From: a virus | Lineage: Duplodnaviria; Caudoviricetes | DNA: 64,000 bases | Virus record (IMG/VR): IMGVR_UViG_3300014204_000124 | Span: 65,635 to 129,634 of that record | Strand: one strand, 5' to 3' | In this document: in pieces, positions 1-64,000 of the stretch | Numbering within the stretch: position 1 is the stretch's first letter | Layout of the letters: each line of letters opens with the position of its first letter | Made by a program: the position numbers and the translations under genes | The notes under the pieces: model-generated | Told to the model about the DNA's origin: nothing | Seen by the model: the letters and a program-made list of their open reading frames with translations, nothing else | The model's database searches: none

Positions 1-375
1 GAAAGGGGATACAAGCCATGGATGCAAGCCATTTCTGACATTGTTGCCAAACACTTCGGGAAGAAGGTAGTTATAGAAGACATATACGAGGGCCAGCCTG
101 GGTATGATTTCTGTCGGTGGAACTTCGATATAAGAGGGGACGGAATACGTTTCTTCGGGTCGTTGGTTTTCAAAAAGAGTCCGGTAGACGATTTCGGGAC
201 TGTGTCTGTTGGTTTGAAACGCCTTGGGACTCCTGGAGTGGATGAAGATGTCTGGCTGTTCAGGGACAAGGAATTCCCGTTGTCGAAGTGGGAAGACGAG
301 TGGGACGTTGACAAGGCTGCTCTGGCCAAGGTCGAACAGTTGGTCCGTTCTTCTCTTAAGAAGCTCAAGGCTTGA
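1..375 (+). CDS. 5'-truncated hypothetical protein, probable paralog of the two downstream genes
   Basis: Frame is open from base 1 (ERGYKPWMQAISDIV...); Lys-rich helical C-terminus (SSLKKLKA) resembles those of 392..892 and 1136..1879. Confidence 0.6.
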   Translation, partial: ERGYKPWMQAISDIVAKHFGKKVVIEDIYEGQPGYDFCRWNFDIRGDGIRFFGSLVFKKSPVDDFGTVSVGLKRLGTPGVDEDVWLFRDKEFPLSKWEDEWDVDKAALAKVEQLVRSSLKKLKA

Positions 376-391
376 TCTAAAAGGAGATACA

Positions 392-892
392 ATGGATACG
401 ATTAATAGGTTTCGAGGGATTCTGACAGAGGCTACTGAAGGGTCGGCGTTCGTGAAGAAGTGGTTGGGGAAAAGCCTGCGTATGAAGTACGAGGGCGAAG
501 CGATGCAGTTGTTGGCTGATGGATTTGGCGACGGCGAAGTGAAGGCCGGGGATATTCGCAACTCTGTCGAGGGTCCGGGGCCAGCCAATTTGGGAGCTGA
601 CGGTGCTGAGCGAACGGTTACTTCCACGTATCGTTTTGAGAGCAAGGGATTGCGGGTCGAGGCCGTGTTCGAGTGGTTCGGAGCCGGGAACACTGAAGAC
701 CAAGATGATGCGGACCAGATTGGGTTTGACATTACACTTTCAACGGGTGGCAAGGTGCTGGACCGGGATGGGGCGCAAGTTCAGTTCAAGACTGGCAAGG
801 AGCCTGGGGCGAAGTTCATAAGTGCGTTCAGTAAGGTCTACAACAAGATGGCGAAGGATTACCTAAAGACATCTCTTAGCAAAAAGGTGTAA
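392..892 (+). CDS. hypothetical protein, putative capsid-internal protein with MDTI-x-R...L-x-E leader
   Basis: AAGGAG RBS before ATG392; N-terminus MDTINRFRGILTEA; homologous to the C-terminal half of 1136..1879. Confidence 0.7.
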   Translation: MDTINRFRGILTEATEGSAFVKKWLGKSLRMKYEGEAMQLLADGFGDGEVKAGDIRNSVEGPGPANLGADGAERTVTSTYRFESKGLRVEAVFEWFGAGNTEDQDDADQIGFDITLSTGGKVLDRDGAQVQFKTGKEPGAKFISAFSKVYNKMAKDYLKTSLSKKV

Positions 893-914
893 TCCACTTA
901 GAGTGAGGTGCGGC

Positions 915-1193
915 ATGGATACCATAGGTCGGTTGAAGGTTCTGTTGGAAGGTTCTGATTTGGCTTCGGCCATGACCCGTTGGGCAGACTGGTGGGGCAA
1001 GCAGGGTCCGAAACTTCTCAAGGAATACCAGGACATGATGGATGGGATGGACATGCTCGTAGTGAGGTCGAAGTACATGCCCGCCGTGGTCAAGGGTGAA
1101 GAGGCGGAGGACAATCCGATGCCACGAAAGGTCCGTTGTATGATGGTGGAATTTCGTTTCGGTTCAAGGGGTCATCCAAGGCAGACTCTGTAA
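915..1193 (+). CDS. N-terminal part of a putative internal head protein (probably joined to 1136..1879 by a -1 frameshift)
   Basis: GAGGTG RBS; MDTIGRLKVLLEG leader matches the previous gene; overlaps the next ORF in the -1 frame. Confidence 0.6.
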   Translation: MDTIGRLKVLLEGSDLASAMTRWADWWGKQGPKLLKEYQDMMDGMDMLVVRSKYMPAVVKGEEAEDNPMPRKVRCMMVEFRFGSRGHPRQTL

Positions 1194-1879
1194 AAATCAT
1201 GAAAAACACATGGCCATCGCAGGACAAGCTAGTTGTCTATGACATGTTCTTCATGAAGAAAGGCCGTGTGGTACGCTCATACACGGAGGTCGTCGCAGCA
1301 GCTCTTATACCCTATTTTACATCAGTAACCGGGTTGAAGATTGGTGGGCAAACAAGGCCATGGGGGGAGAGTCTTGGCTTTGACGTGGTAGAGGGAACGG
1401 TCTCCGACGAGTCCAGGAAGACTTTTGTCAAGTGGTTGCTCAAGACATTCCCTGACTACGAGAAGGTGGCGTTTGAGATTTTGACAAAGGAGCTTGGGGC
1501 GTTGGTTGCCGGTGGGTTCAAGCAGACGGACAGTACCAGGGACGAAAACGGGTTGGGGTTCGAGTACGAATCTGTTGCCAAAACGAAAATAGGGAAGACT
1601 CCTGGGGCGGCCCCGGAAGACGACATGCTCATTCGGCACATCATAGGTGACACGCTGCCGACGTTTAGGCTGGAGTTGTATGGTGAACACGGCGACGACG
1701 CTGCCGGGCACACTCTGGGTTGGACGATGGACATGTATTCGAGGGGCAAGAACGTCGAAGAGGACGGGATAATTGAGTGGGATGAGGTTGCACCTACTCC
1801 CGAGCGATTCGGGAAAGCCTTTGCTATTACAGCCAAGAAGTTCGGGGATGCTGTACGCACCAAGCTGGCCAAAAAATAA
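1136..1879 (+). CDS. C-terminal part of a putative internal head protein; paralog of 392..892
   Basis: FVKWLLK..YE and ELYG..DD..LGWTMDMYSRGKNVEEDG align with FVKKWLGK..YE and EWFG..DD..IGFDITLSTGGKVLDRDG; TTG start lacks a properly spaced RBS. Confidence 0.65.
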   Translation: MYDGGISFRFKGSSKADSVKIMKNTWPSQDKLVVYDMFFMKKGRVVRSYTEVVAAALIPYFTSVTGLKIGGQTRPWGESLGFDVVEGTVSDESRKTFVKWLLKTFPDYEKVAFEILTKELGALVAGGFKQTDSTRDENGLGFEYESVAKTKIGKTPGAAPEDDMLIRHIIGDTLPTFRLELYGEHGDDAAGHTLGWTMDMYSRGKNVEEDGIIEWDEVAPTPERFGKAFAITAKKFGDAVRTKLAKK

Positions 1880-1893
1880 TCTATACGCCACGC

Positions 1894-1927
1894 TTGACAT
1901 TTCCCCTCTCCCCGATTATGCTGTAAG
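1894..1927 (+). promoter_or_regulatory. sigma70-type phage early promoter (repeated motif)
   Basis: TTGACA-17nt-TATGCT followed by GTAAG; near-identical copies at 6388, 9896, 15531, 25941. Confidence 0.8.
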
Positions 1928-1953
1928 GGTTCGTTACCGAACCGGAGGTTACA

Positions 1954-4533
1954 GTGGGGCACGTTATCGATTTATTCGGTGTTTTGGGGGGACAGAGGGA
2001 AGATGAGCGTGAGCGGAATATGGCGAAGTTTGCCATTCCCGTAGAGTCTCCCCGTCCGAAACCTGCTCCCATGCCTGAGAGGCCGGGGTTTCGGCCCGAT
2101 GGCGTCTGGATTGAGGGTAACGAGATTGTGGTGAAGGCTGCGTACAATCCTGATTCGCTAGCGCCTGCGCGAGACATTGTTGGGCGGCGCTGGGATTCGG
2201 CTGCGAAAGTGACCCGGTTTCCACTATCTTCGAGGGACGCTGTTCGGGCCTGGGTGACACGCTTTTGGCCCAAGTTGAGTGTGAAGGCACTTGACACAAT
2301 CGGGGCCGTAGAGCCGAGGATCGAAGTCAGGGAAAACGGGGCATTTCTGTATATTAAGACGCCTTATGCGAAGGCATTTGTGGATGGGATGCACGAGCTT
2401 CCAGATTGTGAGTATCAGCGTGACGGGTCGAAGGAATGGAAAGTTCCGAGGGACAGAGTTGCGCAGCTTGCGCAGCTTGCGGAGCGGGTGTACGGGGCGA
2501 AGTCGAAGGTTTTGGAAGCCGTTGTTCGGGAGAGTCAAGAGAAGCTGGCTCTGGCCACGGCAGTCAAGGCAAGCGAGACGATTGAACTGCCCGGCGGGAC
2601 ACTATTTCCATTCCAGGTTGCCGGAGTACAGTTCATAGAAAAGAACAAGTACGCTCTTATAGCGGATGAAATGGGCTGCATTGACGGAGACGCTGTAATC
2701 AGTTATAGCCGTGCCAGCGTAACTCGCAAATGCACGCTTGCAGAGTTGTATGTGAAGTTCAACCGTGGCCGTTTCCAAGACGGAATCCCGACTTTTGTGA
2801 AGTCTATGTGCGATGGGATTTTGAAGTTGAACCGGGTCGTTTCGGTGCTTGACAAGGGGACTCGCCCGGTTGTTTTGTTGACACTGGAGAGTGGGAAGAC
2901 GTTGCGACTGACTCCCGATCATGAAGTTGCCGTGTCTCTCACGGAATTTGCAAGAGTGGACTCGTTGTCCCCAGGGGACATTGTCTTGACAAAACTCAAA
3001 GAAGGCAAGTTCGTTGACAGGGAAGGGGGCACGGCGGGAACTGGGGGCAAGATTGTTTTTATACCGAAAGAAGATCGTGTTGTTTCAGTCCGAGACGACG
3101 GTGTCGCCCATGTTTACGATATCGTGATGGCAGATCCGTACAGAAATTTCGTTGCCGGGGGAGTTGTCGTTCACAATTGCGGGAAAACGGTCCAGTCAAT
3201 CGCATACATGTACAGGAATCCCCAGAGTCTTCCGGCGATTGTCGTGTGTCCTGCTAGTGTGAAGGAAAACTGGAGGCGTGAGATTGAGCATTGGGGTGGA
3301 GGCAAGTTGAGTGTGGCGATTGCGGTGCCGAAGAGTTTGGATGGGCAACTTGCAATGAATCCGCCGAACGTCTTGATCATCAACTACGATCAACTTGGGA
3401 AGCTAGTTCTTGAAGACGAGGACATTGTCACGGGGAAGTCAAAACTTTCGGTGCGGCCCAGCGTGTTGAGGTGGGGGCCGAAGCTAGTCGTGTTCGACGA
3501 GGCTCATTATCTCAAGAATTCGAAAGCGAAGCGGAGCAAGGCAGCGGGTGCTATTGCCGAGTTGACGGGGCGTCGGGTGATTGAGCTGACAGGGACTCCG
3601 GTATTGAATAGGCCGGAAGAATTGTGGCATTTGCTTCACTTGATAGACCCGGAAGCGTGGGGAAGCGAGAGCAAGTTCAAGTACCGATATTGCGACTGGG
3701 AAAAGGCTTGGCACGGTCACGCCGTACGCGTGGGGGCGCAGCGCCTGGACGAGTTGCACAGTCGGGTGACGGGGCATTACATGGTCCGGCGCTTGAAGAA
3801 GGATGTGCTGAAGGAATTGCCAGACAAGATTCGTTCCTGCGTTCCGTTGTGTCTGGAGCCAGCGTTTGTCGCGGCGTATCGGAAATTGTTTGACAAAACG
3901 GCAGCGAAGATCCTTTCGGAGACGGGCGGGCACTTCTCTGCACAGAACTTGGCAGTGGTGAAGGCCGCTGTAAACACGTTGCGGCAGGAAATTGGGTTGT
4001 TGAAAGCCCCCCTCGCGGCAGCGTGGGTTCAAGAGGCTTTGGAGAGCACGGACAAGGTTGTGATTTTCTCATATCATCATGCGGTGACGGACAAGATCGT
4101 CGAGGTGTTGTTGCAGGCCGGGGTGACTGTAGCGAGGATGGACGGGCGCGATTCGTTGGAGAGCAGACAGATTGCTGTTGATGCGTTCCAGAACGGGAAA
4201 TTACAGGTTTTGGCTTGCGGTATCTTGGCAGCGGGTGTTGGCCTGAATCTTACGGCTGCGGATCAAGTGGTGTTTGCCGAGCGTGCCTGGAGACCGGCGG
4301 ACCACGAACAAGCGGAAGATCGACTTCACAGAATCGGGCAGAAACGGTGTGTGAATGTGTGGTTTTTGGATGCCGAGGGGACGATAGACGAGGATGTTCG
4401 GGACTTACAGCGCGTGAAGCGAGAGGCTATTTCGCAAACGATAGATGGCGGTGATTCGAGCCATGGGATGGAAGAGTCACTGGCTGTTCAAGTAGCGTTG
4501 CGCATGTTGCGCAGATTCCAAGAGAAGGGGTGA
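1954..4533 (+). CDS. SNF2/SMARCAL1-like helicase with two N-terminal HARP-like repeats, contains an intein
   Basis: LFPFQ, ADEMG/CGKT, VVCPAS, FDEAH, LTGTP..N, GVGLNL, QAEDRLHRIGQ motifs; GGAGG RBS. Confidence 0.92.
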   Translation: MGHVIDLFGVLGGQREDERERNMAKFAIPVESPRPKPAPMPERPGFRPDGVWIEGNEIVVKAAYNPDSLAPARDIVGRRWDSAAKVTRFPLSSRDAVRAWVTRFWPKLSVKALDTIGAVEPRIEVRENGAFLYIKTPYAKAFVDGMHELPDCEYQRDGSKEWKVPRDRVAQLAQLAERVYGAKSKVLEAVVRESQEKLALATAVKASETIELPGGTLFPFQVAGVQFIEKNKYALIADEMGCIDGDAVISYSRASVTRKCTLAELYVKFNRGRFQDGIPTFVKSMCDGILKLNRVVSVLDKGTRPVVLLTLESGKTLRLTPDHEVAVSLTEFARVDSLSPGDIVLTKLKEGKFVDREGGTAGTGGKIVFIPKEDRVVSVRDDGVAHVYDIVMADPYRNFVAGGVVVHNCGKTVQSIAYMYRNPQSLPAIVVCPASVKENWRREIEHWGGGKLSVAIAVPKSLDGQLAMNPPNVLIINYDQLGKLVLEDEDIVTGKSKLSVRPSVLRWGPKLVVFDEAHYLKNSKAKRSKAAGAIAELTGRRVIELTGTPVLNRPEELWHLLHLIDPEAWGSESKFKYRYCDWEKAWHGHAVRVGAQRLDELHSRVTGHYMVRRLKKDVLKELPDKIRSCVPLCLEPAFVAAYRKLFDKTAAKILSETGGHFSAQNLAVVKAAVNTLRQEIGLLKAPLAAAWVQEALESTDKVVIFSYHHAVTDKIVEVLLQAGVTVARMDGRDSLESRQIAVDAFQNGKLQVLACGILAAGVGLNLTAADQVVFAERAWRPADHEQAEDRLHRIGQKRCVNVWFLDAEGTIDEDVRDLQRVKREAISQTIDGGDSSHGMEESLAVQVALRMLRRFQEKG
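2677..3177 (+). mobile_element. mini-intein (167 aa, no endonuclease) in the helicase Walker A motif
   Basis: Starts CIDGDA, block B LTPDH, ends VYDI...NFVAGGVVVHN followed by Cys; removal restores DEMGCGKT. Confidence 0.93.
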
Positions 4534-4536
4534 GAT

Positions 4537-4980
4537 ATGGCGAAGAACCGGGTTGAATTGATCGGTCGTTTGGGTGCAGATCCAGAGTTGAAGTGTACGA
4601 CGAGCGGGATTCCTGTGGCAAGGTTGAGTGTTGCCACGACTGAGTATTCCGGTGTTGGGGAGAACCGAAAGGAGACCACGGAGTGGCACTCGGTTGTCGT
4701 ATGGAGGGAGAAGGCAGAGTGGTGTGGGAACGAGATGCGCAAAGGCGACGAAGTTGCGATTGAGGGCAAGTTGGCGAGCCGGAGTTACGAGAACCGGGAC
4801 AAGGTCAAGGTCAAGGTGACTGAGGTTGTGGCGTCGGAAGTGTATCGGGTGAAGAGCCCGGTGAAGAGTTCTCAGCGTGACCAGCGGAGTTCTGGCAAGC
4901 CGAGCGACGTGGTGACCGATCTTAGGACGGGCAGGGAACCTAAGCCGAGCGAAGAGAAGGATGATTTTCCGTGGTTATAA
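4537..4980 (+). CDS. ssb: single-stranded DNA-binding protein (bacterial SSB type)
   Basis: NRVELIGRLGADPE, TEWHSVVVW, KGDEVAIEGKL; acidic tail DDFPWL. Confidence 0.95.
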   Translation: MAKNRVELIGRLGADPELKCTTSGIPVARLSVATTEYSGVGENRKETTEWHSVVVWREKAEWCGNEMRKGDEVAIEGKLASRSYENRDKVKVKVTEVVASEVYRVKSPVKSSQRDQRSSGKPSDVVTDLRTGREPKPSEEKDDFPWL

Positions 4981-5003
4981 TAGGTGTTACACAGGAGGAG
5001 AAC

Positions 5004-6305
5004 ATGACAGAGCAGGAATTGAAGTCGAGGTCGTTTCAGTTTGGGCATGAGGCATTGCAGGAGCTTGCGGGCGTCTTTGCCCGAAAGGGCGTAGGTCTGC
5101 CGGGAAAGGTTCTGGAGGAGGCCCACGCCCTGTTCCGTAGCATGTACGAGCATGGCTACGAGGCACGTCGGCAGGAGATTGGTGGGGCGTTGGGGTCCGC
5201 TGGCATTGCCGATATATGCCGCCGGGCAGACGAGTACCTGCATGGTGTAAAGCAATTGACGACCTTTGTTTGTGACGGTGTCGAATACGTGAACTTCGGG
5301 AGGGTATGCGAAGCTGTCAGGACGGCTTTCAGGGACGGTGTCCTCGCTGCTGGTGAAAGCGGGCTCGATTCTCCGAAGGGCATGAACATGACCCTTTCGC
5401 AAGAGTATGTCTTGCGGAAGGACCATGCCGATTTGACGAGAAAAGTGGGTGAGGTCCGCGAAGAGAATGACCTTCTGAAGCAGGAGAATTCCCGGCTGAA
5501 GGACCGGCTGAATGCTATCGGAACGGCATCGAAGCCATTCACTTTTATCCCGAGCTACGTCGACACCCCCGCGTTCAGCCCGTTGTACGGGGCGGCCAAA
5601 GAGCTTGACATGCTCAAAAAAGAGAACGCTGGCTTGAAGAAGATGATTGACGAGATTGTGGCTTCGCTTGACAAGCTGCGTGACTCCGACTTTACGTTCA
5701 CTATGCCCCCCGTGGAGTTCGCCGAGCGACTTGTCGAGCTTACGCTGTGCAAGATAGGTGGTCTCAAGGGTCGTGTTGATGAACTTCGTGGCGGCATTGA
5801 CGGCTTATGGGGAAAGAACAAGGGGCTCATACGGGACCACGATAGGGTGTTCGCCACTGCGGTCAACACCCTTCCAGGTCTCTCTGTCCATGGGAGTGAG
5901 ACAGACTATGTTGTAGCTGCAATCAGGCAACTCGCTGCGATGAACGCTACGCTTAGTCAGCATCTCAAGGAGGCCAGAGACCAACGACGGGACGAATGCT
6001 CCGAGAGCAATGGGCACAGGAAGGTGGAAGATCGCACCCGGATTCTGGACGATGTGATGGGTATTCTGGGTTGTACCGGATGTCTGTACACCTCTGCGCC
6101 TGCTATGGCGAGAGCGAGGATTGAAAAGTTGCAGCAGGAGGCAGTGGCTCCGGTGTTGCAAGAAGTGAGAAATGCGGTGATCCCGTTTTCCACGCCGGAT
6201 GAAGAGAAGGTGCTCAATAACGAGCCACTCACCTTGCTGAAGCTCGTTCTCGACCGTATGAAAGCCAAAGCCAAGGCGGAACGTTTGCAGAAGGCAAAGA
6301 AGTAG
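5004..6305 (+). CDS. coiled-coil hypothetical protein
   Basis: GGAGGAG RBS; long ORF with an internal repeat (DLLKQENSRLK/DMLKKENAGLK). Confidence 0.7.
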   Translation: MTEQELKSRSFQFGHEALQELAGVFARKGVGLPGKVLEEAHALFRSMYEHGYEARRQEIGGALGSAGIADICRRADEYLHGVKQLTTFVCDGVEYVNFGRVCEAVRTAFRDGVLAAGESGLDSPKGMNMTLSQEYVLRKDHADLTRKVGEVREENDLLKQENSRLKDRLNAIGTASKPFTFIPSYVDTPAFSPLYGAAKELDMLKKENAGLKKMIDEIVASLDKLRDSDFTFTMPPVEFAERLVELTLCKIGGLKGRVDELRGGIDGLWGKNKGLIRDHDRVFATAVNTLPGLSVHGSETDYVVAAIRQLAAMNATLSQHLKEARDQRRDECSESNGHRKVEDRTRILDDVMGILGCTGCLYTSAPAMARARIEKLQQEAVAPVLQEVRNAVIPFSTPDEEKVLNNEPLTLLKLVLDRMKAKAKAERLQKAKK

Positions 6306-6387
6306 TCTCGTGCGTGCGTGATTCCTGTTCTGCTAGGCCCTGTTCTGGGGATTCGCTAGGGGTCTGAAAAAACTTTCAATTTTCCGC

Positions 6388-6420
6388 TTGACTTCTCCGG
6401 TGAGTCGATTATGCTGTAAG
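6388..6420 (+). promoter_or_regulatory. phage early promoter (repeated motif)
   Basis: TTGACT-16nt-TATGCT-GTAAG. Confidence 0.8.
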
Positions 6421-6467
6421 GGAGTTGGCGAGTTGCTGGCTCGTTTGACAGCCCAAAGGAGATTCAA

Positions 6468-7028
6468 ATGGAAAAGAGTTTTGACGTTGTTGCTTCCGGG
6501 TTCGAGCTTTCTCAGGCTTTGATGACGGCAGACATTTCTGGCCAGTCTACCGAGACGGCTTCCCAGGTTTACGGGATTCTGAATGTGATTGGCAAGGCGG
6601 TTGCCCATCGCCTGGACAGTCTCAAGGATCTTCTCAGGGAGAAGGTCAGTGGTGATCCCGATTCAAAGAATTCCACGGACAAAACTAAGGAGTTCGTGTT
6701 TGACGGCGGCTCTGCGACAGTGACTCAACCGGAGACTCCGGCCCCATCCCTTGACAGGATGAAGCTGGCGGAGATCCTGCTGGCCGAAGGGCTAAAGAAG
6801 GGTGAATTGTTCGATCGGAAAGTGGAGACGGTCTGGGTGCTGAACGGCGAGAAGCTCGACCAGCTTTTGGCCGCCCAAAAGATCTCGGCGGAGCAGATAG
6901 CCAAGGCTACTGTCACGCCCCCCGCCCCCACCGCTCGCCTCACGATCAAGCTCGACAAGGCCGTCGAAAGAGCGCTGGCACGGCGCTTGATCGGGATGGA
7001 CTCTATCCCCTCTCCCAAGAAGAAGTAG
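6468..7028 (+). CDS. hypothetical early protein
   Basis: AAGGAG RBS; directly downstream of a promoter. Confidence 0.7.
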   Translation: MEKSFDVVASGFELSQALMTADISGQSTETASQVYGILNVIGKAVAHRLDSLKDLLREKVSGDPDSKNSTDKTKEFVFDGGSATVTQPETPAPSLDRMKLAEILLAEGLKKGELFDRKVETVWVLNGEKLDQLLAAQKISAEQIAKATVTPPAPTARLTIKLDKAVERALARRLIGMDSIPSPKKK

Positions 7029-7072
7029 TCGGTTTCATGGGCCGGATCTGCCCGGCCCGTCTGAGGTCATCC

Positions 7073-7630
7073 ATGGCAGTCAAGACTCACTTTTTCAATG
7101 GAAAGCTCGTGTATCTGGACAAAAAGATGTGTTTCAGTTGCAACGTGAAGTGCTGCCTGCGAATCACGGGGATAGCGTTGCCGGACGATTTTCCGACAAA
7201 GGACTCGTTGACCGAGGCGTTCAAGACAGGGCGCTGGACGATTGACTACGGCCCGTTGCCGAGGGGTGGGGAGTCACCCTTCCCCAGAGCCGCGGCAAAG
7301 GGTTTCGAGGGTATGGCGGAACATCGTTGGCCGTTCCCTGCGGAGTTGGAATGCACGTTTCTTGGGGAGAAAGGGTGCGAGTTGAAGCCAGGGGACAGAC
7401 CCGCCGGATGCCGATATATGATTCCGAGGACAATGCCGTGTCTGGAGCCAGTGACATACGCTGTGGCAGCGGAGACGTGGCAGTCGAGGGCGGGCGAGTT
7501 GATGGAAGCGAGCTTGGGGGTTCCGAAAGTGTTACCGTTGGGTAAGAATCCGACTTCGTTGCCTGCAAAAAATAAACGTGTGAAGAATGGCGCAATTGAT
7601 TGCGCCGTCGTGCCGTTTAGGCGGAGTTAA
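7073..7630 (+). CDS. YkgJ-like (CxxCxxxCC) Zn/Fe-S cluster protein
   Basis: CFSCNVKCC...CTFLGEKGC......RPAGCR motif. Confidence 0.75.
   Translation: MAVKTHFFNGKLVYLDKKMCFSCNVKCCLRITGIALPDDFPTKDSLTEAFKTGRWTIDYGPLPRGGESPFPRAAAKGFEGMAEHRWPFPAELECTFLGEKGCELKPGDRPAGCRYMIPRTMPCLEPVTYAVAAETWQSRAGELMEASLGVPKVLPLGKNPTSLPAKNKRVKNGAIDCAVVPFRRS
7589..7606. promoter_or_regulatory. 18-bp palindromic operator-like site
   Basis: GGCGCAATTGATTGCGCC, identical copy at 30700..30717. Confidence 0.65.
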
Positions 7631-7867
7631 AAACCCCCCAATGCGTGTGCGCGTGTCAATATGTACGCGCTTTACAAGTTCCCCCCCCTGTTTTGTTCTA
7701 CTCTACGATCCTACGGATCTCCGAGCCGAAAAAACAGAGAGAGACTAGCGCGCGTACGCGAGGCTTTTTAGCACAGTCTTAGGCCAAGGCAAAAACAAGC
7801 GGCCTTTTCACAGGAGAGGGGAAGTCTTCATTTCTCTTCAATGTCAAAACAAAAACGGTTGGTTTTT

Positions 7868-7895
7868 TTGACAGAGGGTTGGAACGTGGTAAAAC
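7868..7895 (+). promoter_or_regulatory. putative promoter
   Basis: TTGACA-16nt-TAAAAC with TG extended -10, upstream of GGAGG and ATG7917. Confidence 0.5.
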
Positions 7896-7916
7896 GAGAT
7901 CTAACGGAGGTTGAAT

Positions 7917-8165
7917 ATGCGGTGCGAATTATGCGGAGTGGAGAAGAGCGACAGGGAGCGGTATTGTCATCCATGCTGGGAATTGAAGTATTTTGTGGAG
8001 GGGAAGCCTGGATTAGCCGGGAAGGTTTTGTGGGGGATAGTAGTGAAGCGGGTGGTCGCCTTGTATGATGCTGGGCGTGGGAGTGTTGCAGGAAGGGTTT
8101 TGGGGTGGTTTTGTGCGATGGCGGTAGTTTTTGCCACCGTCGTAGTCATGCTGGTTTTGGCTTGA
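7917..8165 (+). CDS. small Zn-ribbon protein with C-terminal membrane helix
   Basis: CELC...CHPC; hydrophobic C-terminus; GGAGG RBS. Confidence 0.6.
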   Translation: MRCELCGVEKSDRERYCHPCWELKYFVEGKPGLAGKVLWGIVVKRVVALYDAGRGSVAGRVLGWFCAMAVVFATVVVMLVLA

Positions 8166-8190
8166 CAGGTCGTCATCCCCCCATTATGCT
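8162..8190 (+). promoter_or_regulatory. phage early promoter variant
   Basis: TTGACA-17nt-TATGCT. Confidence 0.65.
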
Positions 8191-8215
8191 TCAAAGGGTT
8201 GGAACGGAGTGGGGA

Positions 8216-9109
8216 ATGGCAGAGTTGGAATTGTACGTTGCAGAGAAAGATCATCCGTTGCCGGTTCCAGAGCGAACAGAGGGTCGAATCATCGGGCTAC
8301 TGTCAGAGCGATACGAGGGGCCGGAGTGGGAGTTCATCCCGCACTTTCACAGCTTTCGCCACGACAGAACGGCGGATGCTATAGCTATCAATACGTGGCG
8401 CAGCAAGGGATGCCATCGTGTTGGGTTCGAAGTGAAGATTTCCAGGGCAGACTACAAGCATGAGTTGGAACAACCGGAGAAGCGAAAGTGGTTGGAAGAG
8501 TTTTGCCACCAGTTCTACTTTGTGGTTCCCGCAGGTTTGGTGAAAGTGGACGAGGTCCCAGACGGCTGCGGGTTGATCTACGCTACGGCTGGCGGTCTTC
8601 GCCAAGCGAAGTTGGCGAGACAGCGGAAGGTCGAGAGCGTATCGAATCCGATGCTGGCTGCGGTTGCGCGGTCTGTAGGTAAACGCGCTGCGATGGGGAA
8701 CTGGAAAATTTTCAAATACGCTGGCCGGGACCTATCGAGAGACGAGTTGGTTGGGATTCTCATGGAGAACAAGGACCAGATTTCCGGGAATATCCGAGAG
8801 GCGTTCATTGGTGCGGAACTACGCTCCAGAATGAGTGCGGAGAGGGAACAGTTCCAGAAATTCCAGGATGCGTTGGTCTCTGCCTTCGGGCGGAAGGCGC
8901 TGTGGAGTGTTGCGGATTTGGAGAGGATCGCTAAGGATAGGTCGAGCGTGTCTCCGAAGGTCGAGGAAGAGATTGAGTTGTTGCACCGGCTGGCCAGGGA
9001 TTCGGCGCAGGGGTTGGCAAATAGTCAGACTGCATTGACCCATATACAGAACAGGACGGTGCAGTTATTGGCGCTGATTCAGGAGAAGAAAAGTGAGAAT
9101 AACGACTGA
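8216..9109 (+). CDS. MmcB-like PD-(D/E)xK nuclease with helical C-terminal extension
   Basis: RTADAIA...FEVKISRADY...FYFVVP...EVPDGCGLI. Confidence 0.75.
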   Translation: MAELELYVAEKDHPLPVPERTEGRIIGLLSERYEGPEWEFIPHFHSFRHDRTADAIAINTWRSKGCHRVGFEVKISRADYKHELEQPEKRKWLEEFCHQFYFVVPAGLVKVDEVPDGCGLIYATAGGLRQAKLARQRKVESVSNPMLAAVARSVGKRAAMGNWKIFKYAGRDLSRDELVGILMENKDQISGNIREAFIGAELRSRMSAEREQFQKFQDALVSAFGRKALWSVADLERIAKDRSSVSPKVEEEIELLHRLARDSAQGLANSQTALTHIQNRTVQLLALIQEKKSENND

Positions 9110-9548
9110 TAACAAGTTGATAAGTGAGGGGCACGATCCGGTGGCTGCCATGGAGTTGCGAGCGACTGGGCTGCTTGGTCGCATCAATAGGATGCTGGCC
9201 GATGCTGAGCTTGCGATAGTGTTTGTTTATGGTGAGGGAGTTTCTCCCACAACATCAGGTCCGATGGAGGTTCGGATAGAGAAGGTTCGCAAGGCATCGG
9301 CAGTTACCAATGAGGTAATCGATTTGGGCATAGGTGTTGTTGCCAGTATTCCGACTGCCCACCCAGACGTGAACACGGAGTGGGGTGTTGTTGGGGACGA
9401 TGGTATGATTCCGATTCCGAGGGGGTTTGTGGTTTTGAGCAAGGAGGAAGTTGCAGGAGAAGTTCTCTGTATTTTGGGGCAGATTGGGGGTCAAGGTAAG
9501 AAGTATAGTGTGCCTGATTCCGATCTTTCATTGGTTAAGTTTATTTAG
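9093..9548 (+). CDS. hypothetical protein
   Basis: ORF overlapping the upstream stop within the operon. Confidence 0.55.
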   Translation: MRITTDNKLISEGHDPVAAMELRATGLLGRINRMLADAELAIVFVYGEGVSPTTSGPMEVRIEKVRKASAVTNEVIDLGIGVVASIPTAHPDVNTEWGVVGDDGMIPIPRGFVVLSKEEVAGEVLCILGQIGGQGKKYSVPDSDLSLVKFI

Positions 9549-9557
9549 GGGGATATA

Positions 9558-9875
9558 ATGCCTGTAGCGATGGAACTTCCATTTGGATTTGAGCCGATGC
9601 ACGATTGGGTTGTATTGCGACCTATTGAAGATCCGACATCGGAGACGGGGCGTTTGGTCACGATAGATAGGGGGAAGGGATTGGCCTATCTATGGGGGGA
9701 GGTTCTCCAGGTAGGAGAGGGTAGCATGTATTTTGGGGGCAAGATCGTTCCTTTGGACGTGAAGATTGGCGACAAGGTTATGTTTGGCCATGCAGCGGCT
9801 GTTTCTATTCAGCGAGATGGCGAACTTCTGTATATCGTTCAGGAGACTTACATCGTGCAGGTTTTCGAATCTTAG
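9558..9875 (+). CDS. groES: co-chaperonin GroES-like protein
   Basis: FEPMHDWVVL...GEVLQVGEG...PLDVKIGDKVMF. Confidence 0.85.
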   Translation: MPVAMELPFGFEPMHDWVVLRPIEDPTSETGRLVTIDRGKGLAYLWGEVLQVGEGSMYFGGKIVPLDVKIGDKVMFGHAAAVSIQRDGELLYIVQETYIVQVFES

Positions 9876-9895
9876 TTTTCCCCGAAAATAAACCC

Positions 9896-9928
9896 TTGAC
9901 TTCTTTGGCCGCTGGATTATGCTGTAAG
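9896..9928 (+). promoter_or_regulatory. phage early promoter (repeated motif)
   Basis: TTGACT-16nt-TATGCT-GTAAG. Confidence 0.8.
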
Positions 9929-10009
9929 CGTCCAGTTGGAACTGGGCAGCTTACGGGAGCAACCCCGACGAGGCTAACTGGGGCCTAAACCAGATTTGGA
10001 GGAGAAACC

Positions 10010-11062
10010 ATGAGTAGCGGTATACTTGAAAACGATACGATCGCTTGGTGGGGGAAAATGCCCTGGCACAAGTTAGGGACTCCTATCCCGGAGTTACTTC
10101 CCGCTAGGGAGATGATCATCATGGCTGGCTTAGACTGGCAAGTGGAAAAGTGGCCGCTCGTGGCTACCGAGAAATTCGGGGCCGGGGCTTCGGACGCTGC
10201 GAAGGAAGTCGTGTTGGGCCAGCGTGCCCCGATTATCACGACGCTCCAGAATGAGGTTGCGACGATTCGCCGTTTGGGCGATGGAACGGCGTTGGCTCTG
10301 GGCGTGGTTGGAAAGGGTTACACGCCCGTCCAGAACGTTGAAGCGTTCGATTTCCTTGACGGGTTGGCCGAAGAGGGCCGTGTCAAGTTCGAAGTCGCTG
10401 GGTCGCTCAACAACGGAGCGAGAGTCTGGGCACTGGCGAAAGTGGGCAGTTTCTCCATTCCGGGGACGGAAGACGAGTCGCTGCAATACTTGCTTTTGTG
10501 CAACGATCACGCCGGGAAGATGGCTATGCGGGCGTTTTTCACGACAGTTCGTGTTGTGTGCGCAAACACGATGAACATTGCGTTGTCGAAGGGCCGTGGC
10601 GAAGGCGTTACGATTCGGCACTGCGGGGATGTGCGGGTCAAACTGCAAGAAGCGCAGCGAGTTCTGGCCGCGTCGAGCGATGTGTTTGTCGACTGGCAGG
10701 CGAAGGCAGAGTTGTTGGCCCGCAAGCAGTTGAACGATGCGGTTCTCCAGCAAGTCTGGCTTTCGTTGATGCCAGATCCGAAACCGAAGAAAGACGACAA
10801 GGGCAACGAGATCCCGGTGTCGAATTCGAGGGCGAAGGGTGTGCGGGCCGAACTGACTCGGTTGTTCGACGAGGGCAAGGGCAACGAACTTCGCGGCGTC
10901 AAGGGTACGGCGTGGGCAGCGTTGAACGCGGTGACTGAGTTCATCGATCATGGTCGCAACGAGGCCGGGGCTCAGGACAAGAGATTAGCGTCAGCATGGT
11001 TTGGGCAAGGTGCTCAGATCAAACAGGACGCTGCTGATTTCCTCTTCCAGGCTGCTGTGTAG
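10010..11062 (+). CDS. DUF932/DUF945 family phage/plasmid protein
   Basis: PWHKLG, AGLDWQV, YTPVQN.EAFDF, RVVCANT, GTAWAALNAVTEFIDH. Confidence 0.9.
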   Translation: MSSGILENDTIAWWGKMPWHKLGTPIPELLPAREMIIMAGLDWQVEKWPLVATEKFGAGASDAAKEVVLGQRAPIITTLQNEVATIRRLGDGTALALGVVGKGYTPVQNVEAFDFLDGLAEEGRVKFEVAGSLNNGARVWALAKVGSFSIPGTEDESLQYLLLCNDHAGKMAMRAFFTTVRVVCANTMNIALSKGRGEGVTIRHCGDVRVKLQEAQRVLAASSDVFVDWQAKAELLARKQLNDAVLQQVWLSLMPDPKPKKDDKGNEIPVSNSRAKGVRAELTRLFDEGKGNELRGVKGTAWAALNAVTEFIDHGRNEAGAQDKRLASAWFGQGAQIKQDAADFLFQAAV

Positions 11063-11086
11063 CATCCTGGTGGCTGTCAGTGTTTT

Positions 11087-11124
11087 AGGGGCGTGGACCC
11101 GAGAGGGGAAGCGCCTTTTTTTTT
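11087..11124 (+). terminator. rho-independent terminator
   Basis: AGGGGCGT...GCGCCTTT stem with inner CCC-GAGA-GGG, followed by a T9 run. Confidence 0.7.
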
Positions 11125-11126
11125 GC

Positions 11127-11155
11127 TTGCGTAACGCGGCGAGGCCCGTTATAGT
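11127..11155 (+). promoter_or_regulatory. putative promoter
   Basis: TTGCGT-17nt-TATAGT right after the terminator. Confidence 0.55.
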
Positions 11156-11172
11156 ACAACACGGGGGTTGTT

Positions 11173-11748
11173 ATGGAAAAGAGAATTCGATTATTTTTCC
11201 CAAACGGAGCGGAAGTTGAGAAGGGCACGGTAGTCCAGAGTGTCCCGCAGCACGGTCCGTTTGCGTGGAGGGGCGTTGTTGCGTCGTTTTTGGCTTTTGA
11301 CGGGGTTTTCAACGATAGCGTTAGCGTTTTTGTTGACGTGGAACTCGACGTGGAAACGGAAGTTGTCACGCTGCTTTCCGGCATCCAGTTGGGCGACGAA
11401 GTTTTCCTAAACAACGAGTACAGGGTGTCGGGATCTGTGAGGGGGCCAGTCGTTGTTGTGACATTTGGCGGTGTAGTTTTCGCTGAGTGGAGTCCTGGGA
11501 ATGGGACGCGATACACTGCGATGGCGAGCAAGATCGGGCATTGTTGTTTGTCCGATGGGGTAGGGGGTCTTGGTTTATTGGACGATGGAATCGTCCTTAC
11601 CTTGGGCCATAATAAGGTTTCGTACTTCGTAACTGGGGAGATGCTTCACTCCAGTTATGTGAAGGAAAAATGGGGTGTGAGGGATGCTGACCTGGAGGGC
11701 TCTACCGCTGTGCTGAGCGCTGCTGTAGCGGGGGTCCAATTACCATGA
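11173..11748 (+). CDS. hypothetical protein
   Basis: ORF downstream of promoter; ATGA overlap with the next gene. Confidence 0.6.
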   Translation: MEKRIRLFFPNGAEVEKGTVVQSVPQHGPFAWRGVVASFLAFDGVFNDSVSVFVDVELDVETEVVTLLSGIQLGDEVFLNNEYRVSGSVRGPVVVVTFGGVVFAEWSPGNGTRYTAMASKIGHCCLSDGVGGLGLLDDGIVLTLGHNKVSYFVTGEMLHSSYVKEKWGVRDADLEGSTAVLSAAVAGVQLP

Positions 11749-11957
11749 AAAAAAATGTCGTGGACAAAATTACTGAGGCGTTTATGGCAACAAACGAAGG
11801 ACGTGGCGTGCCTTATGTAGTGGCGTCTGTGGCGATTGAGTTTACGTTATGGGAGCTCCAAGACTCTGGTGTTATAGGGGACATTGAGGAGTGTGAGTGC
11901 GGGTTACTGAGGGCGGCGACAGATGGGTGCCCCCACCAAGGAGAAGGCAATGAGTGA
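11745..11957 (+). CDS. small hypothetical protein
   Basis: Coupled ORF, CEC...CPH. Confidence 0.5.
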   Translation: MKKNVVDKITEAFMATNEGRGVPYVVASVAIEFTLWELQDSGVIGDIEECECGLLRAATDGCPHQGEGNE

Positions 11958-12210
11958 ATTAGTAGAGAGGATAGAGGCTTTAGAAAAGCGTGTGGAGCAT
12001 TTTTTGCCGCTTCCTGAGACGAAGGAGTGTGAGTGCGGCAAGAAGATGGTTCGGGTTAGGACTGGAACGGCGTTGATGACCCATCCTGTCCGGTATCGCA
12101 CCATGTTTTGGTGCAAATGTGGGAGAAAAGAGGATGCTGGTTTGGAAGTAGCCAAGTCGGCAGACGATTATTTTGAGGAGCTTTGGCTTAAGGCAAACTG
12201 GGAGGTATAG
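11950..12210 (+). CDS. small Zn-ribbon protein
   Basis: CECG...CKCG. Confidence 0.6.
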   Translation: MSELVERIEALEKRVEHFLPLPETKECECGKKMVRVRTGTALMTHPVRYRTMFWCKCGRKEDAGLEVAKSADDYFEELWLKANWEV

Positions 12211-12213
12211 AAT

Positions 12214-13161
12214 ATGTTATTGAAGTACGGGGATCGCAGACCAGAAGTTGAGATTTTGCAGCGTGCGTTGAAGGCGAAGGGGTTGTATCGGGCCAAACTG
12301 GATTCGATTTATGATGTACGAACGCAACGAGCGGTTTCGGAGTTGCAAAGGCATTCGGGGCTACCTATAGATGGTCAGGCAGATGAAGCGGTTTTGCGGA
12401 TGTTGGGGCTGCTCGACAGACCGAAGTCAAATAAGGACGACAAGACCTCTTTGCTGTCTATAGGACCGCTGACGCGAGCTGACAAGGCGGACATAGTGAC
12501 GGCTGTCTCTGCATTTATCGGCGATTTTACAACCTGCGGTAGGGGTAGTTCTTTCAGCCGAGGGGATGAAGCGGTTCCATGGTATACTGGGCTGAGGTTT
12601 GGATTATTCCAGTTTTCTCAGGATAGTGGGGATTTGGGTTGTCTTTTGCGCGCTATGAGAGAGAGGAAGCCCACTATTTTTGATCGTACGTTCGGTATGT
12701 CTTCTTCTGAGTTGGTGCGGGTAACGAATCTTCCGGGTCTGCCTCTTCGAGTTGAGGATTCCACGTCTTCCACCGGATTCGTCTTGAGGTCTCCACGAGT
12801 TGTTCCCATTGAAGGTGCCGACTTGTGGAAGGAACCGTGGTTGAGTGCTTTCTCGAAGGCGGGGGAAGATCCCGATTTCCAGCAGGTTCAGGTTGATGTT
12901 GCCATTCAGTTGTATTTCGACCCGATGTTGGAGAGGGCGAAGGGGGTTATGAGCGAGAAGGGTCTAGCTATTCTCTTAGATAGGTATGTTGATTTGGGCA
13001 AGAAGGGATATGGGGCGTTATTCAGGAACATGCCATCTTGGTCTTCCGAGAGGGAGTGGTTTGAGCTTTTGTACGAGCGCAATTCCACGAAGGAATGGGC
13101 GTTTCGACTTCGTACGCTGCTTGATAGCGAGCAGGTGTCTTGGTTCAAGCGTTTTGAGTAA
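12214..13161 (+). CDS. putative endolysin: peptidoglycan-binding domain plus lysozyme-like domain
   Basis: LKYGDR..EV..LQRAL...D.IY...T.RAV..LQ...GL.IDG (PG_binding_1-like); GLRFGLFQFSQDSGDL catalytic-like segment. Confidence 0.7.
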   Translation: MLLKYGDRRPEVEILQRALKAKGLYRAKLDSIYDVRTQRAVSELQRHSGLPIDGQADEAVLRMLGLLDRPKSNKDDKTSLLSIGPLTRADKADIVTAVSAFIGDFTTCGRGSSFSRGDEAVPWYTGLRFGLFQFSQDSGDLGCLLRAMRERKPTIFDRTFGMSSSELVRVTNLPGLPLRVEDSTSSTGFVLRSPRVVPIEGADLWKEPWLSAFSKAGEDPDFQQVQVDVAIQLYFDPMLERAKGVMSEKGLAILLDRYVDLGKKGYGALFRNMPSWSSEREWFELLYERNSTKEWAFRLRTLLDSEQVSWFKRFE

Positions 13162-13167
13162 GGAACC

Positions 13168-13815
13168 ATGGGGCGATGTTCCTTTGCCGCTGCTTTTACG
13201 GCGTGTCAGGGGGAGCAGAACTGTTTGGTCGCAACTGTGGGAGTGGTTGTGGAAGATCGTCGATTAGAGCAGATAGGTAGCGATTTCTACGAGACCCCGC
13301 CTGAGATTTTCTTGCCATTGAAGGACGAGTTTGGGTTCACTGTGGACGTATGCGCCACGAAGTGGACTGCGAAGTGTCCCCGATTTTACACGCCAAAGGA
13401 AGACGGTTTGAGCGTATCCTGGGCGGGGGATATAGTGTGGTGCAATCCGCCATATTCCAATGTTACGAAGTGGGTGAGGAAGGCGTGGCAGGAGTCTCAG
13501 AATCCTGGTACTGTCGTAGTAATGTTGCTATGGGCGCGTTTGGATTCTTCATGGTGTGAGGCATACGTGCTCCCCGATTTGGACGGGGCATCGGAGCGGC
13601 GGGTTCATAATGCTGCCGAGTTGAGGTTCCCTCGTGGGCGTGTAACGTATTTATTGCGAGGCGAGCGGCAGGGGAGTCCGATGCTTCCTGCGATGGTCGT
13701 CGTGTTTCGGTATGGCCACATTGGTTCTCCTGTGGTTTCTTCTATCAGGAAGGCCAGGAGTTTTGTCCCTCTAGCGAAGCGTAAGAAGTTGCCTGTTGCT
13801 AGGATTCTTTTGTAA
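13168..13815 (+). CDS. phage DNA N6-adenine methyltransferase (Dam-like)
   Basis: YETP, FTVDVCA, DGLSVSW, WCNPPYS motifs; exact start uncertain. Confidence 0.9.
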   Translation: MGRCSFAAAFTACQGEQNCLVATVGVVVEDRRLEQIGSDFYETPPEIFLPLKDEFGFTVDVCATKWTAKCPRFYTPKEDGLSVSWAGDIVWCNPPYSNVTKWVRKAWQESQNPGTVVVMLLWARLDSSWCEAYVLPDLDGASERRVHNAAELRFPRGRVTYLLRGERQGSPMLPAMVVVFRYGHIGSPVVSSIRKARSFVPLAKRKKLPVARILL

Positions 13816-13825
13816 GGGGGTGTTT

Positions 13826-14089
13826 ATGTCTACTGCTATTCAGATTCCTCATCTTCGAAGTCCATTGGTGTGTTTGGCACAGGGTCCGAGGCCCGTCTAC
13901 GTTGTAGTTGGGTTTATTGTGCATCACGAGCGGAAGATGGTTGTTATCTCCGATGAGGCTGAGAAGCCAGACGAGGTAGAGGCTGAGATTTTTGTGAGGT
14001 TATCGTCGTTGTCTCCTGCTGTTAGGGCTGCCGTTCGTGAGGATATTCAGAATACGAAGGGAGTCACGTTGCCAGGGGTTGGGTCATGA
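13826..14089 (+). CDS. hypothetical protein
   Basis: GGGGG RBS; coupled ORF. Confidence 0.55.
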   Translation: MSTAIQIPHLRSPLVCLAQGPRPVYVVVGFIVHHERKMVVISDEAEKPDEVEAEIFVRLSSLSPAVRAAVREDIQNTKGVTLPGVGS

Positions 14090-14430
14090 AGTGGGGTGAG
14101 CGTAGGCGGCTGTCGGTAGACAGAGACTCAATAGTCCACGAGTTTGATTTTATGGGGATGTGCGGGACTATCACAGTGGGGTTGTATGAAGATGGGACGC
14201 CGGGGGAAATTTTTCTTCGGGTTGATAAGGGGGGGGATTTCACCAATGGCATGTGCAATGCTTTTGCAATAGCTTTCAGCACGGCGTTGCAGCATGGAGC
14301 ACCTCTGGGTGTTATGGTGAAGCGAATGCGTTATATGCGGTTCGGTGCTGAAGGGATAGGTGAAGGGACTTCTCTGATAGATTATTTGATGAGGTGGTTG
14401 GAGTCTAAGTTTCCGCAATCAATTGCGTAG
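14086..14430 (+). CDS. stand-alone class II ribonucleotide reductase C-terminal (TSCPD-like) domain
   Basis: ITVGLYEDGTPGEIF...FAIAFSTALQHGAPL...RF...SLIDYLMRWL. Confidence 0.8.
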   Translation: MKWGERRRLSVDRDSIVHEFDFMGMCGTITVGLYEDGTPGEIFLRVDKGGDFTNGMCNAFAIAFSTALQHGAPLGVMVKRMRYMRFGAEGIGEGTSLIDYLMRWLESKFPQSIA

Positions 14431-14459
14431 TTGACAAACGATGGTTACCAGACTATCGT
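14414..14459 (+). promoter_or_regulatory. palindromic site abutting a putative promoter
   Basis: CGCAATCAATTGCG (14414-14427), then TTGACA-17nt-TATCGT-GTAA. Confidence 0.6.
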
Positions 14460-14477
14460 GTAATCGGTGGAGGGACT

Positions 14478-14801
14478 ATGTGGTACGAAGTTTTTTTTAT
14501 TGATCCAGCGCATGTTTGCGAGATTCCGATGGTTGTAGGCCAGGGGGAGATCGTGAGTGTAGAACGCAGGTGGTATAAAGAAATGGGGCAAGTGGAGGCT
14601 GAATCTCCGATGCAGGCATGGCGATTACTCCATTCGTTAGAATCTTCAGAGGTTGGCGGTGGTGAGCCAGTGTGTTCGGCGCTAGGTCCGGGCAGAAGGG
14701 ACTGCCAGTTCGGGGATGTATTGGAGGATTCAGACGGCGGTTTGATTGTTTTTACGTTGCAGCAGGGCGGAAGCAGTCCTGGGAAGTGGGGGAGTTCATG
14801 A
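14478..14801 (+). CDS. hypothetical protein
   Basis: GGAGG RBS downstream of promoter. Confidence 0.6.
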   Translation: MWYEVFFIDPAHVCEIPMVVGQGEIVSVERRWYKEMGQVEAESPMQAWRLLHSLESSEVGGGEPVCSALGPGRRDCQFGDVLEDSDGGLIVFTLQQGGSSPGKWGSS

Positions 14802-14983
14802 TAGGTAGAACGGTACAATTGAGTCCATCAGATGTGGCGACGGTCAAAGAGTGGTTCGAAGCTGCGTTGTTGGCGTCTCCTACGGGGAGTGCTATGCCGG
14901 GGATGGAGTTGGCAAGGCAGTTGGGTTTTATAGAGAAGGGGAAAGATGAGGCGACGAACCAGGGCAGCGTCATCGGAGTGTGA
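14798..14983 (+). CDS. small hypothetical protein
   Basis: GGAG RBS; ATGA overlap. Confidence 0.45.
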   Translation: MIGRTVQLSPSDVATVKEWFEAALLASPTGSAMPGMELARQLGFIEKGKDEATNQGSVIGV

Positions 14984-15164
14984 CCATCTTCTCGTACAAG
15001 ATCTTCTTTTGTCCGGGATGAGTGTAAAGACTTTATTACGGACTGTCTGTGAAAGTCCCGCCCGCGGGGAAGATTTTTTCATTAGAGTTTTGGTCGGTCG
15101 GTTGACTTCTCTTGAGCGCAGGAGGATGTCAGCATTGCTTCTAAAAACCGTGATGTCACGCTAA
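14946..15164 (+). CDS. small hypothetical protein
   Basis: ORF in operon. Confidence 0.4.
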   Translation: MRRRTRAASSECDHLLVQDLLLSGMSVKTLLRTVCESPARGEDFFIRVLVGRLTSLERRRMSALLLKTVMSR

Positions 15165-15228
15165 AAGTTTATTGAAGTCATCGGCATATCTGTTACTATG
15201 CGATAGGTGGTATAACGGAGGGGCCATT

Positions 15229-15498
15229 ATGGGAGAAGATTTTGTTGTTGTGTGGGTTGAGCAGACGGTGAAGTTGCTGGTTGATAAACCCGAAGAGGTT
15301 CTTGTGAAAACTTATGAAGTTGCCAGTCGCACCATTATAGAGGTGACTGTGGCACAGGGGGAGACGGGAAAGATCATTGGTCGTGGAGGGGAGACGGCTT
15401 TTGCCATTCGTAAATTGTTGACTGCTTTTTCGGGGCGGGAAAAGCGTCACTACCAATTTGAGGTTAATGACCCGACGCGAGAACGCCCTGTGATGTAG
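15229..15498 (+). CDS. khpA: KH-domain RNA-binding protein (KhpA-like)
   Basis: LVDKPEEV...EVTVA..ETGKIIGRGGETAFAIRKLL with GxxG loop; GGAGG RBS. Confidence 0.88.
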   Translation: MGEDFVVVWVEQTVKLLVDKPEEVLVKTYEVASRTIIEVTVAQGETGKIIGRGGETAFAIRKLLTAFSGREKRHYQFEVNDPTRERPVM

Positions 15499-15530
15499 CC
15501 CTGTGTTTTTGTTCCTGCGGATCTTTTCGC

Positions 15531-15561
15531 TTGACTATATTCCAAACCCGATTATGCTGTA
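15531..15561 (+). promoter_or_regulatory. phage early promoter (repeated motif)
   Basis: TTGACT-16nt-TATGCT-GTA. Confidence 0.78.
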
Positions 15562-15612
15562 TTCGAGTTCGCTGGTATGCGACTATTGCTGACAGCTTTT
15601 GCGGGGGTCGTA

Positions 15613-16872
15613 ATGAAAATTGAGTTGACACTGAGTTCCAAGTATTGCCAGAACTGGGGCGTTTGGGAAGGGCTTAGGGAATTCGCTCAGAATGGTATGG
15701 ATGCCCAGGATGAGGGCTTCCCGTTCACGGTAGAGCGTAAGAATGGCAGGGTCAGGTTTTTCTCTGCCGGTGCCAGTATCACAACAGATTCCCTCTTGCT
15801 GGGGGAGAGTAAAAAAGGTACAGACGCCCGCGGGCGTTTTGGTGAGGGGTACAAAGTCGGGGCTCTTGCTCTTCTGCGGTCGGGCAAGAGGGTAACCTTG
15901 CGAACGGGGGTGGAACGGTGGAAGTTCGGGTTCCAGAATTCTAAGGCTTTTGGAGCCAAGGTATTGTGCGTTACCACATCCCAAAACAAAAGTGTGGTGG
16001 ATGGTGTTGAGATAGTGGTGTCTGACGTGAGCCAGGAGGAGTGGGACGCGTTCCAGGAGCGGATATTGCCCCCATCCGGGGAAGAGATTTTCGAGGTCCC
16101 TTATGTGGGACGGCTTTTATTGAAATCGTGTTTTCGGGGCAAGCTTTTTGTGCGTGGTATTTTTGTGCAGGGGTTGGAAGAAGGCTACAGATTTGGGTAC
16201 GATCTCCCTTTGGTTTTAGATCGGGACCGCATGATAGCACGGGATTTCGATATACAGTATTCAGCTAATCGCCTGCTAGAGGCGGCTATTGTCGCTGGTG
16301 TTGTAGAAGAAGACATGGGATTTTCCATGTTGGAAAGTGAAGCACCCGAGTTCGCTCCTATTACCGAGTGGACTCCGTTTTATGAGTGTTCCCGCCGAGA
16401 AGTGGCGGGGAAAATTGGCGCATCTTTTATTGAGCGCTATGGCCAGAAAGCCGTTCCTGTTTCGGATATGGAAATGGCAGACAATATCCGTTCTATCGGC
16501 TATGTGCCGGTCATTGTGCCCAAGGCGCTAAAAGTATATTTAGAAAATTCTTCTGTTGTTCCCCCTGCCAGGGGGCTTTTAGAGTGGGCCTTGGAGAAGG
16601 TATACTTGTATGAGGAGTTGTCAGCAAACGAGCGTTCTGTTCTGTCGTGGTGCCTAACATCATATAAGACGGCGAAGGAGAGCGCCGAACCTGTTGAAGT
16701 TGTTGATTTCCACGAGGGGGCGCTGAAGGTGCTTTCCAACGGGGGAAAAATCCTCATAGCGAGGGGGTTGTTATCGGATGCTTCTCAGTTGTTATTGCGT
16801 TTAATGAGGAACATTGATTCTGGGATTCGAGACGAGTGTTGGCTGCGTCTTGTCGTTCCAGTTGGGGTGTAG
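15613..16872 (+). CDS. GHKL-family ATPase domain protein
   Basis: LREFAQNGMDA, LLLGESKK, GRFGEGYK. Confidence 0.8.
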   Translation: MKIELTLSSKYCQNWGVWEGLREFAQNGMDAQDEGFPFTVERKNGRVRFFSAGASITTDSLLLGESKKGTDARGRFGEGYKVGALALLRSGKRVTLRTGVERWKFGFQNSKAFGAKVLCVTTSQNKSVVDGVEIVVSDVSQEEWDAFQERILPPSGEEIFEVPYVGRLLLKSCFRGKLFVRGIFVQGLEEGYRFGYDLPLVLDRDRMIARDFDIQYSANRLLEAAIVAGVVEEDMGFSMLESEAPEFAPITEWTPFYECSRREVAGKIGASFIERYGQKAVPVSDMEMADNIRSIGYVPVIVPKALKVYLENSSVVPPARGLLEWALEKVYLYEELSANERSVLSWCLTSYKTAKESAEPVEVVDFHEGALKVLSNGGKILIARGLLSDASQLLLRLMRNIDSGIRDECWLRLVVPVGV

Positions 16873-16873
16873 T

Positions 16874-17134
16874 TTGAGGAACCATGGCGATTTCGGTATT
16901 GGGGACAAAGTGAAAACTCCCAAGGGAGTCGGAACAGTTTTGGGGCGTTCCGACTATAAGGAATACTTATCTGTTTTGCCGGAATTTATGGTTGAGGGCG
17001 AACTCGCTCGTATACGGTCGGCGTACGGTGATGAGTGGCGTCGGTTGTTTTCCAATTATTCTGTTGAGGTAGGAGAAGGGGTAGAGTTTTTTGAATCTGG
17101 CAAGTTGGAGGCCGCAGATGAATCGGGTTATTGA
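16874..17134 (+). CDS. small SH3/KOW-like protein
   Basis: FGIGDKVKTPKGVGTV; TTG start inferred. Confidence 0.5.
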   Translation: MRNHGDFGIGDKVKTPKGVGTVLGRSDYKEYLSVLPEFMVEGELARIRSAYGDEWRRLFSNYSVEVGEGVEFFESGKLEAADESGY

Positions 17135-17954
17135 GGTTCCGGTGAGTTTGGTAACGGATACTACGGTTCTTTCGCCAGAGAAGGTGTTGATCATGGCTCT
17201 AATCGCTGCTCCGGGGCGAACTGCGAGTGCCGAGTGGTTATCAGACTTCTTGACGTGGGGATTGCCCCGCGTGGAGAAAGCCCTGCGAGGGTTAAAAGCT
17301 GCGGGGCGTTTGAACTATGAGGAGGGGATTGCCTCTTTTGTGGTTCGCACTGCGCCCCCCGTACAGGCGGTGGTAGACCGTTGTCGGGGGGGAAGTGGAG
17401 AGGCGGCGGTGTTAGAGCATAGCAGGGAGCGTGCTGCCATTGCCAGCGAGAAGCGGAAACTCAGCAGAACGAGACGCGAGAACGAGTTGTTCGGCAACAA
17501 GGAGTCTCGTGATCTAGCCGAGGTATCGGAGGTTAGGAGAGAGAGGAGCGAGATCCCAGAACTTACGGAGAAAGGTCGTAAGCGGGAACTCCGCGGTATA
17601 GGTGCTAAGATAAAGAGCGGAGCTTTTCAGGTTGAGGAGTGGTTTCGTACGTGGGTTCGGGAGAATGTAGACGCTGCATCTGCATCAGTATATGAGCCAT
17701 GGGACGGGGCTTCGCTGAAGTTGGCAGCGACGATGATTCAGTTCCATGGTATGGAGACGATGGAGAGGTTGGTGCTTCATTTTTTGAAGAACCATCCTTC
17801 GTATGGGATAACAGGGTTCCCTAATATGCGACAGCTTTACGGTTTCAGGGAGCGTGTGGCCAGTGAGATGGTAGGATACAAGGGCAAGAAGAAGGTTAAG
17901 CAGGGGGACTTCAACCCGGAGACGGCGGCGAAGTGCCCAAAGGTTGGGTGGTAA
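17118..17954 (+). CDS. putative replication initiator (N-terminal wHTH)
   Basis: LSPEKVL...SAEWLSDFL...VEKALRGLKAAGRL; lies directly upstream of loader and helicase. Confidence 0.65.
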   Translation: MNRVIEVPVSLVTDTTVLSPEKVLIMALIAAPGRTASAEWLSDFLTWGLPRVEKALRGLKAAGRLNYEEGIASFVVRTAPPVQAVVDRCRGGSGEAAVLEHSRERAAIASEKRKLSRTRRENELFGNKESRDLAEVSEVRRERSEIPELTEKGRKRELRGIGAKIKSGAFQVEEWFRTWVRENVDAASASVYEPWDGASLKLAATMIQFHGMETMERLVLHFLKNHPSYGITGFPNMRQLYGFRERVASEMVGYKGKKKVKQGDFNPETAAKCPKVGW

Positions 17955-17955
17955 T

Positions 17956-18627
17956 ATGGAACAGGATTTGGGGGTGACCCCTCTTGTGCGAACGAGACGG
18001 GGCTTGACTCAAGAGGATCTTGAGAGGATGCGGATACCCAAGTTGTATTGGGAGGTTTCGGAGTCCGGCATCCTTCTTGAATCTGGCAAGCCGGAAGTGT
18101 TGGGGTTTGTGGAACGAGTTTGCGAAGTTGTCGGCAGAGGTTACGGACTTTTGTTGTGGGGCACCAATGGGGTGGGCAAGACTGCCTGTGCTGCTTTGGT
18201 TGCGAAGGAGGCGTGTCGGTTTGGGTGGACGGTTCTTTTTATCCGAGTCGCCGACCTATTGGCGTGGGAGACGAAGAAGGAGTTTTTTTGTGTGAGCGAC
18301 GGCGAGACAGTCTGGAACCGCGCTCGTAGGGTTGACCTGTTGGTGTTGGATGATTTAGGGAAGGAGAACCTAGACGCTGGTGGCAAAGCGTTGAAGGAAT
18401 TGGAAGAGTTCATCCGGGAACGTGTTTCTATGAAGCGGTCGACCATATTCACTACCAATCTGAGTATACGGGATGATATGCCGGGCATTTATATGGAAAG
18501 CATGATGAGTGTATTGAAGGAATCTGTTCTGGCTGTTTGCTGTGAGGGACCGGACCACAGGCAGCAAAAGGCAGACGATGTCAAGCAGTTTTTGGTGGGT
18601 GGTACGGACTTAGGGCGGGGTGCATAA
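17956..18627 (+). CDS. DnaC/IstB-like helicase loader ATPase
   Basis: LLLWGTNGVGKT, DLLVLDDLGKE, TIFTTNL. Confidence 0.9.
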   Translation: MEQDLGVTPLVRTRRGLTQEDLERMRIPKLYWEVSESGILLESGKPEVLGFVERVCEVVGRGYGLLLWGTNGVGKTACAALVAKEACRFGWTVLFIRVADLLAWETKKEFFCVSDGETVWNRARRVDLLVLDDLGKENLDAGGKALKELEEFIRERVSMKRSTIFTTNLSIRDDMPGIYMESMMSVLKESVLAVCCEGPDHRQQKADDVKQFLVGGTDLGRGA

Positions 18628-19967
18628 TGTCAGAATCGAAGGAGAGGATGCGTAGGCTGGCGTGGACTTTGCTTTCGTTGGTGGCCCGTGGGGGGAACAG
18701 AGTTTACCGGAAGCTGGTTAAGCGGGGGGTGTCGCCTCTGTTTTTCCCTGACGAGTACCTGGATATCTGGCGGTACTATGCGAAGGTTATGGATGAGGAG
18801 GGTCGGGTTCCGTCTTTGGACGAGATTGATGATCGTTTCAACATACCAATGGATGGTGAAACGTCTCCGTCGAGACTAGATGAAATTGTGCAATCGATTG
18901 CGGCGGGGCTGGCGACGAGCGTGTTTGGAGAGGGCATGGAGCCTGCTCTTGCTGCATGTCGAGCTGGTGATTTGAATGGTGCGTTGACTGCGGCTGAGAA
19001 TCAGATACGTCGGGCGAAGAGTTTGCACAGTGGAGGTGTCAAGGCATCTCCGTTGTATTCCTTTTCGGATGAAGTTGTGGCGCTTTACGAACGTGCTAAC
19101 AGGGGCGACCTCGGCGTGCCGTTCCCATGGCCTACGATGAATTCTTGCACGATGGGAATGTGGGAACGTACGCTGACGCTGTTCGTGGCTCGGCCCGGTG
19201 TCGGCAAGACAATGAGTTCTCTGATTGTTGCCAAGAACGCAAGGGAGCGGGCTGATGTTGATATCCTCTATATTTCGCCTGAGATGTTCAAGTGGGAGAT
19301 AGCGGAGCGAAATCTTGCGATGGAGTCTCGTGTCAACTACGGTCGTATGATTCAGGGCCGTTTCCGGGAAGATGAGGAAGTGCGGTTCCGGGAAAATGCT
19401 ACGAGGCAGAAGGGAGATTTAGACAACGGTTGGTGGATTGTTGACCGTGCTGACATCATTTCCGCCAAGGATGACCTGCTGGTGTTGGAGGGGCTGATTG
19501 AGGAGCACCGGGAAAGGTCGGTTTTGCGTGGTCGCCGATTGTTGGTGATAATGGATGCTTTATATAAATTAGGTCGGGGCGGGGACCGTCAAGTTCAGAT
19601 GGTAGAAAACATTCTTTGGGCCGTCCGAATGGGGATTCAGTTTAATGTTCCTGTGTTAGCTACTACGCAGTTCAATCGAACGGCGGGGGCGGGTGGGAAG
19701 GATGCTTCTTTGGAGTCGTTAGGTCTTACTGATGTCGCTGCATGGGAAGCGCACCAGATATTTGCCTTGATCCGAGATTCGGATGCTATTGCGGCGAAGC
19801 AGATGATTTGGAAGTTATTGAAGGTGCGGCGTCTTGCGGCTGGCGGTGCAAAGGAGTTTCGATCGTTTTGGGATTTTGATACGATGTCGTTTGGAGAGGT
19901 GGCGTCAGCGTCGGAGTTCAAGGCTGAGGATTATACCAAGGTGGTAGATCCCGATGTCAAATACTAG
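18627..19967 (+). CDS. dnaB: DnaB-like replicative helicase
   Basis: ARPGVGKT, ISPEM, IMD.L..L, TQFNR, KVRR. Confidence 0.88.
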   Translation: MSESKERMRRLAWTLLSLVARGGNRVYRKLVKRGVSPLFFPDEYLDIWRYYAKVMDEEGRVPSLDEIDDRFNIPMDGETSPSRLDEIVQSIAAGLATSVFGEGMEPALAACRAGDLNGALTAAENQIRRAKSLHSGGVKASPLYSFSDEVVALYERANRGDLGVPFPWPTMNSCTMGMWERTLTLFVARPGVGKTMSSLIVAKNARERADVDILYISPEMFKWEIAERNLAMESRVNYGRMIQGRFREDEEVRFRENATRQKGDLDNGWWIVDRADIISAKDDLLVLEGLIEEHRERSVLRGRRLLVIMDALYKLGRGGDRQVQMVENILWAVRMGIQFNVPVLATTQFNRTAGAGGKDASLESLGLTDVAAWEAHQIFALIRDSDAIAAKQMIWKLLKVRRLAAGGAKEFRSFWDFDTMSFGEVASASEFKAEDYTKVVDPDVKY

Positions 19968-19975
19968 GAGGCAAC

Positions 19976-20116
19976 ATGCAAGTAGTAGAAGTTGTTCTGA
20001 AGGATGGCCGAATTGTTCGCGCCACTGTATCTGCGGGTGTTTATATCCAGGAGTCTACGGGGCAACCTATTGTGGCTTCTGAGGTTGTTGAGGTCCGAGG
20101 ATTATTGTTAGAATAG
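19976..20116 (+). CDS. 46-aa hypothetical protein (not in ORF track)
   Basis: AGGAGG RBS; MQVVEVVLKDGRIV...; fills the gap exactly. Confidence 0.6.
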   Translation: MQVVEVVLKDGRIVRATVSAGVYIQESTGQPIVASEVVEVRGLLLE

Positions 20117-20141
20117 GTGGTCCTTGCGTGGGGGTTATCAG

Positions 20142-20834
20142 ATGGAATACGGGTTTGAAACGCCGAGCGAGTGGAGTCGCAGGTTTGAGGCTCTCGCTCT
20201 TGTTGGGGAGAGATTGTATGCGTCGAAGATAAGGTTCAAGGACGAAAGTTTTTGGATGCGTTTGTTGGGGATGCTGCTATTTTTCAACAAAGATTTTTTG
20301 ACGAGGTATACCACGACGCTTTTCCGAACTGTTTGGTTTACATCTCGTTCGGAGGTTCAGGATTCTCCTGAGTTTGCGTTCCGTACTTTGGCCCACGAAT
20401 TAGTTCATATCGATAGGTGCGGTGGGAAGTTCCACCGTTGGCTATGGTTCTCGTTGAAGTATTTGTTTCCGCAGAGTCTATCCTTATTGTCATTGGGTGC
20501 TGTGTTGGCGTTTTGGGTTGGGCCTTGGGCGCTGCTGTTTCTGCTTTTTTTATGTGCTCTATTGCCCTGGCCTGCGCCATTCCGAGTTGAGGAGGAGGTT
20601 TGGGGTTATTCGATGAGTCAGGTTGTTATTTATTGGTGTCGTGGGAGGCGATGGACGGGGGTGGTAAACAGCGATTGGGCAGCAGAATTCACAGGTTGCG
20701 GGTATTACTGGATGGCCCCAGAGTGGGAGCCGGTGAGAAAGCGTATTGAAATGAGAGCTGGGTGGATGGAGGGGGAAACTCATTGGCCGTTGGGGTCGGC
20801 AATCAGGAGCATTTGTTTCGGGGTGAGATTATGA
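20142..20834 (+). CDS. putative membrane-associated zinc metalloprotease
   Basis: LAHELVH (HExxH), hydrophobic hairpin, downstream EEEVWGY. Confidence 0.65.
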   Translation: MEYGFETPSEWSRRFEALALVGERLYASKIRFKDESFWMRLLGMLLFFNKDFLTRYTTTLFRTVWFTSRSEVQDSPEFAFRTLAHELVHIDRCGGKFHRWLWFSLKYLFPQSLSLLSLGAVLAFWVGPWALLFLLFLCALLPWPAPFRVEEEVWGYSMSQVVIYWCRGRRWTGVVNSDWAAEFTGCGYYWMAPEWEPVRKRIEMRAGWMEGETHWPLGSAIRSICFGVRL

Positions 20835-21070
20835 GCGTTTCCTATGACAGCGACAGCGAGGTTCTGTCTTTGGGGCCGGGTGCGGATGTACCACTGGTTA
20901 AGATTCGTGAATTTGCAGCGGCTGGGAAGGGTGTTCACGACGTGATAAGGGCCATTGCTCTTTATTTGCACGCCACACTTGCGGAAGAGACCATAGATGC
21001 TCTTTTCGCGGTTCTTGAAGAGATTCGTGTTGAGGAGCGGGTGTGTGGTTTGTACAGGGGGGATGTGTGA
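20831..21070 (+). CDS. small hypothetical protein
   Basis: ATGA-coupled ORF. Confidence 0.5.
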   Translation: MSVSYDSDSEVLSLGPGADVPLVKIREFAAAGKGVHDVIRAIALYLHATLAEETIDALFAVLEEIRVEERVCGLYRGDV

Positions 21071-21381
21071 AATCAAGGGCGCTGACAATGGTTCGCGGCG
21101 AACCTATGTTTATTGTCGGCGTTCACTCGGGAGAGCGAGTGTCAGAAGTTGCAGATATTGACCCTGATTATGTTGCGGGGTTGATGAGCCTGGATATGTG
21201 TGCGGAAGAGCGTGCTGCGTTAGAATCTGTGTTATCCCGTTCTTCGCAGCGGGTGTTCGAAATGGTTTTGGGGGACGATGGTGTGTATCGCATGAATACC
21301 ATGGTTTATGATAAGCGGGAAGAGGCTACGGATATTTCGGTTATGATGAGCGGGTTGTTTAGAAAACTGAGGGGTGAATAA
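21067..21381 (+). CDS. small protein with ExoX C-terminal/DUF3820-like motif
   Basis: G.HSGERVSEV...DPDYV. Confidence 0.5.
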   Translation: MKSRALTMVRGEPMFIVGVHSGERVSEVADIDPDYVAGLMSLDMCAEERAALESVLSRSSQRVFEMVLGDDGVYRMNTMVYDKREEATDISVMMSGLFRKLRGE

Positions 21382-21741
21382 ATGAAGTTCTCGACGACAG
21401 GTGGGAAAGTTGTTATCGAATTGGATGAGGTATTGGAACGCAAATTGACGATGGAGGGGGAGAAGGATATAGGTGGTGGCAAGAAACTGTTCTTAGTGAG
21501 GACATCGGGAGTAGAAGGACCTGCTATTATCCCGCAGATGCGTGTAGGTCGGATTGTTGGGTTGAGCCGTGGGATGTGGAGGAAGGTGTGTGGGCGTGAC
21601 CAATTCTTCGAGATGCCGAAGACATTAGTTATAGGAATGCTGGTTTGTGTTCCGCCGTTCACCCTGGCTGTTTTTGATGTTGGAGGGCGGAAACTGGTTG
21701 CGGTCAATCCTCATGCGATAATGGGCCGTGTGGTCGAGTAA
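21382..21741 (+). CDS. hypothetical protein
   Basis: Abuts both neighbours. Confidence 0.55.
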   Translation: MKFSTTGGKVVIELDEVLERKLTMEGEKDIGGGKKLFLVRTSGVEGPAIIPQMRVGRIVGLSRGMWRKVCGRDQFFEMPKTLVIGMLVCVPPFTLAVFDVGGRKLVAVNPHAIMGRVVE

Positions 21742-22796
21742 TGACTCTTGAGGATATACGGAAGTTTTGTGAGATGATGGGCGGTGTTTGTCAGGAGCAT
21801 GGCGAGACAGTCCGTACCAATTGTCCATTTGCTGAATGGGATCATGATTCTGGGGTGAACACTAAGCCTGCTTTTGCCATAAAAGTAGTGGAGGAGGGAG
21901 GCGGTAGTCCGTGTCAGTGCTTTTCATGCGGTTATAAGGGCACCATGTGGGGTGTAGGTCGGGATCTTGTGGAACGTGGTGGGAAGCGGTTCGAACCCGT
22001 GCGCAGGTTTTTGCGTCGAGTAGCCGATTGCAAGGGGGGGGAGCCATATGAGACGACGCCGGAGACGCTGCGGATAGTGCAGTCTAAGAAGTCCCTGGAC
22101 GGGCCTATTGTTGAGTATCCAGACGATTTAGTTATGGGAGAGGAGTGTTACCGCGACTATTCTGGGGCCGTCCCTCGCTACGCGCTGGACCGTGGACTGA
22201 AGCTGAGCACTTGCAGGGAGTGGGAGCTGGGGCATGATCCTTGGATGAAGCGGTTATTATTCCCGGTTCGGGATTACAGAGGTCGGCTTGTTGGTGTGAG
22301 TGGCCGCCTTTATTATGCTGGTTGTGCCAAGTGTTTCAGGAGTATTCCAAGGGATTCCAAACATCGTGTATGCGTAGGTTGTGGTTGGCCGGTAGAAGGC
22401 AAGTACAAGCATACCGAGGGGTTCAAAAAGGAGTATGTTTTGTTTGGCGAGCATAAGATCAACGGTAATCTGGACGTTGCCATTATTGTAGAAGGACCGT
22501 TGGATGCCTTGCACTTGTGGCAGTTTGGATATGACAACGTGCTTGCTTTGCAGGGGTCGGACCCTTCGGTGAAGCAGTTGCGCAAGTTGATTCATTTTTT
22601 TCGGAGCATAGTAGTGTTCGTAGATGCCGATAAAGCCGGGAAGAAGTTGGGGGAAAAGATGGCACAGAAGTTGTGGGATAAGATGGAAAACATATGGGTC
22701 GTTGGCGGTGAGAAGGATGATGGGAAGGACCCGGCTGAGCGGTCTCAGGCTGAGGTTTTCAATATGCTTCGTGGTTATGTTTCTCCAGTGCGATAA
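21741..22796 (+). CDS. dnaG: DNA primase (Zn finger plus TOPRIM)
   Basis: CPF...H..CFSC; RLLFPVRD..G.LVGVSGR; IVEGPLD, DADKAG, KDPAE. Confidence 0.9.
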   Translation: MTLEDIRKFCEMMGGVCQEHGETVRTNCPFAEWDHDSGVNTKPAFAIKVVEEGGGSPCQCFSCGYKGTMWGVGRDLVERGGKRFEPVRRFLRRVADCKGGEPYETTPETLRIVQSKKSLDGPIVEYPDDLVMGEECYRDYSGAVPRYALDRGLKLSTCREWELGHDPWMKRLLFPVRDYRGRLVGVSGRLYYAGCAKCFRSIPRDSKHRVCVGCGWPVEGKYKHTEGFKKEYVLFGEHKINGNLDVAIIVEGPLDALHLWQFGYDNVLALQGSDPSVKQLRKLIHFFRSIVVFVDADKAGKKLGEKMAQKLWDKMENIWVVGGEKDDGKDPAERSQAEVFNMLRGYVSPVR

Positions 22797-22803
22797 TTTA
22801 GGC

Positions 22804-22835
22804 TTGACTCTGTGGGGAATGGGATTATACTGCAA
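22804..22835 (+). promoter_or_regulatory. phage promoter variant
   Basis: TTGACT-16nt-TATACT-GCAA with the GAT prefix of the repeated motif. Confidence 0.7.
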
Positions 22836-22857
22836 TGGAGAGTAGAGGAGGGCAGAG

Positions 22858-23553
22858 ATGTCGACTTGGAGTAGGACAGGGTTTGAGTTTGTAGGTGAAT
22901 TGATGCGCCTTAAGATGATGCAGAACCTACAGCCGCCCAGGCTGGTGTTGCGGAAGGGAGACGAAAAGCACTTGGTGTTTCTCGATGGTGATGGGTCTAG
23001 CGCCCCTTTTGTGACGGTAGAACATCGCAAAAAGGTGAATGGGGCATGGACGTTTCCGGTTTGCCAGAATGCCGAGATCATTCTTGCAGGCAAGGCTGAT
23101 GGGTTTGTAGAGTGCTACGGATGTGACGAAGCTTCTCAGCGCCATTTTGTTGGGATGCTTACTGTCATTGATATTGAGGGGTACGCTGTAGAGGGGAAGG
23201 AGCATCGTGGCTTGCGCCGGATATATCCTGGGGACGAAACAGCCTTGCAGAAATTGGATGAGATTCGTGTTCGGGAATGTGGTGGGGACTTAGCCGGTGC
23301 AATAATTGTAGTAAAAGAAGATATAGGTGACTGGGGGTCGGTGGGGACATCTTTTACGTTCAAAAAGAAGATTCCGAAGGGGAATTGGGCAGCCGCTGCT
23401 AAGAAGGCAGGAGGTGATATTTCTAAGAATCCTTGGGAGCCCTTCAACTATGCTTCGTTTGTGAAATTGGTATCAAACGACACCATGAGGTCGATATGGG
23501 CGGGGAAAGTTCCCGAGTCAGGTCCGGCAACGGATGATGTCATAAAGTATTGA
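22858..23553 (+). CDS. T4 gp32-like single-stranded DNA-binding protein
   Basis: EH...C...CYGC zinc ligands, FVGMLTVID, acidic tail DDVIKY. Confidence 0.65.
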   Translation: MSTWSRTGFEFVGELMRLKMMQNLQPPRLVLRKGDEKHLVFLDGDGSSAPFVTVEHRKKVNGAWTFPVCQNAEIILAGKADGFVECYGCDEASQRHFVGMLTVIDIEGYAVEGKEHRGLRRIYPGDETALQKLDEIRVRECGGDLAGAIIVVKEDIGDWGSVGTSFTFKKKIPKGNWAAAAKKAGGDISKNPWEPFNYASFVKLVSNDTMRSIWAGKVPESGPATDDVIKY

Positions 23554-23560
23554 GGTCGTC

Positions 23561-23761
23561 ATGGTCGTTATGGCTGTACTATTGGTATTGACTCTTTTGG
23601 GGCAAGTGAATGTGGTCTTGTATTTGATTCGTTTGGATAGAAGAGTGGCCAGGGTCGAGGCGATGCACGGGCGGTTGAACGCGTTGTGCGATGCGTACGG
23701 GATTGAGGAGGACGGGGTTGTTCCTGTCGTCCTGTCACGGATAGGTGATGAAGATGAGTGA
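23561..23761 (+). CDS. small membrane protein
   Basis: Hydrophobic N-terminus; GAGG RBS. Confidence 0.5.
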   Translation: MVVMAVLLVLTLLGQVNVVLYLIRLDRRVARVEAMHGRLNALCDAYGIEEDGVVPVVLSRIGDEDE

Positions 23762-24008
23762 AGAGAAGAAGGTGCGGGCTGGTAGTAAGGCTCTGGGTTG
23801 GGGCATGTTTGTCAGTTTGAATGGTAATGTTGTAGAAACAAGGATGGTTGGTCGGGCCTGTTCTACGGAGGACGTTCTTGCCGTGGTCAAGGAAAGCCTT
23901 GTGGCCAAAGGGAAGGAGTCTGAGTTTTACGGAGCTGTCATAGAGGTGTTCGCTATAAAGGCACGCCGAACTCCCGTGGTGGAGAGTAAGACGGTGGTGA
24001 CGCTATGA
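23754..24008 (+). CDS. hypothetical protein
   Basis: Coupled ORF. Confidence 0.55.
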   Translation: MSEEKKVRAGSKALGWGMFVSLNGNVVETRMVGRACSTEDVLAVVKESLVAKGKESEFYGAVIEVFAIKARRTPVVESKTVVTL

Positions 24009-24445
24009 CACTCAAGATAGGTTCTCTTGTTTTCGGTATTGCGAGGCGTCAGAGCAATGTTCCGCCGCTCTTTGTAGTGCATAGAGGGCTTGTGAAGGGG
24101 GTGGATGCGAAGGCTGGCATGGTAGAAATTGACGATGGCGGGAAGTCTCTTGTTATCGTGATGCTGCGGCATGTGTATCTTGCCGAGGCGAAGGCTCGGG
24201 CGGTAGTGAAGGCTCTGTCGTTGGAAGGTCACAAGGCTTTTCAATTGGCAAATGCGGAGGCTCCTGATAAGGCACCTGAGCGTATGGTAGATATGTGGCA
24301 GCGGCAGGTGGAACTTGTAGAGTCGGGGAAGATTCCCGTTGTAGGATACTACGATGAAACCGGGAAATTGTTTTCTCCGCGACAAAGGCGAAAGCTCCAG
24401 CGGCAGATGCGCGAGATTTTCGGCAAGGGGGTTGGCGACCGGTGA
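24005..24445 (+). CDS. hypothetical protein
   Basis: Coupled ORF. Confidence 0.55.
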   Translation: MTLKIGSLVFGIARRQSNVPPLFVVHRGLVKGVDAKAGMVEIDDGGKSLVIVMLRHVYLAEAKARAVVKALSLEGHKAFQLANAEAPDKAPERMVDMWQRQVELVESGKIPVVGYYDETGKLFSPRQRRKLQRQMREIFGKGVGDR

Positions 24446-25944
24446 TTATTGGTAAAGACATGATGGTTATGGATCGCATGGCTTGGTTCGATAAGTCGGC
24501 GGTCTCTGATACTGAGTTGAGGAGGTTGCGGGTTCTGCTGACCAAAACGCCTAAGAGAATCGCCGAGTTTGCTATGTTCGACGACGATGACGACGATAAG
24601 GAGGTCGCATTGTTTGAGGAGCATGGCAGGTGGTTTGGGGTGCCGCGAGCGTATTGGGAATCAGAGCTTCGGCCCAAGATGAAGCTGAGGGAGTTCTCAC
24701 GGTTCTCCGATGTTGTGGCGGTCCCGAACGATCGGTTACGGCTTTCCGGGCTGAGTAGTGACGGACCGTACGCTGAGCAGGCGGAGATGGTTGAGACGAT
24801 AGTCTCCTACTTACGGGACGGTAAGGGTGTAGGTGGCATCTTCCGAGCGGACCCAGGGTATGGGAAGACAGTCGTGGCGCTTCGGGCGATAGCAGGGCTG
24901 AAGGTCCCGACGATTGTCGTGGTTCACAAAGAGTTCCTGATGAACCAGTGGTATCGACGTATTCAGAAGTATCTACCGGATGCTAAGGTCGGGTTCATTC
25001 AGCAGGAACGGGCCGAGTTTGTTGGTTGTGACATTGTGATTGCGATGCTTCAGTCGTTAGCGCAGCGGGAGTATTGTCCAGAGTTGTTCAATTCGTTTGG
25101 ATTGGTCATCTCCGATGAGTGCCATCGACTTGGAAGTTGTACGTGGGCTCCTGTGATCCGTAAGTTCCGCTCGAAGTGGCGGCTTGGATTGTCGGCCACG
25201 TTGCGTCGCAAAGACGGCATGGAAGACGTTTTCCGGTGGAATATCGGTCCGGTGATTGCCCAGGCGAAGGTAGGGTCAAAGATTCCATCGTTGAAGCGAA
25301 TCAGGACCTCTGCGAAGTTGCCGTCTATGGCAAAGTTTGAGGGGAACTCCAGGGTAGCGATGACGGACAAGGAACAGGGGAAGAGTGTCATGACCCCGAC
25401 CGTGTTGCGTTACCTATGCAAAGATACGGCTCGGAATGCTGTTATTCTGGAGCAGGTGTATTTGGCGGCGACGAGTTTGAACCGGCGGAAAGTGATTGTG
25501 TTGAGTGAGCGGAAGGAGTCGCACCTTCACATTCTGCGTGGAGTGTTCGAAGATATGTGCCGCAGGGGGGGGAAGGATATCACGACATCGTTCTACTATG
25601 GTGGGAAGAGCGAGCGGGATTTAGCTTTAGCAGAGCGTGCTCAGGTGATATTCAGCACGTTTCAAATGGTGAGTGAGGCGTTGGATATTGAGGCGCTCGA
25701 CATGGTTGTTTTGGCGACACCTGTGTCAGACGTAGAACAGGCGATAGGTCGGGTTAGACGGCACTGTTTGCCGAGCGAGGAGAAGTGTGTTCTGTTGTGC
25801 CCATGGAGAGCCGGAATGTGCAAGGGTAAGCCGGAACCTATCGTTTTGGACGTGATGGACCCATTGGTGGAGAAGTGCAACAGCAAGGCTCGTTGGCGGC
25901 TTGCGTTATATAGAGAGATAGGGATGTTGGGAAAATGTCCTTGA
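24442..25944 (+). CDS. SF2 (UvsW/XPB-like) DNA helicase
   Basis: DPGYGKT, ISDECH, LGLSAT, EQAIGRVRR. Confidence 0.9.
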   Translation: MIIGKDMMVMDRMAWFDKSAVSDTELRRLRVLLTKTPKRIAEFAMFDDDDDDKEVALFEEHGRWFGVPRAYWESELRPKMKLREFSRFSDVVAVPNDRLRLSGLSSDGPYAEQAEMVETIVSYLRDGKGVGGIFRADPGYGKTVVALRAIAGLKVPTIVVVHKEFLMNQWYRRIQKYLPDAKVGFIQQERAEFVGCDIVIAMLQSLAQREYCPELFNSFGLVISDECHRLGSCTWAPVIRKFRSKWRLGLSATLRRKDGMEDVFRWNIGPVIAQAKVGSKIPSLKRIRTSAKLPSMAKFEGNSRVAMTDKEQGKSVMTPTVLRYLCKDTARNAVILEQVYLAATSLNRRKVIVLSERKESHLHILRGVFEDMCRRGGKDITTSFYYGGKSERDLALAERAQVIFSTFQMVSEALDIEALDMVVLATPVSDVEQAIGRVRRHCLPSEEKCVLLCPWRAGMCKGKPEPIVLDVMDPLVEKCNSKARWRLALYREIGMLGKCP

Positions 25945-25973
25945 CAATCCCGTGTTACTGATTATGCTGTAAG
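25941..25973 (+). promoter_or_regulatory. phage early promoter (repeated motif)
   Basis: TTGACA-16nt-TATGCT-GTAAG. Confidence 0.8.
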
Positions 25974-25988
25974 AGTCAGGAGGTTGGC

Positions 25989-26309
25989 ATGAGAATGGTA
26001 AGAGCGAGAAAGCCTGTAATGATGGAGTACAGAGGTATTCTGTACACAGTGTTCAGGGTGGGAGATTTAGCAGCGGCGGTCGGTAAGGCTAGTCAGACGG
26101 TGTCATATTGGCATCGTAATGATATCCTTCCTGAGCCCCCGTTCCGAAACGAGCGTGGAACTGGTGGTGACCGGTTTTATACGAGTGAGATGATCGCTGC
26201 GGTACAGACAGCGGTTGAGAAACGTGGTCCTAATGGGATAAAGGATTCCCAGGTTTTCCGTCAAGAAGTAGTCGATGCTTGGCGGGCGTTGGGTTTTGAT
26301 GTGATGTAG
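25989..26309 (+). CDS. MerR-type HTH DNA-binding protein
   Basis: FRVGDLAAAVGKASQTVSYW...ILPEP...RFYT. Confidence 0.8.
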   Translation: MRMVRARKPVMMEYRGILYTVFRVGDLAAAVGKASQTVSYWHRNDILPEPPFRNERGTGGDRFYTSEMIAAVQTAVEKRGPNGIKDSQVFRQEVVDAWRALGFDVM

Positions 26310-26312
26310 GAG

Positions 26313-26858
26313 TTGAGTATGCGAAACAATCCGCAGTGTTTTTTCACGGTTCGGGAAGAAGACAAAAAGAATCTGCTCTCCGAGGATCGTGGTGTGGTTA
26401 TCCCGCCCTTCCCATTGGTGGCATTCCCAACGGCATACCTATTCGTGGACATGAAGTACACGAAGTGTCTGGCACCGTATCGTTTCAGAAAATCAAGTGT
26501 GGGGCTGGGCATACCGTTTGACCAGAAGGAAATAGAAACTGTGTGGGAACAGGTTCAGCCCTGGATCTCCCGTAGGTTGAAAGAACTGTCGGTCAGGCAG
26601 CTTTTGGCGGATGAGGCGTATACTGGTCTTGTTGTGGCCGGGCCTGTTCCAGCCGGGCCTGTCGTACATGTCCCCGTTTCAATGGGGGACACGGTCCCTC
26701 TCGAAAATTTCGAATCAGTGAGTCTTGATGTAGGGTTGACGTTATTGGCGGACCCGGACAGGGTTCTGGATACGTTCAACTGGGGTGCTGATTGGTGTAT
26801 GGGGAAAGTCACATCAGTTGTGGCGGCGATAAACGGCGTGAAACAAGCAAACAGATAG
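26313..26858 (+). CDS. hypothetical protein with a tandemly duplicated domain
   Basis: VDMKYTKCL..Y....VGL...W and VSMGDTVPL..F....VGL...W. Confidence 0.6.
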   Translation: MSMRNNPQCFFTVREEDKKNLLSEDRGVVIPPFPLVAFPTAYLFVDMKYTKCLAPYRFRKSSVGLGIPFDQKEIETVWEQVQPWISRRLKELSVRQLLADEAYTGLVVAGPVPAGPVVHVPVSMGDTVPLENFESVSLDVGLTLLADPDRVLDTFNWGADWCMGKVTSVVAAINGVKQANR

Positions 26859-26865
26859 GTGCGTT

Positions 26866-28248
26866 ATGGCGAAGAAGGAAGTCGCGCCTCTGCCGACGAA
26901 GGCGGAGCGGTTCCGTCTGAATCAGATGGCTCTGTCCGATAAGTTCGGGGAAGGGTCTGCGTACATTCCAGGCGGGGGTGTGCTGCATGTTCCGAGAGTG
27001 CCTACCGGGTCGCTCCGCCTAGATTACGCCACGGGGGGCGGGCTCGTCGTGGGTAAGACGATCACAATCTACGGTGGTGAGTCGAGCGGGAAGACATCGT
27101 TGGTTCTGCGGTTCATAGCGAGTGCGCAGCGGTACTGCTCAAACTGTTGGCGGGTTCCGGTCACTGCGACGTTGTTGACGTTGGAGAGCGGGGCAACGGT
27201 GGTTTCTGCTCCTGACGGTGTTGGTGGTTATGTCGACCTTTTGACGGGGAAGAGTGTGCCTCTGGAGAAGATCGAACAGACCGTGGGGACGATTCCGTTC
27301 TGCGATTGCTACAAGCAGAAGCTGTTTGTGCCCAAGATGCTTCCTGGGGAGAAGGATGACTTCGAGCCGAAGGACGATTTTGAGCGGCGTGTGGAATTAT
27401 ACCGGATCAACTCGTTTGAACCGGTTCTGGCGACATACAACGACGTGGAAGGGGATCTGGATGTTCCGTGGGCGAGGACATTGGGCGTTGACCTGGACCG
27501 TCTTGCCATAAGCACGGGGGACACTGGGGAGGAAGTTGCCGATGTAGTGGCTTACCAGATTCAGTCGTGCAACACCGATATTGTCGTGGTTGATTCGCTG
27601 GCGATGATGACTCCCACTACTGAGTTGGAGGATTCGGCTAATGATTCGAGGGTGGGGGTTCAGCCCCGGCTGTTGAACCATTGCATGAGGGTGTGGACGC
27701 AGGCTAGAGTGAACGCATGGAGGAAACACGGTCGCAGGGTGACGGTAATTTTGGTGAACCAGTGGCGAATGAAGATCGACAAATTCGGCGGCGGTCCCCA
27801 GGTTGTAGGTGGCATGGGGCAGCGTTTCGTTGGTTCGATCCAACTGAGGTGCTGGGAAGGGAAAGCCGGAGTCAGCGATTTTGACGTTGGGAAGAAGGGG
27901 TCTGAATTCCAGATGGCCCGGACGGCCCGGACCTGCTTCAAGGTCGAGAAGAACAAGACGTTTGGTTCGAAGGGTGTCGAGGGCGAGATAGACTTCTATG
28001 TCCGCAACTGTGCGGACGGCAAGATAGGTGAAGTGGACGAGTTTGATGACATGTGGCGATTGGCCAAATATTTCAAGGTTGTAGATAAAACTGAAAAACC
28101 GGTGAAGTGGGTTGTTTTTGGCAGGGAGTTCGAAACTGAAACGGCGGGGAAAGCGGCTGTTCGTGCCGATGCCGAGTTTAGGTTTGCGATGCGAGAGCAT
28201 CTTCTAGGGCTCATGCTTAGGAAGATAGATATGGAAGGAGCGAAGTAA
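26866..28248 (+). CDS. recA: RecA/UvsX recombinase with a ~95-aa Cys-containing insertion
   Basis: PTGSLRLDYATGGG, YGGESSGKT, LGVDLDRL, VVVDSL, VNQWR, KVEKNK. Confidence 0.93.
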   Translation: MAKKEVAPLPTKAERFRLNQMALSDKFGEGSAYIPGGGVLHVPRVPTGSLRLDYATGGGLVVGKTITIYGGESSGKTSLVLRFIASAQRYCSNCWRVPVTATLLTLESGATVVSAPDGVGGYVDLLTGKSVPLEKIEQTVGTIPFCDCYKQKLFVPKMLPGEKDDFEPKDDFERRVELYRINSFEPVLATYNDVEGDLDVPWARTLGVDLDRLAISTGDTGEEVADVVAYQIQSCNTDIVVVDSLAMMTPTTELEDSANDSRVGVQPRLLNHCMRVWTQARVNAWRKHGRRVTVILVNQWRMKIDKFGGGPQVVGGMGQRFVGSIQLRCWEGKAGVSDFDVGKKGSEFQMARTARTCFKVEKNKTFGSKGVEGEIDFYVRNCADGKIGEVDEFDDMWRLAKYFKVVDKTEKPVKWVVFGREFETETAGKAAVRADAEFRFAMREHLLGLMLRKIDMEGAK

Positions 28249-28799
28249 TGGTGAGCAAGCTGTTTCGGGAACTGAACGGGAACGGGGTGGTAGTTGGCAA
28301 AAAAGCTCCGGTGAAGCAGGAGTCGTCTATCGCGAAGCGAGAGGGCGGGAAGGTTCACAGAAGGTCGGGGGCTGGCATTGTGAAGTGGGATGGGAGCAGC
28401 AAGGATAAGGTCTGGGATGCGAAGCATACGGATGGTGACACGATCCGTCTCCCTCGTGCGATGCTTACAGAGATCAACGCTACGGCGTGGGCGAAGGGGA
28501 AGTGGCCGTTTTTTGAGCTTGAATTCTCGAAGGCAGACCGGGCGTTTGGGACCCATTGGTTCTTGCTTCCGCTGCCTGTCTATCATGATATCGGCGGGGT
28601 TAGTATTGACGGCGTCTACTTCCACCGTGTCCCGACGAAGGGGCCGAGCCTCGGGGTTTCGCTCCCGTTGTTGAGGCGTGCTTCCGAGCTTGCGAAGGGA
28701 GACGGGAAGTTGCTTTGGCTCGTCTGTTACGAAGATTCTTTAGGTGACAACTGGGTTCTCATCGGTCGTGAGTTGAAGGAGAAGTTGCGATGGCAATGA
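28248..28799 (+). CDS. putative PD-(D/E)xK resolvase-like protein
   Basis: E..IAKR.GG....SGAG..K.D......DAK.T. Confidence 0.6.
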   Translation: MVSKLFRELNGNGVVVGKKAPVKQESSIAKREGGKVHRRSGAGIVKWDGSSKDKVWDAKHTDGDTIRLPRAMLTEINATAWAKGKWPFFELEFSKADRAFGTHWFLLPLPVYHDIGGVSIDGVYFHRVPTKGPSLGVSLPLLRRASELAKGDGKLLWLVCYEDSLGDNWVLIGRELKEKLRWQ

Positions 28800-29242
28800 G
28801 TAGGAAGGAAAAGTTGTTGAGAATGATCAACGGGATGGTTGAACAGGTTCGGGTATCAGTTCCAGAACATACTAGGTTATCTGAGGATAGGTCAGGCAAT
28901 GTAGTCTTGGACCAGATTATCAAGACCGGGCTAGATTGGTTGAAGAGCCATGGGATAGAACGTCCGTTAGAACCTCTTGCGCTTGCGTTGCAGGAGGATG
29001 AGCGATATGAAAAGGTACGCGGTGTAGAACCTGGGCAGCATTGGCCATACTTATTGGTGGCGATGCGTGTCATTGAGTTGTTGGGAATGGTGGGATGGTG
29101 GAAGATGTTCAATGACAATCCAAGCGACGATATTGAGCCGCCATTATGGTTGACTCGAATCGGGAAGAATACTAGAGAGGCAGCGCAGGATTATTGTCGC
29201 CTTATGTTGGAAGATGCGGGACTTTTGAAGCGGTTGAGGTGA
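28790..29242 (+). CDS. hypothetical protein
   Basis: Coupled ORF. Confidence 0.55.
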   Translation: MAMSRKEKLLRMINGMVEQVRVSVPEHTRLSEDRSGNVVLDQIIKTGLDWLKSHGIERPLEPLALALQEDERYEKVRGVEPGQHWPYLLVAMRVIELLGMVGWWKMFNDNPSDDIEPPLWLTRIGKNTREAAQDYCRLMLEDAGLLKRLR

Positions 29243-29247
29243 GGGAA

Positions 29248-30228
29248 ATGGTAGAATCATTAGTAGATGTCGTCTCCGAAATTTTGGGAGTGAGAGGCGA
29301 ACCTTCTGTTCGCACGGTAGATTTTGCTGATTGTTTGGCCACGTCTACTACCAGAACCAGGATTACTAAGCCCATACGGTCGGATTCGATATTGGGCACT
29401 TACGATTTCGGGAAGTTGTGCGTGTGGGAGGAGATTCTGTGTGCGAGGCATGGAGTGACGCGTACGCGTAAGGAAACGGCCAAGGACAGGTGGACATTCG
29501 GGATAGGCCGTGCATATCACTGGATGTTTCAGAATGCGATGTTCGTGGCACCAGGGACTTCTACAACAACTCGTGACGAGAATGGAAGCCGGGTAGACGT
29601 GTATGACTCTCGGGAGTCAATGTTTTTGGGATGGTGGAAGTGTGAAGGTTGTGCCAGGGTAGAGGCGGGGACTCTTGACGATGGTTCGGGGGGAAGGGCT
29701 ATTGCCAAGGGTGTGAACAGTTGGATATCTAGGCCCCTGAAGTGTCCGAAGTGTGGTTGGGGTGAGTTTACGTACTTTGAACCAGTCCATGTCCGGGAAG
29801 GGTTCAAATCGCATAGTGACGGCGGTATTTGGTGGAAGGGGAAGGTTTACCACCTTGAATTCAAGTCGACGAACAAGTTCAATTTTGGTCGGATTTGTAC
29901 GGCGCCCATGCCGGAGCATTTAGTCCAGGTCGCCCTGAATCAGCTCACGAGCGGGGCCGAGCAGAGCTTACTAGTGTATGTATGCTATGATGATCCTGTA
30001 TGGAAAAATGCGGTAAAAACCTACGAGGTACAGCGGGATGAGGACTTTATTCGAAAGCAACTGTTCAAGGCCCGGCAGATCCGGGAGTGGATTGGTGAAG
30101 GGCGGAAGGGGCTCCCTAAAGGAGGGGGAATCTGCCTTGCTGCCTCTGTTCCGGCGGCTTGCCCAAGAGCCAAAGGGTGTGCTGTTGCCGAGCACTGCCC
30201 CGTACATAATGGGACTAGATTTGTCTGA
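29248..30228 (+). CDS. Cas4-like PD-(D/E)xK exonuclease with Zn-ribbon insertion
   Basis: N-terminal Cys, GRAYH, HSDG...LEFKS, H..Q, C-terminal C..C..C cluster. Confidence 0.8.
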   Translation: MVESLVDVVSEILGVRGEPSVRTVDFADCLATSTTRTRITKPIRSDSILGTYDFGKLCVWEEILCARHGVTRTRKETAKDRWTFGIGRAYHWMFQNAMFVAPGTSTTTRDENGSRVDVYDSRESMFLGWWKCEGCARVEAGTLDDGSGGRAIAKGVNSWISRPLKCPKCGWGEFTYFEPVHVREGFKSHSDGGIWWKGKVYHLEFKSTNKFNFGRICTAPMPEHLVQVALNQLTSGAEQSLLVYVCYDDPVWKNAVKTYEVQRDEDFIRKQLFKARQIREWIGEGRKGLPKGGGICLAASVPAACPRAKGCAVAEHCPVHNGTRFV

Positions 30229-30691
30229 GACGGCGACGGGGATTACTGTGATTGACGATTGTGCCAGAGTTTGCTATGAGGATACTACCGGGTTTGGGCT
30301 GTCTCGGGATGCGCCTGAACCGGCCAGGGTCCAGAGAATTTGCACGATACGAGATTCTGTTCTGCGACCGTTTAATAGGTTCCCGATTTCTCGGGTGTGG
30401 ATTGAGGGGTATGCTTTCAGCAAGGCGGGGTCGTCGAGTGTTACGGGGTTGGCAGAGGTTCGTGGAGCGGTCAAGGCGGCGTTGTTCGATAAGTTTGGGT
30501 TAGCGACTGAGGCTGTCGGGCCGAGGCAGTGCCGTGCGGTCGTGTTGGGCAAGGGATGGGGCGGGGCGAGGACGAAGAAGCAGATCCGTGATTTTTTGAT
30601 AGGTCACGGGTTGAATTTCGAGAACCACAATACGATGGACGCTTTTGTGGTAGCTGCCTACGGGCTTTTGCAAGACACAGGCAGAGTGTGA
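30209..30691 (+). CDS. ruvC: RuvC-like Holliday junction resolvase
   Basis: GLDLSETATG, WIEGYAF, LAEVRG, HNTMDA; start may lie slightly upstream. Confidence 0.85.
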   Translation: MGLDLSETATGITVIDDCARVCYEDTTGFGLSRDAPEPARVQRICTIRDSVLRPFNRFPISRVWIEGYAFSKAGSSSVTGLAEVRGAVKAALFDKFGLATEAVGPRQCRAVVLGKGWGGARTKKQIRDFLIGHGLNFENHNTMDAFVVAAYGLLQDTGRV

Positions 30692-30699
30692 GCATAACC

Positions 30700-30717
30700 G
30701 GCGCAATTGATTGCGCC
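30700..30717. promoter_or_regulatory. 18-bp palindromic operator-like site
   Basis: GGCGCAATTGATTGCGCC in an intergenic gap, 2 nt before the AAGGAG RBS. Confidence 0.7.
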
Positions 30718-30731
30718 ACAAGGAGTTGATT

Positions 30732-31811
30732 ATGGATGAGCTTAGCAGTGTTGTTGAAATTCGGTATTTGGGGTTGTTGGAGTACATCAAGGAGCATGGA
30801 TTCGAGCGTGGGTTCACGGTTCATGATGTTATGGATTATGTGGATTTGGAAACGGAGCAGTCTGCGGCTGAGCCTGCGATAATGAGGCAGGTGCTTACTG
30901 AGATGGTGGAAGGGCGGATGTTGTCGACCCTGGAAGTCGGGGAAGACGGTGAATCGCGATGGGCAGTGGAAGTCCCTGCTGTAATTGGTGCGTCGGAGAT
31001 AATGTCGGAATCGGAGAAGGACGAGGCGGGGGCTGTGCTGCGTCAGCTTTCGGCGCTGAAGCAATCTGTTGGTGAGAAGTTCTACCTTATGGGCGGCCTT
31101 CTAAGGCAGGTGTCGTTAAAGGAATACTGGAAGAAGGAGGGGTTCAAGTCGTTTGCTGAGTACGTAGAAACGAATCTTGACCTCAAGTTGAGAATGGCAG
31201 AGTATCTGATTCAGATCAACGAATACTATGGTAGTTTAGCTCTCAAGTCACCGCAGTCTGGGGTTATTCCCAAGATCTCGTCTCTTGGGGTGACCAAGGC
31301 CATACAGCTTGTGGGCATCGTCGATGGCGACAACATTGGTGATTGGGTTAAGAGGGCGCATGGATTATCGGTGAAGGAATTAAAGAATGCTGTGGCGAAG
31401 GAGAGGGGGGGCGATATTCCCAAGGCTAAAGGGGCGGATAGTTCCGCTTCTATAGGCGAGGTTTTCACCCGGATGACGTTTCAACTAGCAGAGAACCAGT
31501 TGCAGAATGTCAACGCTGCGTTAGAGGTTCTCAGGCAAGAGGCGAACAGTGATAAGCCTGGACACTTGTTGGATGTGATGGCAACGTTGGTGTTATCGCA
31601 CTTTTCCGATAATTCTCCATTTGCCATTGTCCTTGAGCAAGTAGAGCGAGCGACAGGGGGGCTCTGTGTGTTCTTCGAGGCCGGGGGCTCGTGCCAGTAC
31701 GGGCAAGAAACTTTGGAACGTGTAGCGGCCCAGATCCGTTCTGAGGTCAATTCGGACGGGGAAGAGGACGCCGATTTGGAAGAGGAAGACGTTTCAGGCG
31801 ATAGCGACTAG
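30732..31811 (+). CDS. putative DNA-binding protein (wHTH plus helical domain)
   Basis: FTVHDV...RQVLTEMVEGRML wHTH-like; YLMGGLL...YW...GFKSFAEYV motif; acidic tail. Confidence 0.65.
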   Translation: MDELSSVVEIRYLGLLEYIKEHGFERGFTVHDVMDYVDLETEQSAAEPAIMRQVLTEMVEGRMLSTLEVGEDGESRWAVEVPAVIGASEIMSESEKDEAGAVLRQLSALKQSVGEKFYLMGGLLRQVSLKEYWKKEGFKSFAEYVETNLDLKLRMAEYLIQINEYYGSLALKSPQSGVIPKISSLGVTKAIQLVGIVDGDNIGDWVKRAHGLSVKELKNAVAKERGGDIPKAKGADSSASIGEVFTRMTFQLAENQLQNVNAALEVLRQEANSDKPGHLLDVMATLVLSHFSDNSPFAIVLEQVERATGGLCVFFEAGGSCQYGQETLERVAAQIRSEVNSDGEEDADLEEEDVSGDSD

Positions 31812-31813
31812 GC

Positions 31814-31846
31814 TTGTTGTTTTTGTGCGATTCGGTTATTCTGTAA
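31814..31846 (+). promoter_or_regulatory. putative promoter for the packaging operon
   Basis: TTGTTG-17nt-TATTCT-GTAA, a variant of the repeated motif. Confidence 0.5.
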
Positions 31847-31874
31847 TTGGGGCCAACCCCAGGTGGAGGCAATT

Positions 31875-32459
31875 GTGGCGGGCAACGTAGTCCAATTTGA
31901 GGAAGTTGTTCTCCAGAAGTTGAAGTGCATTGATGTTGTTATGGCCCATCTTAGAAGCGGCGGGTCACCGGAGGCTCTCGCCATTTATATCCAGGAGAGT
32001 AGTAGAGAATTGGTGAGCATGGACCGTGGGGCTCTTGTGTCGATGTTGGCGGGTGTGCAGGCCCGTCTGCTGGCGATGGTGGAGCCTGAGCGGCTTTTGC
32101 GTAGAGTTGATCCGGTGGAAGAGTGTGATCGCCTGTACGATATACAGGTGACTCGATTGCGGTGGATGCTTGTTCTGGAATCAGAAGCCCAATTCCCGTT
32201 GAAGAACTTTCCCTCCGAAATGAAGGTAGCGAAGGATTTGTTGGTAGCGAAGGGGCTTCTCCAGGGTTCGATAGGTGGTCTTAACATGTCGGAGGGAGAG
32301 CAACAGGATGCCAGGATGAGGGAGTTAGAATCAAAGTATGGTAGCACTATCGTTGGTTTATTGAGTCAGCAGGGGACTCGTCGTCGGATGCTTGGCGTAT
32401 TGGATGCGATACGGGCTGAGACGAGTATGAAGGAAGGCGACGATGGCTCTGAAGGATAG
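31875..32459 (+). CDS. probable terminase small subunit
   Basis: Helical ORF overlapping the terL start; GGAGG RBS; assignment by position only. Confidence 0.55.
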   Translation: MAGNVVQFEEVVLQKLKCIDVVMAHLRSGGSPEALAIYIQESSRELVSMDRGALVSMLAGVQARLLAMVEPERLLRRVDPVEECDRLYDIQVTRLRWMLVLESEAQFPLKNFPSEMKVAKDLLVAKGLLQGSIGGLNMSEGEQQDARMRELESKYGSTIVGLLSQQGTRRRMLGVLDAIRAETSMKEGDDGSEG

Positions 32460-34440
32460 AGTATACCGGCGGAGGAGTTATCGCACGAGGGAGGAGGTCG
32501 ACGAACAGTTACTTGCTGAGTTGAAGCGTTTAGATCCGAGCGAGCTGGATTTACTCCGGTCTATGTTCAAAAATCCAGAGTTGATATCTGCGATGGCTGA
32601 TTTGGAGTACGACGAGGTCCCTGTTTCTCCCGAGGTTTTTCTCAATGATGATAGGTACTATGGGTTATTTGGCAGGTACATGCACCAGTGCCTGAAGGAA
32701 GATTTCATTGATTTGTTTACCTATGGGTACGATGAGGTGACGTTGTCGGGGAGTCTGGGTTGGGGCAAGAGTTTTTTCAGTATTGGTTGTGTGTCTTACG
32801 ATGTTTATCGGACTCTGTGTTTGCGCGATCCTCAGAAGAGTTACGGTTTAGCTCGTGGGAGCAGAATTATTATGGCTGTCATTTCTCTTTCGATAGAACA
32901 TGCTCGTTTAGGTGTGATTGAGGATTTGGCTACCAGGATGAGGACGTGCCCTATGTTTCTGCGGCACAATGTCCAGATCAAGAAGTCGGGTATCTACTTT
33001 CCTGCCAAGAACGTGGTGATATTACCTGAGAACTACGCTGCTAAGCGAATCATCGGGTTGAACGTCTTTTCAGCATTCATTGATGAAGCCAACTTTGCCA
33101 AGAAATCACGGGGAGTTGAGGGGGGGCGGCGGACGGTTACTGGTCAGGCGAAGGAGGTTTATGAGTCTGTGATGCGGCGTAGAAAGTCGAGGTATATGAC
33201 GGGGGGGAAATTGCCAGGGTTGTGTATTATTGTGAGTTCTGCGACAACTCAGTCAGCCTTTACTGAGGAGAAGATGCAGGAAGCGAAGGGCAACCCTAAT
33301 ATTTTTGTCAGAACCTATGCAACTTGGGACGTAAAGCCTGCTGCGTTTTCGAAGGGTTCTTTTTACGTTCTAGTCGCTTCGGGCGGCAGGAATTGCAGGA
33401 TTCTTGAGCCGGACGAAGTGGAGTATTACCGTTCTAAGGAGGACACGAAGGGGGAGGATTCTGTTCTCGTTGTGGAGGTTCCCAACGAATACAGGTCTGA
33501 TTTTGATAAGAACCTGATAGACAGTTTGCGTGAGATAGCGGGCATCCCCGCTGATGCGATCATGCACCTATTACCAGATCATCGTGTGATAGATGCGAGC
33601 GTCTCCCCTGGATGGGGGCAGGAACTGGAGTTTGGGTTTACGACGAGGGAATGGGAGTGCGAGTCTGAGGGGGGGTTCGTTTGGGACCGCTTGTGCATTA
33701 GGAAAAACGTAGAGGTTGCTTCGGGTTATTGGGAGCCTCAGTGGGTTCCTAAGTTGAACCCTGAGACGCCGAGGTTCGCCCATATTGATACGTCGGTGAG
33801 CGGGGATGCTACGGGGCTTTGTGTGGGTCATGTGGCTGGCTATACCGAAGTGAAGAGAAGGGACAGCGATTTGGTTGAGTATACTGAGATAGCGCCTCGT
33901 ATTATTATCGACGTGATATTGCGGATATTGCCTCCGCCTGGGGGGGAGATTCGCCTGGGTGCTGTTCGCGCTTTGCTGTATGAAATGCAAGCGCATGGCT
34001 TTGTTTTTGCTCAGGTGAGCACAGATGGCTATCAAAGCGTGGACACGCGGCAGAAATTAGTAGAACATGGGATCAGATCTGAGTTAGTGTCTCTAGATAG
34101 AGACGATGTGGGGTATATGAAGTTGAAATCGGCGTTGGTGGAACATCGTGTGTTGCGTCCCGCTTTCCCACATTTGGAGTGGGAATTGCAGCATTTGCGC
34201 CATTTTCGGGAGTTGAGGAAGGTCGACCACCCGGACACGACCATTGACAACAGAATCCCCTGCAAGGATGTCGCGGACGCTCTTGCGGGGGTGGTTTCCC
34301 AGATAGAGATGAAGCGTCCTGGTATGCGGTCGCTGGCGGTTCCGCCTGCGGAAGATTTTGGTATGGACGAAGATGACGATTTGTGGGTCACAGGTGGCAT
34401 GAGGGTGGTCCAGAAGGGAGAGCCACTCAGGAGGCTGTAA
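32443..34440 (+). CDS. terL: terminase large subunit
   Basis: GSLGWGKS, AFIDEANF, IVSS, HIDTS, DGYQS, KDVADA. Confidence 0.9.
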   Translation: MALKDRVYRRRSYRTREEVDEQLLAELKRLDPSELDLLRSMFKNPELISAMADLEYDEVPVSPEVFLNDDRYYGLFGRYMHQCLKEDFIDLFTYGYDEVTLSGSLGWGKSFFSIGCVSYDVYRTLCLRDPQKSYGLARGSRIIMAVISLSIEHARLGVIEDLATRMRTCPMFLRHNVQIKKSGIYFPAKNVVILPENYAAKRIIGLNVFSAFIDEANFAKKSRGVEGGRRTVTGQAKEVYESVMRRRKSRYMTGGKLPGLCIIVSSATTQSAFTEEKMQEAKGNPNIFVRTYATWDVKPAAFSKGSFYVLVASGGRNCRILEPDEVEYYRSKEDTKGEDSVLVVEVPNEYRSDFDKNLIDSLREIAGIPADAIMHLLPDHRVIDASVSPGWGQELEFGFTTREWECESEGGFVWDRLCIRKNVEVASGYWEPQWVPKLNPETPRFAHIDTSVSGDATGLCVGHVAGYTEVKRRDSDLVEYTEIAPRIIIDVILRILPPPGGEIRLGAVRALLYEMQAHGFVFAQVSTDGYQSVDTRQKLVEHGIRSELVSLDRDDVGYMKLKSALVEHRVLRPAFPHLEWELQHLRHFRELRKVDHPDTTIDNRIPCKDVADALAGVVSQIEMKRPGMRSLAVPPAEDFGMDEDDDLWVTGGMRVVQKGEPLRRL

Positions 34441-37203
34441 ATGGGATTCAAGGATGCGATACGGAAGCGAGTCAACGAGTTTCTGAACGCTGAGAGAGAT
34501 ATTCCTTTATCGAAGGAACAACTACGGGACTCGGGCAAAAAGGTGGCTGGGGCTTTTGAGTCTGGCATTACTCCTTCGGAATTAGACGTATGGAATTGGT
34601 ACGAGTCAAGAGTTTCTGTTGAGCGAGATTTGAAATCACGATATTTAGATTACGAGAGTATGGATGATTATCCTGACTTCTGCCTTTCCGGCGATACTCT
34701 CGTCTATACTCTGTGGGGGCCGATTCCTTTCAGGAAACTGGCCGAGGAGTATGCCGATAAGGAAATTCCCATCTTGGCCTATGACCGTGGGAACAGACGC
34801 TTTGTACCCTCGATAGGTATCAAGCCACGGCTTACGGCGAAAGGGGCTAAGGTCGTTCGTGTCGTGTTCGATGACGGGACGGTCCTTGTGGGGACGCCCG
34901 ATCATCCGATTATGATGATGGATGGCAGCTACTTCCCGCTTGGTGATTTGCGAACCGGGATGTCTGTCCAGCCCATGTTTACCAGGATGGGGCGGATGGG
35001 TTATCTTGAGGTGATGCAGCCTCTTCAAGATCAGTCTGGCCGGGCGAAATACCAATGGGAGCTTGTCCACCGAATGGTTGCCGCTGCGATCTATGGTGCC
35101 GACAAGATAGAAGGGATGATCGTTCACCACAAGGATCGTGATAGGTCAAACGCGGACCCGGCAAATCTGGAGGTTATGACGGGGCACGAGCACGCTCGAA
35201 TTCATTTTGAAGCTGGTGATTCAGTAGTGGATTGGACTCCGGCGAGAAGGGCGGCTGTAGGTGAGCGGATGCTGGGCAACAAGCATCGGGCTGGGACAAC
35301 GTCTTCGGACGAGACTAGACTGAAGCAAAGCGTTTCCATGAAGGCATACAAGTCGCAGCATCCGAATCAGAATGAGGAGTGGGTTAGGAAGCGGGCAGAA
35401 GCAACACGGATTGTTCTCTCGGAAGATATTGTGCGGGAAGCGGCAAAAGGGGCTGGTTCTGTGCTTGACGTGGCCACGAGGTTGGAAGTTAGCTGGAGGG
35501 TGGCCAGCCGTCACTTAGAGAGATTCGGGATTGACTTCAAGAAGGAGAGGGACCTTTTCTATGAGGTTCGGGACAAAGGGGAAGAAGCGAAGAAGGAGAG
35601 TGCTCGGAAGGCGAGCAAGAGATCTCGCTGGGGCCATGCAGCTAATCATAAGGTAATGAAGGTCGAAGATTGGGGCACTGAGGATGTTTATGACCTATCC
35701 GTCCCTGGGTTGGAAAACTTTGTTGCCAATGGAGTAGTGGTACACAACTCGGCGGCCCTCGACACATGGGCCGATGAAAGCACACAGCCAGATCAAATGA
35801 AGAAGGTTTCTGTATGGGTTGAGTCTCCAACGCACACCATCGCTGAGAGAGGCAACGAAATTCTTGATTTGATAGGTATAGAAAATGATATGTGGGGTCT
35901 TTCCAGGGGGTTGGCCAAATATGGCGACCAATATGGTGAGTTATTGTTGAATGAGAACGGCGTGGTTGGTATCCAGTATCTGGACACACCTACGGTGAGG
36001 GTAGTTGCCAAGTCTGGGAAGGAAATTGGGTATGTTCAAGATCCAGAGGGCAAATTTGATATTACTCCTACGTTGTTTGAGAAGGTTTTGGCAGAGGGCA
36101 ATGGGATAGCGGGCGAGATGGCTTTGTTCCACCCTTGGGAGGTTGTGCATTGGAAGTTGATGCTCCGGCGGCTGAGGGGGCTTTACGGCCACGGGATTGG
36201 GGAGTCGGTGCGTTGGCTGCACAAGCGAGTGATAATGCTTGAAGACAGCGCCGTGCTATTCAAGATTACTCGCGCACCTGTGCGGACTGCTTACTATGTG
36301 GCGTGTGGGGAGATTCCCCCTGAGAAGCGGTTGGCATACGTGAAGCAGGTGAAGAGCCAGTTTCGGAAGAAGCAGTTCAAGTCGCCGGACGGGAAGATCA
36401 ATTTTGCGTATAATCCAATGAACCCGCATGAGGAATACTGGTTGCCGTCTGGAGGTGGGGCGGGGGATACTCGTATCGAATCTATAGGTGGTTCAGATTT
36501 CCAGTCTATGGAACTACTTGATTATATGCAGGCGAAATACCACATGGCGTTGAAGGTTCCACGAACGCATATGGGGTTTGCCGGGGAACCAGCCCAAGCT
36601 ATGCTAGCGCAGATTGACGTGAAGTTTGCTAGGGCTGTTTTGCGGTTGCAGGCGGCGATATGCAGGGGTGTAGACCGGACTTTGGAAGTGGATCTAATGG
36701 CAAGAAACATTGATCCCAGCACGGTCAAATATGCTGCTCGGATGACGATGCCGTCTTCGATATTTGAGTTAGCGAGGATGGAAGTCTGGAACGCCAGGGC
36801 AGACCTGATGTCGAGGATAGGTGAGCAGATGCCGCTGGTTTGGATGTTGATGAACATTGTGGGGTTATCGGAGGATGAGGCGGCGCAAGTGATTGCGTTG
36901 AAGCAGTACGAGAAGCGGATGCTGGCTCTCTGGGATGCCAGGAATATGGCAGATGCCGAGAAAATCCAGACCGGTGCGGGCGGCGATTCTAGCGGCGGAG
37001 GGTATGAATCTGTGCAGCCCTTCTTGCCCCAAAAGGTGTTGCACGAGGAGCGGGCCTTGGAAGCGAGGTTCAGGCGGTCTGACGAGAAGCGGGTTTTGGA
37101 GAAGGTAAATTCTTTGTTGGTGAGGGACGTTGGAATGGCTCATAGGTTGCAGGAATTACGCTCGATGATTCGAGAGATTCATCGGCAAACGGTATTGAAG
37201 TGA
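34441..37203 (+). CDS. portal protein (T4 gp20-like), contains an intein
   Basis: YESMDDYPD, AALD..ADE, KYGD, LEDS....ITRAP.R, EEYWLP, KVP. Confidence 0.92.
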   Translation: MGFKDAIRKRVNEFLNAERDIPLSKEQLRDSGKKVAGAFESGITPSELDVWNWYESRVSVERDLKSRYLDYESMDDYPDFCLSGDTLVYTLWGPIPFRKLAEEYADKEIPILAYDRGNRRFVPSIGIKPRLTAKGAKVVRVVFDDGTVLVGTPDHPIMMMDGSYFPLGDLRTGMSVQPMFTRMGRMGYLEVMQPLQDQSGRAKYQWELVHRMVAAAIYGADKIEGMIVHHKDRDRSNADPANLEVMTGHEHARIHFEAGDSVVDWTPARRAAVGERMLGNKHRAGTTSSDETRLKQSVSMKAYKSQHPNQNEEWVRKRAEATRIVLSEDIVREAAKGAGSVLDVATRLEVSWRVASRHLERFGIDFKKERDLFYEVRDKGEEAKKESARKASKRSRWGHAANHKVMKVEDWGTEDVYDLSVPGLENFVANGVVVHNSAALDTWADESTQPDQMKKVSVWVESPTHTIAERGNEILDLIGIENDMWGLSRGLAKYGDQYGELLLNENGVVGIQYLDTPTVRVVAKSGKEIGYVQDPEGKFDITPTLFEKVLAEGNGIAGEMALFHPWEVVHWKLMLRRLRGLYGHGIGESVRWLHKRVIMLEDSAVLFKITRAPVRTAYYVACGEIPPEKRLAYVKQVKSQFRKKQFKSPDGKINFAYNPMNPHEEYWLPSGGGAGDTRIESIGGSDFQSMELLDYMQAKYHMALKVPRTHMGFAGEPAQAMLAQIDVKFARAVLRLQAAICRGVDRTLEVDLMARNIDPSTVKYAARMTMPSSIFELARMEVWNARADLMSRIGEQMPLVWMLMNIVGLSEDEAAQVIALKQYEKRMLALWDARNMADAEKIQTGAGGDSSGGGYESVQPFLPQKVLHEERALEARFRRSDEKRVLEKVNSLLVRDVGMAHRLQELRSMIREIHRQTVLK
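34681..35748 (+). mobile_element. intein (356 aa) with HNH homing endonuclease
   Basis: CLSGDT...GTPDHP...VHRMVA..VHHKDRDRSN..N.E..H...VYDL..NFVANGVVVHN followed by Ser. Confidence 0.95.
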
Positions 37204-37265
37204 ATCGATATCTTGACATGGTCGTTTAGGCACGGGTAATATGGGGCCGTGCTGGGAGGAGATGT

Positions 37266-38099
37266 ATGTTTCCTGAGACGATTAAAAAACTTAGATCTGG
37301 CAGTCTTGAACTGATTCGGGAGAGATTCTGTGCTAGGTGGCCCGGCGAGACGGTGATTGCCACATTCGCTAGGCATGTTATTTCAGAGCAAAACGGGACT
37401 TTTTTTCAGCGTAGTCTGAACGAGGATTTCGAATTTGGTGAAGCCGATGTGTTGCTCCGGTCTGGGGAGTCGGTGTTAGAGACGAGAGCTTTGGCTGAAC
37501 GTATAGTGGACGCAGTTGTGTCCGGCAGAGATGTCACCGAAGACATGGATGCTTTTTTAGACAGAGTATCGTCAGGGCATGACTTCTCAGTGAAGGCGGT
37601 GAAGGAGTCGGTTATCGGCGTGTTGACTACCACCAATGAGTGGCGTTCTTTTTACCGTAGATATGAGCCTCGTATTCGGAAAATTCTGCATGGCGAGTTG
37701 GGAGTTTTGGAGGATCGCAGGTTGAAGCCCAAGTATCGGAAGATCCGTTTAGGGAATTTCAACGAAGAGGATAAAGCTGCTGCTATACCTTCTGTTCGGA
37801 TGTCATTCGGCGAGGTTTTGGCTCGTCTCGCTGGCATTCGTGCTGAATTAGCGGAGATGGTTATACCGGATGTTTCGAGAGATGCCATTGAACAGGATTT
37901 GTTCCAGATGCGGGGGATGAAGCGGATTTTGGAAGACGAGTTGGCGCAGATGTCTGACCATATATCGGGGTTAGATATCAATGTTGACAATGTTTCGGAA
38001 GCGGCGGCTACCTATGATTTGGTTGCCGACGAGGTAGGCAGATATGAAGTAATGGCGCTGTTTCTCAGGCGTGCCACGAATGTCGCTGCGGCGGCGTAG
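37266..38099 (+). CDS. hypothetical head-module protein
   Basis: GGAGG RBS; lies between portal and protease. Confidence 0.7.
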   Translation: MFPETIKKLRSGSLELIRERFCARWPGETVIATFARHVISEQNGTFFQRSLNEDFEFGEADVLLRSGESVLETRALAERIVDAVVSGRDVTEDMDAFLDRVSSGHDFSVKAVKESVIGVLTTTNEWRSFYRRYEPRIRKILHGELGVLEDRRLKPKYRKIRLGNFNEEDKAAAIPSVRMSFGEVLARLAGIRAELAEMVIPDVSRDAIEQDLFQMRGMKRILEDELAQMSDHISGLDINVDNVSEAAATYDLVADEVGRYEVMALFLRRATNVAAAA

Positions 38100-38114
38100 C
38101 ATGGAGGTGTTGGT

Positions 38115-38825
38115 ATGAACGGTAAAAGGAACCCTGACCTGCTGAGCAAGGAACTAAGGGAAGTTGGGATTTTAACAGAGCAGGTTGACCAGTTGATGGG
38201 TGAACGGGCAGAAGGGGAGCAAGTCGACGAGGGCTTAAAGGTCATTCGTAAAAAGGTCGGCGGCGCAGCCCGTCGGCTTAAGCTGAAAGCGAAGAAGTAT
38301 TACCGTAAATTCAAGGGCAAGCTCAAGCGAGCGGCCCGCAAGTGGAAGAAGAGTTCTGCTGGCAAGCGCTTCGCTCGTTTGGTAAAGCGGTACAAAACCC
38401 GTGTAGGCAAGATACTGGCGAAGGGTGGGAGCAAGAAGCGTATTAGTTATAGTTCCACCAATTCGCCTGCTTCCAATTTGGCGGAGCGTATCCAAGCAGA
38501 GGCTCGTGGTTTGTTCGAATCTGAGGTTAGCGACGAACGCGGAATCATGCTTGAGAATTACACCACCGGGGCGGAACTTGCGCTGGGGTTTACGCTTAGG
38601 TACGCGGGGATGGGGAAGGACGATGTTGCAGAGCAGATGATGAATGTAGCCGAGGGTTTGTTGGATTTAGCCGACAACGTTGAGGCAGGGACGGTTGAGA
38701 ATACTGAGGCGCTATCTATTTCGGAGTTGGGAGCGTTTAGGGGTTTGCTGGCCTGTGCTGAGGACTATTTTCGCAACTATGCGGACGAGGAAGGCAGTTC
38801 CTTTCTCGAAGACGACGACGACTAG
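38115..38825 (+). CDS. prohead core-like protein with a highly basic segment
   Basis: LTE/VDE motifs then a Lys/Arg-rich block (KAKKYYRKFKGKLKRAARKWKK); position analogous to T4 gp67/gp68. Confidence 0.65.
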   Translation: MNGKRNPDLLSKELREVGILTEQVDQLMGERAEGEQVDEGLKVIRKKVGGAARRLKLKAKKYYRKFKGKLKRAARKWKKSSAGKRFARLVKRYKTRVGKILAKGGSKKRISYSSTNSPASNLAERIQAEARGLFESEVSDERGIMLENYTTGAELALGFTLRYAGMGKDDVAEQMMNVAEGLLDLADNVEAGTVENTEALSISELGAFRGLLACAEDYFRNYADEEGSSFLEDDDD

Positions 38826-39027
38826 TTCGGACTGGTTTCCCGCCCTATTTTTTCAGGGCGGGTTATCCGAACGGGCCAGGAAGCGGCGGACGGCGTATAG
38901 AAGTGGCAGGCTGGAGTTGATTGGTTGGAAACCGACGAGTTTTAAGCGCCGGAAGAGTCCTGAAAAGGACAGTTCGGTTTTGGCCCGGACGCCTTTTCGG
39001 AGCCAACATAGGTGGAGGCGGTATTAA
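38826..39027 (+). other. structured intergenic element overlapping a start-less basic ORF
   Basis: Several nested stems; +1-frame ORF ends in TAATG overlapping the protease start. Confidence 0.55.
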
Positions 39028-40709
39028 TGAAAGTGGACCCCAAAGCGCAGTTGCTTATAGAGACATATGAGTTATCGGGATATCAGCTTGACGAGTCGGC
39101 GAAGAGTGAGGGGCGTGTTGTTCTGAAGGGGGTGTTTGCGAAGGCCGACGTTCCTACCAAGAACAAGCGCATTTACGGCAGGTCCTCGTGGGTCGAGAAC
39201 ATCGCCCGCATGAAGCCTGACATGAAGCGCAAGGCGGTCAAGGGGGAAGTGGACCATCCGGCAGACGGGAAAACTCGGTTGTCGAGGGTGAGTCACTTCC
39301 TCACGGATCTGGAATTGGAGAGCGACGGCACTATTGTAGGCACAATGGAGTTGCTGCCTGATAAGCCAGGGTCACCTGCGTCACAGTTACATTCTATCAT
39401 TCAGGCTGGTGGTGTCATTGGTGTTTCTAGCCGCGGTTTCGGCCTGACTGAGACTGACAAGCACGGTAATACTGTGATCAAGGAAGGCACGTTCCGTTTG
39501 GACACGTTTGACGCGGTGGAAGATCCTGCGGTGAAGTCCGCATATCCCACAGTGTACTATGAGGATGTGTGCCGTAGTTGCGGTCTGGAAGAGGAAGAAT
39601 TACAGGCGAAGTTAGAAGAGGCCACGAAGATGGTGGCCCAACTGACCGAGCGTGTTAGTGGAAGCGATATTGAGCCTATAGTTCGGCAGCGTCTTGCTGC
39701 GCAGCTTTCCGATGCTTTCAACAGAAAGCGAGCGGAGTTGGAAGAGAGTATTAGAAGCGACCTATTGACGGACCCAAAGACGGGGCTTGCTAGGAAAATT
39801 ATAGAGCAGATTGCGATGCTTGTGGCTCCCTTCGGGTCTGTGCATGTTGGGGAATCGGAAGATCTGAAGGTAGAGTTGGCGGATCTTCGTGCGAAGCTAT
39901 CAGAAGCTACCAATATGGTGCATGGGTTGACTATGCGGTTGCGGTTGGAAGAGGCTCTTCGTGGTGAGCAGAGCACGGAGCTTTTCGAGCAATTGATTGG
40001 GGACGTGGGCCAGTATGATTTAGACTCACTCAATGCGAGGATCGTTGCTATCAGGAGGGAGTTAGAGAAATCAGGTCTGCGCAAGCCGGTGGTCGAGGCG
40101 CAAGAGTATGAGGAGGCGGCCAGCAAGGCGTCGGATATGATAGAGGCATTGAGGGGGGAATTGGAAGAGCAACGTGAGCTATTGCAGGAGAGCATTCGTG
40201 CAAATCGTGAACTTGCTGCTGAGCGAGACGGAGCTCTTGAAGAGGCGTCAAAGCCTGGGGAAAGGGAAAGCGAGCTGAGAACTGAAAACGAGCGGTTGCG
40301 GGCGGAAGGTGTGCGGTTGAAAAAAGAGTTGAAGGGGGTTACTGAGTTGGCGGAGCGCTCTGAGTTTGAGGTCTCGGTCGAGCGATTAATAGCGCATCGT
40401 GCGGATAGAGAGGCGATTAGAGAGACGGTGCTAAAGTGTGGAGATATTCAAGAAGCGAAAAACATGCTTCGGCGCATGTCGGATAGTGGTGGCGCTACCC
40501 GGAGTGTGCGGGAGCAGGTTTTGAATAGGGTAAGCCGTGGCAGGGAAGTGTTCGATGACAGTGCGTTGGGATCTGAGAATGTTGGTTCGGGAGTGGTATC
40601 GGTCGGCCCGGCACCTAATTCGCCATCGGGGTCTTCTGCGTTGGCAGAGGAACTGCTGGAGGTAGGGATTCTGGTGGAAACCGCTCGTGGCACCAATGGA
40701 GGCGGCTAG
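39027..40709 (+). CDS. prohead protease (T4 gp21-like) fused to a coiled-coil scaffold
   Basis: NKRIY, GEVDHP, VSH, GVSSRGFG, FDAVEDPA; long acidic coiled coil. Confidence 0.9.
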   Translation: MKVDPKAQLLIETYELSGYQLDESAKSEGRVVLKGVFAKADVPTKNKRIYGRSSWVENIARMKPDMKRKAVKGEVDHPADGKTRLSRVSHFLTDLELESDGTIVGTMELLPDKPGSPASQLHSIIQAGGVIGVSSRGFGLTETDKHGNTVIKEGTFRLDTFDAVEDPAVKSAYPTVYYEDVCRSCGLEEEELQAKLEEATKMVAQLTERVSGSDIEPIVRQRLAAQLSDAFNRKRAELEESIRSDLLTDPKTGLARKIIEQIAMLVAPFGSVHVGESEDLKVELADLRAKLSEATNMVHGLTMRLRLEEALRGEQSTELFEQLIGDVGQYDLDSLNARIVAIRRELEKSGLRKPVVEAQEYEEAASKASDMIEALRGELEEQRELLQESIRANRELAAERDGALEEASKPGERESELRTENERLRAEGVRLKKELKGVTELAERSEFEVSVERLIAHRADREAIRETVLKCGDIQEAKNMLRRMSDSGGATRSVREQVLNRVSRGREVFDDSALGSENVGSGVVSVGPAPNSPSGSSALAEELLEVGILVETARGTNGGG

Positions 40710-40747
40710 GGCGTGATTGGTTCGAACCGACATTCGTGGAGGATACG

Positions 40748-42283
40748 ATGGAACAGAGAGATTTTTCTAGGGTAACAGAGGCACGCGGCTCCGAGAGTCG
40801 TCGTTCTATTTTTGATTCTCGCTACATCTCTGAATTAGAGAACAAGTGGGGACCGGTATTGGAGGGCATCAAGGGCGGATATCACCGCCGGGTGTGCGCT
40901 ATGGCTTTTCAGGCCCAGCTTGAAGAGCTTCAGCGAGCCAAACTTGGCAGCCATCTTACTGAGGATGTATCGACTGCCAATGTGGGACCGTACACCAAGT
41001 ACATTTTCCCTATTTTGCGTCGACTTTTCCCCAATCTGATTGCCCATAATATCGTGACTGTGCAGCCCATGAACGCTCCGGTAGGAGCTGTGTTCTTCTG
41101 GGATTACAAGTATGGCACGACCAAGGGGGGCGTTATAGCAGGGCAGTCTGCGCCTGGGACCGATCCTTTTTACTCTTCGGAGTACATCAATGGGGAAGGG
41201 CTTGGGACTGGCGATGCTGCGAAGTGGGGCGGCGGCGGCGCTGCGGCCAATTGGCAGTTGAGCTTCTACCCGATTCGGCCTCTCAACACGACCTACAACT
41301 TCTCGGTGATCATCCGTGAAGAGACCCCTTCGGGGGCGGTTGTTCAGACGGCTACCGACAATGGCTCTGGCACGTTCGTTGGGAACGTTCAGGCTGGCAG
41401 CGTTATAAACTACGCTACTGGCGCTGTTACCGGGTTCAAGTTCACCAATGCTCCGGCCAACCTGAATCTCATCAAGGGTTACTACTCCTACAACATGGAG
41501 ATGAACTCATTGGTGCCGGAGTATAATTTTGATATTGCGATGGAAGCCGTTGCGGCCAAGCCACGCAAGCTGAAGTTCCGGTGGTCTCCTGAGTCGATGG
41601 AAGATCTTTCTGCATTCCACGGTATGTCGGGCGAATCCGAATTGGTGTCTGGTGTTGCATCGCAGATGCTGTACGAGATTGATCGTGAGGTCATCCAGGA
41701 TGTGAGCGGTTTTGCTGCGCAAGGGACAACGGCCACGTTCGATATGACCGTGCCTTCCGAAATGGTGAACTCCCTGGACGCTATGGGCCGTATTTTCATG
41801 CCAATGAACGATATTACATCGGCCATTCACCGCAAGACTATGCGTGGTCCTGCGAACTGGATTGTCACCTCACCTCAGATGGTCGGTCTGATTGAGAATT
41901 TCGCAATTCACGGGGACTACCGTGGTATTTTTGCGAAGGAAGGTAATCCGGCGGCTGGTCTCGACTATCAGGTGGTTGATCCTGCTTGGGGCGGCATTTC
42001 CAGCAATATGGGTGTAACCAGGATTGGTGTGCTCAACAAAAAGTGGACGGTGTATCAGGACCCAGGTTACGCTTACAACCGCATGTTGTTTGGGCTTAAG
42101 GGTGGTTCTTTCTTGGATGCCGGATATGCGTGGTGTCCCTATGTCACCATCCAAATGACTCAGTCATTTGAGGACCCGTCCGACTTCTCCATGAAGAAAG
42201 GTGTGCGTTCTCGTTATGCTACCAAACGTTTGCGACCGGAATGGTACGGCCTCATGACCGTAACAGGGTGGACTTCGGTATAG
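40748..42283 (+). CDS. major capsid protein (T4 gp23-like)
   Basis: PILRR.FPNLIA..IV.VQPM..P, RKLK..WS.E, EIDRE, YAWCPYV, GVRSRY. Confidence 0.95.
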   Translation: MEQRDFSRVTEARGSESRRSIFDSRYISELENKWGPVLEGIKGGYHRRVCAMAFQAQLEELQRAKLGSHLTEDVSTANVGPYTKYIFPILRRLFPNLIAHNIVTVQPMNAPVGAVFFWDYKYGTTKGGVIAGQSAPGTDPFYSSEYINGEGLGTGDAAKWGGGGAAANWQLSFYPIRPLNTTYNFSVIIREETPSGAVVQTATDNGSGTFVGNVQAGSVINYATGAVTGFKFTNAPANLNLIKGYYSYNMEMNSLVPEYNFDIAMEAVAAKPRKLKFRWSPESMEDLSAFHGMSGESELVSGVASQMLYEIDREVIQDVSGFAAQGTTATFDMTVPSEMVNSLDAMGRIFMPMNDITSAIHRKTMRGPANWIVTSPQMVGLIENFAIHGDYRGIFAKEGNPAAGLDYQVVDPAWGGISSNMGVTRIGVLNKKWTVYQDPGYAYNRMLFGLKGGSFLDAGYAWCPYVTIQMTQSFEDPSDFSMKKGVRSRYATKRLRPEWYGLMTVTGWTSV

Positions 42284-42295
42284 TAGGTTTCACAT

Positions 42296-42327
42296 CGCGG
42301 CCGGTGGTAGCCACACTGCTGGCCGCG
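42296..42327 (+). terminator. GC-rich hairpin after the capsid gene (terminator or mRNA stabiliser)
   Basis: CGCGGCCG...TGGCCGCG; no U-tract. Confidence 0.45.
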
Positions 42328-42343
42328 TTAGAGGTATGGAACA

Positions 42344-42736
42344 ATGGCAAGACGATTCAAATTTCCTGAGTCTAACGTAGCTGCTTGTGTGTTGCATTAT
42401 TTTATTCAGGGCAAGGGTGAGGGAAGAGAGAGCGTTGCGCCGGGGCAGGTCGTTGAGGGTGACCACTTCGCACAGTTTGTGCAGGAGGGCCTTCTATACG
42501 AGGTTTTTTCATTGCCGGAGCCTAAGCCCGTTGTGGCTGAGAAGCCACAGGTAAAATACAACCCTGTTGTCGGTGTCGCTGATAAGATGGCGGCTGGGAT
42601 GGCCGCTTTCGTGTCGAAACCAGTGTTTACGTTGCCGGAGTCTAAGTCTGTTATAGTTGATATGCCGGTAGCGGAAGTCGTTGCGGATGAACAACCGAAG
42701 CGGGTTAAGAAGGGTAAGAAGGGGCGCTACGCTTAG
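42344..42736 (+). CDS. hypothetical virion-module protein
   Basis: RBS; Pro/Lys-rich tail. Confidence 0.6.
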   Translation: MARRFKFPESNVAACVLHYFIQGKGEGRESVAPGQVVEGDHFAQFVQEGLLYEVFSLPEPKPVVAEKPQVKYNPVVGVADKMAAGMAAFVSKPVFTLPESKSVIVDMPVAEVVADEQPKRVKKGKKGRYA

Positions 42737-42756
42737 CCTCTTTTCTGGAGGTAACA

Positions 42757-43494
42757 GTGTCCTATCGACCTATCAGTGAAGCGGAAGCTACGGAACAGAT
42801 CCAGGCGTTACTAGGATATCCTGTCGTTGGGGTCGAGATGGCACCCGAGAATTTTACGGCGGCATTCAACGCTACGTGTCGATGGTTCGTTTCGCGCAAG
42901 GGGCAGACGAAGCGGCACACCATCCCATTGGTGGCCGGTATTCAGGAGTATTCTTTGCCGGATGATTGTGATGTAGTAGTCGATGTTATGCTTCCTCCGG
43001 GGCGTTATGATGTTCAGTCGCAGCTTTTGGATTTTGGGCTTGAGTTAGGGGGGGTTCCTGTAGCGTACACGCGAGGGAATGATCGTTCCGGTCTTGGCGG
43101 ATATAGTGGATTGGTCCAGCGATTGGAGTACAACGAGATTGCGAGGGACATTTTCTCGTCGTCGGGCGAATGGGTTTACGACGAGTTGAATCGCAAGTTG
43201 GTCATTGGTGGGCAGCCAGCGGCTGGCGCTCTAATGATGGTTCTCTACAAGAGTTTGCTGCTTGATTTGGCGAAGACGACCAGCATTGAGTTGGAACTGT
43301 TTATGGACTATTTTTTAGCGGCTACGAAAGTGACCTATGGTAGAATTTTGAGGAAACACACTGATATTCCAGGGGCCAGTGGTGCCAAGAATATGGACGG
43401 TGAGTCTCTTGTTTCAGAGGGAACGGAGGCTATGGCCGCTTTGAATGAGCGGATCGGGCTGTTGAATAACCCAGCTCCTTTCTTTGCGGAGTAA
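42757..43494 (+). CDS. neck/head-tail adaptor (T4 gp13-like)
   Basis: LGYPVVGVE, A.K..YGRILRK..IPG...MDGESL. Confidence 0.8.
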   Translation: MSYRPISEAEATEQIQALLGYPVVGVEMAPENFTAAFNATCRWFVSRKGQTKRHTIPLVAGIQEYSLPDDCDVVVDVMLPPGRYDVQSQLLDFGLELGGVPVAYTRGNDRSGLGGYSGLVQRLEYNEIARDIFSSSGEWVYDELNRKLVIGGQPAAGALMMVLYKSLLLDLAKTTSIELELFMDYFLAATKVTYGRILRKHTDIPGASGAKNMDGESLVSEGTEAMAALNERIGLLNNPAPFFAE

Positions 43495-43497
43495 CGA

Positions 43498-43995
43498 ATG
43501 GATAATGTGCCACGGCGATTGATTGGGGATCGCGATATTGGGTTGTTTGATACTTTGGCGATGGAAGAGGTGCGTTTATACGGCGTATCAGGCGAGTATT
43601 ATTTTTTAAAAAAGCGGAACTATGACCCGATAGACCAGGAGTTATACCGGGAGTTGTTCGATGGTCCGTTCCCGTTTTTGTCAAACGCAGAGTGGTCGCA
43701 GACGACGGGGGAAAATGAGGCCAGTGAGAATGGGTTCAAGAGGATGTGGGAAGCGGATGTTCGGATACCGCGCAAGCGGTTTGAAGAGATGGGGGAAGGT
43801 CGAAGTCCCAAGATAGGTGATGCGGTGCGGTTGTTTGTTGCCGAGTCGAGTGGGGATGAGTGGTTCGACGTTATTTTTGCAAGCCAGGGCGAACCTGTTT
43901 ACAGTTCGTCGAATTTTGTGTGGTATGTATTGAAGGTTAGGATGCGGAGTGAGTACGAACCTATTCGCAGGATGAAAGAGGAGGATTTGACGTGA
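43498..43995 (+). CDS. neck protein (T4 gp14-like)
   Basis: E.VRLYG....Y, LY.E, P.IGD; follows the gp13-like gene. Confidence 0.65.
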   Translation: MDNVPRRLIGDRDIGLFDTLAMEEVRLYGVSGEYYFLKKRNYDPIDQELYRELFDGPFPFLSNAEWSQTTGENEASENGFKRMWEADVRIPRKRFEEMGEGRSPKIGDAVRLFVAESSGDEWFDVIFASQGEPVYSSSNFVWYVLKVRMRSEYEPIRRMKEEDLT

Positions 43996-44270
43996 AAACT
44001 GTAGCTTCGGAGATGAGCAAAAACGAATTGATTGAGGGGGCCATGAAGTTGCCCGTATTGGTTCGGGAATTGGAGATTGGAGACCCTGTAGTCGTGAGGG
44101 ATCGGTCGTGGGAACATCAGCGGTTTGTAGGGCGGGTTAGCGAGTCTAATCCCAAATTAGGGTATGTCGTTGTTTTGCTTGATGAGGGAGGGGTCCGGGC
44201 GTTTGACGAGAGCACCTATCTTATGTATAAGATGACCAATGAGGCGGCGAAGGGGGTGCTAGGTGGATAA
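43992..44270 (+). CDS. small SH3-like protein
   Basis: ELEIGDPVVV...VGRV; LIEG leader motif. Confidence 0.55.
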   Translation: MKTVASEMSKNELIEGAMKLPVLVRELEIGDPVVVRDRSWEHQRFVGRVSESNPKLGYVVVLLDEGGVRAFDESTYLMYKMTNEAAKGVLGG

Positions 44271-44799
44271 AAAGAGGATTTGGGATGCTCTGAATGCTTC
44301 ATTTGTGAAGCAGGAAGATGGTTCATACATCCACCCAGACGAGGTAGAGCGTCGAATTGCCGAGTCTCAGCGTTTGGCGAAGAAGGCCGAGTTTCTCCAG
44401 GCGAGGGTTATGGGGAATATGGCGAAGGGATTCTCGTTGGTCTGCGCTTTCTGCAATCGATTGCAGGAGGGGTTAGATGTTGGTTTGCCCCATTGTGGGG
44501 TTATTGGATGTTGCGGACCTAAACATGGGGGGGAGTTTACGCAGTATGAAGGCGAGTTGCCAAGGAGTGCATTCGGGAATTGGTGTTTGGTTTGTGCCGA
44601 GAAGGCAACAGGCGGTTTTAGAGCGAAGGGTGGTACAGTCCTGTTTGGGGTGTGCCAAGATCATAAGGCAGTGTTTTTCGGCAAAGGGGGAGAACCTCGT
44701 ATGCCCGATTCAAGAGAGGGAGAACATGGATTTCGACAAAGTGATGCAGGCTGCGAAGTTGGTTCTGGAGGGGAAGCAGAACCCGGAGTCGTTGACTGA
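44263..44799 (+). CDS. Cys-rich metal-binding protein
   Basis: CAFC, C..GCC, CLVC, CQDH. Confidence 0.6.
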   Translation: MDKKRIWDALNASFVKQEDGSYIHPDEVERRIAESQRLAKKAEFLQARVMGNMAKGFSLVCAFCNRLQEGLDVGLPHCGVIGCCGPKHGGEFTQYEGELPRSAFGNWCLVCAEKATGGFRAKGGTVLFGVCQDHKAVFFGKGGEPRMPDSREGEHGFRQSDAGCEVGSGGEAEPGVVD

Positions 44800-45328
44800 G
44801 GGCAAGGTTTCTCGTGAGGCATTTGCCAAGTTGACGAAGTTCATTGTTCCCGACGTATCGGAGATGACCGCGATGCGCATTGTCCTGGACTACAAGAACG
44901 AGTCCGGGGAAGTGGTGGCTCAATTGGTGTTCCGAAAGGGCAAGGAGGACGCCATGTACTACCGTGGCAAGTCTGTTGGTGTGGATTCGCAGGAAGAGAG
45001 CACTTCCGGTGAACTGGGCGAGGCCGCTGGTAAGAAGTGGAGTCCTGGGGACGATGTCTTGATTTTCGCCAGGGCTGGCGGCCAGTTGCCTAACGATTTT
45101 GCTGCTTTGGACGTGGCTGAATATCGCGTGTTTGGTCTGGCAAAACGTGTTGACCCTGATGCGGAACTGAAGAAAGACGGCATGAAGCGATATTCTCTGA
45201 TTGACAAGTCTGCCAAGTCTGCCTTCATGGATGCCGCGAAGAAGGAAGGGTGGACCGTTGATGGGATGTCGTCTGTCTATACGGTAACCGTGACGGGAAT
45301 CGGCCCTCGTGGAGCCAGCCTGAAGTGA
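44726..45328 (+). CDS. putative internal head protein with multiple L-x-E motifs
   Basis: GGGAG RBS; MDFDKV...LVLEG...SLTEG...LGEA. Confidence 0.65.
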   Translation: MDFDKVMQAAKLVLEGKQNPESLTEGKVSREAFAKLTKFIVPDVSEMTAMRIVLDYKNESGEVVAQLVFRKGKEDAMYYRGKSVGVDSQEESTSGELGEAAGKKWSPGDDVLIFARAGGQLPNDFAALDVAEYRVFGLAKRVDPDAELKKDGMKRYSLIDKSAKSAFMDAAKKEGWTVDGMSSVYTVTVTGIGPRGASLK

Positions 45329-46080
45329 GAATCAGAGTACAGATAGACCCGAGAAGCCGGAAGGCTTTGCGAGAGCTCGCCAAGAATTTGAAGCGAGTTT
45401 CTGTGGACGTATTGGGTCGGGATTTGGCGAAGTCTTCTGCGGAAGAGTTGCGGGAACAAGTACATACCAAGCTCGTTGATGCCGGGTCGGGGGATCTCGC
45501 ACAGGAATTAGAATTGGTAGAGACAGATGGGGCATTTGGTTTGGCTGTGCTACCCAAGCGACGGCGTGTTGGGATGGAAGACCTTTTACCTAAACACGCT
45601 GTGTATGTCTTCGCCAGAACGGATGGCAAGGTGCGTCCATATGTGTCGTTGATGGAGCGTTTGAGTCCTTGGTTTGGCCCATTGATTCCTACGTTGCCCA
45701 GCGTAGTTTCAGCGGTTATCGTAATCCGAGAAGTTATGCCGACCGAGGCTGGTCGGTTGCGTGTATCGACCGAGCAGAATCGTGGGGAGGTATTGAAGGC
45801 AATGACGACTGACGGCATTGTGCCAAACATGCAGCGTGTGTCGGTGCTTTTTGACGTAGGATTTGCTGGTCAGCGAGCGGAGAGTGGGATAGGTAGAGAA
45901 GGGACGTTGGGGTTATGGCGGTCGAGTATCAGAGGATTTTTGCGTATTTCTCCTGAGATGATAGATAAGATAGAGCAAGTTTTGTTTGGTGGTAAGCGAA
46001 GGATCTTGACATCTTCGACCGGGTCTAGGAAACTAGGGGCGTCAGAAGCGAAGTTGATTGCAGATGACGCGCTTATATAA
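45325..46080 (+). CDS. putative tail completion/neck protein
   Basis: Position; basic N-terminus. Confidence 0.5.
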   Translation: MRIRVQIDPRSRKALRELAKNLKRVSVDVLGRDLAKSSAEELREQVHTKLVDAGSGDLAQELELVETDGAFGLAVLPKRRRVGMEDLLPKHAVYVFARTDGKVRPYVSLMERLSPWFGPLIPTLPSVVSAVIVIREVMPTEAGRLRVSTEQNRGEVLKAMTTDGIVPNMQRVSVLFDVGFAGQRAESGIGREGTLGLWRSSIRGFLRISPEMIDKIEQVLFGGKRRILTSSTGSRKLGASEAKLIADDALI

Positions 46081-46094
46081 GTGAGGAGGATACG

Positions 46095-46532
46095 ATGGGC
46101 AAGTTGAATCATAGCGAATTAAGTGGTGTTTTGACCGAGATGAAACTGAAGTTCAAGCTTGAAGAGGCGGAAATGACGGCTCAGGCTGTCTATGAAGACC
46201 TTGAGAGTAGGGGGCTCATGCAGGATGGCGAACTAGCGCAAGTGACAGAGGATGGGCAAGTTGTTTTCGGTGACCAGTTGGTGGAATCCGTAAACGGCAG
46301 CATCGATATATTGGTGCAGAGCGCCGCTGATACCGCTGTCAGCGAGTTTGACGGGTTGTCAGTGGAAGATGCCACCGAATATGTGGCAGCGTTCATTGAT
46401 GAGATGGTAGAAGATGGCGGACTGCCACCTCTTCCCGCCGAGGGTGATTCCGAGGCTGAGGCGCAGTGGGTGTCGGCTGCGATGGAGATAGATTTTGTGG
46501 AGTCATTCCTGGATTGGATGGAAGAAGAATAG
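46095..46532 (+). CDS. acidic head-associated protein
   Basis: GAGGAGG RBS; LTE, LEE, VTE, LVE motifs. Confidence 0.6.
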   Translation: MGKLNHSELSGVLTEMKLKFKLEEAEMTAQAVYEDLESRGLMQDGELAQVTEDGQVVFGDQLVESVNGSIDILVQSAADTAVSEFDGLSVEDATEYVAAFIDEMVEDGGLPPLPAEGDSEAEAQWVSAAMEIDFVESFLDWMEEE

Positions 46533-47231
46533 TTGGAGGATGCTGTGGTCCCTGTCATTACACCAAAGCACTTCGATGAGGGTGTGTTCAAACAGCTCGG
46601 TGGCGAGTTGGTTGAGGTGGAGCGTGAAGACAGTCGACTACGGTGTTACGCTGTCCTGCTGAAGGGGGTTGATGGTCCTTCTATTTTTGGGGGTGCAGTG
46701 CCGATTATTCATAGGTTTCCCCAAGAGGTAGTGACCGACTATCTGCTCCCTTGTTTTTGTCTCGTGCCTGGAGCCCCCGAAATAGATGATACTCGGATGA
46801 CGGGGGAAATGCCCGGTGAGCGGCGTCCTGCGGAGGATGCTGTTGTAACGACTGTCACGCGGCGAGATGGTACGGTTGTTTCGGGATACAGCAAATATGA
46901 AACAGTTCCGCCTGCATGGCCCTTTTCGTTACCGTACGAAATTGAGGCTCATGCGACATCCCGTCACGAAGAGCGTCCGATGTTTTTGCATATGCTCAAG
47001 AGATTCCCTAAAAATCGTGGTTGGGTTGTTGTTGCCGATAGTTCTGGGGAGGCCCGTACCTATACTGTGTTTTTCGAGGGGACGGGTGACCTAAGCGAGA
47101 TACAGGATATAGTGAGCAGGAAGCCTGGGAAGTCTATTTCGATTCGAGTAGAGGGAGAGATATCGTTGTTTGAAGCGGTTGAAGACACATCGGCTTTTGC
47201 GGGTGTCACCACGAGTTTGAGCCAACTATGA
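46533..47231 (+). CDS. putative tail terminator (gp15-like)
   Basis: VPII, LP, P.PFSLPYEI, IRVEG; lies upstream of the sheath gene. Confidence 0.55.
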   Translation: MEDAVVPVITPKHFDEGVFKQLGGELVEVEREDSRLRCYAVLLKGVDGPSIFGGAVPIIHRFPQEVVTDYLLPCFCLVPGAPEIDDTRMTGEMPGERRPAEDAVVTTVTRRDGTVVSGYSKYETVPPAWPFSLPYEIEAHATSRHEERPMFLHMLKRFPKNRGWVVVADSSGEARTYTVFFEGTGDLSEIQDIVSRKPGKSISIRVEGEISLFEAVEDTSAFAGVTTSLSQL

Positions 47232-47237
47232 GAGGAC

Positions 47238-47654
47238 GTGATGAAAGCATTTTTCACTAATATGCGTGGCAGGCAGGCGCTGGCGCTTCCAAACGGGGAA
47301 GTTGTTTCTCTTGCTCCGATGCGGTATTACCTATTCCCAGAGGGGACTAGAACGTCTGGCATAGAGGGGCTAACGATGGTATCTGTGTCTCCGGCACGGG
47401 TCGGGGAGATAGTGGATTTACGAGGGATTAAAGAGGAAGACAGGCCGGTCCCTGTTGTTGTTCCTTCTGCTGTTGAATTGGTGGGGCGGGAAGGTGTGAG
47501 TGGGATTCCGTTTGCTGCTGCTGTTGCCGAGTCGTTACCTTCGAATAGTGAGGTTCCGAAGCCGGTGCCCGTACAGGGGCATAAATTCGTTCCGAGAGTT
47601 TCAAAACAAAGGAATAATAGTAAGCCCCCAGAGGGCAGCCAAGAGAGGAGGTAG
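47238..47654 (+). CDS. hypothetical protein
   Basis: RBS; ORF before the sheath gene. Confidence 0.55.
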   Translation: MMKAFFTNMRGRQALALPNGEVVSLAPMRYYLFPEGTRTSGIEGLTMVSVSPARVGEIVDLRGIKEEDRPVPVVVPSAVELVGREGVSGIPFAAAVAESLPSNSEVPKPVPVQGHKFVPRVSKQRNNSKPPEGSQERR

Positions 47655-47657
47655 CAG

Positions 47658-50600
47658 ATGGTTCAGTCATACCCAGGTGTTGGGATTGAGCGTAGACCTA
47701 GTGGCAACGTTACGACTGCGGGCGCTGCTGCGTCTGCTATGGCGGTATGCGGGTACACTCATATGGGGAAGGAGGACGAAGTTTATCTTTCGACATCCCC
47801 GGAACAGTTTTTGGAGCAAGGTGGTCCTGACATGGCGTGGTGGTTAGTCCCGACTACAGTGACTGCATTTTTCCAGAATGGTGGGAAACGCGTGTACCAT
47901 GTTAGAGTGGTTCCTGCCGATGCTGTAGTGGCGGGATATGATATAACAGAGTTGATCAACTCTGAGACACCAGCTTTTGCACCTGTGCCTGACGGCCTTC
48001 GTGGGAAGGTGGCGGTTGCGGATCATAGCGGGACGCCAGAAAGCGATTTCGTGTTGACGTTGGCTCTGGCACCGATGGTTGACACGTTGGCCGTGACTAT
48101 TCCTGTAGCGGGGGCTCAGGTTGTAGAGGCGGCTGTTTTCGAGGGTGATTCTGTTGATCTCGAATTTAATTTAGCGCCGCCTGCTGCTACGCTTGCTACC
48201 AACGTGTCGGTTTATAATGATTTCGTAACCAAGTACAACGCTCACTGTGCTGATTTCGGCGTACCTCCGTTGGGGGTTCATATCGCTGCCGACGCTGTGA
48301 ATGTGATTGTTCCCAGCGCCACCCCGGATACAGCGACGTTTATCACCAAGATCAATAGTTTGCGGGCGGCTTTGTTTGCCCATGGTTCGAGCAACGTGTT
48401 TCATACGGCGCAAGATCCGACAGCACCGCCTGTTGGGGGTGTGGCCACCTATTCGGCAGCGGTTGTATTGCTACGTAAGTTAGTGACGTGGTATGAGGCG
48501 CATCGTGTGTTGGTTGGGGCAGGGCCTGTGCATACCAATGCTGATGCAGTGAATACTGTTAGTGCTGCTACGATTCTGTATCCGTACAACGCAACCGGGT
48601 CGGAGAAATTGGAACCCGGCTCTGTCGAGTTTGAGATTGGAGCAGCCACCTATTACGATAAGGGGGATGGTACGTTCATCGTCGCTGGCGACTTGAATGC
48701 GGGGACGGTCAATTATGCTACTGGTGCTGTATCGCTGACATTCGGCGTTGCTCCTGCTGTTGCCGCGACTGTCAATTTCCACAGAGTAGTGGATAGAACT
48801 ACGGCCACGTTTTACATTACGGCGGATGACGAGTTTGTTGACGTATTGGTGGGTGGCTCGTTCCCAGCCGCAATTCTTAATATTGCCGGTGTGAACGAAA
48901 TAGATAGGACGGCGAAGACCATCTCATTCAAGACGGCTTCTACTGTGATTGTGCCGGATGGGGCTCTCCAGGCTAATTACACAGACGTTACGACTACGGG
49001 CGATGTCGATTACACCAAGTTATATTGGAAGTTCGAATGCGTGGGCCGTGGAATTTATGGCAATGATATAGCCGCTGCTATCAGTGGGGAGGACACGTCT
49101 TTTGTTTCTGTTCTGTACGATCGTACGAAGGGAGCTACAGGAGATTGGGTCGATACCAATGGCAATGTTGTGGGCGTGAACCCTAATCTGGGGAAGTATC
49201 TCAAGTATAAGTTTACGGTTCGACAAACATCGGAGATAGGCGGTTCTGAGTTTGTGGATAAGGAGCCGTTTAGGGATCTGAATTTTTCCGATCCTGACAT
49301 GCCCAGCTATTTCCCGGATGTAATCAATGATCCTCTGACAGGGTCGAAGCTTTTGAAGGTTGTGACTCCGTATGGAGTTGGTATTCCAGAGTTTCTGGAC
49401 GCCGTAAAAACTACTGAGAATTTGAGGACCCATCCAGGTGGTATCGCCATTGTGGGTGATAATGCGACTAGCCACTATGCGGCTCGTTTGCCTTCTGCGT
49501 ATTCCGGTACGAGAGGATTTTTGGAGCAGACGTTACGGTTAACGTATACCGATTCATTGGGGGCGTCTCAGATTGTGTACGATGATGGGACGGGGCGTCT
49601 CATTGGTAACGTGAATGCTGGGGGGGCGAATACAGTTGATTATGATACGGGCATTATCGATGTAACGTTCCGCACTCCGGTTGGTAATGCGTTGAGCGTG
49701 GAGGCAATTTATTATCTTAACCCTTCTGAGTCGGAGGGAACATTTAGGTTGACAGGTGGTTCAAATGGGAGTGGGGTTATCTCTTCTTCTGTGACGGTCA
49801 ACGGGGCGTTGGATGCCACCAAGCGTGGCATTTATGCGTTCAAGACAATTGAAGAACCTCTAACCGGTCCGCTCGTTCCAGATTTGGCTGGTAACGCTGT
49901 TGTAGACATGCTGATCGTGGCTTTCTGCGAAGCCAGGAAGAACTTCTTTCTACCTATAGTTGGACCTCGGGGCATGAGTGCCGCCACGACTCGGCACTAC
50001 AGGAAGGCGGTGCTCGGGGTGAACACTAGTTACGGAGCCATGTATGCTCCATGGATCAAGATTGTTGATCCGATATTGAGTTCTGTTGTTTCGTTCCCTC
50101 CGCTGGGGCACATAGCCGGGATTTATGCGCGTGTTGACAGTGAACGTAACGTAGGAGAGACTCCTGCTGGTACGGAGAAGGGGAAAATATATGGAGCCGT
50201 GGGGCTCGAAACGATTTTCACCAAAGAGGAAGTCGGGATACTGAACGAGGCGGGAGTCAACTGCATCGTTGATTGGCCGCAGACGGGCAGGGTTGTGTGG
50301 GGAGGCCGAACGCTTTCGTATACTTCCGAGTGGAAGTACATTAGTGCCAGACGGTTGTTTACCCATGTTGAGATGTCGTTGTATCTAGCCACTTGGTGGG
50401 CCTGTTTCGAGAACAACGGGGCGAACCTTAGATTGAGGCTTTTCAATCAGGTGTATAATTTCCTCAGAGGGTTATACAACGAAGGGTACTTCAACGCTAA
50501 TGCCAAGAGTGAGGGAGAAGCATTTTACGTTGTTTGCGATGATTCGAACAATCCTCAGTCGGTAGTTGATGCTGGGCAGGTGCTTTGCGACGTTTATATT

Positions 50601-50669
50601 GCGCCATCGAAGCCTGCTGAGTTTGTCCGGCTTCGGTTTACCCAGATCACGCAGGGCGCGTCAACTTAG
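47658..50669 (+). CDS. contractile tail sheath protein with large insertions
   Basis: YPGV.IE, FFQNGG, YAPW, PP.GHIAGIYAR.D, VWGGRTL, YISARR, FENN, KPAEFV. Confidence 0.95.
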   Translation: MVQSYPGVGIERRPSGNVTTAGAAASAMAVCGYTHMGKEDEVYLSTSPEQFLEQGGPDMAWWLVPTTVTAFFQNGGKRVYHVRVVPADAVVAGYDITELINSETPAFAPVPDGLRGKVAVADHSGTPESDFVLTLALAPMVDTLAVTIPVAGAQVVEAAVFEGDSVDLEFNLAPPAATLATNVSVYNDFVTKYNAHCADFGVPPLGVHIAADAVNVIVPSATPDTATFITKINSLRAALFAHGSSNVFHTAQDPTAPPVGGVATYSAAVVLLRKLVTWYEAHRVLVGAGPVHTNADAVNTVSAATILYPYNATGSEKLEPGSVEFEIGAATYYDKGDGTFIVAGDLNAGTVNYATGAVSLTFGVAPAVAATVNFHRVVDRTTATFYITADDEFVDVLVGGSFPAAILNIAGVNEIDRTAKTISFKTASTVIVPDGALQANYTDVTTTGDVDYTKLYWKFECVGRGIYGNDIAAAISGEDTSFVSVLYDRTKGATGDWVDTNGNVVGVNPNLGKYLKYKFTVRQTSEIGGSEFVDKEPFRDLNFSDPDMPSYFPDVINDPLTGSKLLKVVTPYGVGIPEFLDAVKTTENLRTHPGGIAIVGDNATSHYAARLPSAYSGTRGFLEQTLRLTYTDSLGASQIVYDDGTGRLIGNVNAGGANTVDYDTGIIDVTFRTPVGNALSVEAIYYLNPSESEGTFRLTGGSNGSGVISSSVTVNGALDATKRGIYAFKTIEEPLTGPLVPDLAGNAVVDMLIVAFCEARKNFFLPIVGPRGMSAATTRHYRKAVLGVNTSYGAMYAPWIKIVDPILSSVVSFPPLGHIAGIYARVDSERNVGETPAGTEKGKIYGAVGLETIFTKEEVGILNEAGVNCIVDWPQTGRVVWGGRTLSYTSEWKYISARRLFTHVEMSLYLATWWACFENNGANLRLRLFNQVYNFLRGLYNEGYFNANAKSEGEAFYVVCDDSNNPQSVVDAGQVLCDVYIAPSKPAEFVRLRFTQITQGAST

Positions 50670-50678
50670 GGGTAACCT

Positions 50679-51107
50679 ATGGGATTCCTACGAACGCCAA
50701 TGATGACGAGGCAGAGCACGGTCGCCGGGGTGAACCTCGACGGCCTTGCTCCACTGTCTGTCTCCACCGTAATCAATAGGCGAGAAGTGTTTGTAGCTTC
50801 GTCCAGTGGTGGTCTTTTCGAGTTACGAACGGACTATTCGCATGTTGTTTGGCAGATCCGGTTGAGGGCTGAAACGGCTACAGGGTATACAATTTCTGTT
50901 CTCAATGATAACGGGGAAGAGTTTGTATATCAGACTGTTTCTGGCGTTATAGGCGGTGTTTCTGTTGTTTTATCGAACCTGCGGCTGCACTTGTGCGGCG
51001 GGGATGCTCTGAAGGTTGTCACTGTCGGCATTGGTGGCGGTGACCCAACCGGGGCGATGTGTGAGGTTTTTTCCAGGGTGGAAGATTCAATGAGTAGTCC
51101 TTACTAA
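50679..51107 (+). CDS. hypothetical beta-rich virion protein
   Basis: Lies between sheath and tube genes. Confidence 0.6.
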   Translation: MGFLRTPMMTRQSTVAGVNLDGLAPLSVSTVINRREVFVASSSGGLFELRTDYSHVVWQIRLRAETATGYTISVLNDNGEEFVYQTVSGVIGGVSVVLSNLRLHLCGGDALKVVTVGIGGGDPTGAMCEVFSRVEDSMSSPY

Positions 51108-51119
51108 GGGGGAGATACA

Positions 51120-51641
51120 ATGGCACGAGCACAAACAGACGATTTGCTGCACGGGTTTAAGTTCAGGGCATATGCTGCGTATGATGACAACGACGATTGG
51201 TTCAAGCTTACCGACACGACCCAGGCTGGGTTCAACACTATCACCAATCCAGAGACGACGGTGGAAGTAACCGAATATCGGGAAGGTATGATGGTTTTTA
51301 CCCACAAAGATCCCGGCGTTCCTACGCAGAACGATATTTCCCTCACAAGGGGTACTGTACTGCATGATACGATGTTTTGGACCTGGATTAAGAAGGTAAT
51401 CATGGGTGGCAACTACCGAGTTACGCTCGGGACATATCAGTTCCACCGGCAAGCCCAGGTCTCGGAAGAACTAGCACCCGACAATGATATGAGTGACGAG
51501 TTAGCCAATCATTATCAGATGCACCAAGCGTTTTGTATGCGAGTCAAGCCCGCTGGGGATTTGGATGCTTCGGCGTCCGATATCTCTATTCAGGAGATGG
51601 ATGTGTCATATGAGTATTGGGATTATGCTCCGAGTAATTAG
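51120..51641 (+). CDS. tail tube protein (gp19-like)
   Basis: AGF..I..P, EYREG, PG, ISLTRG, FWTW, DLDA..SDISI. Confidence 0.9.
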   Translation: MARAQTDDLLHGFKFRAYAAYDDNDDWFKLTDTTQAGFNTITNPETTVEVTEYREGMMVFTHKDPGVPTQNDISLTRGTVLHDTMFWTWIKKVIMGGNYRVTLGTYQFHRQAQVSEELAPDNDMSDELANHYQMHQAFCMRVKPAGDLDASASDISIQEMDVSYEYWDYAPSN

Positions 51642-51662
51642 GTCATACTATATGAGGCGTCT

Positions 51663-52286
51663 ATGCCCCGTTCAAGAATTCAAGACCGTTTGCACAACTA
51701 CGCTTTTTGGCTAGTTGACGTATCTCCCACATTTACTTTCCCGTTTTATGCTCTGTTGCCGGTATTCGGATTTTCTTCTATCACAGCTCCTGAGATTACG
51801 TTGAACATGCGTGAAGTAGCACAGGCGAACCGAATGCTTCCTGTTCAGGTAGTAGAGAGTGCATCTGTGTCACCGTTGACATTGACCAGAGGTTCTTCGC
51901 TATTCGAGAGTGATTTTTGGCGATGGTTGCGGCAGGTGATGCACGGTCATTCTAACGTGAGGAAGGATTTTCTATTGATACAGTTTGTAGGTGGCGGGGC
52001 AGAGCATTCTACAGCTTTTGCAGCGACAGCGGGGTTATCGGTTGGTTTAGCTCTCAGCGGGGTCGCCTTGACGGGTGTTGCTACTGTGTTGACTGCGTTG
52101 GCGGTGGGGACTCCGATTCCCGATGAAGGGTGGGGCTCCAAGATCCCGGCCAAGAGTTGGATTCTGCGGTCATGCAAGCCTTCGAGGTACAAGGTTTCTG
52201 GGGATTTTGATGCAACGAGTAGTGATGTTTCGATACAAGAGTTGGATTTGGTTATGGAAGACTTTGAAGAAGTTGCTTTATTGTAG
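51663..52286 (+). CDS. second tail tube paralog with a hydrophobic insertion
   Basis: GFSSITAPE, LTLTRG, FWRW, DFDATSSDVSIQEL. Confidence 0.85.
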   Translation: MPRSRIQDRLHNYAFWLVDVSPTFTFPFYALLPVFGFSSITAPEITLNMREVAQANRMLPVQVVESASVSPLTLTRGSSLFESDFWRWLRQVMHGHSNVRKDFLLIQFVGGGAEHSTAFAATAGLSVGLALSGVALTGVATVLTALAVGTPIPDEGWGSKIPAKSWILRSCKPSRYKVSGDFDATSSDVSIQELDLVMEDFEEVALL

Positions 52287-52301
52287 GAGGCGGAGGGACC
52301 A

Positions 52302-52406
52302 ATGGGAATGAAGATTCGGTTTTGGGGCAGCATTTTGCGTAGGAACCCTCAATTTGTTGGTCTTTTGATTGTTTATCTGTTCATTCTTTGTACGGTGTTT
52401 GGATAG
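52302..52406 (+). CDS. 34-aa membrane peptide (not in ORF track)
   Basis: GGAGG RBS; MGMKIRFWGSILRRNPQFVGLLIVYLFILCTVFG. Confidence 0.5.
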   Translation: MGMKIRFWGSILRRNPQFVGLLIVYLFILCTVFG

Positions 52407-52451
52407 GGTTTTGGCGCACTAGGGCGTCGCAAAGTTGTTTTAGGGGGGGCA

Positions 52452-53024
52452 ATGAATTGGTCTGTCTTTATTATTCCGCAGGCAGTTCATGACCCTGTCA
52501 CACTACAGTCAAGCTGGTATTGGGCATTAGCGGCAGTAGCGGGGACTATCGGGACTTTGGGCGTAGCGTGGATGAAACTGCGGCAAGAGGAAGCACGGGC
52601 ACGCGCGGCGAAGGCAGTCGAGGAGTCCGAGAAGTTGCGTGTTATGAGTCAGCATTTAGGAGAGTCATTGGCGGCGATGCGAGCGGCAGTTTCGGCTATA
52701 ACATCGTGTGCCATGGTATCGTCTGACAAGGTAGCGCAATTGATTTCGTGTTCCGAACAGTCTCTTCTGGCTTTGTCTCGTTTGGAACCGAGTTTCAAGG
52801 CGTTGTTATCTGAGCATCTGGGTTTGGACAATGGGGGGGTGACTGTAGACGACGTTTACCGAGAACTGGAGCGTCTTGCTGGTATGCTAGAAACATGCAG
52901 GCAATGTCAGGCCATGAGGCCAGAGGAACGAGAGCGGATAGTCAAAGGATTGGAGAAAGTTGTGGGGAGGGAGGCGATGGAGCGGCTTATGGTGAAGGTA
53001 GTTCGGGGGAAGAAAAATGGTTGA
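52452..53024 (+). CDS. N-anchored membrane coiled-coil protein (holin/spanin candidate)
   Basis: One TM helix (WYWALAAVAGTIGTLGVAW) then coiled coil. Confidence 0.55.
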   Translation: MNWSVFIIPQAVHDPVTLQSSWYWALAAVAGTIGTLGVAWMKLRQEEARARAAKAVEESEKLRVMSQHLGESLAAMRAAVSAITSCAMVSSDKVAQLISCSEQSLLALSRLEPSFKALLSEHLGLDNGGVTVDDVYRELERLAGMLETCRQCQAMRPEERERIVKGLEKVVGREAMERLMVKVVRGKKNG

Positions 53025-53151
53025 TACTGTCCTTATCATAGGTGAGATAGAGCCTGATGTTGTGTTGGCGGTGGGATGTGATAGTATGTCTTTGGTGGAA
53101 GGGGATGTAATTCCAACAGCGGGGATTGAAGAGGTTGCCGTGGAGGTTTGA
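53017..53151 (+). CDS. 44-aa acidic peptide (not in ORF track)
   Basis: Overlaps the upstream stop and ends 1 nt before the next ATG. Confidence 0.45.
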   Translation: MVDTVLIIGEIEPDVVLAVGCDSMSLVEGDVIPTAGIEEVAVEV

Positions 53152-53152
53152 G

Positions 53153-53527
53153 ATGGGTTCCGAGCGAACTATTTGGTTGGTACGAGGGACTGACAAGACG
53201 ATTCGTGTCGTCGTGAGGGAAGCGGACGGCTCACCGTTTGATTTGACATCCTGTGTGGGATATTTGACAGTCAAATATCGGAAGGAAGATACGACGAGCA
53301 AGGTTCAGAAATCGACGAGTATAGCGTCGGCGGGGGCCATTGTTTCGGCTGCTGGTGGAGTTATGGAGTTTTACCTATTGGCCTCTGATTCGGCGCTGTG
53401 GGTTCCCGATTCGTATGTGTACGATGTGCGCGTTGTCAAGACAGTGGCTGTTGGCCCGCCCACTGTGACGAGGCAGTATTCTGTTGTTTCTATGAGCCGG
53501 TTAGAGGTTCAGTACAATGTCGGGTAG
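53153..53527 (+). CDS. BppU N-terminal-like virion protein
   Basis: RG.D..I.V....DG.PFDLT...YVYDV. Confidence 0.65.
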   Translation: MGSERTIWLVRGTDKTIRVVVREADGSPFDLTSCVGYLTVKYRKEDTTSKVQKSTSIASAGAIVSAAGGVMEFYLLASDSALWVPDSYVYDVRVVKTVAVGPPTVTRQYSVVSMSRLEVQYNVG

Positions 53528-53708
53528 GTCAACAGAGCGTATGTTGGCGGCGTTTGAGGCTGTTTTGTCTACAAACATAGCGACAGCTCCTGTGCCTCTG
53601 GGTTCGGGGAAGGGCGTGAATTCAGGTGGTGTAGTTTTCCGCCGGTTTACTCAAAAAAAACGCAAGAAGCCCGACAAATACGTTGATTGGTTCCCCCCGA
53701 TTGAGTAG
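53517..53708 (+). CDS. small basic peptide, possible processed head peptide
   Basis: AFE-AVLSTNIATAPVPLG...RRFTQKKRKK. Confidence 0.5.
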   Translation: MSGRSTERMLAAFEAVLSTNIATAPVPLGSGKGVNSGGVVFRRFTQKKRKKPDKYVDWFPPIE

Positions 53709-53731
53709 GATGGTTCCCAAGGCGGGGCGTT

Positions 53732-53947
53732 ATGCGATTGAATGTAGATGTAGAGTCGAGAGAGTATGCGGCGTTTCAGAGTTTGTGCCGCCGGGGCGGG
53801 GTTTCAATGAGTTTTGAGGTACGGCGTCTAATCGTTGAGCGATTAGGGGCTGACTATTTTTCACGGCATGGTGTCGTGGAAGAGGATGATTCGAATGGAG
53901 GTGTTTCGTGTATAACCAGGATGCGGGAGCTGCGAAGGGGTGCTTGA
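53732..53947 (+). CDS. ribbon-helix-helix-like DNA-binding protein
   Basis: RLNVDV...Y..F...C...GVSMS..VRRLI. Confidence 0.65.
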   Translation: MRLNVDVESREYAAFQSLCRRGGVSMSFEVRRLIVERLGADYFSRHGVVEEDDSNGGVSCITRMRELRRGA

Positions 53948-54750
53948 AGTTGGGTTGGGGTGTTGTTGTTGATGGTGAATTGCAACGAGAGGCGTTGTTC
54001 AGGGAGATGGATGGGCATGATGAGGACCTATTCGCTGATCGGTCGACACCATTCGTAACCCGGACGAAGCATATTTTTGCTAACTGTTTGCAGCGATTGG
54101 GGACTCTTGAAAATCGCAGTGATTTAGTGAAGGCAGTAGCAGGGTTTACTTCGGTGGACCGGTTCCAGGTTATGATCCACCTACGTCGCATGTCTCTTGG
54201 TGATATATATCGTATGGAAGTTGAGTGCGAGAAGTGCGGTTGTACTGCGGTTAAGATGTTCGACCTGTCGCAGATCAAGACGGAGTATCCAGAGTCACCG
54301 GAGCAGCGGATATATGAAGAGATTCTGCCGTCTGGCACCATTGTTAAGTGGGAGGTAATGACCGGGGACAAGGAAGAGATTTCTGCGAAGATTAGGGAGT
54401 ATGAGCAGACCTCTTCGGATAAGAAGGGAGCCCGAGCGAACAAAGATATTGAGAAAGCGAGAATATCTCTTGCCATGTGGCTGCGTGTGATTTCTGTGGG
54501 GGATTTCGTTTTCAAGCGTAGATTCCCGTTGAATCATGATGGCGTTCCTATTGTGGATATGGAAGAGATCGCGGTATTGCAAGGGATGAGCATGAGTGAT
54601 CGCCTGAAACTGCGGCATAAGATGGAGAAGGTCGAGGCAGGGCCGGACCTTAAGTTCGAGTTCCGGTGCGAGAAGGACGGTTGCAAGCGTTTGCAGGAGA
54701 CGACTGTGGACATTACTCAGTCGGAGTTTTTCTTCCCTTTGGACGTGTAG
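53908..54750 (+). CDS. tail assembly chaperone / T4 gp26-like hub assembly protein
   Basis: REMDG.DED, DR....LRR.SLG, CEKC, LPSG, MTG..E, FFFP. Confidence 0.8.
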   Translation: MYNQDAGAAKGCLKLGWGVVVDGELQREALFREMDGHDEDLFADRSTPFVTRTKHIFANCLQRLGTLENRSDLVKAVAGFTSVDRFQVMIHLRRMSLGDIYRMEVECEKCGCTAVKMFDLSQIKTEYPESPEQRIYEEILPSGTIVKWEVMTGDKEEISAKIREYEQTSSDKKGARANKDIEKARISLAMWLRVISVGDFVFKRRFPLNHDGVPIVDMEEIAVLQGMSMSDRLKLRHKMEKVEAGPDLKFEFRCEKDGCKRLQETTVDITQSEFFFPLDV

Positions 54751-54932
54751 ACGGGCTCGAAAAGGAGTTCGTCTACTGGAAGGAGATGTGGGGGGGCGAC
54801 TACAACGAGTACATGTCGATCCCTTATTCTCGTCGGAAGCGGTTTTTGCAGGAGAAAGACGATTTAGAGACAGAGGCCAGACGGAGGGGGGGGCAAGGGC
54901 AGTCGTTCAGGAGGCAATCTCGGCGTAGATAG
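54735..54932 (+). CDS. -1 frameshift extension of the tail chaperone
   Basis: C-CCT-TTG slippery heptamer; -1 frame encodes LEKEFVYW...YMSIPYSRRKRFL. Confidence 0.7.
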   Translation, partial: PFGRVDGLEKEFVYWKEMWGGDYNEYMSIPYSRRKRFLQEKDDLETEARRRGGQGQSFRRQSRRR

Positions 54933-54940
54933 GTGGGTGT

Positions 54941-55945
54941 ATGAAAGCAGTCCGCTCAGGTAGAAGTGCCCGTCCTACGGCGGAAGAATTACGAGCCCTT
55001 TATTGGGACAGCCGAGAGAATCTGATTCAAATTGGGGCAAGGTTCGGGGTCGCTCCGGGGACTGTTTGGCATTGGATGCAGAGGTTTGGGATTGCTACAC
55101 GGAGCAAGGGGTTTGCGAAGACTCATTTGACTCCAGAGACTCACGAAGAGATATGCACGCTGTACGCATCCGGTATGTCGGCTCAAGAGGTTTCCCTGAA
55201 AATGGGACTTGCCAGGAGGGTCGTTTCGACGCACGTAAAAACGTCGGGTCTGTCGCGAGGGAGAGATGAAGCTGTCACATTGGCTCATTCCAGGGGCATA
55301 GGTTGTGAGCACAGCATCAACGCTGAGTTTTTCGATGTTTTGACAGAAGATTCGGCGTGGGTGCTGGGGTTGATTGTCGGAGACGGTAACGTATTCGTGA
55401 TAGATGATGATCAATATGCCATGACTCTGGCGGGCAGTTCTGACGTTCTTGGAAAGGTCGCAGAATTGATGGGATTCTCCGGAAATCTGGAGCGAGGGAA
55501 GGGGACTAATGGGCTGACTGCATGTTGGCGTCTGAAGTTCTATAATAGACATATTGTCGAGCGCCTAACTCAGTTGGGCGTTCACCCGAACAAGGCCAGA
55601 ACGGCCAGATTACCGATGGTAGACGAACGGTTAGTGAGCCACTTGCTTCGAGGGATTTGGGATAGCGATGGGAGCGTGAGCCACAGTGCTCCGCTGAAAA
55701 TGGGATTTGGAAGTGCGAGTCGGTGGCTGGCAGAGGATGTGCTCGCTGTAGTGAAGACGGTGACGGATACAAAATGTAGAGTCTGTGTCCGAATAGGCGA
55801 CTATGGTTTTTTGGAGAATGCAACTTATTGCACGTTCTGTTTGGGTAACAAGGATTCACGGTTACTGTCTGATTTTTTGTATGCCGGGTCTCGTGATAAA
55901 ACAAGGTGCGCTTCTAAGTATTCAAGATGCTTAGAGCATAGGTGA
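54941..55945 (+). mobile_element. free-standing LAGLIDADG homing endonuclease with N-terminal HTH repeats
   Basis: WVLGLIVGDG and LLRGIWDSDG; LRALY...IGARFGV...V..W HTH. Confidence 0.85.
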
Positions 55946-55949
55946 GCGT

Positions 55950-58900
55950 ATGCGGTTATTGGGCCTTGGATTTCTATTTAGTTCAAAGGATCGGGGCCTG
56001 TCTAAGAGTTTAGAATCTACTAGTCGTGGCATTAGTTCTATTGACGAGGCGTCTGCGAGGTTGGATCGGAGTTTAGGCCGGTCGTTTTTACCTAAGTTTC
56101 TTCAGGGCATAAATACTAGGCAGTTAGGTCAGATTGGGCAGTCAGTGGATGCTCTGGCGGACAAATTCTCCCCTCGTGGGAGCTTGACCACCAATATAAT
56201 GCAGGCAGGTATGGCCGCTGCTAAGAGCGGGCGGCAAATAGCGTTTCGGATGGGGGGCAATCTGGGGGCGACGGCCAAGAAGATGCGTGAGCTTGGAAGC
56301 GCCGCCTATGGATTGAATGCCAGTACCGAGACTGTCCAGGCTGGTTATCAGGCGTTGATTGAGAAGTTTTCAGAAGCTGAGATAGCCGCTATGGGTTTTT
56401 CCAAGGCACAGGACCTTGTGCGGATGACCGAGATGGTGGGGGATTTCAAGGGTTACGTAGGAGTTCTTGATGATTTGGCCGATACTTGGGGATTCAATGC
56501 CGTGGGGGCGAAGGAACTTGTAGACGATATCTACCGGATAGGTGGGGCTTTTGGACAGGGGGAAGGTGCGATAGCCCAGATGCAGGCGAATGTGGAGAGC
56601 ATTGGAGAGGCATTCAATTTGTTGCCAGGGCAGATCGAGCCGGAGAAGGTTCGTAAAGGTGTGGAGAGTATAACAGCGTTAGCCGGTGCTTTGTCTAAGT
56701 CTGGGTTTTCGGCGGAAGATGCGTGGACGAAGTCGCGGGATCTGTTCAAGTTTTTGAATGCACCCAAGGCCAATTTGAGCAAGTTGATGGCGGGACTAGA
56801 CCCTGGAGGGGATATTTTCGAGTCATTGGTCCGACTATCCCCTGCTTTGGGGAGTGTTGACCAAGCGATGGCTATGCTGGAGAAGTCACCGTTGGAATTT
56901 GTTCGTGCCATGAATGAGGTGTATAAGGCAACTGACGAGAACTCACAACAGGCGAAATATTTGAGGGGGGTGTTTGATTCGTTGGGGATGCGTTGGGCGT
57001 TAGGTAACGAGAATTTGGATGGTTATATTGCCGGGATTGTGGATGCCAATGGTGAGATAAAGAAAATGGGGCCGGGTTTGCAGGAAGCTGCGAACAAAAT
57101 GTACTCATTGAACTTGACTATGGATGAGCAGATTGATAGGGCGAAGGATTTGTTCGAGACGAGGTTGATCCGCATTGCTGGCAAGGAGATCCGGGCGTTT
57201 GTCAGCCGTTCAAAAGGGGCGTACACGTCGTTAGGCAATGTGATTGGGGATTTGGCGGCGGATAAGGGGCCTTTAGGGCTAATTGTAACGAAGCTGGTAG
57301 CGGTGCGGAAAATCGGGTTGTCAGCGTTGCTTCCTACCATTGGTGCGTTTGGCGACATCATCATTGATACAGTTACGAATATGGCTCCGTTGTTGACGGC
57401 GATGAGTTCGATGGGATTCAAGTTATCGGATCTTTTCGTGCCGTTGACGGGCATTAACAAGTTGATGCTGGGGATACCAGGGGCTTTATTGGGCACGGTA
57501 GGCCCGTTTGCAGCAGTAGCGGGGGCTGTGGCTTTATTGGGGCGGGTGCTTAAGAAAGGTGAAGATCCTCTGTCCGCGTTTGGAGCTACTTTCGAGGCAT
57601 TGCCAGAGAGCATGATGCGCACGTTGAATTGGTTGGGCGGGGACAAGTGGGACAAGAAAATGTGGGAGTCGTTCCGCTCGTTATCCAGTGAAGAACAGTT
57701 GGCGGAAGTCGAGAAGTCTGGGAAGAAACTGGCTGAGTCTCTGTGGACTGATTTCGAAACGAGTTTTTTTGTCGGGGTTGACCTATTGAAGGGCTGGGTT
57801 GTTGATGCCGGTGCTACGTTGTGGGAGAGTCGAGGCGCTGTATCTGAGGCACTGGGGGGGGCGTGGGATTGGGCGGTTGAGTCGGCATGGCCTGTTGTTA
57901 GAGCTGGGGTGTGGACCCTGTGGGATCATGCCAAGATTGCGGTGGGCGAAGTTGATTGGAAGGGCATGGGCGCTGCTGTATCTGAGGCATTGGGAAAGGC
58001 ATGGGAGTTGGCTAAGTTTGATGCTTTCCCATGGGTTAAGAGGAAGCTCCAATGGCTGTGGACTGAGGCTATGGGCTTTGCGGAGGACATTGATTTCGCC
58101 GGGAAGGCAAAGAATGTTTGGCGGTATGTACTGATGGGGTTTCGGGAAGTTGTTGGCAAGGCACCTCAGCTCGGGAAGGTTTTTCTTTCTGCTATTGGTG
58201 GGGGATGGGATTGGGTTGTTGAGAACAAGGGTATGCTGGCAGCGAAGTTTGTGTCTGGGGCTACGGTTGTAGTAGGTGGTGTTGCTGATGCTATGGGCAA
58301 GGCGTTCGACGCTTTGGGGTCGGGTGCGGCGTCTGGTTCGGGTTGGGTTCTTACCATTGTCGATTTTTTCGGGGACGTAGTAGAGAGAGCTGTAGATGCT
58401 TTATCGGATACAAATGTGGCTGCTATTGCGGCGAAGTTTGGGGGGTTCTTAGAGGGGGTGTTTGACGCTGGTTTCGCGGGGATGACAGGGTACAAGGTAA
58501 AAGAAGATGTCGTTTTATCGCCGATGGAACGGGCGATAAAGAATCTTGGCTCAGGGGTTCAAAAGATTGCTGGGGCTTTGTACGATGTATTGGCGAAAGT
58601 TGTTGGTGATATGTGGGATTATGCGGGGACGAAGTTTCGTGAGTGGTGGGAAGATCCCATGAGGAGTATGTTTGAGAAAGTTGGGGACGCGTTCCCACGA
58701 GTCATGAAAGCGGCGGGAATAGCCTTGTTGTTTTCGTCTGCGTTCCGCAATGCTATTTTCGGTGGTCTTGGGATGTTGTTGAAGGGGGGGTTATTCCTTC
58801 GTTTGCAGAGCACTATCCGTGGGATAGGTGCGGGGGTCGCGCCTGCTGTGGCGGCAGCGGCCATGCCCGCTGTTGCTCCTGCCATGGTAGGGGGAGGTGC

Positions 58901-61229
58901 GTATCTGCCTGGGATGGCTCCGCCTGTGCCTGCGGCGGTGCCTCAGACGCCGTGGTATCGTAGTCCTACAGCGGCGGCGAGGGCCGGAGTTGGTGCTGCT
59001 GGAGCGTATGTGGGTGGGAGCCGAGCAGGTCGGGCAGTAGGTGGGTGGGGTTCGCAGGTAGCGGGTCGAGCGGGGCCAGCGATGAGTTGGGGAATGACGG
59101 GGATGTTAGCCGGGCAAGTGATGCAGGGTATGGCGAAGCCGGGCGAGGGCATGGATATCGCTGGTGGTTTCGTAAGTGATATGGCGGGTGGTGCTGCCAT
59201 GGGTGCCATGTTGGGAGGTCCGTGGGGGGCTTTGATAGGTGGCGCTGCTGGGGCTGGGAAGGCGTTGTACCAGCTAGGTGACAAGTTAGACGAGCGTCGG
59301 AAGAGAGAAGAACAGGAGTTGAACAAAATTGAAGGTTCGCGTGTTTTCAGCAACTTAATCGGAGACCTTGAATACTTCTCCAAGACGTTTGCGCGTAGTA
59401 GCGAGACATTTGACCAGACGATGGAACGTATAGACAAAATAGGTTCAAATTTTGCGCAGGCCAATGCGGTTACAATGGCTAATATAGATGGGCTTAACAA
59501 CAGGTATCAGATTCAGTTATCGGGAATCGACTCTGTGATTGCGGGGTTGGGCCGTTATGTTGATGGCAAGGGGGTCCTTTCTGCGACTCAGATTAACGCC
59601 ACAACAAGTGCCATGGAAGCACTGCGGGGTGCCGGGTTTTTGACAGAGAAAGAATTTGCCAAGTTTTCCGAGACAGGGTCGCTTGCTGGGTTATCCGACA
59701 AGATAGGTCTGATTTCAGAAGCGTTGGAAGTGGAGCGTGCGATCATCACCGATGCGGACAGATTGTATGCTATGAAGCTCCAGACAGAGAATCTAATTTA
59801 TCAGGGGAAGGTCTTTGAAGCGGAGAGGAAAGAGAGAGAGTTGAGGCGTAAGGCAGATAAGGAGGTCGAGAAAAAAGGCAAAGCCGAGAAAACGGCGGTG
59901 TCTTTGGGGAAGGTTCAGGACGTACTTTCCGATGTGGATGTAAAGGGTGCTGTAGCGGGATTGAGGAGGCAGGATAGCCCAGAACTTATTCGGCAAGCTA
60001 AAGAGTATTTGGATGCCAAGAAGTATCGTCCCGACGATATAGATCTGCGCAAGTTCTCTGATTTGCGCTACGCGGGCAAGGGCGGAGATTTAGAAGCGAC
60101 GGCGAAGCGAATTCTGGCTAAAGAGAAAGATGCACGAACGGAGGTAGAAGCTTATAAGGCTACTCTAGCATCGCAGTTTGGAGGTTTGAAAGGGTTGTTG
60201 GGGCCAGAGGTAGATAGTTTGTTGGACCAAATAGCGTCCGGGGCAACGGATAAGATGGGTCAATTAGAGGAAACTATTTACAAGAAGCAGGCAGAAGCGA
60301 CGGCCATGTTGAAGAGTGCGGAAGAAGGCGTTGCCGCCGTAGAGGCTCTGATAGACGGCGTTTACGCTGGCCTCGAAGAGGCGGGGTTCGCTTTGGAAGA
60401 GAAAGTCAAACAGGCGGATGATGCCAGGACTCAGCAGATAGCAGAGGGGCAGGCAGCGCACAAGAAAACATTGGAGGCTCAGGCAGCGGCGCAGAAGGCG
60501 GAAGAGGAAAAGAAGGTCAAGGTCGATGCCTATAACAAAGAGTATGGAACTTCTCTGGCACGGTTTATCGATTATGATACTAAAGTGGGGTTAGAACAGA
60601 GCAAAGATTTGAAGATGCGGGAGAAGTGGAATCGCGCTCAGGAGATTGCGGGGTTGATTCAGAGGGTATCAGCGTTTGGCCTCGCCAATAGGGATCTTAT
60701 GAATAGCCCTGAATCCTATGCTAGGTTCTTGGAACGAGTGGGAGCGTTAGGGAAGCAGTATTACGAGGGGGAGCAGAAATTCGGTGCTATGTATGAGGGG
60801 TTTGGTATGGCGTTGGGGGCGACGGGCGTAGGCATGGCGGGCAAGAAATTCCCTGAGTATTCTAAGGGGGGGGTCTCTGATATGCCGTCAACTGGTGGTT
60901 TGGCGATGCTGCATGGCCGTGAGTTGGTTTATCCGTTGGATTCTCTTCCGAGTCCACAGGCTATTGCTGGCTTACGAGAAGCTATAGGTCAAGCAGGGAA
61001 CAGACCGAGTATCCAGGCGGCACCGCCGGTGAAGAGTGCTCGTGAAGCGATTCAGGTTGTTGTTGACAACGATGAGGCGAACCGAGAGTTGATTCAGGTG
61101 TTGCGGGATGAGTTGGGGGCGGTTCGGAAGCTGTTATCGGTGGACAAGCGGTATGTCCTTATCGACAGCCGTGGGAGCAAAGTGGGGGCGGTTCAGGAAC
61201 GTAGTAGAAGCGCAGCTATGGTGGGATAA
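55950..61229 (+). CDS. tape measure protein
   Basis: 1759 aa, helical, Ala/Gly-rich, Trp-spaced repeats (AVSEALG twice), C-terminal KGG...LAMLHGRELVYP; follows the chaperone. Confidence 0.9.
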   Translation: MRLLGLGFLFSSKDRGLSKSLESTSRGISSIDEASARLDRSLGRSFLPKFLQGINTRQLGQIGQSVDALADKFSPRGSLTTNIMQAGMAAAKSGRQIAFRMGGNLGATAKKMRELGSAAYGLNASTETVQAGYQALIEKFSEAEIAAMGFSKAQDLVRMTEMVGDFKGYVGVLDDLADTWGFNAVGAKELVDDIYRIGGAFGQGEGAIAQMQANVESIGEAFNLLPGQIEPEKVRKGVESITALAGALSKSGFSAEDAWTKSRDLFKFLNAPKANLSKLMAGLDPGGDIFESLVRLSPALGSVDQAMAMLEKSPLEFVRAMNEVYKATDENSQQAKYLRGVFDSLGMRWALGNENLDGYIAGIVDANGEIKKMGPGLQEAANKMYSLNLTMDEQIDRAKDLFETRLIRIAGKEIRAFVSRSKGAYTSLGNVIGDLAADKGPLGLIVTKLVAVRKIGLSALLPTIGAFGDIIIDTVTNMAPLLTAMSSMGFKLSDLFVPLTGINKLMLGIPGALLGTVGPFAAVAGAVALLGRVLKKGEDPLSAFGATFEALPESMMRTLNWLGGDKWDKKMWESFRSLSSEEQLAEVEKSGKKLAESLWTDFETSFFVGVDLLKGWVVDAGATLWESRGAVSEALGGAWDWAVESAWPVVRAGVWTLWDHAKIAVGEVDWKGMGAAVSEALGKAWELAKFDAFPWVKRKLQWLWTEAMGFAEDIDFAGKAKNVWRYVLMGFREVVGKAPQLGKVFLSAIGGGWDWVVENKGMLAAKFVSGATVVVGGVADAMGKAFDALGSGAASGSGWVLTIVDFFGDVVERAVDALSDTNVAAIAAKFGGFLEGVFDAGFAGMTGYKVKEDVVLSPMERAIKNLGSGVQKIAGALYDVLAKVVGDMWDYAGTKFREWWEDPMRSMFEKVGDAFPRVMKAAGIALLFSSAFRNAIFGGLGMLLKGGLFLRLQSTIRGIGAGVAPAVAAAAMPAVAPAMVGGGAYLPGMAPPVPAAVPQTPWYRSPTAAARAGVGAAGAYVGGSRAGRAVGGWGSQVAGRAGPAMSWGMTGMLAGQVMQGMAKPGEGMDIAGGFVSDMAGGAAMGAMLGGPWGALIGGAAGAGKALYQLGDKLDERRKREEQELNKIEGSRVFSNLIGDLEYFSKTFARSSETFDQTMERIDKIGSNFAQANAVTMANIDGLNNRYQIQLSGIDSVIAGLGRYVDGKGVLSATQINATTSAMEALRGAGFLTEKEFAKFSETGSLAGLSDKIGLISEALEVERAIITDADRLYAMKLQTENLIYQGKVFEAERKERELRRKADKEVEKKGKAEKTAVSLGKVQDVLSDVDVKGAVAGLRRQDSPELIRQAKEYLDAKKYRPDDIDLRKFSDLRYAGKGGDLEATAKRILAKEKDARTEVEAYKATLASQFGGLKGLLGPEVDSLLDQIASGATDKMGQLEETIYKKQAEATAMLKSAEEGVAAVEALIDGVYAGLEEAGFALEEKVKQADDARTQQIAEGQAAHKKTLEAQAAAQKAEEEKKVKVDAYNKEYGTSLARFIDYDTKVGLEQSKDLKMREKWNRAQEIAGLIQRVSAFGLANRDLMNSPESYARFLERVGALGKQYYEGEQKFGAMYEGFGMALGATGVGMAGKKFPEYSKGGVSDMPSTGGLAMLHGRELVYPLDSLPSPQAIAGLREAIGQAGNRPSIQAAPPVKSAREAIQVVVDNDEANRELIQVLRDELGAVRKLLSVDKRYVLIDSRGSKVGAVQERSRSAAMVG

Positions 61230-61543
61230 TGGGCGTAAGATTAGACAAAAACTCGCCTGCTTGGTTTGCCGTCCTCGCCAAGTTTAGCGATGGGAGCGAG
61301 GCGTTCGGACCTATGGACTTTCCTGTTTTAGAGGAACGGTACGATGATAGTTTTCACTTGGTCGAGAATGGGCATACTATTGAGGGATTAGCGTTGCGAT
61401 ATTATGGTTCTGTGGACCTATGGCCGGTGCTTGCTGTGGCGAATGGTTTAGAGATGCCTTCGGTGCAGTTGTATCCTGGTTTGGTGTTGCGGATTCCGTC
61501 CGCCGTATATGTCAGCAAGGTGTGGAAATCTGTGGGGAGATAA
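61229..61543 (+). CDS. LysM/tail-X-like baseplate protein
   Basis: H.V..G.TIE.LA.RYYG...LW..LA.AN...G..LRIP. Confidence 0.85.
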   Translation: MGVRLDKNSPAWFAVLAKFSDGSEAFGPMDFPVLEERYDDSFHLVENGHTIEGLALRYYGSVDLWPVLAVANGLEMPSVQLYPGLVLRIPSAVYVSKVWKSVGR

Positions 61544-61544
61544 G

Positions 61545-62897
61545 ATGTCAGTTGTGATGGGGGACCAGTTAGGTGGTTATGTAGAGCTGGTTGTAAAGAC
61601 TCCGAACGGTGTTTTTGCCATGAACAGTTCGGGCAAGGAGTTCGAGGCGAGTGGCTCGGTTCAGGATTTGGGGCCATTGCTCCAGTTCCAGTCCGCCGAA
61701 GTGTCGTTGGGGTTAAGTCTCATTCCCGAGGTCAGTTTTGATGCGTTCGTTCCGGCTGAGTATATGGTATTGGTTCTTGATTCTCAGATTGCCAATTCTC
61801 AGGGGGAGTATTACTTGCGTTTCCTGGGTTCTTCCGGGCAAAAGTCTCCCTGGTGGGGTGGCCTTACCACGAAGCCAAGCGTGAGCATTGACGACGCCGG
61901 GGCGCAGATATCGTTTCAGTCGAAGGGGATTTCAGCGTCGATTTCGGAGATTGGTTCCAGGGCTGTGGCGAAGGACCAGACGGTAAAGGCGTATATGGAG
62001 AATGTCTTTGTCGAGTTGAAGTTGGCCAACTGTCTGGTTTTCGAGGCCGACCCGAGTGTGAAGGTGACCAAGCCGTTCGTTTTCACCCGTCCGAGTTTTT
62101 GGTCGGATCTCGTGGCTTTTTTGGGTGAGTACGAGATGGCCATATTGGACAACCCGGAGCAGCCGAGTATTGACCAGCCGTTGGCGTCTTCGGTCAAGGT
62201 AATGAACATTCGGGATTTGGTGGGGGACTCCAAGGCGACTGTGATTCTTCGGTATCGTCCGGGTGCTACCATTGGTGATCAGGATGATGGCACGACGATT
62301 CTCCCGATATTGTCGTTCAAGTGTGACGCCGACGTATTGTGGACACCGGGTATGGGCGATGCGGCCCTCGTGTCGTTCAACCGGGACACGATGATGTATG
62401 ATAAGGTTTCGCTTTCCTCCGCCGACAATTCGGCGATGAAGGGTTCAGGCGACAGTTATATACTGGACGATCCATCCAATAGCCGTTTGTTGCCTCCTGT
62501 GGCCACGCGTGCGAAGGAGAGTGTGTGGAGTGTACAGGGGGCGTTGCATTGTGAGGTTTTAGACGCTGACAGTGCGGGTGGCGGTTCGGAGAAGGCGCAA
62601 GCTGATTTGACAAGGCGGCATGAATTTGCTGGGTTCGAAGCTGAGGTGGGCACTGTGGGGGCTTTGATAGTTCCGGGTTCCAAGGTGTATGTCGATGGAA
62701 TTTGCAAAAAGTTTGATGGCAGTTACTTTGTCAAGACGGCTGTTCATAGCGGTAGCGGGGCGTGGGAGACCAATCTCAGTTTGGTGAAGATTGGGGACAA
62801 GACCGAGACCGAGGCGAAGGCTGTAGGTGCTGACCCAGGGCCTCCCGATGGAGGGTCCGGTTCTGAGAAGTCGGCAACTCAAGGGGGTGGGGTATGA
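61545..62897 (+). CDS. baseplate hub (gp27/GpD-like)
   Basis: PG.KV.V.G....DG.YFVK...H; lies before the spike gene. Confidence 0.7.
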   Translation: MSVVMGDQLGGYVELVVKTPNGVFAMNSSGKEFEASGSVQDLGPLLQFQSAEVSLGLSLIPEVSFDAFVPAEYMVLVLDSQIANSQGEYYLRFLGSSGQKSPWWGGLTTKPSVSIDDAGAQISFQSKGISASISEIGSRAVAKDQTVKAYMENVFVELKLANCLVFEADPSVKVTKPFVFTRPSFWSDLVAFLGEYEMAILDNPEQPSIDQPLASSVKVMNIRDLVGDSKATVILRYRPGATIGDQDDGTTILPILSFKCDADVLWTPGMGDAALVSFNRDTMMYDKVSLSSADNSAMKGSGDSYILDDPSNSRLLPPVATRAKESVWSVQGALHCEVLDADSAGGGSEKAQADLTRRHEFAGFEAEVGTVGALIVPGSKVYVDGICKKFDGSYFVKTAVHSGSGAWETNLSLVKIGDKTETEAKAVGADPGPPDGGSGSEKSATQGGGV

Positions 62898-63733
62898 AGG
62901 TCTTCCTGGGTTGGGCAGAGCGTTTGGTGAATCTCGGTTTAGAGGTGGTTCTGGGGCGGTATTATGGGGAGTACGACGGGATTGTCAAAGACAACAAAGA
63001 TCCTGCTGGCAAGGGGCGGGTCTTGTTGGTTGTTCCTGCCACTGGGATGGGGGATGCTGTGCCTCTTCCGACATGGGCGACACCTATATTCAGCACAGCA
63101 TGTGGAGTTGGGCACGGCGGGTTTTGGCCTCCAGAGGTTGGGGACCATGTAATGGTGAGTTTCGATTTTGGGGATATAGCGAAGCCGCTATATAAGGGGG
63201 GATCTTACGGTGCCGGTGGGGTTCCGGTCGAGTTTGATCCGGGGAAGGGGAAGGCACCCATGAAGCGCGGGTGGCGGAGTGTTGCCGGGCATTTTCTCCG
63301 GTTCAACGATACTCCTGGGGCTGAGTCTGTGGTCTTGGCTTCGGCTGGGAAGTCTATGGTGAGCCTTGACGCTGGGGTTTTCATAGCGTCTAACGGTGGC
63401 ACTTCGATTTTCCAGATGAAGGATGGCACGATTGTATTGGTAGATAATGCGGGTAATGTTATCAGCAGTTCTAGTTCCGGGTGGACCATCCAGAACGGGA
63501 CTGTATTTATTGAGTTGAAGGGGGATATGGTCCAGATAGTGGGGGCGAAGATTGCTGTAGCGGGCAGTGTTTCTCTGGGGGCACCTATGGCGGACACGCC
63601 TGCTGTCAGATTCTTGGAGTTATCGACGTGGCTTTCCACGCATACTCATCCTACGTTCAATGGCCCGAGCGGTCCGCCGATACAGGCGGGTACGGTCGCA
63701 ACTATTAAATCAAAATCAGTGATGGTGGCATAA
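62894..63733 (+). CDS. baseplate spike (gp5/GpV-like)
   Basis: YYG.Y.GIV.DN.DP...GRV, PEVGD.V.V.F..GD...P, terminal THTHP. Confidence 0.9.
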   Translation: MKVFLGWAERLVNLGLEVVLGRYYGEYDGIVKDNKDPAGKGRVLLVVPATGMGDAVPLPTWATPIFSTACGVGHGGFWPPEVGDHVMVSFDFGDIAKPLYKGGSYGAGGVPVEFDPGKGKAPMKRGWRSVAGHFLRFNDTPGAESVVLASAGKSMVSLDAGVFIASNGGTSIFQMKDGTIVLVDNAGNVISSSSSGWTIQNGTVFIELKGDMVQIVGAKIAVAGSVSLGAPMADTPAVRFLELSTWLSTHTHPTFNGPSGPPIQAGTVATIKSKSVMVA

Positions 63734-64000
63734 TGAAAGTAAAATGTGGAAGTTGAACGTTCCCATTACCGGAGTTACCGGGGTTACCGAGTTTTTCACT
63801 ACCGAGTTTCACTTTGCCGAGTTTACCTTCGTTGCCCAGTTTCAGTTTACCGGATTTTCCTGGGTTTAGTTTACCGAGTTTGAAACTACCGGGGTTACCG
63901 AGTTTTTCACTACCGAGTTTCACTTTGCCGAGTTTACCTTCGTTGCCCAGTTTCAGTTTACCGGATTTTCCTGGGTTTAGTTTACCGAGTTTGAAACTAC
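63733..64000 (+). CDS. Leu/Pro/Ser/Phe repeat protein interrupted by an in-frame TGA (CxxU); runs off the window
   Basis: TAATG coupling to the spike gene; MKVKCGS-TGA-TFPLPELPGLPSFSLPS... open to the window end. Confidence 0.6.
63776..64000 (+). repeat. perfect 111-bp tandem repeat (2 copies plus start of a third)
   Basis: 63776-63886 is identical to 63887-63997; 37 codons per unit. Confidence 0.95.

Follow-up and report, generated by a model that had tools for sequence, protein, structure and literature searches.

How is a reading frame translated that runs open through the gap between two phage head genes, ends on the start codon of the second and holds no start codon within the gap itself? 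This question is raised by the interval between a head-core gene and the prohead protease gene in the window, i.e., the 64,000 nucleotides analyzed here, which form the second half of a single 129,634-bp metagenome-derived contig. Below, we describe the locus and the gene in the gap, compare how relatives express the same product, weigh the routes by which the window could do so, and place the resulting arrangement among known systems.

A basic peptide gene ahead of the prohead protease

A T4-type head module surrounds the interval. It comprises a gp20-like portal gene interrupted by an intein with an HNH endonuclease (positions 34441-37203), ORF277 without known family (37266-38099), ORF236, a head-core/internal protein gene of 236 aa that we take as frame 0 (38115..38825, + strand), a gene for a T4-type prohead protease (Peptidase_S77; 39027..40709, + strand, start ATG at 39027) and, 3' of the protease, a gene for a gp23-like major capsid protein. 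The protease has a long C-terminal extension beyond its protease domain, which we read as scaffold-like. GC skew was strongly positive, and no phage tRNA genes were found. Stop-codon reassignment was rejected: TGA, TAG, and TAA each terminate long ORFs, and the genetic code is therefore standard. Among 50,697 GenBank phage records, a DNA search gave no match to the region, and a protein search gave only distant matches to the protease. The nearest protease relatives were P0002 (71% identical) and P0004-P0006; a relative in IMG/VR, L001/L002, has a protease 48% identical to that of the window and also contains the interval.

ORF236 begins with an N-terminal L-x-E leader (…GILTE/Q), is very basic in its central part, and closes with an acidic C-terminal stretch that reads …FLEDDDD up to the stop, an architecture common to the relatives' loci. 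At the corresponding position, L001 (42% identity), L046, L019, and L022/L023 carry homologues of it. Neither ORF236 nor ORF277 matched a Pfam or PHROG family, and a word-index protein search with ORF236 returned nothing besides the query. The gene ends in GAC-TAG (38820-38825). Relative to it, the +1 frame is open from 38671, crosses the whole gap, and closes with TAATG, in which its stop codon overlaps the ATG of the protease (39027). The original prediction had read this overlap directly from the letters, and it was equally right that the frame encodes a very basic product: the mature peptide of 51 aa (RARKRRTAYRSGRLELIGW…RTPFRSQHRWRRY; 38872-39024, + strand, with its stop TAA at 39025-39027 overlapping the protease ATG) contains 18 K+R and 3 D+E and has a pI of 12.0. 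The protease ribosome-binding site, GGTGGAGG (39011..39018, + strand), lies within the codons of the conserved R-W-R of the peptide. There is no ATG, GTG, or TTG in the +1 frame between 38826 and the conserved peptide. The frame had been called start-less, which holds only inside the gap; what had been overlooked is an ATG in the same frame within the 3' end of ORF236 (38779..38781, + strand), which would give an 82-aa precursor (P0021).

We recovered peptide loci from IMG/VR (34), from JGI metagenomes (21), and from MAGs (2 more), amounting to 41 loci with distinct sequences. A Peptidase_S77 protease homologue lies immediately 3' in every one, and the peptide stop usually overlaps or abuts the protease start. 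The L001 interval follows that of the window codon by codon, with Leu-Ser-Glu and then RKRRTAYRSGRLELIG…RTP.RS.HRWRRY-stop, despite many synonymous changes. Comparison with six relatives gave pN/pS values of 0.28-0.51 (pN 0.22-0.40; pS 0.76-0.95, synonymous sites being saturated), and sequence variation showed a 3-nt periodicity. An HMM profile search of 1.84 billion representative proteins detected 49 clusters, nearly all of them ORFs of 49-100 residues with the peptide at the end. Pfam, PHROG, PDB, and Atlas contained no relative of the peptide family, nor did the 50,697 GenBank phage records yield a match to the peptide; a word-index protein search with the 82-aa ORF returned only the query, with no called homologue of similar length. 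AlphaFold predicted, with low confidence, an N-terminal helix only (pLDDT 65). These results indicate that the interval is protein-coding, namely the 3' part of a coding unit in which a linker ending in Leu-Ser-Glu precedes the 51-residue peptide, and that it belongs to a conserved gene. This gene escapes gene callers despite its place in the core of the head-assembly module, and it is carried by a widespread group of environmental T4-like phages.

The same interval had been predicted to fold into nested stems with a possible pseudoknot. One element stood out in our analysis, a strong hairpin formed by TTCGGA/TCCGAA enclosing CCCGCCCT/AGGGCGGG (38826-38871, + strand), which begins directly after the ORF236 stop, has z = -5.4 against shuffles, and, within the 9-kb region examined, belongs to the top 1% of 55-nt windows by stability. 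Its 3' arm contains the Ser-Glu codons of the L-S-E motif (38863-38871), and hairpins occur at the equivalent position in L001 and L046. The remaining elements did not hold up: ten homologous sequences retain neither the stems CGGGCCA/TGGCCCG, CCGGA/TTCGG, and GTCCT/AGGAC nor the pseudoknot GGCGT/ACGCC and show no covariation in them, with 48% of cells paired versus 44.6% in shuffles, which is no better than slid controls.

These data also bear on the proposal that the interval is a structured ncRNA of head assembly or a cis-regulatory leader of the protease, built of nested stems and a pseudoknot, with the open frame incidental. The very stable hairpin would suit such an RNA, as would the folding of the whole 221-nt interval, which goes slightly beyond shuffles (z = -1.97 on the + strand and -2.42 on the - strand, both marginal). 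However, an Rfam scan of 38000-40000 at permissive E-values gave chance snoRNA-like matches only and no family, a promoter/terminator scan found nothing above chance (no promoter and no convincing terminator), and no copy of the interval occurs elsewhere within the 129.6-kb genome. We rejected this reading, which we consider extremely improbable, because conservation follows codons and amino acids while the inner stems do not covary; where the original prediction had set covariation against codon conservation in homologous intervals, it was the coding side that proved to be conserved.

Decoding of the peptide in relatives and in the +1 clade

Given that the peptide is shared by many phages, we compared its frame and its possible starts across loci. 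In about 24 distinct relatives, the peptide is encoded at -1 relative to the core-protein gene that precedes it, an ORF236 homologue where similarity is detectable (L019, L022/L023), and this upstream gene ends in an in-frame slippery heptamer of the form X_XXY_YYZ. The heptamer G_GGA_AAC was present in 13 of 25 scored loci, typically as G_GGA_AAC-NNN-stop; the others were G_GGA_AAA, G_GGA_AAG, A_AAA_AAA, and A_AAC_CCT. In 15 of the 25 scored loci, the heptamer ends no more than 6 nt before the stop, against 0.16 expected from heptamer density elsewhere in the same genes, and it is often the sole heptamer of its gene. The peptide frame is devoid of ATG, GTG, and TTG in twelve loci, and for L019, L030, and L055 the open -1 frame begins exactly with the heptamer. 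A stem-loop starts 6-7 nt 3' of the heptamer in most -1 loci, and the downstream 55-nt window falls within the most stable 10% of its locus in 16 of 24 cases. The stems are unrelated in sequence between subgroups and include one compensatory change inside a subgroup, with covariation seen as CCGCTTATC/GGTAAGCGG versus CCGCTTGC/GCAAGCGG. Together, these features strongly support a textbook -1 programmed frameshift cassette in these relatives, by which the peptide would be reached either exclusively or most simply: a fraction of ribosomes would slip -1 on G_GGA_AAC just before the core stop, helped by the stem-loop.

Other loci (L017, L034/35, L050/54, L042, and others) have a Shine-Dalgarno (SD) sequence and an ATG or GTG just past the upstream stop. 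The N-terminal leaders of these stand-alone homologues and of the database ORFs resemble capsid-targeting leaders and end in hydrophobic-x-Glu, e.g., MSDELQQLVTEARQVLE/AWRKRR and MQALLESLDSLLE/APRKRR. Our literature searches found no report of a family-wide -1 cassette before a T4-type protease or of its replacement by a +1 arrangement, and the family-wide cassette, replaced by a +1 arrangement in the window, appears to be undescribed.

The window follows neither pattern. In a tree of the protease N-terminal domain, it forms one clade with L001 and L046 (100/99), nested among the -1 loci, and all three of these sequences, which constitute our whole sample of the clade, have the peptide shifted by +1 against the upstream gene. 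A search for further members, using an 18-nt block described below, returned only L001 and L002. No heptamer precedes the ORF236 stop in the window, the peptide being +1 and not -1, and the window hairpin is as strong as the stems of the -1 relatives and homologous to them in place, without a slip site 5-9 nt 5' of it. L046 has no ATG, GTG, or TTG in the peptide frame; its upstream gene ends in ACC_UUU_UGA, a shifty stop, followed by a stem. None of the three clade members has an SD sequence 4-8 nt before a start in the peptide frame, versus all five neighbouring head genes (GGAGG). Within the clade, pN/pS of the peptide was 0.29 and 0.38 at pS 0.76-0.84.

With the peptide at +1 and no ribosome-binding site ahead of any start, a minority of ORF236 ribosomes would have to advance by one or by 3n+1 bases. 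We favor such forward recoding from ORF236 given that L046 is startless, that SD spacing is poor, and that the product from the ATG at 38779 lacks a targeting-type leader. Judged from these sequence comparisons, the probability that recoding in the +1 direction from ORF236 expresses the peptide in the window is slightly above one half (roughly 0.52-0.55).

The ATG at 38779 also allows an ordinary overlapping small gene, started 47 nt inside ORF236, whose 82-aa product (MRTRK…LSE/RARKRR…) would be processed at L-S-E and packaged unfused. The ATG is present in the window and also at the homologous Tyr codon of L001, so independent initiation is possible; a GAGGA lies upstream of it within the conserved block, and many relatives express the peptide from its own start, so that fusion is not obligatory in the family. 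Nevertheless, SD and ATG are 14 nt apart in the window and 17 nt apart in L001, compared with 4-8 nt in all five neighbouring head genes and a genome-wide mode of 4-7 nt, and L046, of the same clade, is without any start codon. The 31-residue leader is moreover unlike the M..IDRL..LVE leaders of the phage or of the stand-alone homologues, and an ATG arising from TAT followed by G is expected by chance about once in five cases, as estimated from codon usage. We regard this small gene as a genuine but minority possibility. A further concern is that the frame relation itself reflects an artefact or decay, with an assembly indel having separated a peptide that truly belongs to the -1 frame or frame 0 or is fused, or with a gene no longer expressed in this lineage. 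The window is indeed a single metagenome-derived contig, and the loss of the ancestral G_GGA_AAC could mark inactivation. Against this, the +1 relation recurs in three independently assembled genomes of the clade, the within-clade pN/pS values point to purifying selection on the peptide, and the ORF has stayed intact up to its end on the protease start, which makes an artefact or decay very unlikely.

Candidate recoding sites in the window

If recoding from ORF236 expresses the peptide, the question becomes where ribosomes would change frame. The stretch GAG-GAC-UAU-UUU-CGC-AAC (38760-38777, + strand) is a candidate +1 cassette that unites an SD-like GAGGA, the codon UAU, a shift-prone UUU_C (UUU at 38769-38771), and CGC. 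Over these 18 nt, the window and L001 do not differ, which makes them the longest exact match in ORF277 and ORF236, two weakly conserved genes with 42% protein identity; synonymous differences number 0 of 6 here, versus 5 of 6 in adjoining conserved residues. CGC makes up 10% of Arg codons in this phage and is the rarest of them. The genome contains 11 SD-preceded UUU_C sites, and a long +1 ORF follows only the one at 38769. The UAU-UUU-CGC site (38766-38774) lacks an A-site stop, lies 50 nt 5' of the hairpin, and belongs to a block that is absent from L046. In the proposed event, tRNA-Phe would slip from UUU to UUC within this prfB-like block, with the rare CGC in the A site. The comparative data appear to support this site better than the two sites named in the original prediction, GAC-TAG-TTCG-GAC and TCC-TTT-C at 38799, although both are present exactly as it described them, and we put it forward as the leading candidate for the place of the slip, at well under even odds.

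The second of those sites, UCC_UUU_C (38799-38805, + strand), could in principle allow the same kind of slip and has in its A site CUC, which at 7% of Leu codons is among the rarest in this phage. In an alignment by eye, it may be positionally equivalent to the terminal ACC_UUU_U(GA) of L046, and it is absent from L001; a slip at this position seems decidedly unlikely. Both UUU_C sequences (38769-38772 and 38802-38805) are in frame 0 and inside the open +1 frame. With the UUU block missing in L046 and UCC-UUU-C missing in L001, no single +1 site is common to all three clade members.

The other proposed site would involve a hop. In GAC-TAG-TTCG-GAC (38820..38832, + strand), a take-off codon and a stop are followed by a matched landing codon in the +1 frame (GAC at 38830-38832), and peptidyl-tRNA-Asp would leave at GAC-UAG and land 10 nt further 3', on the GAC at the hairpin's foot. 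Such a hop would explain the strong hairpin abutting the stop in all three clade members. In L001, the corresponding sequence is GAC-TGA-T, which places a GAU at +4, and a further in-frame GAC follows after 31 nt; L046 is without a matched pair. The arrangement is suggestive at most, as matched Asp codons may occur by chance in an Asp-rich tail, and we consider the GAC-UAG-UUCG-GAC hop unlikely. Should it nevertheless occur, one phage lineage would use three decoding routes (slipping by -1, starting independently, and moving forward at or close to the stop), the last of them being here a short bypass driven by a hairpin that was formerly the -1 stimulator of the ancestor. This is a doubtful prospect; if true, a frameshift signal would have been converted naturally into a hop signal, and this conversion could be traced in evolution.

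Several further routes were rejected. A GAC codon is unable to re-pair at +1, and a -1 or -2 slip on the GAC repeats fails in that tRNA-Asp cannot re-pair there. A double -1 shift via U_UUU_UUC in the hairpin loop and readthrough combined with a shift would each require two rare events. Overall, the idea that recoding appends a basic peptide released at L-S-E fared well at the level of the family and in the forward direction assigned to the window, whereas neither of the two sites originally proposed for it could be established.

Probable processing of the peptide and comparison with known systems

The prohead protease of T4 prefers sites of the form I/L-x-E. A hydrophobic-x-Glu motif ([LIVMF]-x-E) stands directly before the peptide in 36 of the 41 loci, the window having L-S-E at 38863-38871, and leaders of the form M..(I/L)DR(L/F)..L(V/L)E begin at least 11 ORFs of this genome. 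The gp21 protease of T4 breaks down core proteins and cuts the N-terminal leaders off internal proteins (PMC9958956). By analogy, the peptide would be a component of the prohead core or interior, carried in on ORF236 and, in relatives, also by its own leader; the T4-type prohead protease encoded downstream would then cut after Glu and free it. As a protease site precedes the extension, the peptide is probably released, and being polycationic, the freed internal peptide would likely stay with the DNA. We infer packaging and DNA binding from position, charge, and cleavage motif; the label "DNA-binding" in the original prediction is likewise a reading of charge.

If retained with DNA, the peptide may represent a protamine-like component of the phage head that is delivered by translational recoding. 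It would also define a new class of target for phage recoding, i.e., a prohead-core protein that is extended by frameshifting with a cleavable polycationic peptide. Moreover, the loci form a natural series, in which a -1 frameshift, a +1-direction event, and separate initiation would lead to the same product, and may thereby offer a means of probing the evolution of recoding signals and the stoichiometry that is required.

Extension of phage structural proteins by -1 frameshifting is well documented, as in gene 10A/10B of T7 and T3, G/GT of lambda, and the capsid of the Listeria phages A118 and A500 (Atkins et al. 2016, PMC5009743). The -1 relatives described here resemble these cases in having a heptamer (G_GGA_AAC/A/G or A_AAA_AAA) close to where a virion-protein gene terminates, a stem-loop after a 6-7-nt spacer, and a presumed minority product with a new C-terminus. 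The variety of routes recalls Ig-like extensions, which related phages obtain by -1, +1, or no frameshift. In contrast to the known -1 extensions, the extended protein is a prohead-core/internal protein encoded beside a T4-type protease rather than a capsid, tail, or chaperone protein; the extension is short and polycationic with a protease site ahead of it, and the window itself has no -1 cassette.

For shifts in the forward direction, known sites include SD-UAU-CUU_UGA of prfB, CCC_UGA of tsh in a Listeria phage, Yersinia YopN-TyeA, and UCC_UUU_CGU of influenza PA-X. The window and L001 share with prfB an SD-like element and a UAU codon in the E site, and with PA-X a UUU_C whose A-site codon is an Arg codon of the CGN type. 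L046 has a shifty stop, UUU_UGA, with a stem behind it, and alone in the clade places a stop codon in the A site. The SD of prfB stands 3 nt from the shift codon, whereas in the window the SD-like GAGGA is 4 nt from UUU and the A site holds no stop; nor is the site present in all three clade members. The hop, for its part, would resemble the bypass of T4 gene 60 in its matched GAC…GAC codons, a stop right after take-off, and a stable stem-loop at the stop. It differs in that the gap in the window is 7 nt instead of 50 nt and the landing codon lies inside the stem, and in that L046 has no matched pair and L001 has either GAC-U-GAU or a 31-nt gap.

With respect to the product, the closest parallels are the internal and core proteins of T4, in which IPI-III, gp67, gp68, and Alt are processed by gp21 (PMC9958956). 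Like T4 genes 67 and 68, the gene lies between portal and protease and encodes a basic protein with hydrophobic-x-Glu before the retained part, and, as in T4 internal proteins, its stand-alone homologues have short N-terminal leaders that resemble capsid-targeting sequences. The family is nevertheless distinct from these proteins, as it shows no similarity to any T4 protein, Pfam, or PHROG and its retained product would be 51-71 residues. Furthermore, most phages with this family appear to target the peptide by frameshift fusion, not through a leader of its own.

Candidate recoding sites at the peptide junction

In the homologous metagenomic phage locus L046, which shares a clade with the window and in which the conserved basic peptide lies in the +1 frame and lacks a start codon, the upstream head-core gene ends in ACC_UUU_UGA (L046:1300-1320). 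This locus offers a clean phage candidate for +1 frameshifting at a naturally occurring shifty stop, UUU_UGA. The peptide likewise lacks a start codon in two further loci, L016 (2990-3010) and L005 (2905-2930), where it occupies the -1 frame. No canonical heptamer was present in either of these intervals, which contained single-tRNA slip sites only (G_GGG or C_CCU), and these may act as non-canonical -1 sites.

The peptide and its neighboring genes

The conserved C-terminal R-W-R/K codons of the peptide contain the ribosome-binding site of the prohead protease, at 39011-39018 in the window and at equivalent positions in the loci. In most loci the stop codon of the peptide either overlaps the start of the protease gene or lies directly next to it. 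Therefore, the C-terminal conservation of the peptide may lie partly at the nucleotide level. The upstream proteins (window 38115-38825 and the corresponding genes of the loci) matched no Pfam or PHROG family. The motif L.E(D/E)L..(I/V)GL recurs near their N-termini, and they also have in common acidic stretches, a very basic block at the centre and an acidic helical tail; they constitute an uncharacterised head-core protein family.

Wider features of the genome

An intein with an HNH endonuclease splits the gp20-like portal gene (window 34441-37203), with Intein_splicing and HNH_3 matches inside portal residues 133-436; the portal is 920 aa long in the window versus 566 aa in L001, a locus of the same clade. 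GC skew ranged from +0.15 to +0.37 over the whole window, so that the + strand is rich in G and poor in C, and few codons end in C. Genome-wide, at least 11 ORFs, each preceded by a Shine-Dalgarno sequence, start with M..(I/L)(D/E/N)R(L/F)..L(V/L)E, followed across the putative cleavage point by A, S, G or E. Two of these lie at window 392 and 915; the others are in the contig's first half. They make up a set of putative head-cargo proteins with a common cleavable leader.

What the first reader, a model, noticed from the sequence alone, without database searches (positions are those of the whole stretch)
63733..64000. In-frame UGA in a C-x-x-U motif in the gene after the tail spike: candidate phage virion selenoprotein
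Seen: the ATG at 63733 overlaps the spike stop (TAATG). It reads M-K-V-K-C-G-S-TGA(63754-56) and the same frame then stays open to the window end as a coherent LPSF repeat protein. There is no ATG or GTG downstream of the TGA in that frame within the window. The TGA falls where the second Cys of a CxxC would be. A small hairpin CCGG-AGUUA-CCGG has its loop starting 16 nt after the UGA, with G at loop position 2. Established: CxxU is a typical selenocysteine context, and bacterial SECIS elements are hairpins just 3' of the UGA with a G near the start of the apical loop. Inference: Sec insertion or UGA readthrough by host machinery yields a structural protein. Caveats: the hairpin may be a by-product of repeat codons, and a nonsense mutation or base-call error is possible.
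Basis: partly seen in the sequence, partly recalled or inferred. Interest (0 to 1): 0.78.

Follow-up and report, generated by a model that had tools for sequence, protein, structure and literature searches.

The report
Stop codon replacing cysteine after spike
A landfill phage carries a real UGA stop exactly where its closest relative has a cysteine, in a small uncharacterised gene next to the tail-spike gene; this fits selenocysteine by position, but the RNA signal bacteria need to insert it is missing, so a knocked-out or nearly silent gene copy is more likely.

Summary
ATG 63733 overlaps the spike stop, codon 8 is TGA (63754-56), and the frame stays open across the contig end to a TAA at contig 126-128.

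The gene is real. It belongs to an unnamed family of 108-150 aa Leu/Pro/Ser-rich proteins with about three internal repeats. Members start M-x(2-4)-C-x-F and end C-P-[LF]-D. In 5 contexts the gene directly upstream matches Phage_base_V, and a distant relative has a PAAR gene in the same slot.

The closest relative (L007) reads MNVKCGSCTFP, with TGC where our phage has TGA. All 10 complete relatives have Cys there. The TGA is in four assemblies from at least two landfill samples, so it is not an assembly error.

Selenocysteine is not supported:
- The hairpin is 4 bp (-4.4 kcal/mol), a type found after 33% of this genome's ordinary TGA stops.
- The region folds worse than shuffles and worse than the Cys relatives.
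- There was no Rfam hit.
- Only one clone carries the TGA.
- The phage has no tRNA-Sec, selB or selD, and the host is unknown.

Best reading: an opal null or leaky allele (about 0.58). Selenocysteine is about 0.13. The scan has noted phage selenoprotein candidates on other DNA, including a PAAR spike tip, but not this family.

The parts
62894..63733 (+). Baseplate central spike gene (279 aa, gpV/gp5-type OB domain, C-terminal THTHP motif). Its TAA stop overlaps the next start.
   Evidence: Pfam PF04717 Phage_base_V, E 6e-13. PHROG 430 baseplate hub/tail lysozyme. Relatives at 66-83% identity.
63733..63756 (+). Start of the small post-spike gene: M K V K C G S followed by TGA. A GGTGG Shine-Dalgarno-like box lies 5 nt upstream.
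   Evidence: The orthologue in L007 reads ATG AAC GTA AAG TGC GGA AGT TGC ACA TTC CCG.
63754..63756 (+). In-frame TGA at the column where relatives have Cys (TGC in L007 and L002, TGT in L016).
   Evidence: The identical TGA is in L013, L014 and L017.
63757..64000 (+). Rest of the gene in the same frame (Leu/Pro/Ser/Phe repeats). It runs over the contig end and finishes ...SLTCPLD-TAA at contig positions 126-128 (L001).
   Evidence: family profile hits at contig 129391-129627 and 15-125, E 5e-13 and 8e-9, no stops inside.
63769..63781 (+). The hairpin CCGG-AGUUA-CCGG proposed as a SECIS.
   Evidence: It is 4 bp and -4.4 kcal/mol. The same minimal criteria are met after 26 of 80 ordinary TGA stops.
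63776..64000 (+). Exact 111-nt (37-codon) tandem repeat inside the gene. It is the reason the contig breaks here and is classed as having terminal repeats.
   Evidence: TRF period 111, 100% matches. There are 3 copies in this record and 2 in L013 and L017.
63705..63923 (-). Spurious antisense ORF (GKL repeats), open only because the repeat is low-complexity. Gene callers picked it in L017 and L018.
   Evidence: The antisense frame is broken in L002, while the plus frame is conserved end to end.

Best explanation
The gene after the spike is a genuine member of an uncharacterised family of small proteins with about three repeats, Cys near both ends, and a position in the slot where other phages encode a PAAR tip.

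In this one phage clone a single base change (TGC or TGT to TGA) turned the N-terminal Cys codon 8 into an ordinary opal stop. Ribosomes coupled from the spike gene start at ATG 63733 and terminate after seven residues. At most a trace of full-length protein arises by near-cognate readthrough.

The clone therefore carries a null or strongly hypomorphic allele that it tolerates, because it persists in the landfill.

Shown: the gene is real, the TGA is real and reproducible, it lies at a Cys column, TGA is this genome's normal stop, and there is no SECIS-grade structure.

Inferred: termination actually happens, the protein is spike-associated, and it is dispensable or needed only in trace amounts.
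For: - TGA is the commonest stop here (80 of 183 predicted genes; 93% coding density under code 11). TGA-A ends 24 of those genes.
- Cys codons are one substitution from TGA.
- Only one clone carries the TGA. L013, L014 and L017 are 100% identical to the window over 1.9-4.8 kb.
- All 10 complete family members have Cys there.
- The 67 nt from the TGA fold at -8.9 kcal/mol, against a shuffle mean of -13.4 (z +1.78; 199 of 200 shuffles fold as well).
- The 60 nt after the TGA fold worse than 91% of random 60-mers from this genome.
- The Cys relatives fold more stably over the same stretch, at -20.3 and -18.8.
- No Rfam match at E up to 10.
- No tRNA, tRNA-Sec, selB or selD in the phage.
Against: - Only 1 of 38 single-base routes to a stop in the L007 gene hits this codon, and 3 of 38 hit any Cys. 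A random nonsense mutation landing here is therefore a priori unlikely, although the finding was selected for exactly that.
- The allele is found in two different samples (SRR6484787 and SO_2017 LW3), so it is not quickly purged.
- The 110 codons downstream show no second lesion.
- The phage has no PAAR gene and no second copy of the family as a backup.
Confidence: 0.58

Rival explanations
1. Selenocysteine (or SelB-dependent Cys) is inserted at UGA-8 by the host's SelB and tRNA-Sec, using the small CCGG hairpin or an atypical SECIS. This would give a C-G-S-U spike-associated virion protein.
For: - There is a Cys/TGA pair with conserved flanks on both sides: MKVKCGS-TGA-TFP against MNVKCGS-C-TFP, with mostly synonymous differences around it.
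- The allele persists in two samples.
- The downstream ORF is intact, and there is no backup gene.
- The hairpin meets the loosest published pattern limits as I recall them: at least 4 bp, G in the first two loop bases, 16 nt from the UGA.
- Bacterial SECIS elements are heterogeneous, and some escape the consensus model (PMC12013277).
Against: - The hairpin is at chance level, being found after 33% of ordinary TGA stops. It is only -4.4 kcal/mol and is generated by CCG-G codon junctions that recur through the repeat.
- The region is less structured than in the Cys relatives.
- No Rfam SECIS hit.
- The UGA is not shared by any diverged relative.
- The protein has no recognised redox fold.
- The phage carries no Sec genes, and the host is unknown.
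Confidence: 0.13
2. Leaky termination is the working state. Rare near-cognate decoding of UGA (Trp, occasionally Cys) yields the few copies per virion that a spike-tip protein needs, as in Qbeta's minor coat protein.
For: - By analogy with PAAR, only one to three copies per virion would be needed. This rests on position and on about three internal repeats.
- The allele persists.
- The ORF downstream is intact.
Against: - TGA-A is an ordinary stop for 24 genes here.
- The usual insertion, Trp, would replace a Cys that all relatives keep.
- There is no readthrough-promoting structure.
- Nothing here measures readthrough.
Confidence: 0.12
3. Translation restarts downstream of the TGA at an in-frame TTG (first at 63814), giving an N-terminally truncated protein without the Cys.
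For: In-frame TTG codons exist at 63814, 63832 and further on.
Against: - No Shine-Dalgarno sequence lies before 63814.
- The product would lack the family's conserved N-terminus.
- The TTG codons are simply Leu codons of the repeat.
Confidence: 0.06
4. Sequencing or assembly error, or genome-wide reassignment of TGA.
For: The locus lies next to an exact repeat that breaks assemblies.
Against: - The same TGA appears in four assemblies made by different pipelines from at least two samples.
- The TGA lies 20 nt before the repeat, in unique sequence.
- Code 11 gives 93% coding density, and TGA ends 80 predicted genes.
Confidence: 0.03

Closest known systems
Bacterial selenoprotein genes with an in-ORF SECIS read by SelB (prototype E. 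coli fdhF)
   Same: An in-frame UGA sits where homologues have Cys, flanks are conserved on both sides, and the local arrangement is C-x-x-U.
   Different: There is no stable or conserved hairpin after the UGA. The UGA is present in one clone only. The protein has no recognised redox fold, and the Sec machinery of the host is unknown.
PAAR-repeat spike-tip proteins (Pfam PF05488; T4 gp5.4)
   Same: The gene slot is directly after the Phage_base_V spike (L015 has a PAAR there). Both are small, have about three internal repeats, and carry Cys residues.
   Different: There is no sequence relationship (hhalign probability 0.04%; no Pfam hit). The family is Leu/Pro/Ser-rich, and AlphaFold2 gives no confident fold (pLDDT 51). 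Binding to the spike is not shown.
Opal nonsense alleles of phage genes, and the leaky UGA of Qbeta's coat/A1 gene (from my own knowledge)
   Same: A UGA inside a virion-protein gene; any full-length product would depend on readthrough.
   Different: Here the stop is at codon 8 of the gene rather than at the end of a functional coat protein. No readthrough has been measured.
Earlier notes of this scan on phage selenoprotein candidates, including a PAAR tip with two UGAs (e1-5657211, e1-5362015)
   Same: A phage gene with UGA at a Cys column, in one case also in the spike-tip slot.
   Different: Those notes report the UGA kept by dozens of diverged relatives together with a co-varying hairpin. 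Both features are absent here. I did not test those notes.

Membership tests
Bacterial-type selenoprotein gene | In-frame UGA aligned with Cys in homologues, with conserved sequence on both sides | tested here: met
   L007 has TGC at the same codon inside MNVKCGSCTFP. Every complete relative has an N-terminal Cys.
Bacterial-type selenoprotein gene | SECIS hairpin just 3' of the UGA that is stable or conserved beyond chance | tested here: not met
   Only a 4-bp hairpin of -4.4 kcal/mol is present. The same pattern follows 26 of 80 ordinary TGA stops. Fold z-score is +1.78. The Cys relatives fold better. No Rfam hit. bSECISearch itself could not be run.
Bacterial-type selenoprotein gene | UGA maintained in diverged relatives | tested here: not met
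   All TGA-bearing contigs are 100% identical and so are one clone. L007, L002, L016 and 6 database proteins have Cys.
Bacterial-type selenoprotein gene | selA, selB, selC and selD available in the host or the phage | not testable with these tools
   The phage has no tRNA, tRNA-Sec, selB or selD. The host is unknown: there was no spike match in genome contigs and no host entry in the landfill papers.
PAAR spike-tip proteins (PF05488) | Match to the PAAR motif profile | tested here: not met
   No Pfam hit for the window's two halves or for P0049. hhalign against the L015 PAAR gives probability 0.04%.
Post-spike Cys...CP[LF]D repeat proteins (unnamed family defined here) | Gene directly after a Phage_base_V spike, plus strand, start overlapping or abutting the spike stop | tested here: met
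   Seen in the window, L002, L007, L009 and L016.
Post-spike Cys...CP[LF]D repeat proteins (unnamed family defined here) | M-x(2-4)-C-x-F N-terminus, C-P-[LF]-[DNEA] C-terminus, and about three Leu/Pro-rich repeats of 37-43 aa | tested here: met
   Alignment A4 has M1, C8, C118 and L120 invariant. A profile search of the own genome hits both halves. The one departure is TGA in place of the N-terminal Cys. In the L007/window lineage, either C5 or C8 may be the family Cys.
Phage_base_V spike (upstream gene) | OB-fold injector domain | tested here: met
   PF04717, E 6e-13, above the curated cut-off.

The most novel reading that the evidence does not exclude
UGA-8 is decoded as selenocysteine (or SelB-dependent Cys) through an unusually small or atypical SECIS. 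That would make the sole spike-slot protein of this landfill phage a selenium-containing virion component with a C-G-S-U clasp or metal site.
Probability: 0.13. Interest if true: 0.85.

Novelty: new member of a known kind. Interest (0 to 1): 0.42.

Why it matters
If the UGA were decoded as Sec, this would be a selenium-containing structural protein of a phage particle. I found no such protein in the papers I could search. It would also show that phages exploit host Sec machinery for infection hardware.

As the evidence stands, the main value is twofold.

First, it is a worked example showing that a Cys/TGA pair alone does not separate Sec from a nonsense allele.

Second, it defines an uncharacterised, rare family of small proteins with about three repeats and Cys near both ends. 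The family occupies the PAAR slot after the spike in several uncultured phages. It is a candidate alternative spike-tip or spike-associated protein and is worth a structure.

Tried and rejected
- **Antisense gene.** The minus-strand GKL-repeat ORF (63705-63923) was rejected. The plus frame is conserved from M..C..FP to CPLD in relatives, while the antisense frame breaks in L002. Codon-usage scoring could not separate the strands.
- **Genome-wide TGA or TAG recoding.** Rejected. A scan for other TGA-split genes found only ordinary same-frame neighbours.
- **Suppressor or Sec tRNA in the phage.** None found.
- **Rfam at E up to 10.** Nothing.
- **Database searches with the small protein.** The large searches mostly return low-complexity hits in giant proteins. 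P0001, P0061 and P0062 were set aside as not family.
- **Exact-pattern scan of viral contigs for the N-terminal DNA.** Nothing.
- **The spike in genome contigs.** Nothing.
- **Host look-up** in the landfill papers' supplements: nothing. Relatives cannot be drawn for a virus record.
- **Structure.** The AlphaFold2 monomer had pLDDT 50.6 and no secondary structure, so no fold search was made.
- **ESM Atlas:** best score 0.79, uninformative.
- **PDB profile search:** only a low-complexity ApoB hit.
Spike binding therefore remains untested.
- **Gene-60-type bypass and frameshift readings.** Considered from the sequence alone and dropped, because the other plus frames hit a stop in every repeat.

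Full report
**1. The observation**

- The 279-aa ORF 62894-63733 ends in TAA.
- The ATG at 63733 overlaps that stop as TAATG.
- The next codons are AAA GTA AAA TGT GGA AGT TGA, which puts the TGA at 63754-56.
- The same frame then stays open to base 64000 and encodes Leu-Pro-Ser-Phe repeats.
- No ATG or GTG follows in that frame. TTG codons do, the first at 63814.
- The hairpin CCGG-AGUUA-CCGG (63769-81) has its loop 16 nt after the UGA, with G at loop position 2.

The upstream gene is a baseplate central spike. It matches Pfam Phage_base_V at E 6e-13 and a PHROG for baseplate hub. It is not a receptor-binding tailspike.

**2. Where the window sits**

The window is the last 64 kb of a single 129,634-bp IMG/VR virus record. 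The contig's first and last 39 nt are identical. An independent 129,682-bp ENA contig (L013) runs straight through the junction at 100% identity. The genome is therefore circularly permuted, and the ORF continues at contig base 40.

Joined, the ORF is 118 codons and ends ...SFSLTCPLD-TAA at contig 126-128.

Bases 63776-64000 are an exact 111-nt (37-codon) tandem repeat. That repeat is why the contig breaks here. This record has three copies, while L013 and L017 have two. The true copy number is not settled.

**3. The genetic code**

Under code 11 a greedy ORF set covers 93% of the genome. TGA is the commonest stop, ending 80 of 183 predicted genes. TGA followed by A ends 24 genes. Reading TGA or TAG as sense does not improve the gene set. 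There is no genome-wide recoding.

**4. Is the ORF a gene, and on which strand?**

Three frames are open across the repeat because it is low-complexity, and codon usage cannot separate them. Relatives settle the question. Each of these phages has an ORF right after its spike on the plus strand:

| Locus | Spike identity to ours | Post-spike ORF |
|---|---|---|
| L007 | 83% | MNVKCGSCTFPVPSLP...LNLTCPLDQ |
| L002 | 71% | MSNCQFPMPSLP...GFSCPLD, ATGA start overlap |
| L016 | 66% | MSGCSFPSLPG...AFKCPFD |

An exhaustive HMMER search and a profile search add six database proteins of 108-150 aa with the same ends: P0030, P0039, P0047, P0049, P0059 and P0060. Where context is available, they follow a Phage_base_V spike and precede GPW_gp25.

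Alignment A4 has M1, one N-terminal Cys, the C-terminal Cys and the following Leu invariant. Most members show an internal period of 37-43 residues, which gives about three repeats.

The family has no Pfam, PHROG or PDB relative. It has no detectable relation to PAAR. An AlphaFold2 monomer model is unconfident, with pLDDT 51.

In L015, a distant relative of the L009 spike, the ORF after the spike is a PAAR protein (PF05488, E 4e-8). The family therefore sits in the spike-tip slot. That it binds the spike is an inference from position and from the number of repeats. The complex predictor was unavailable and then closed.

**5. The TGA column**

The first codons of our gene and of L007 compare as follows:
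- Ours: ATG AAA GTA AAA TGT GGA AGT TGA ACG TTC CCA
- L007: ATG AAC GTA AAG TGC GGA AGT TGC ACA TTC CCG

The TGA lies exactly at the second Cys of a CGSC motif. Most of the differences on either side are synonymous.

MAFFT aligns this column with the single N-terminal Cys of all other members, through the shared C-x-F-P. Counting from the Met, C5 could equally be the family Cys, so the CGSC pair may be specific to this lineage.

It is also what one base change in a Cys codon would produce.

**6. Is the TGA real?**

The identical sequence, TGA included, is present in three other assemblies:
- L013, an ENA k141 assembly
- L014, a Logan assembly of SRR6484787
- L017, from JGI metagenome 3300037067

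A paper on these landfills identifies 3300037067 as leachate well LW3 sampled in 2017 (10.1101/2024.05.30.596742).

SRR6484787 also holds the L002-type phage. IMG lists that phage from LW1 2016 and LW1 2017. SRR6484787 is thus most likely a run from the same landfill and a different sample from LW3 2017.

All of these contigs are 100% identical to the window apart from repeat number. This is one clone seen in at least two samples. A base-call or assembler error is excluded for practical purposes. Evolutionary maintenance of the UGA across diverged lineages is not shown.

**7. SECIS test**

- The 67 nt from the UGA fold at -8.9 kcal/mol, against -13.4 ± 2.5 for shuffles (z +1.78). 199 of 200 shuffles fold at least as well.
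- The 60 nt after the UGA fold more weakly than 91% of random 60-mers from this genome.
- The hairpin alone is -4.4 kcal/mol.
These are met after 26 of 80 ordinary TGA stops and after 25-38% of all TGA triplets in this genome.
- The stem is formed by two CCGG tetramers arising from Pro-Glu and Pro-Gly codon junctions. The same tetramers recur through the repeat.
- The Cys-encoding relatives fold more stably over the same stretch, at -20.3 and -18.8 kcal/mol. The TGA allele has therefore not gained structure.
- Rfam gives nothing at E up to 10.

The literature notes that bacterial SECIS elements are heterogeneous and that consensus models both miss real ones and give false positives (PMC12013277). 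Absence of a good hairpin therefore weakens the Sec reading strongly but does not exclude it.

**8. Sec machinery and host**

The phage encodes no tRNA or tmRNA. It has no tRNA-Sec, selB or selD.

The host could not be identified. The spike has no relative in the species-representative genomes. The two landfill virus papers' held supplements do not list these contigs.

**9. Weighing**

Points for a special reading:
- Only 1 of 38 single-base routes to a stop in the L007 gene hits this codon, and 3 of 38 hit any Cys.
- The allele persists across samples.
- The 110 downstream codons are intact.
- The phage has neither a PAAR gene nor a second copy of the family.

Points for a plain stop:
- The finding was selected because it looks like CxxU.
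- TGA is this genome's normal stop.
- No structure beyond chance follows the TGA.
- No diverged relative keeps the UGA.
- The protein is not a recognisable redox enzyme.

My estimates:

| Reading | Probability |
|---|---|
| Null or hypomorphic opal allele | about 0.58 |
| Functional leaky readthrough | about 0.12 |
| Selenocysteine | about 0.13 |
| Restart at TTG 63814 (no Shine-Dalgarno) | about 0.06 |
| Sequencing or assembly artefact, or recoding | about 0.03 |

**10. Comparison and novelty**

I found no paper describing a natural phage selenoprotein.

Earlier notes of this scan report candidates on other genomes, one of them a PAAR spike tip. In those notes the UGA is kept by many relatives and has a co-varying hairpin. 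Neither holds here. I did not test those notes.

Two results stand. One is a reproducible opal codon at a Cys column, which needs reads, a host and a reporter assay to resolve. The other is a previously undescribed small protein family in the spike-tip slot.

Noticed in passing
window 63776-64000 and L001 1-109: The record's 'direct terminal repeat' is only 39 nt and lies inside the 111-nt tandem repeat of a gene. The circular join is real, since L013 spans it, but the repeat number differs between assemblies (3 against 2).
   Followed up: yes
L001 154-693 (gene after the small ORF); L018 3703-4242: The next gene (179 aa) begins MKQLERLRVLLE. An earlier scan note lists this as one of several shared N-terminal tags in this genome. 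Its L002-type homologue carries a weak Pfam Phage_ProQ_C_like hit.
   Followed up: no
L015 2082-2354: A distant spike relative from landfill well LW4 2017 has a bona fide PAAR gene (PF05488, E 4e-8) in the post-spike slot. The slot is thus filled by unrelated small proteins in different phages.
   Followed up: partly
L007, L018 and L014 (landfill metagenomes): At least three related phages co-occur in the same landfill. Their spikes are 100%, 83% and 71% identical to ours. Two of them are in the same sequencing run, SRR6484787. Each has a different version of the small gene: TGA, CGSC, or a single Cys.
   Followed up: partly
L017 810-1028 (-) and L018 3312-3554 (-): Gene callers annotated a spurious antisense ORF across the repeat instead of the conserved plus-strand gene. 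This may be one reason the family looks so rare in protein databases.
   Followed up: partly
window 61229-61543 and 61509-62897: The module upstream reads: tape measure (1759 aa), a LysM-like baseplate protein (104 aa), a hub-like protein (462 aa, weak PHROG hits), then the spike. This is a T4/Mu-like baseplate core order.
   Followed up: partly
window 63744-63869 and 63746-63883: Both other plus frames also carry start codons and stay open for 41-45 codons across the repeat. This is an effect of the low-complexity sequence, and each hits a stop once per repeat unit.
   Followed up: yes
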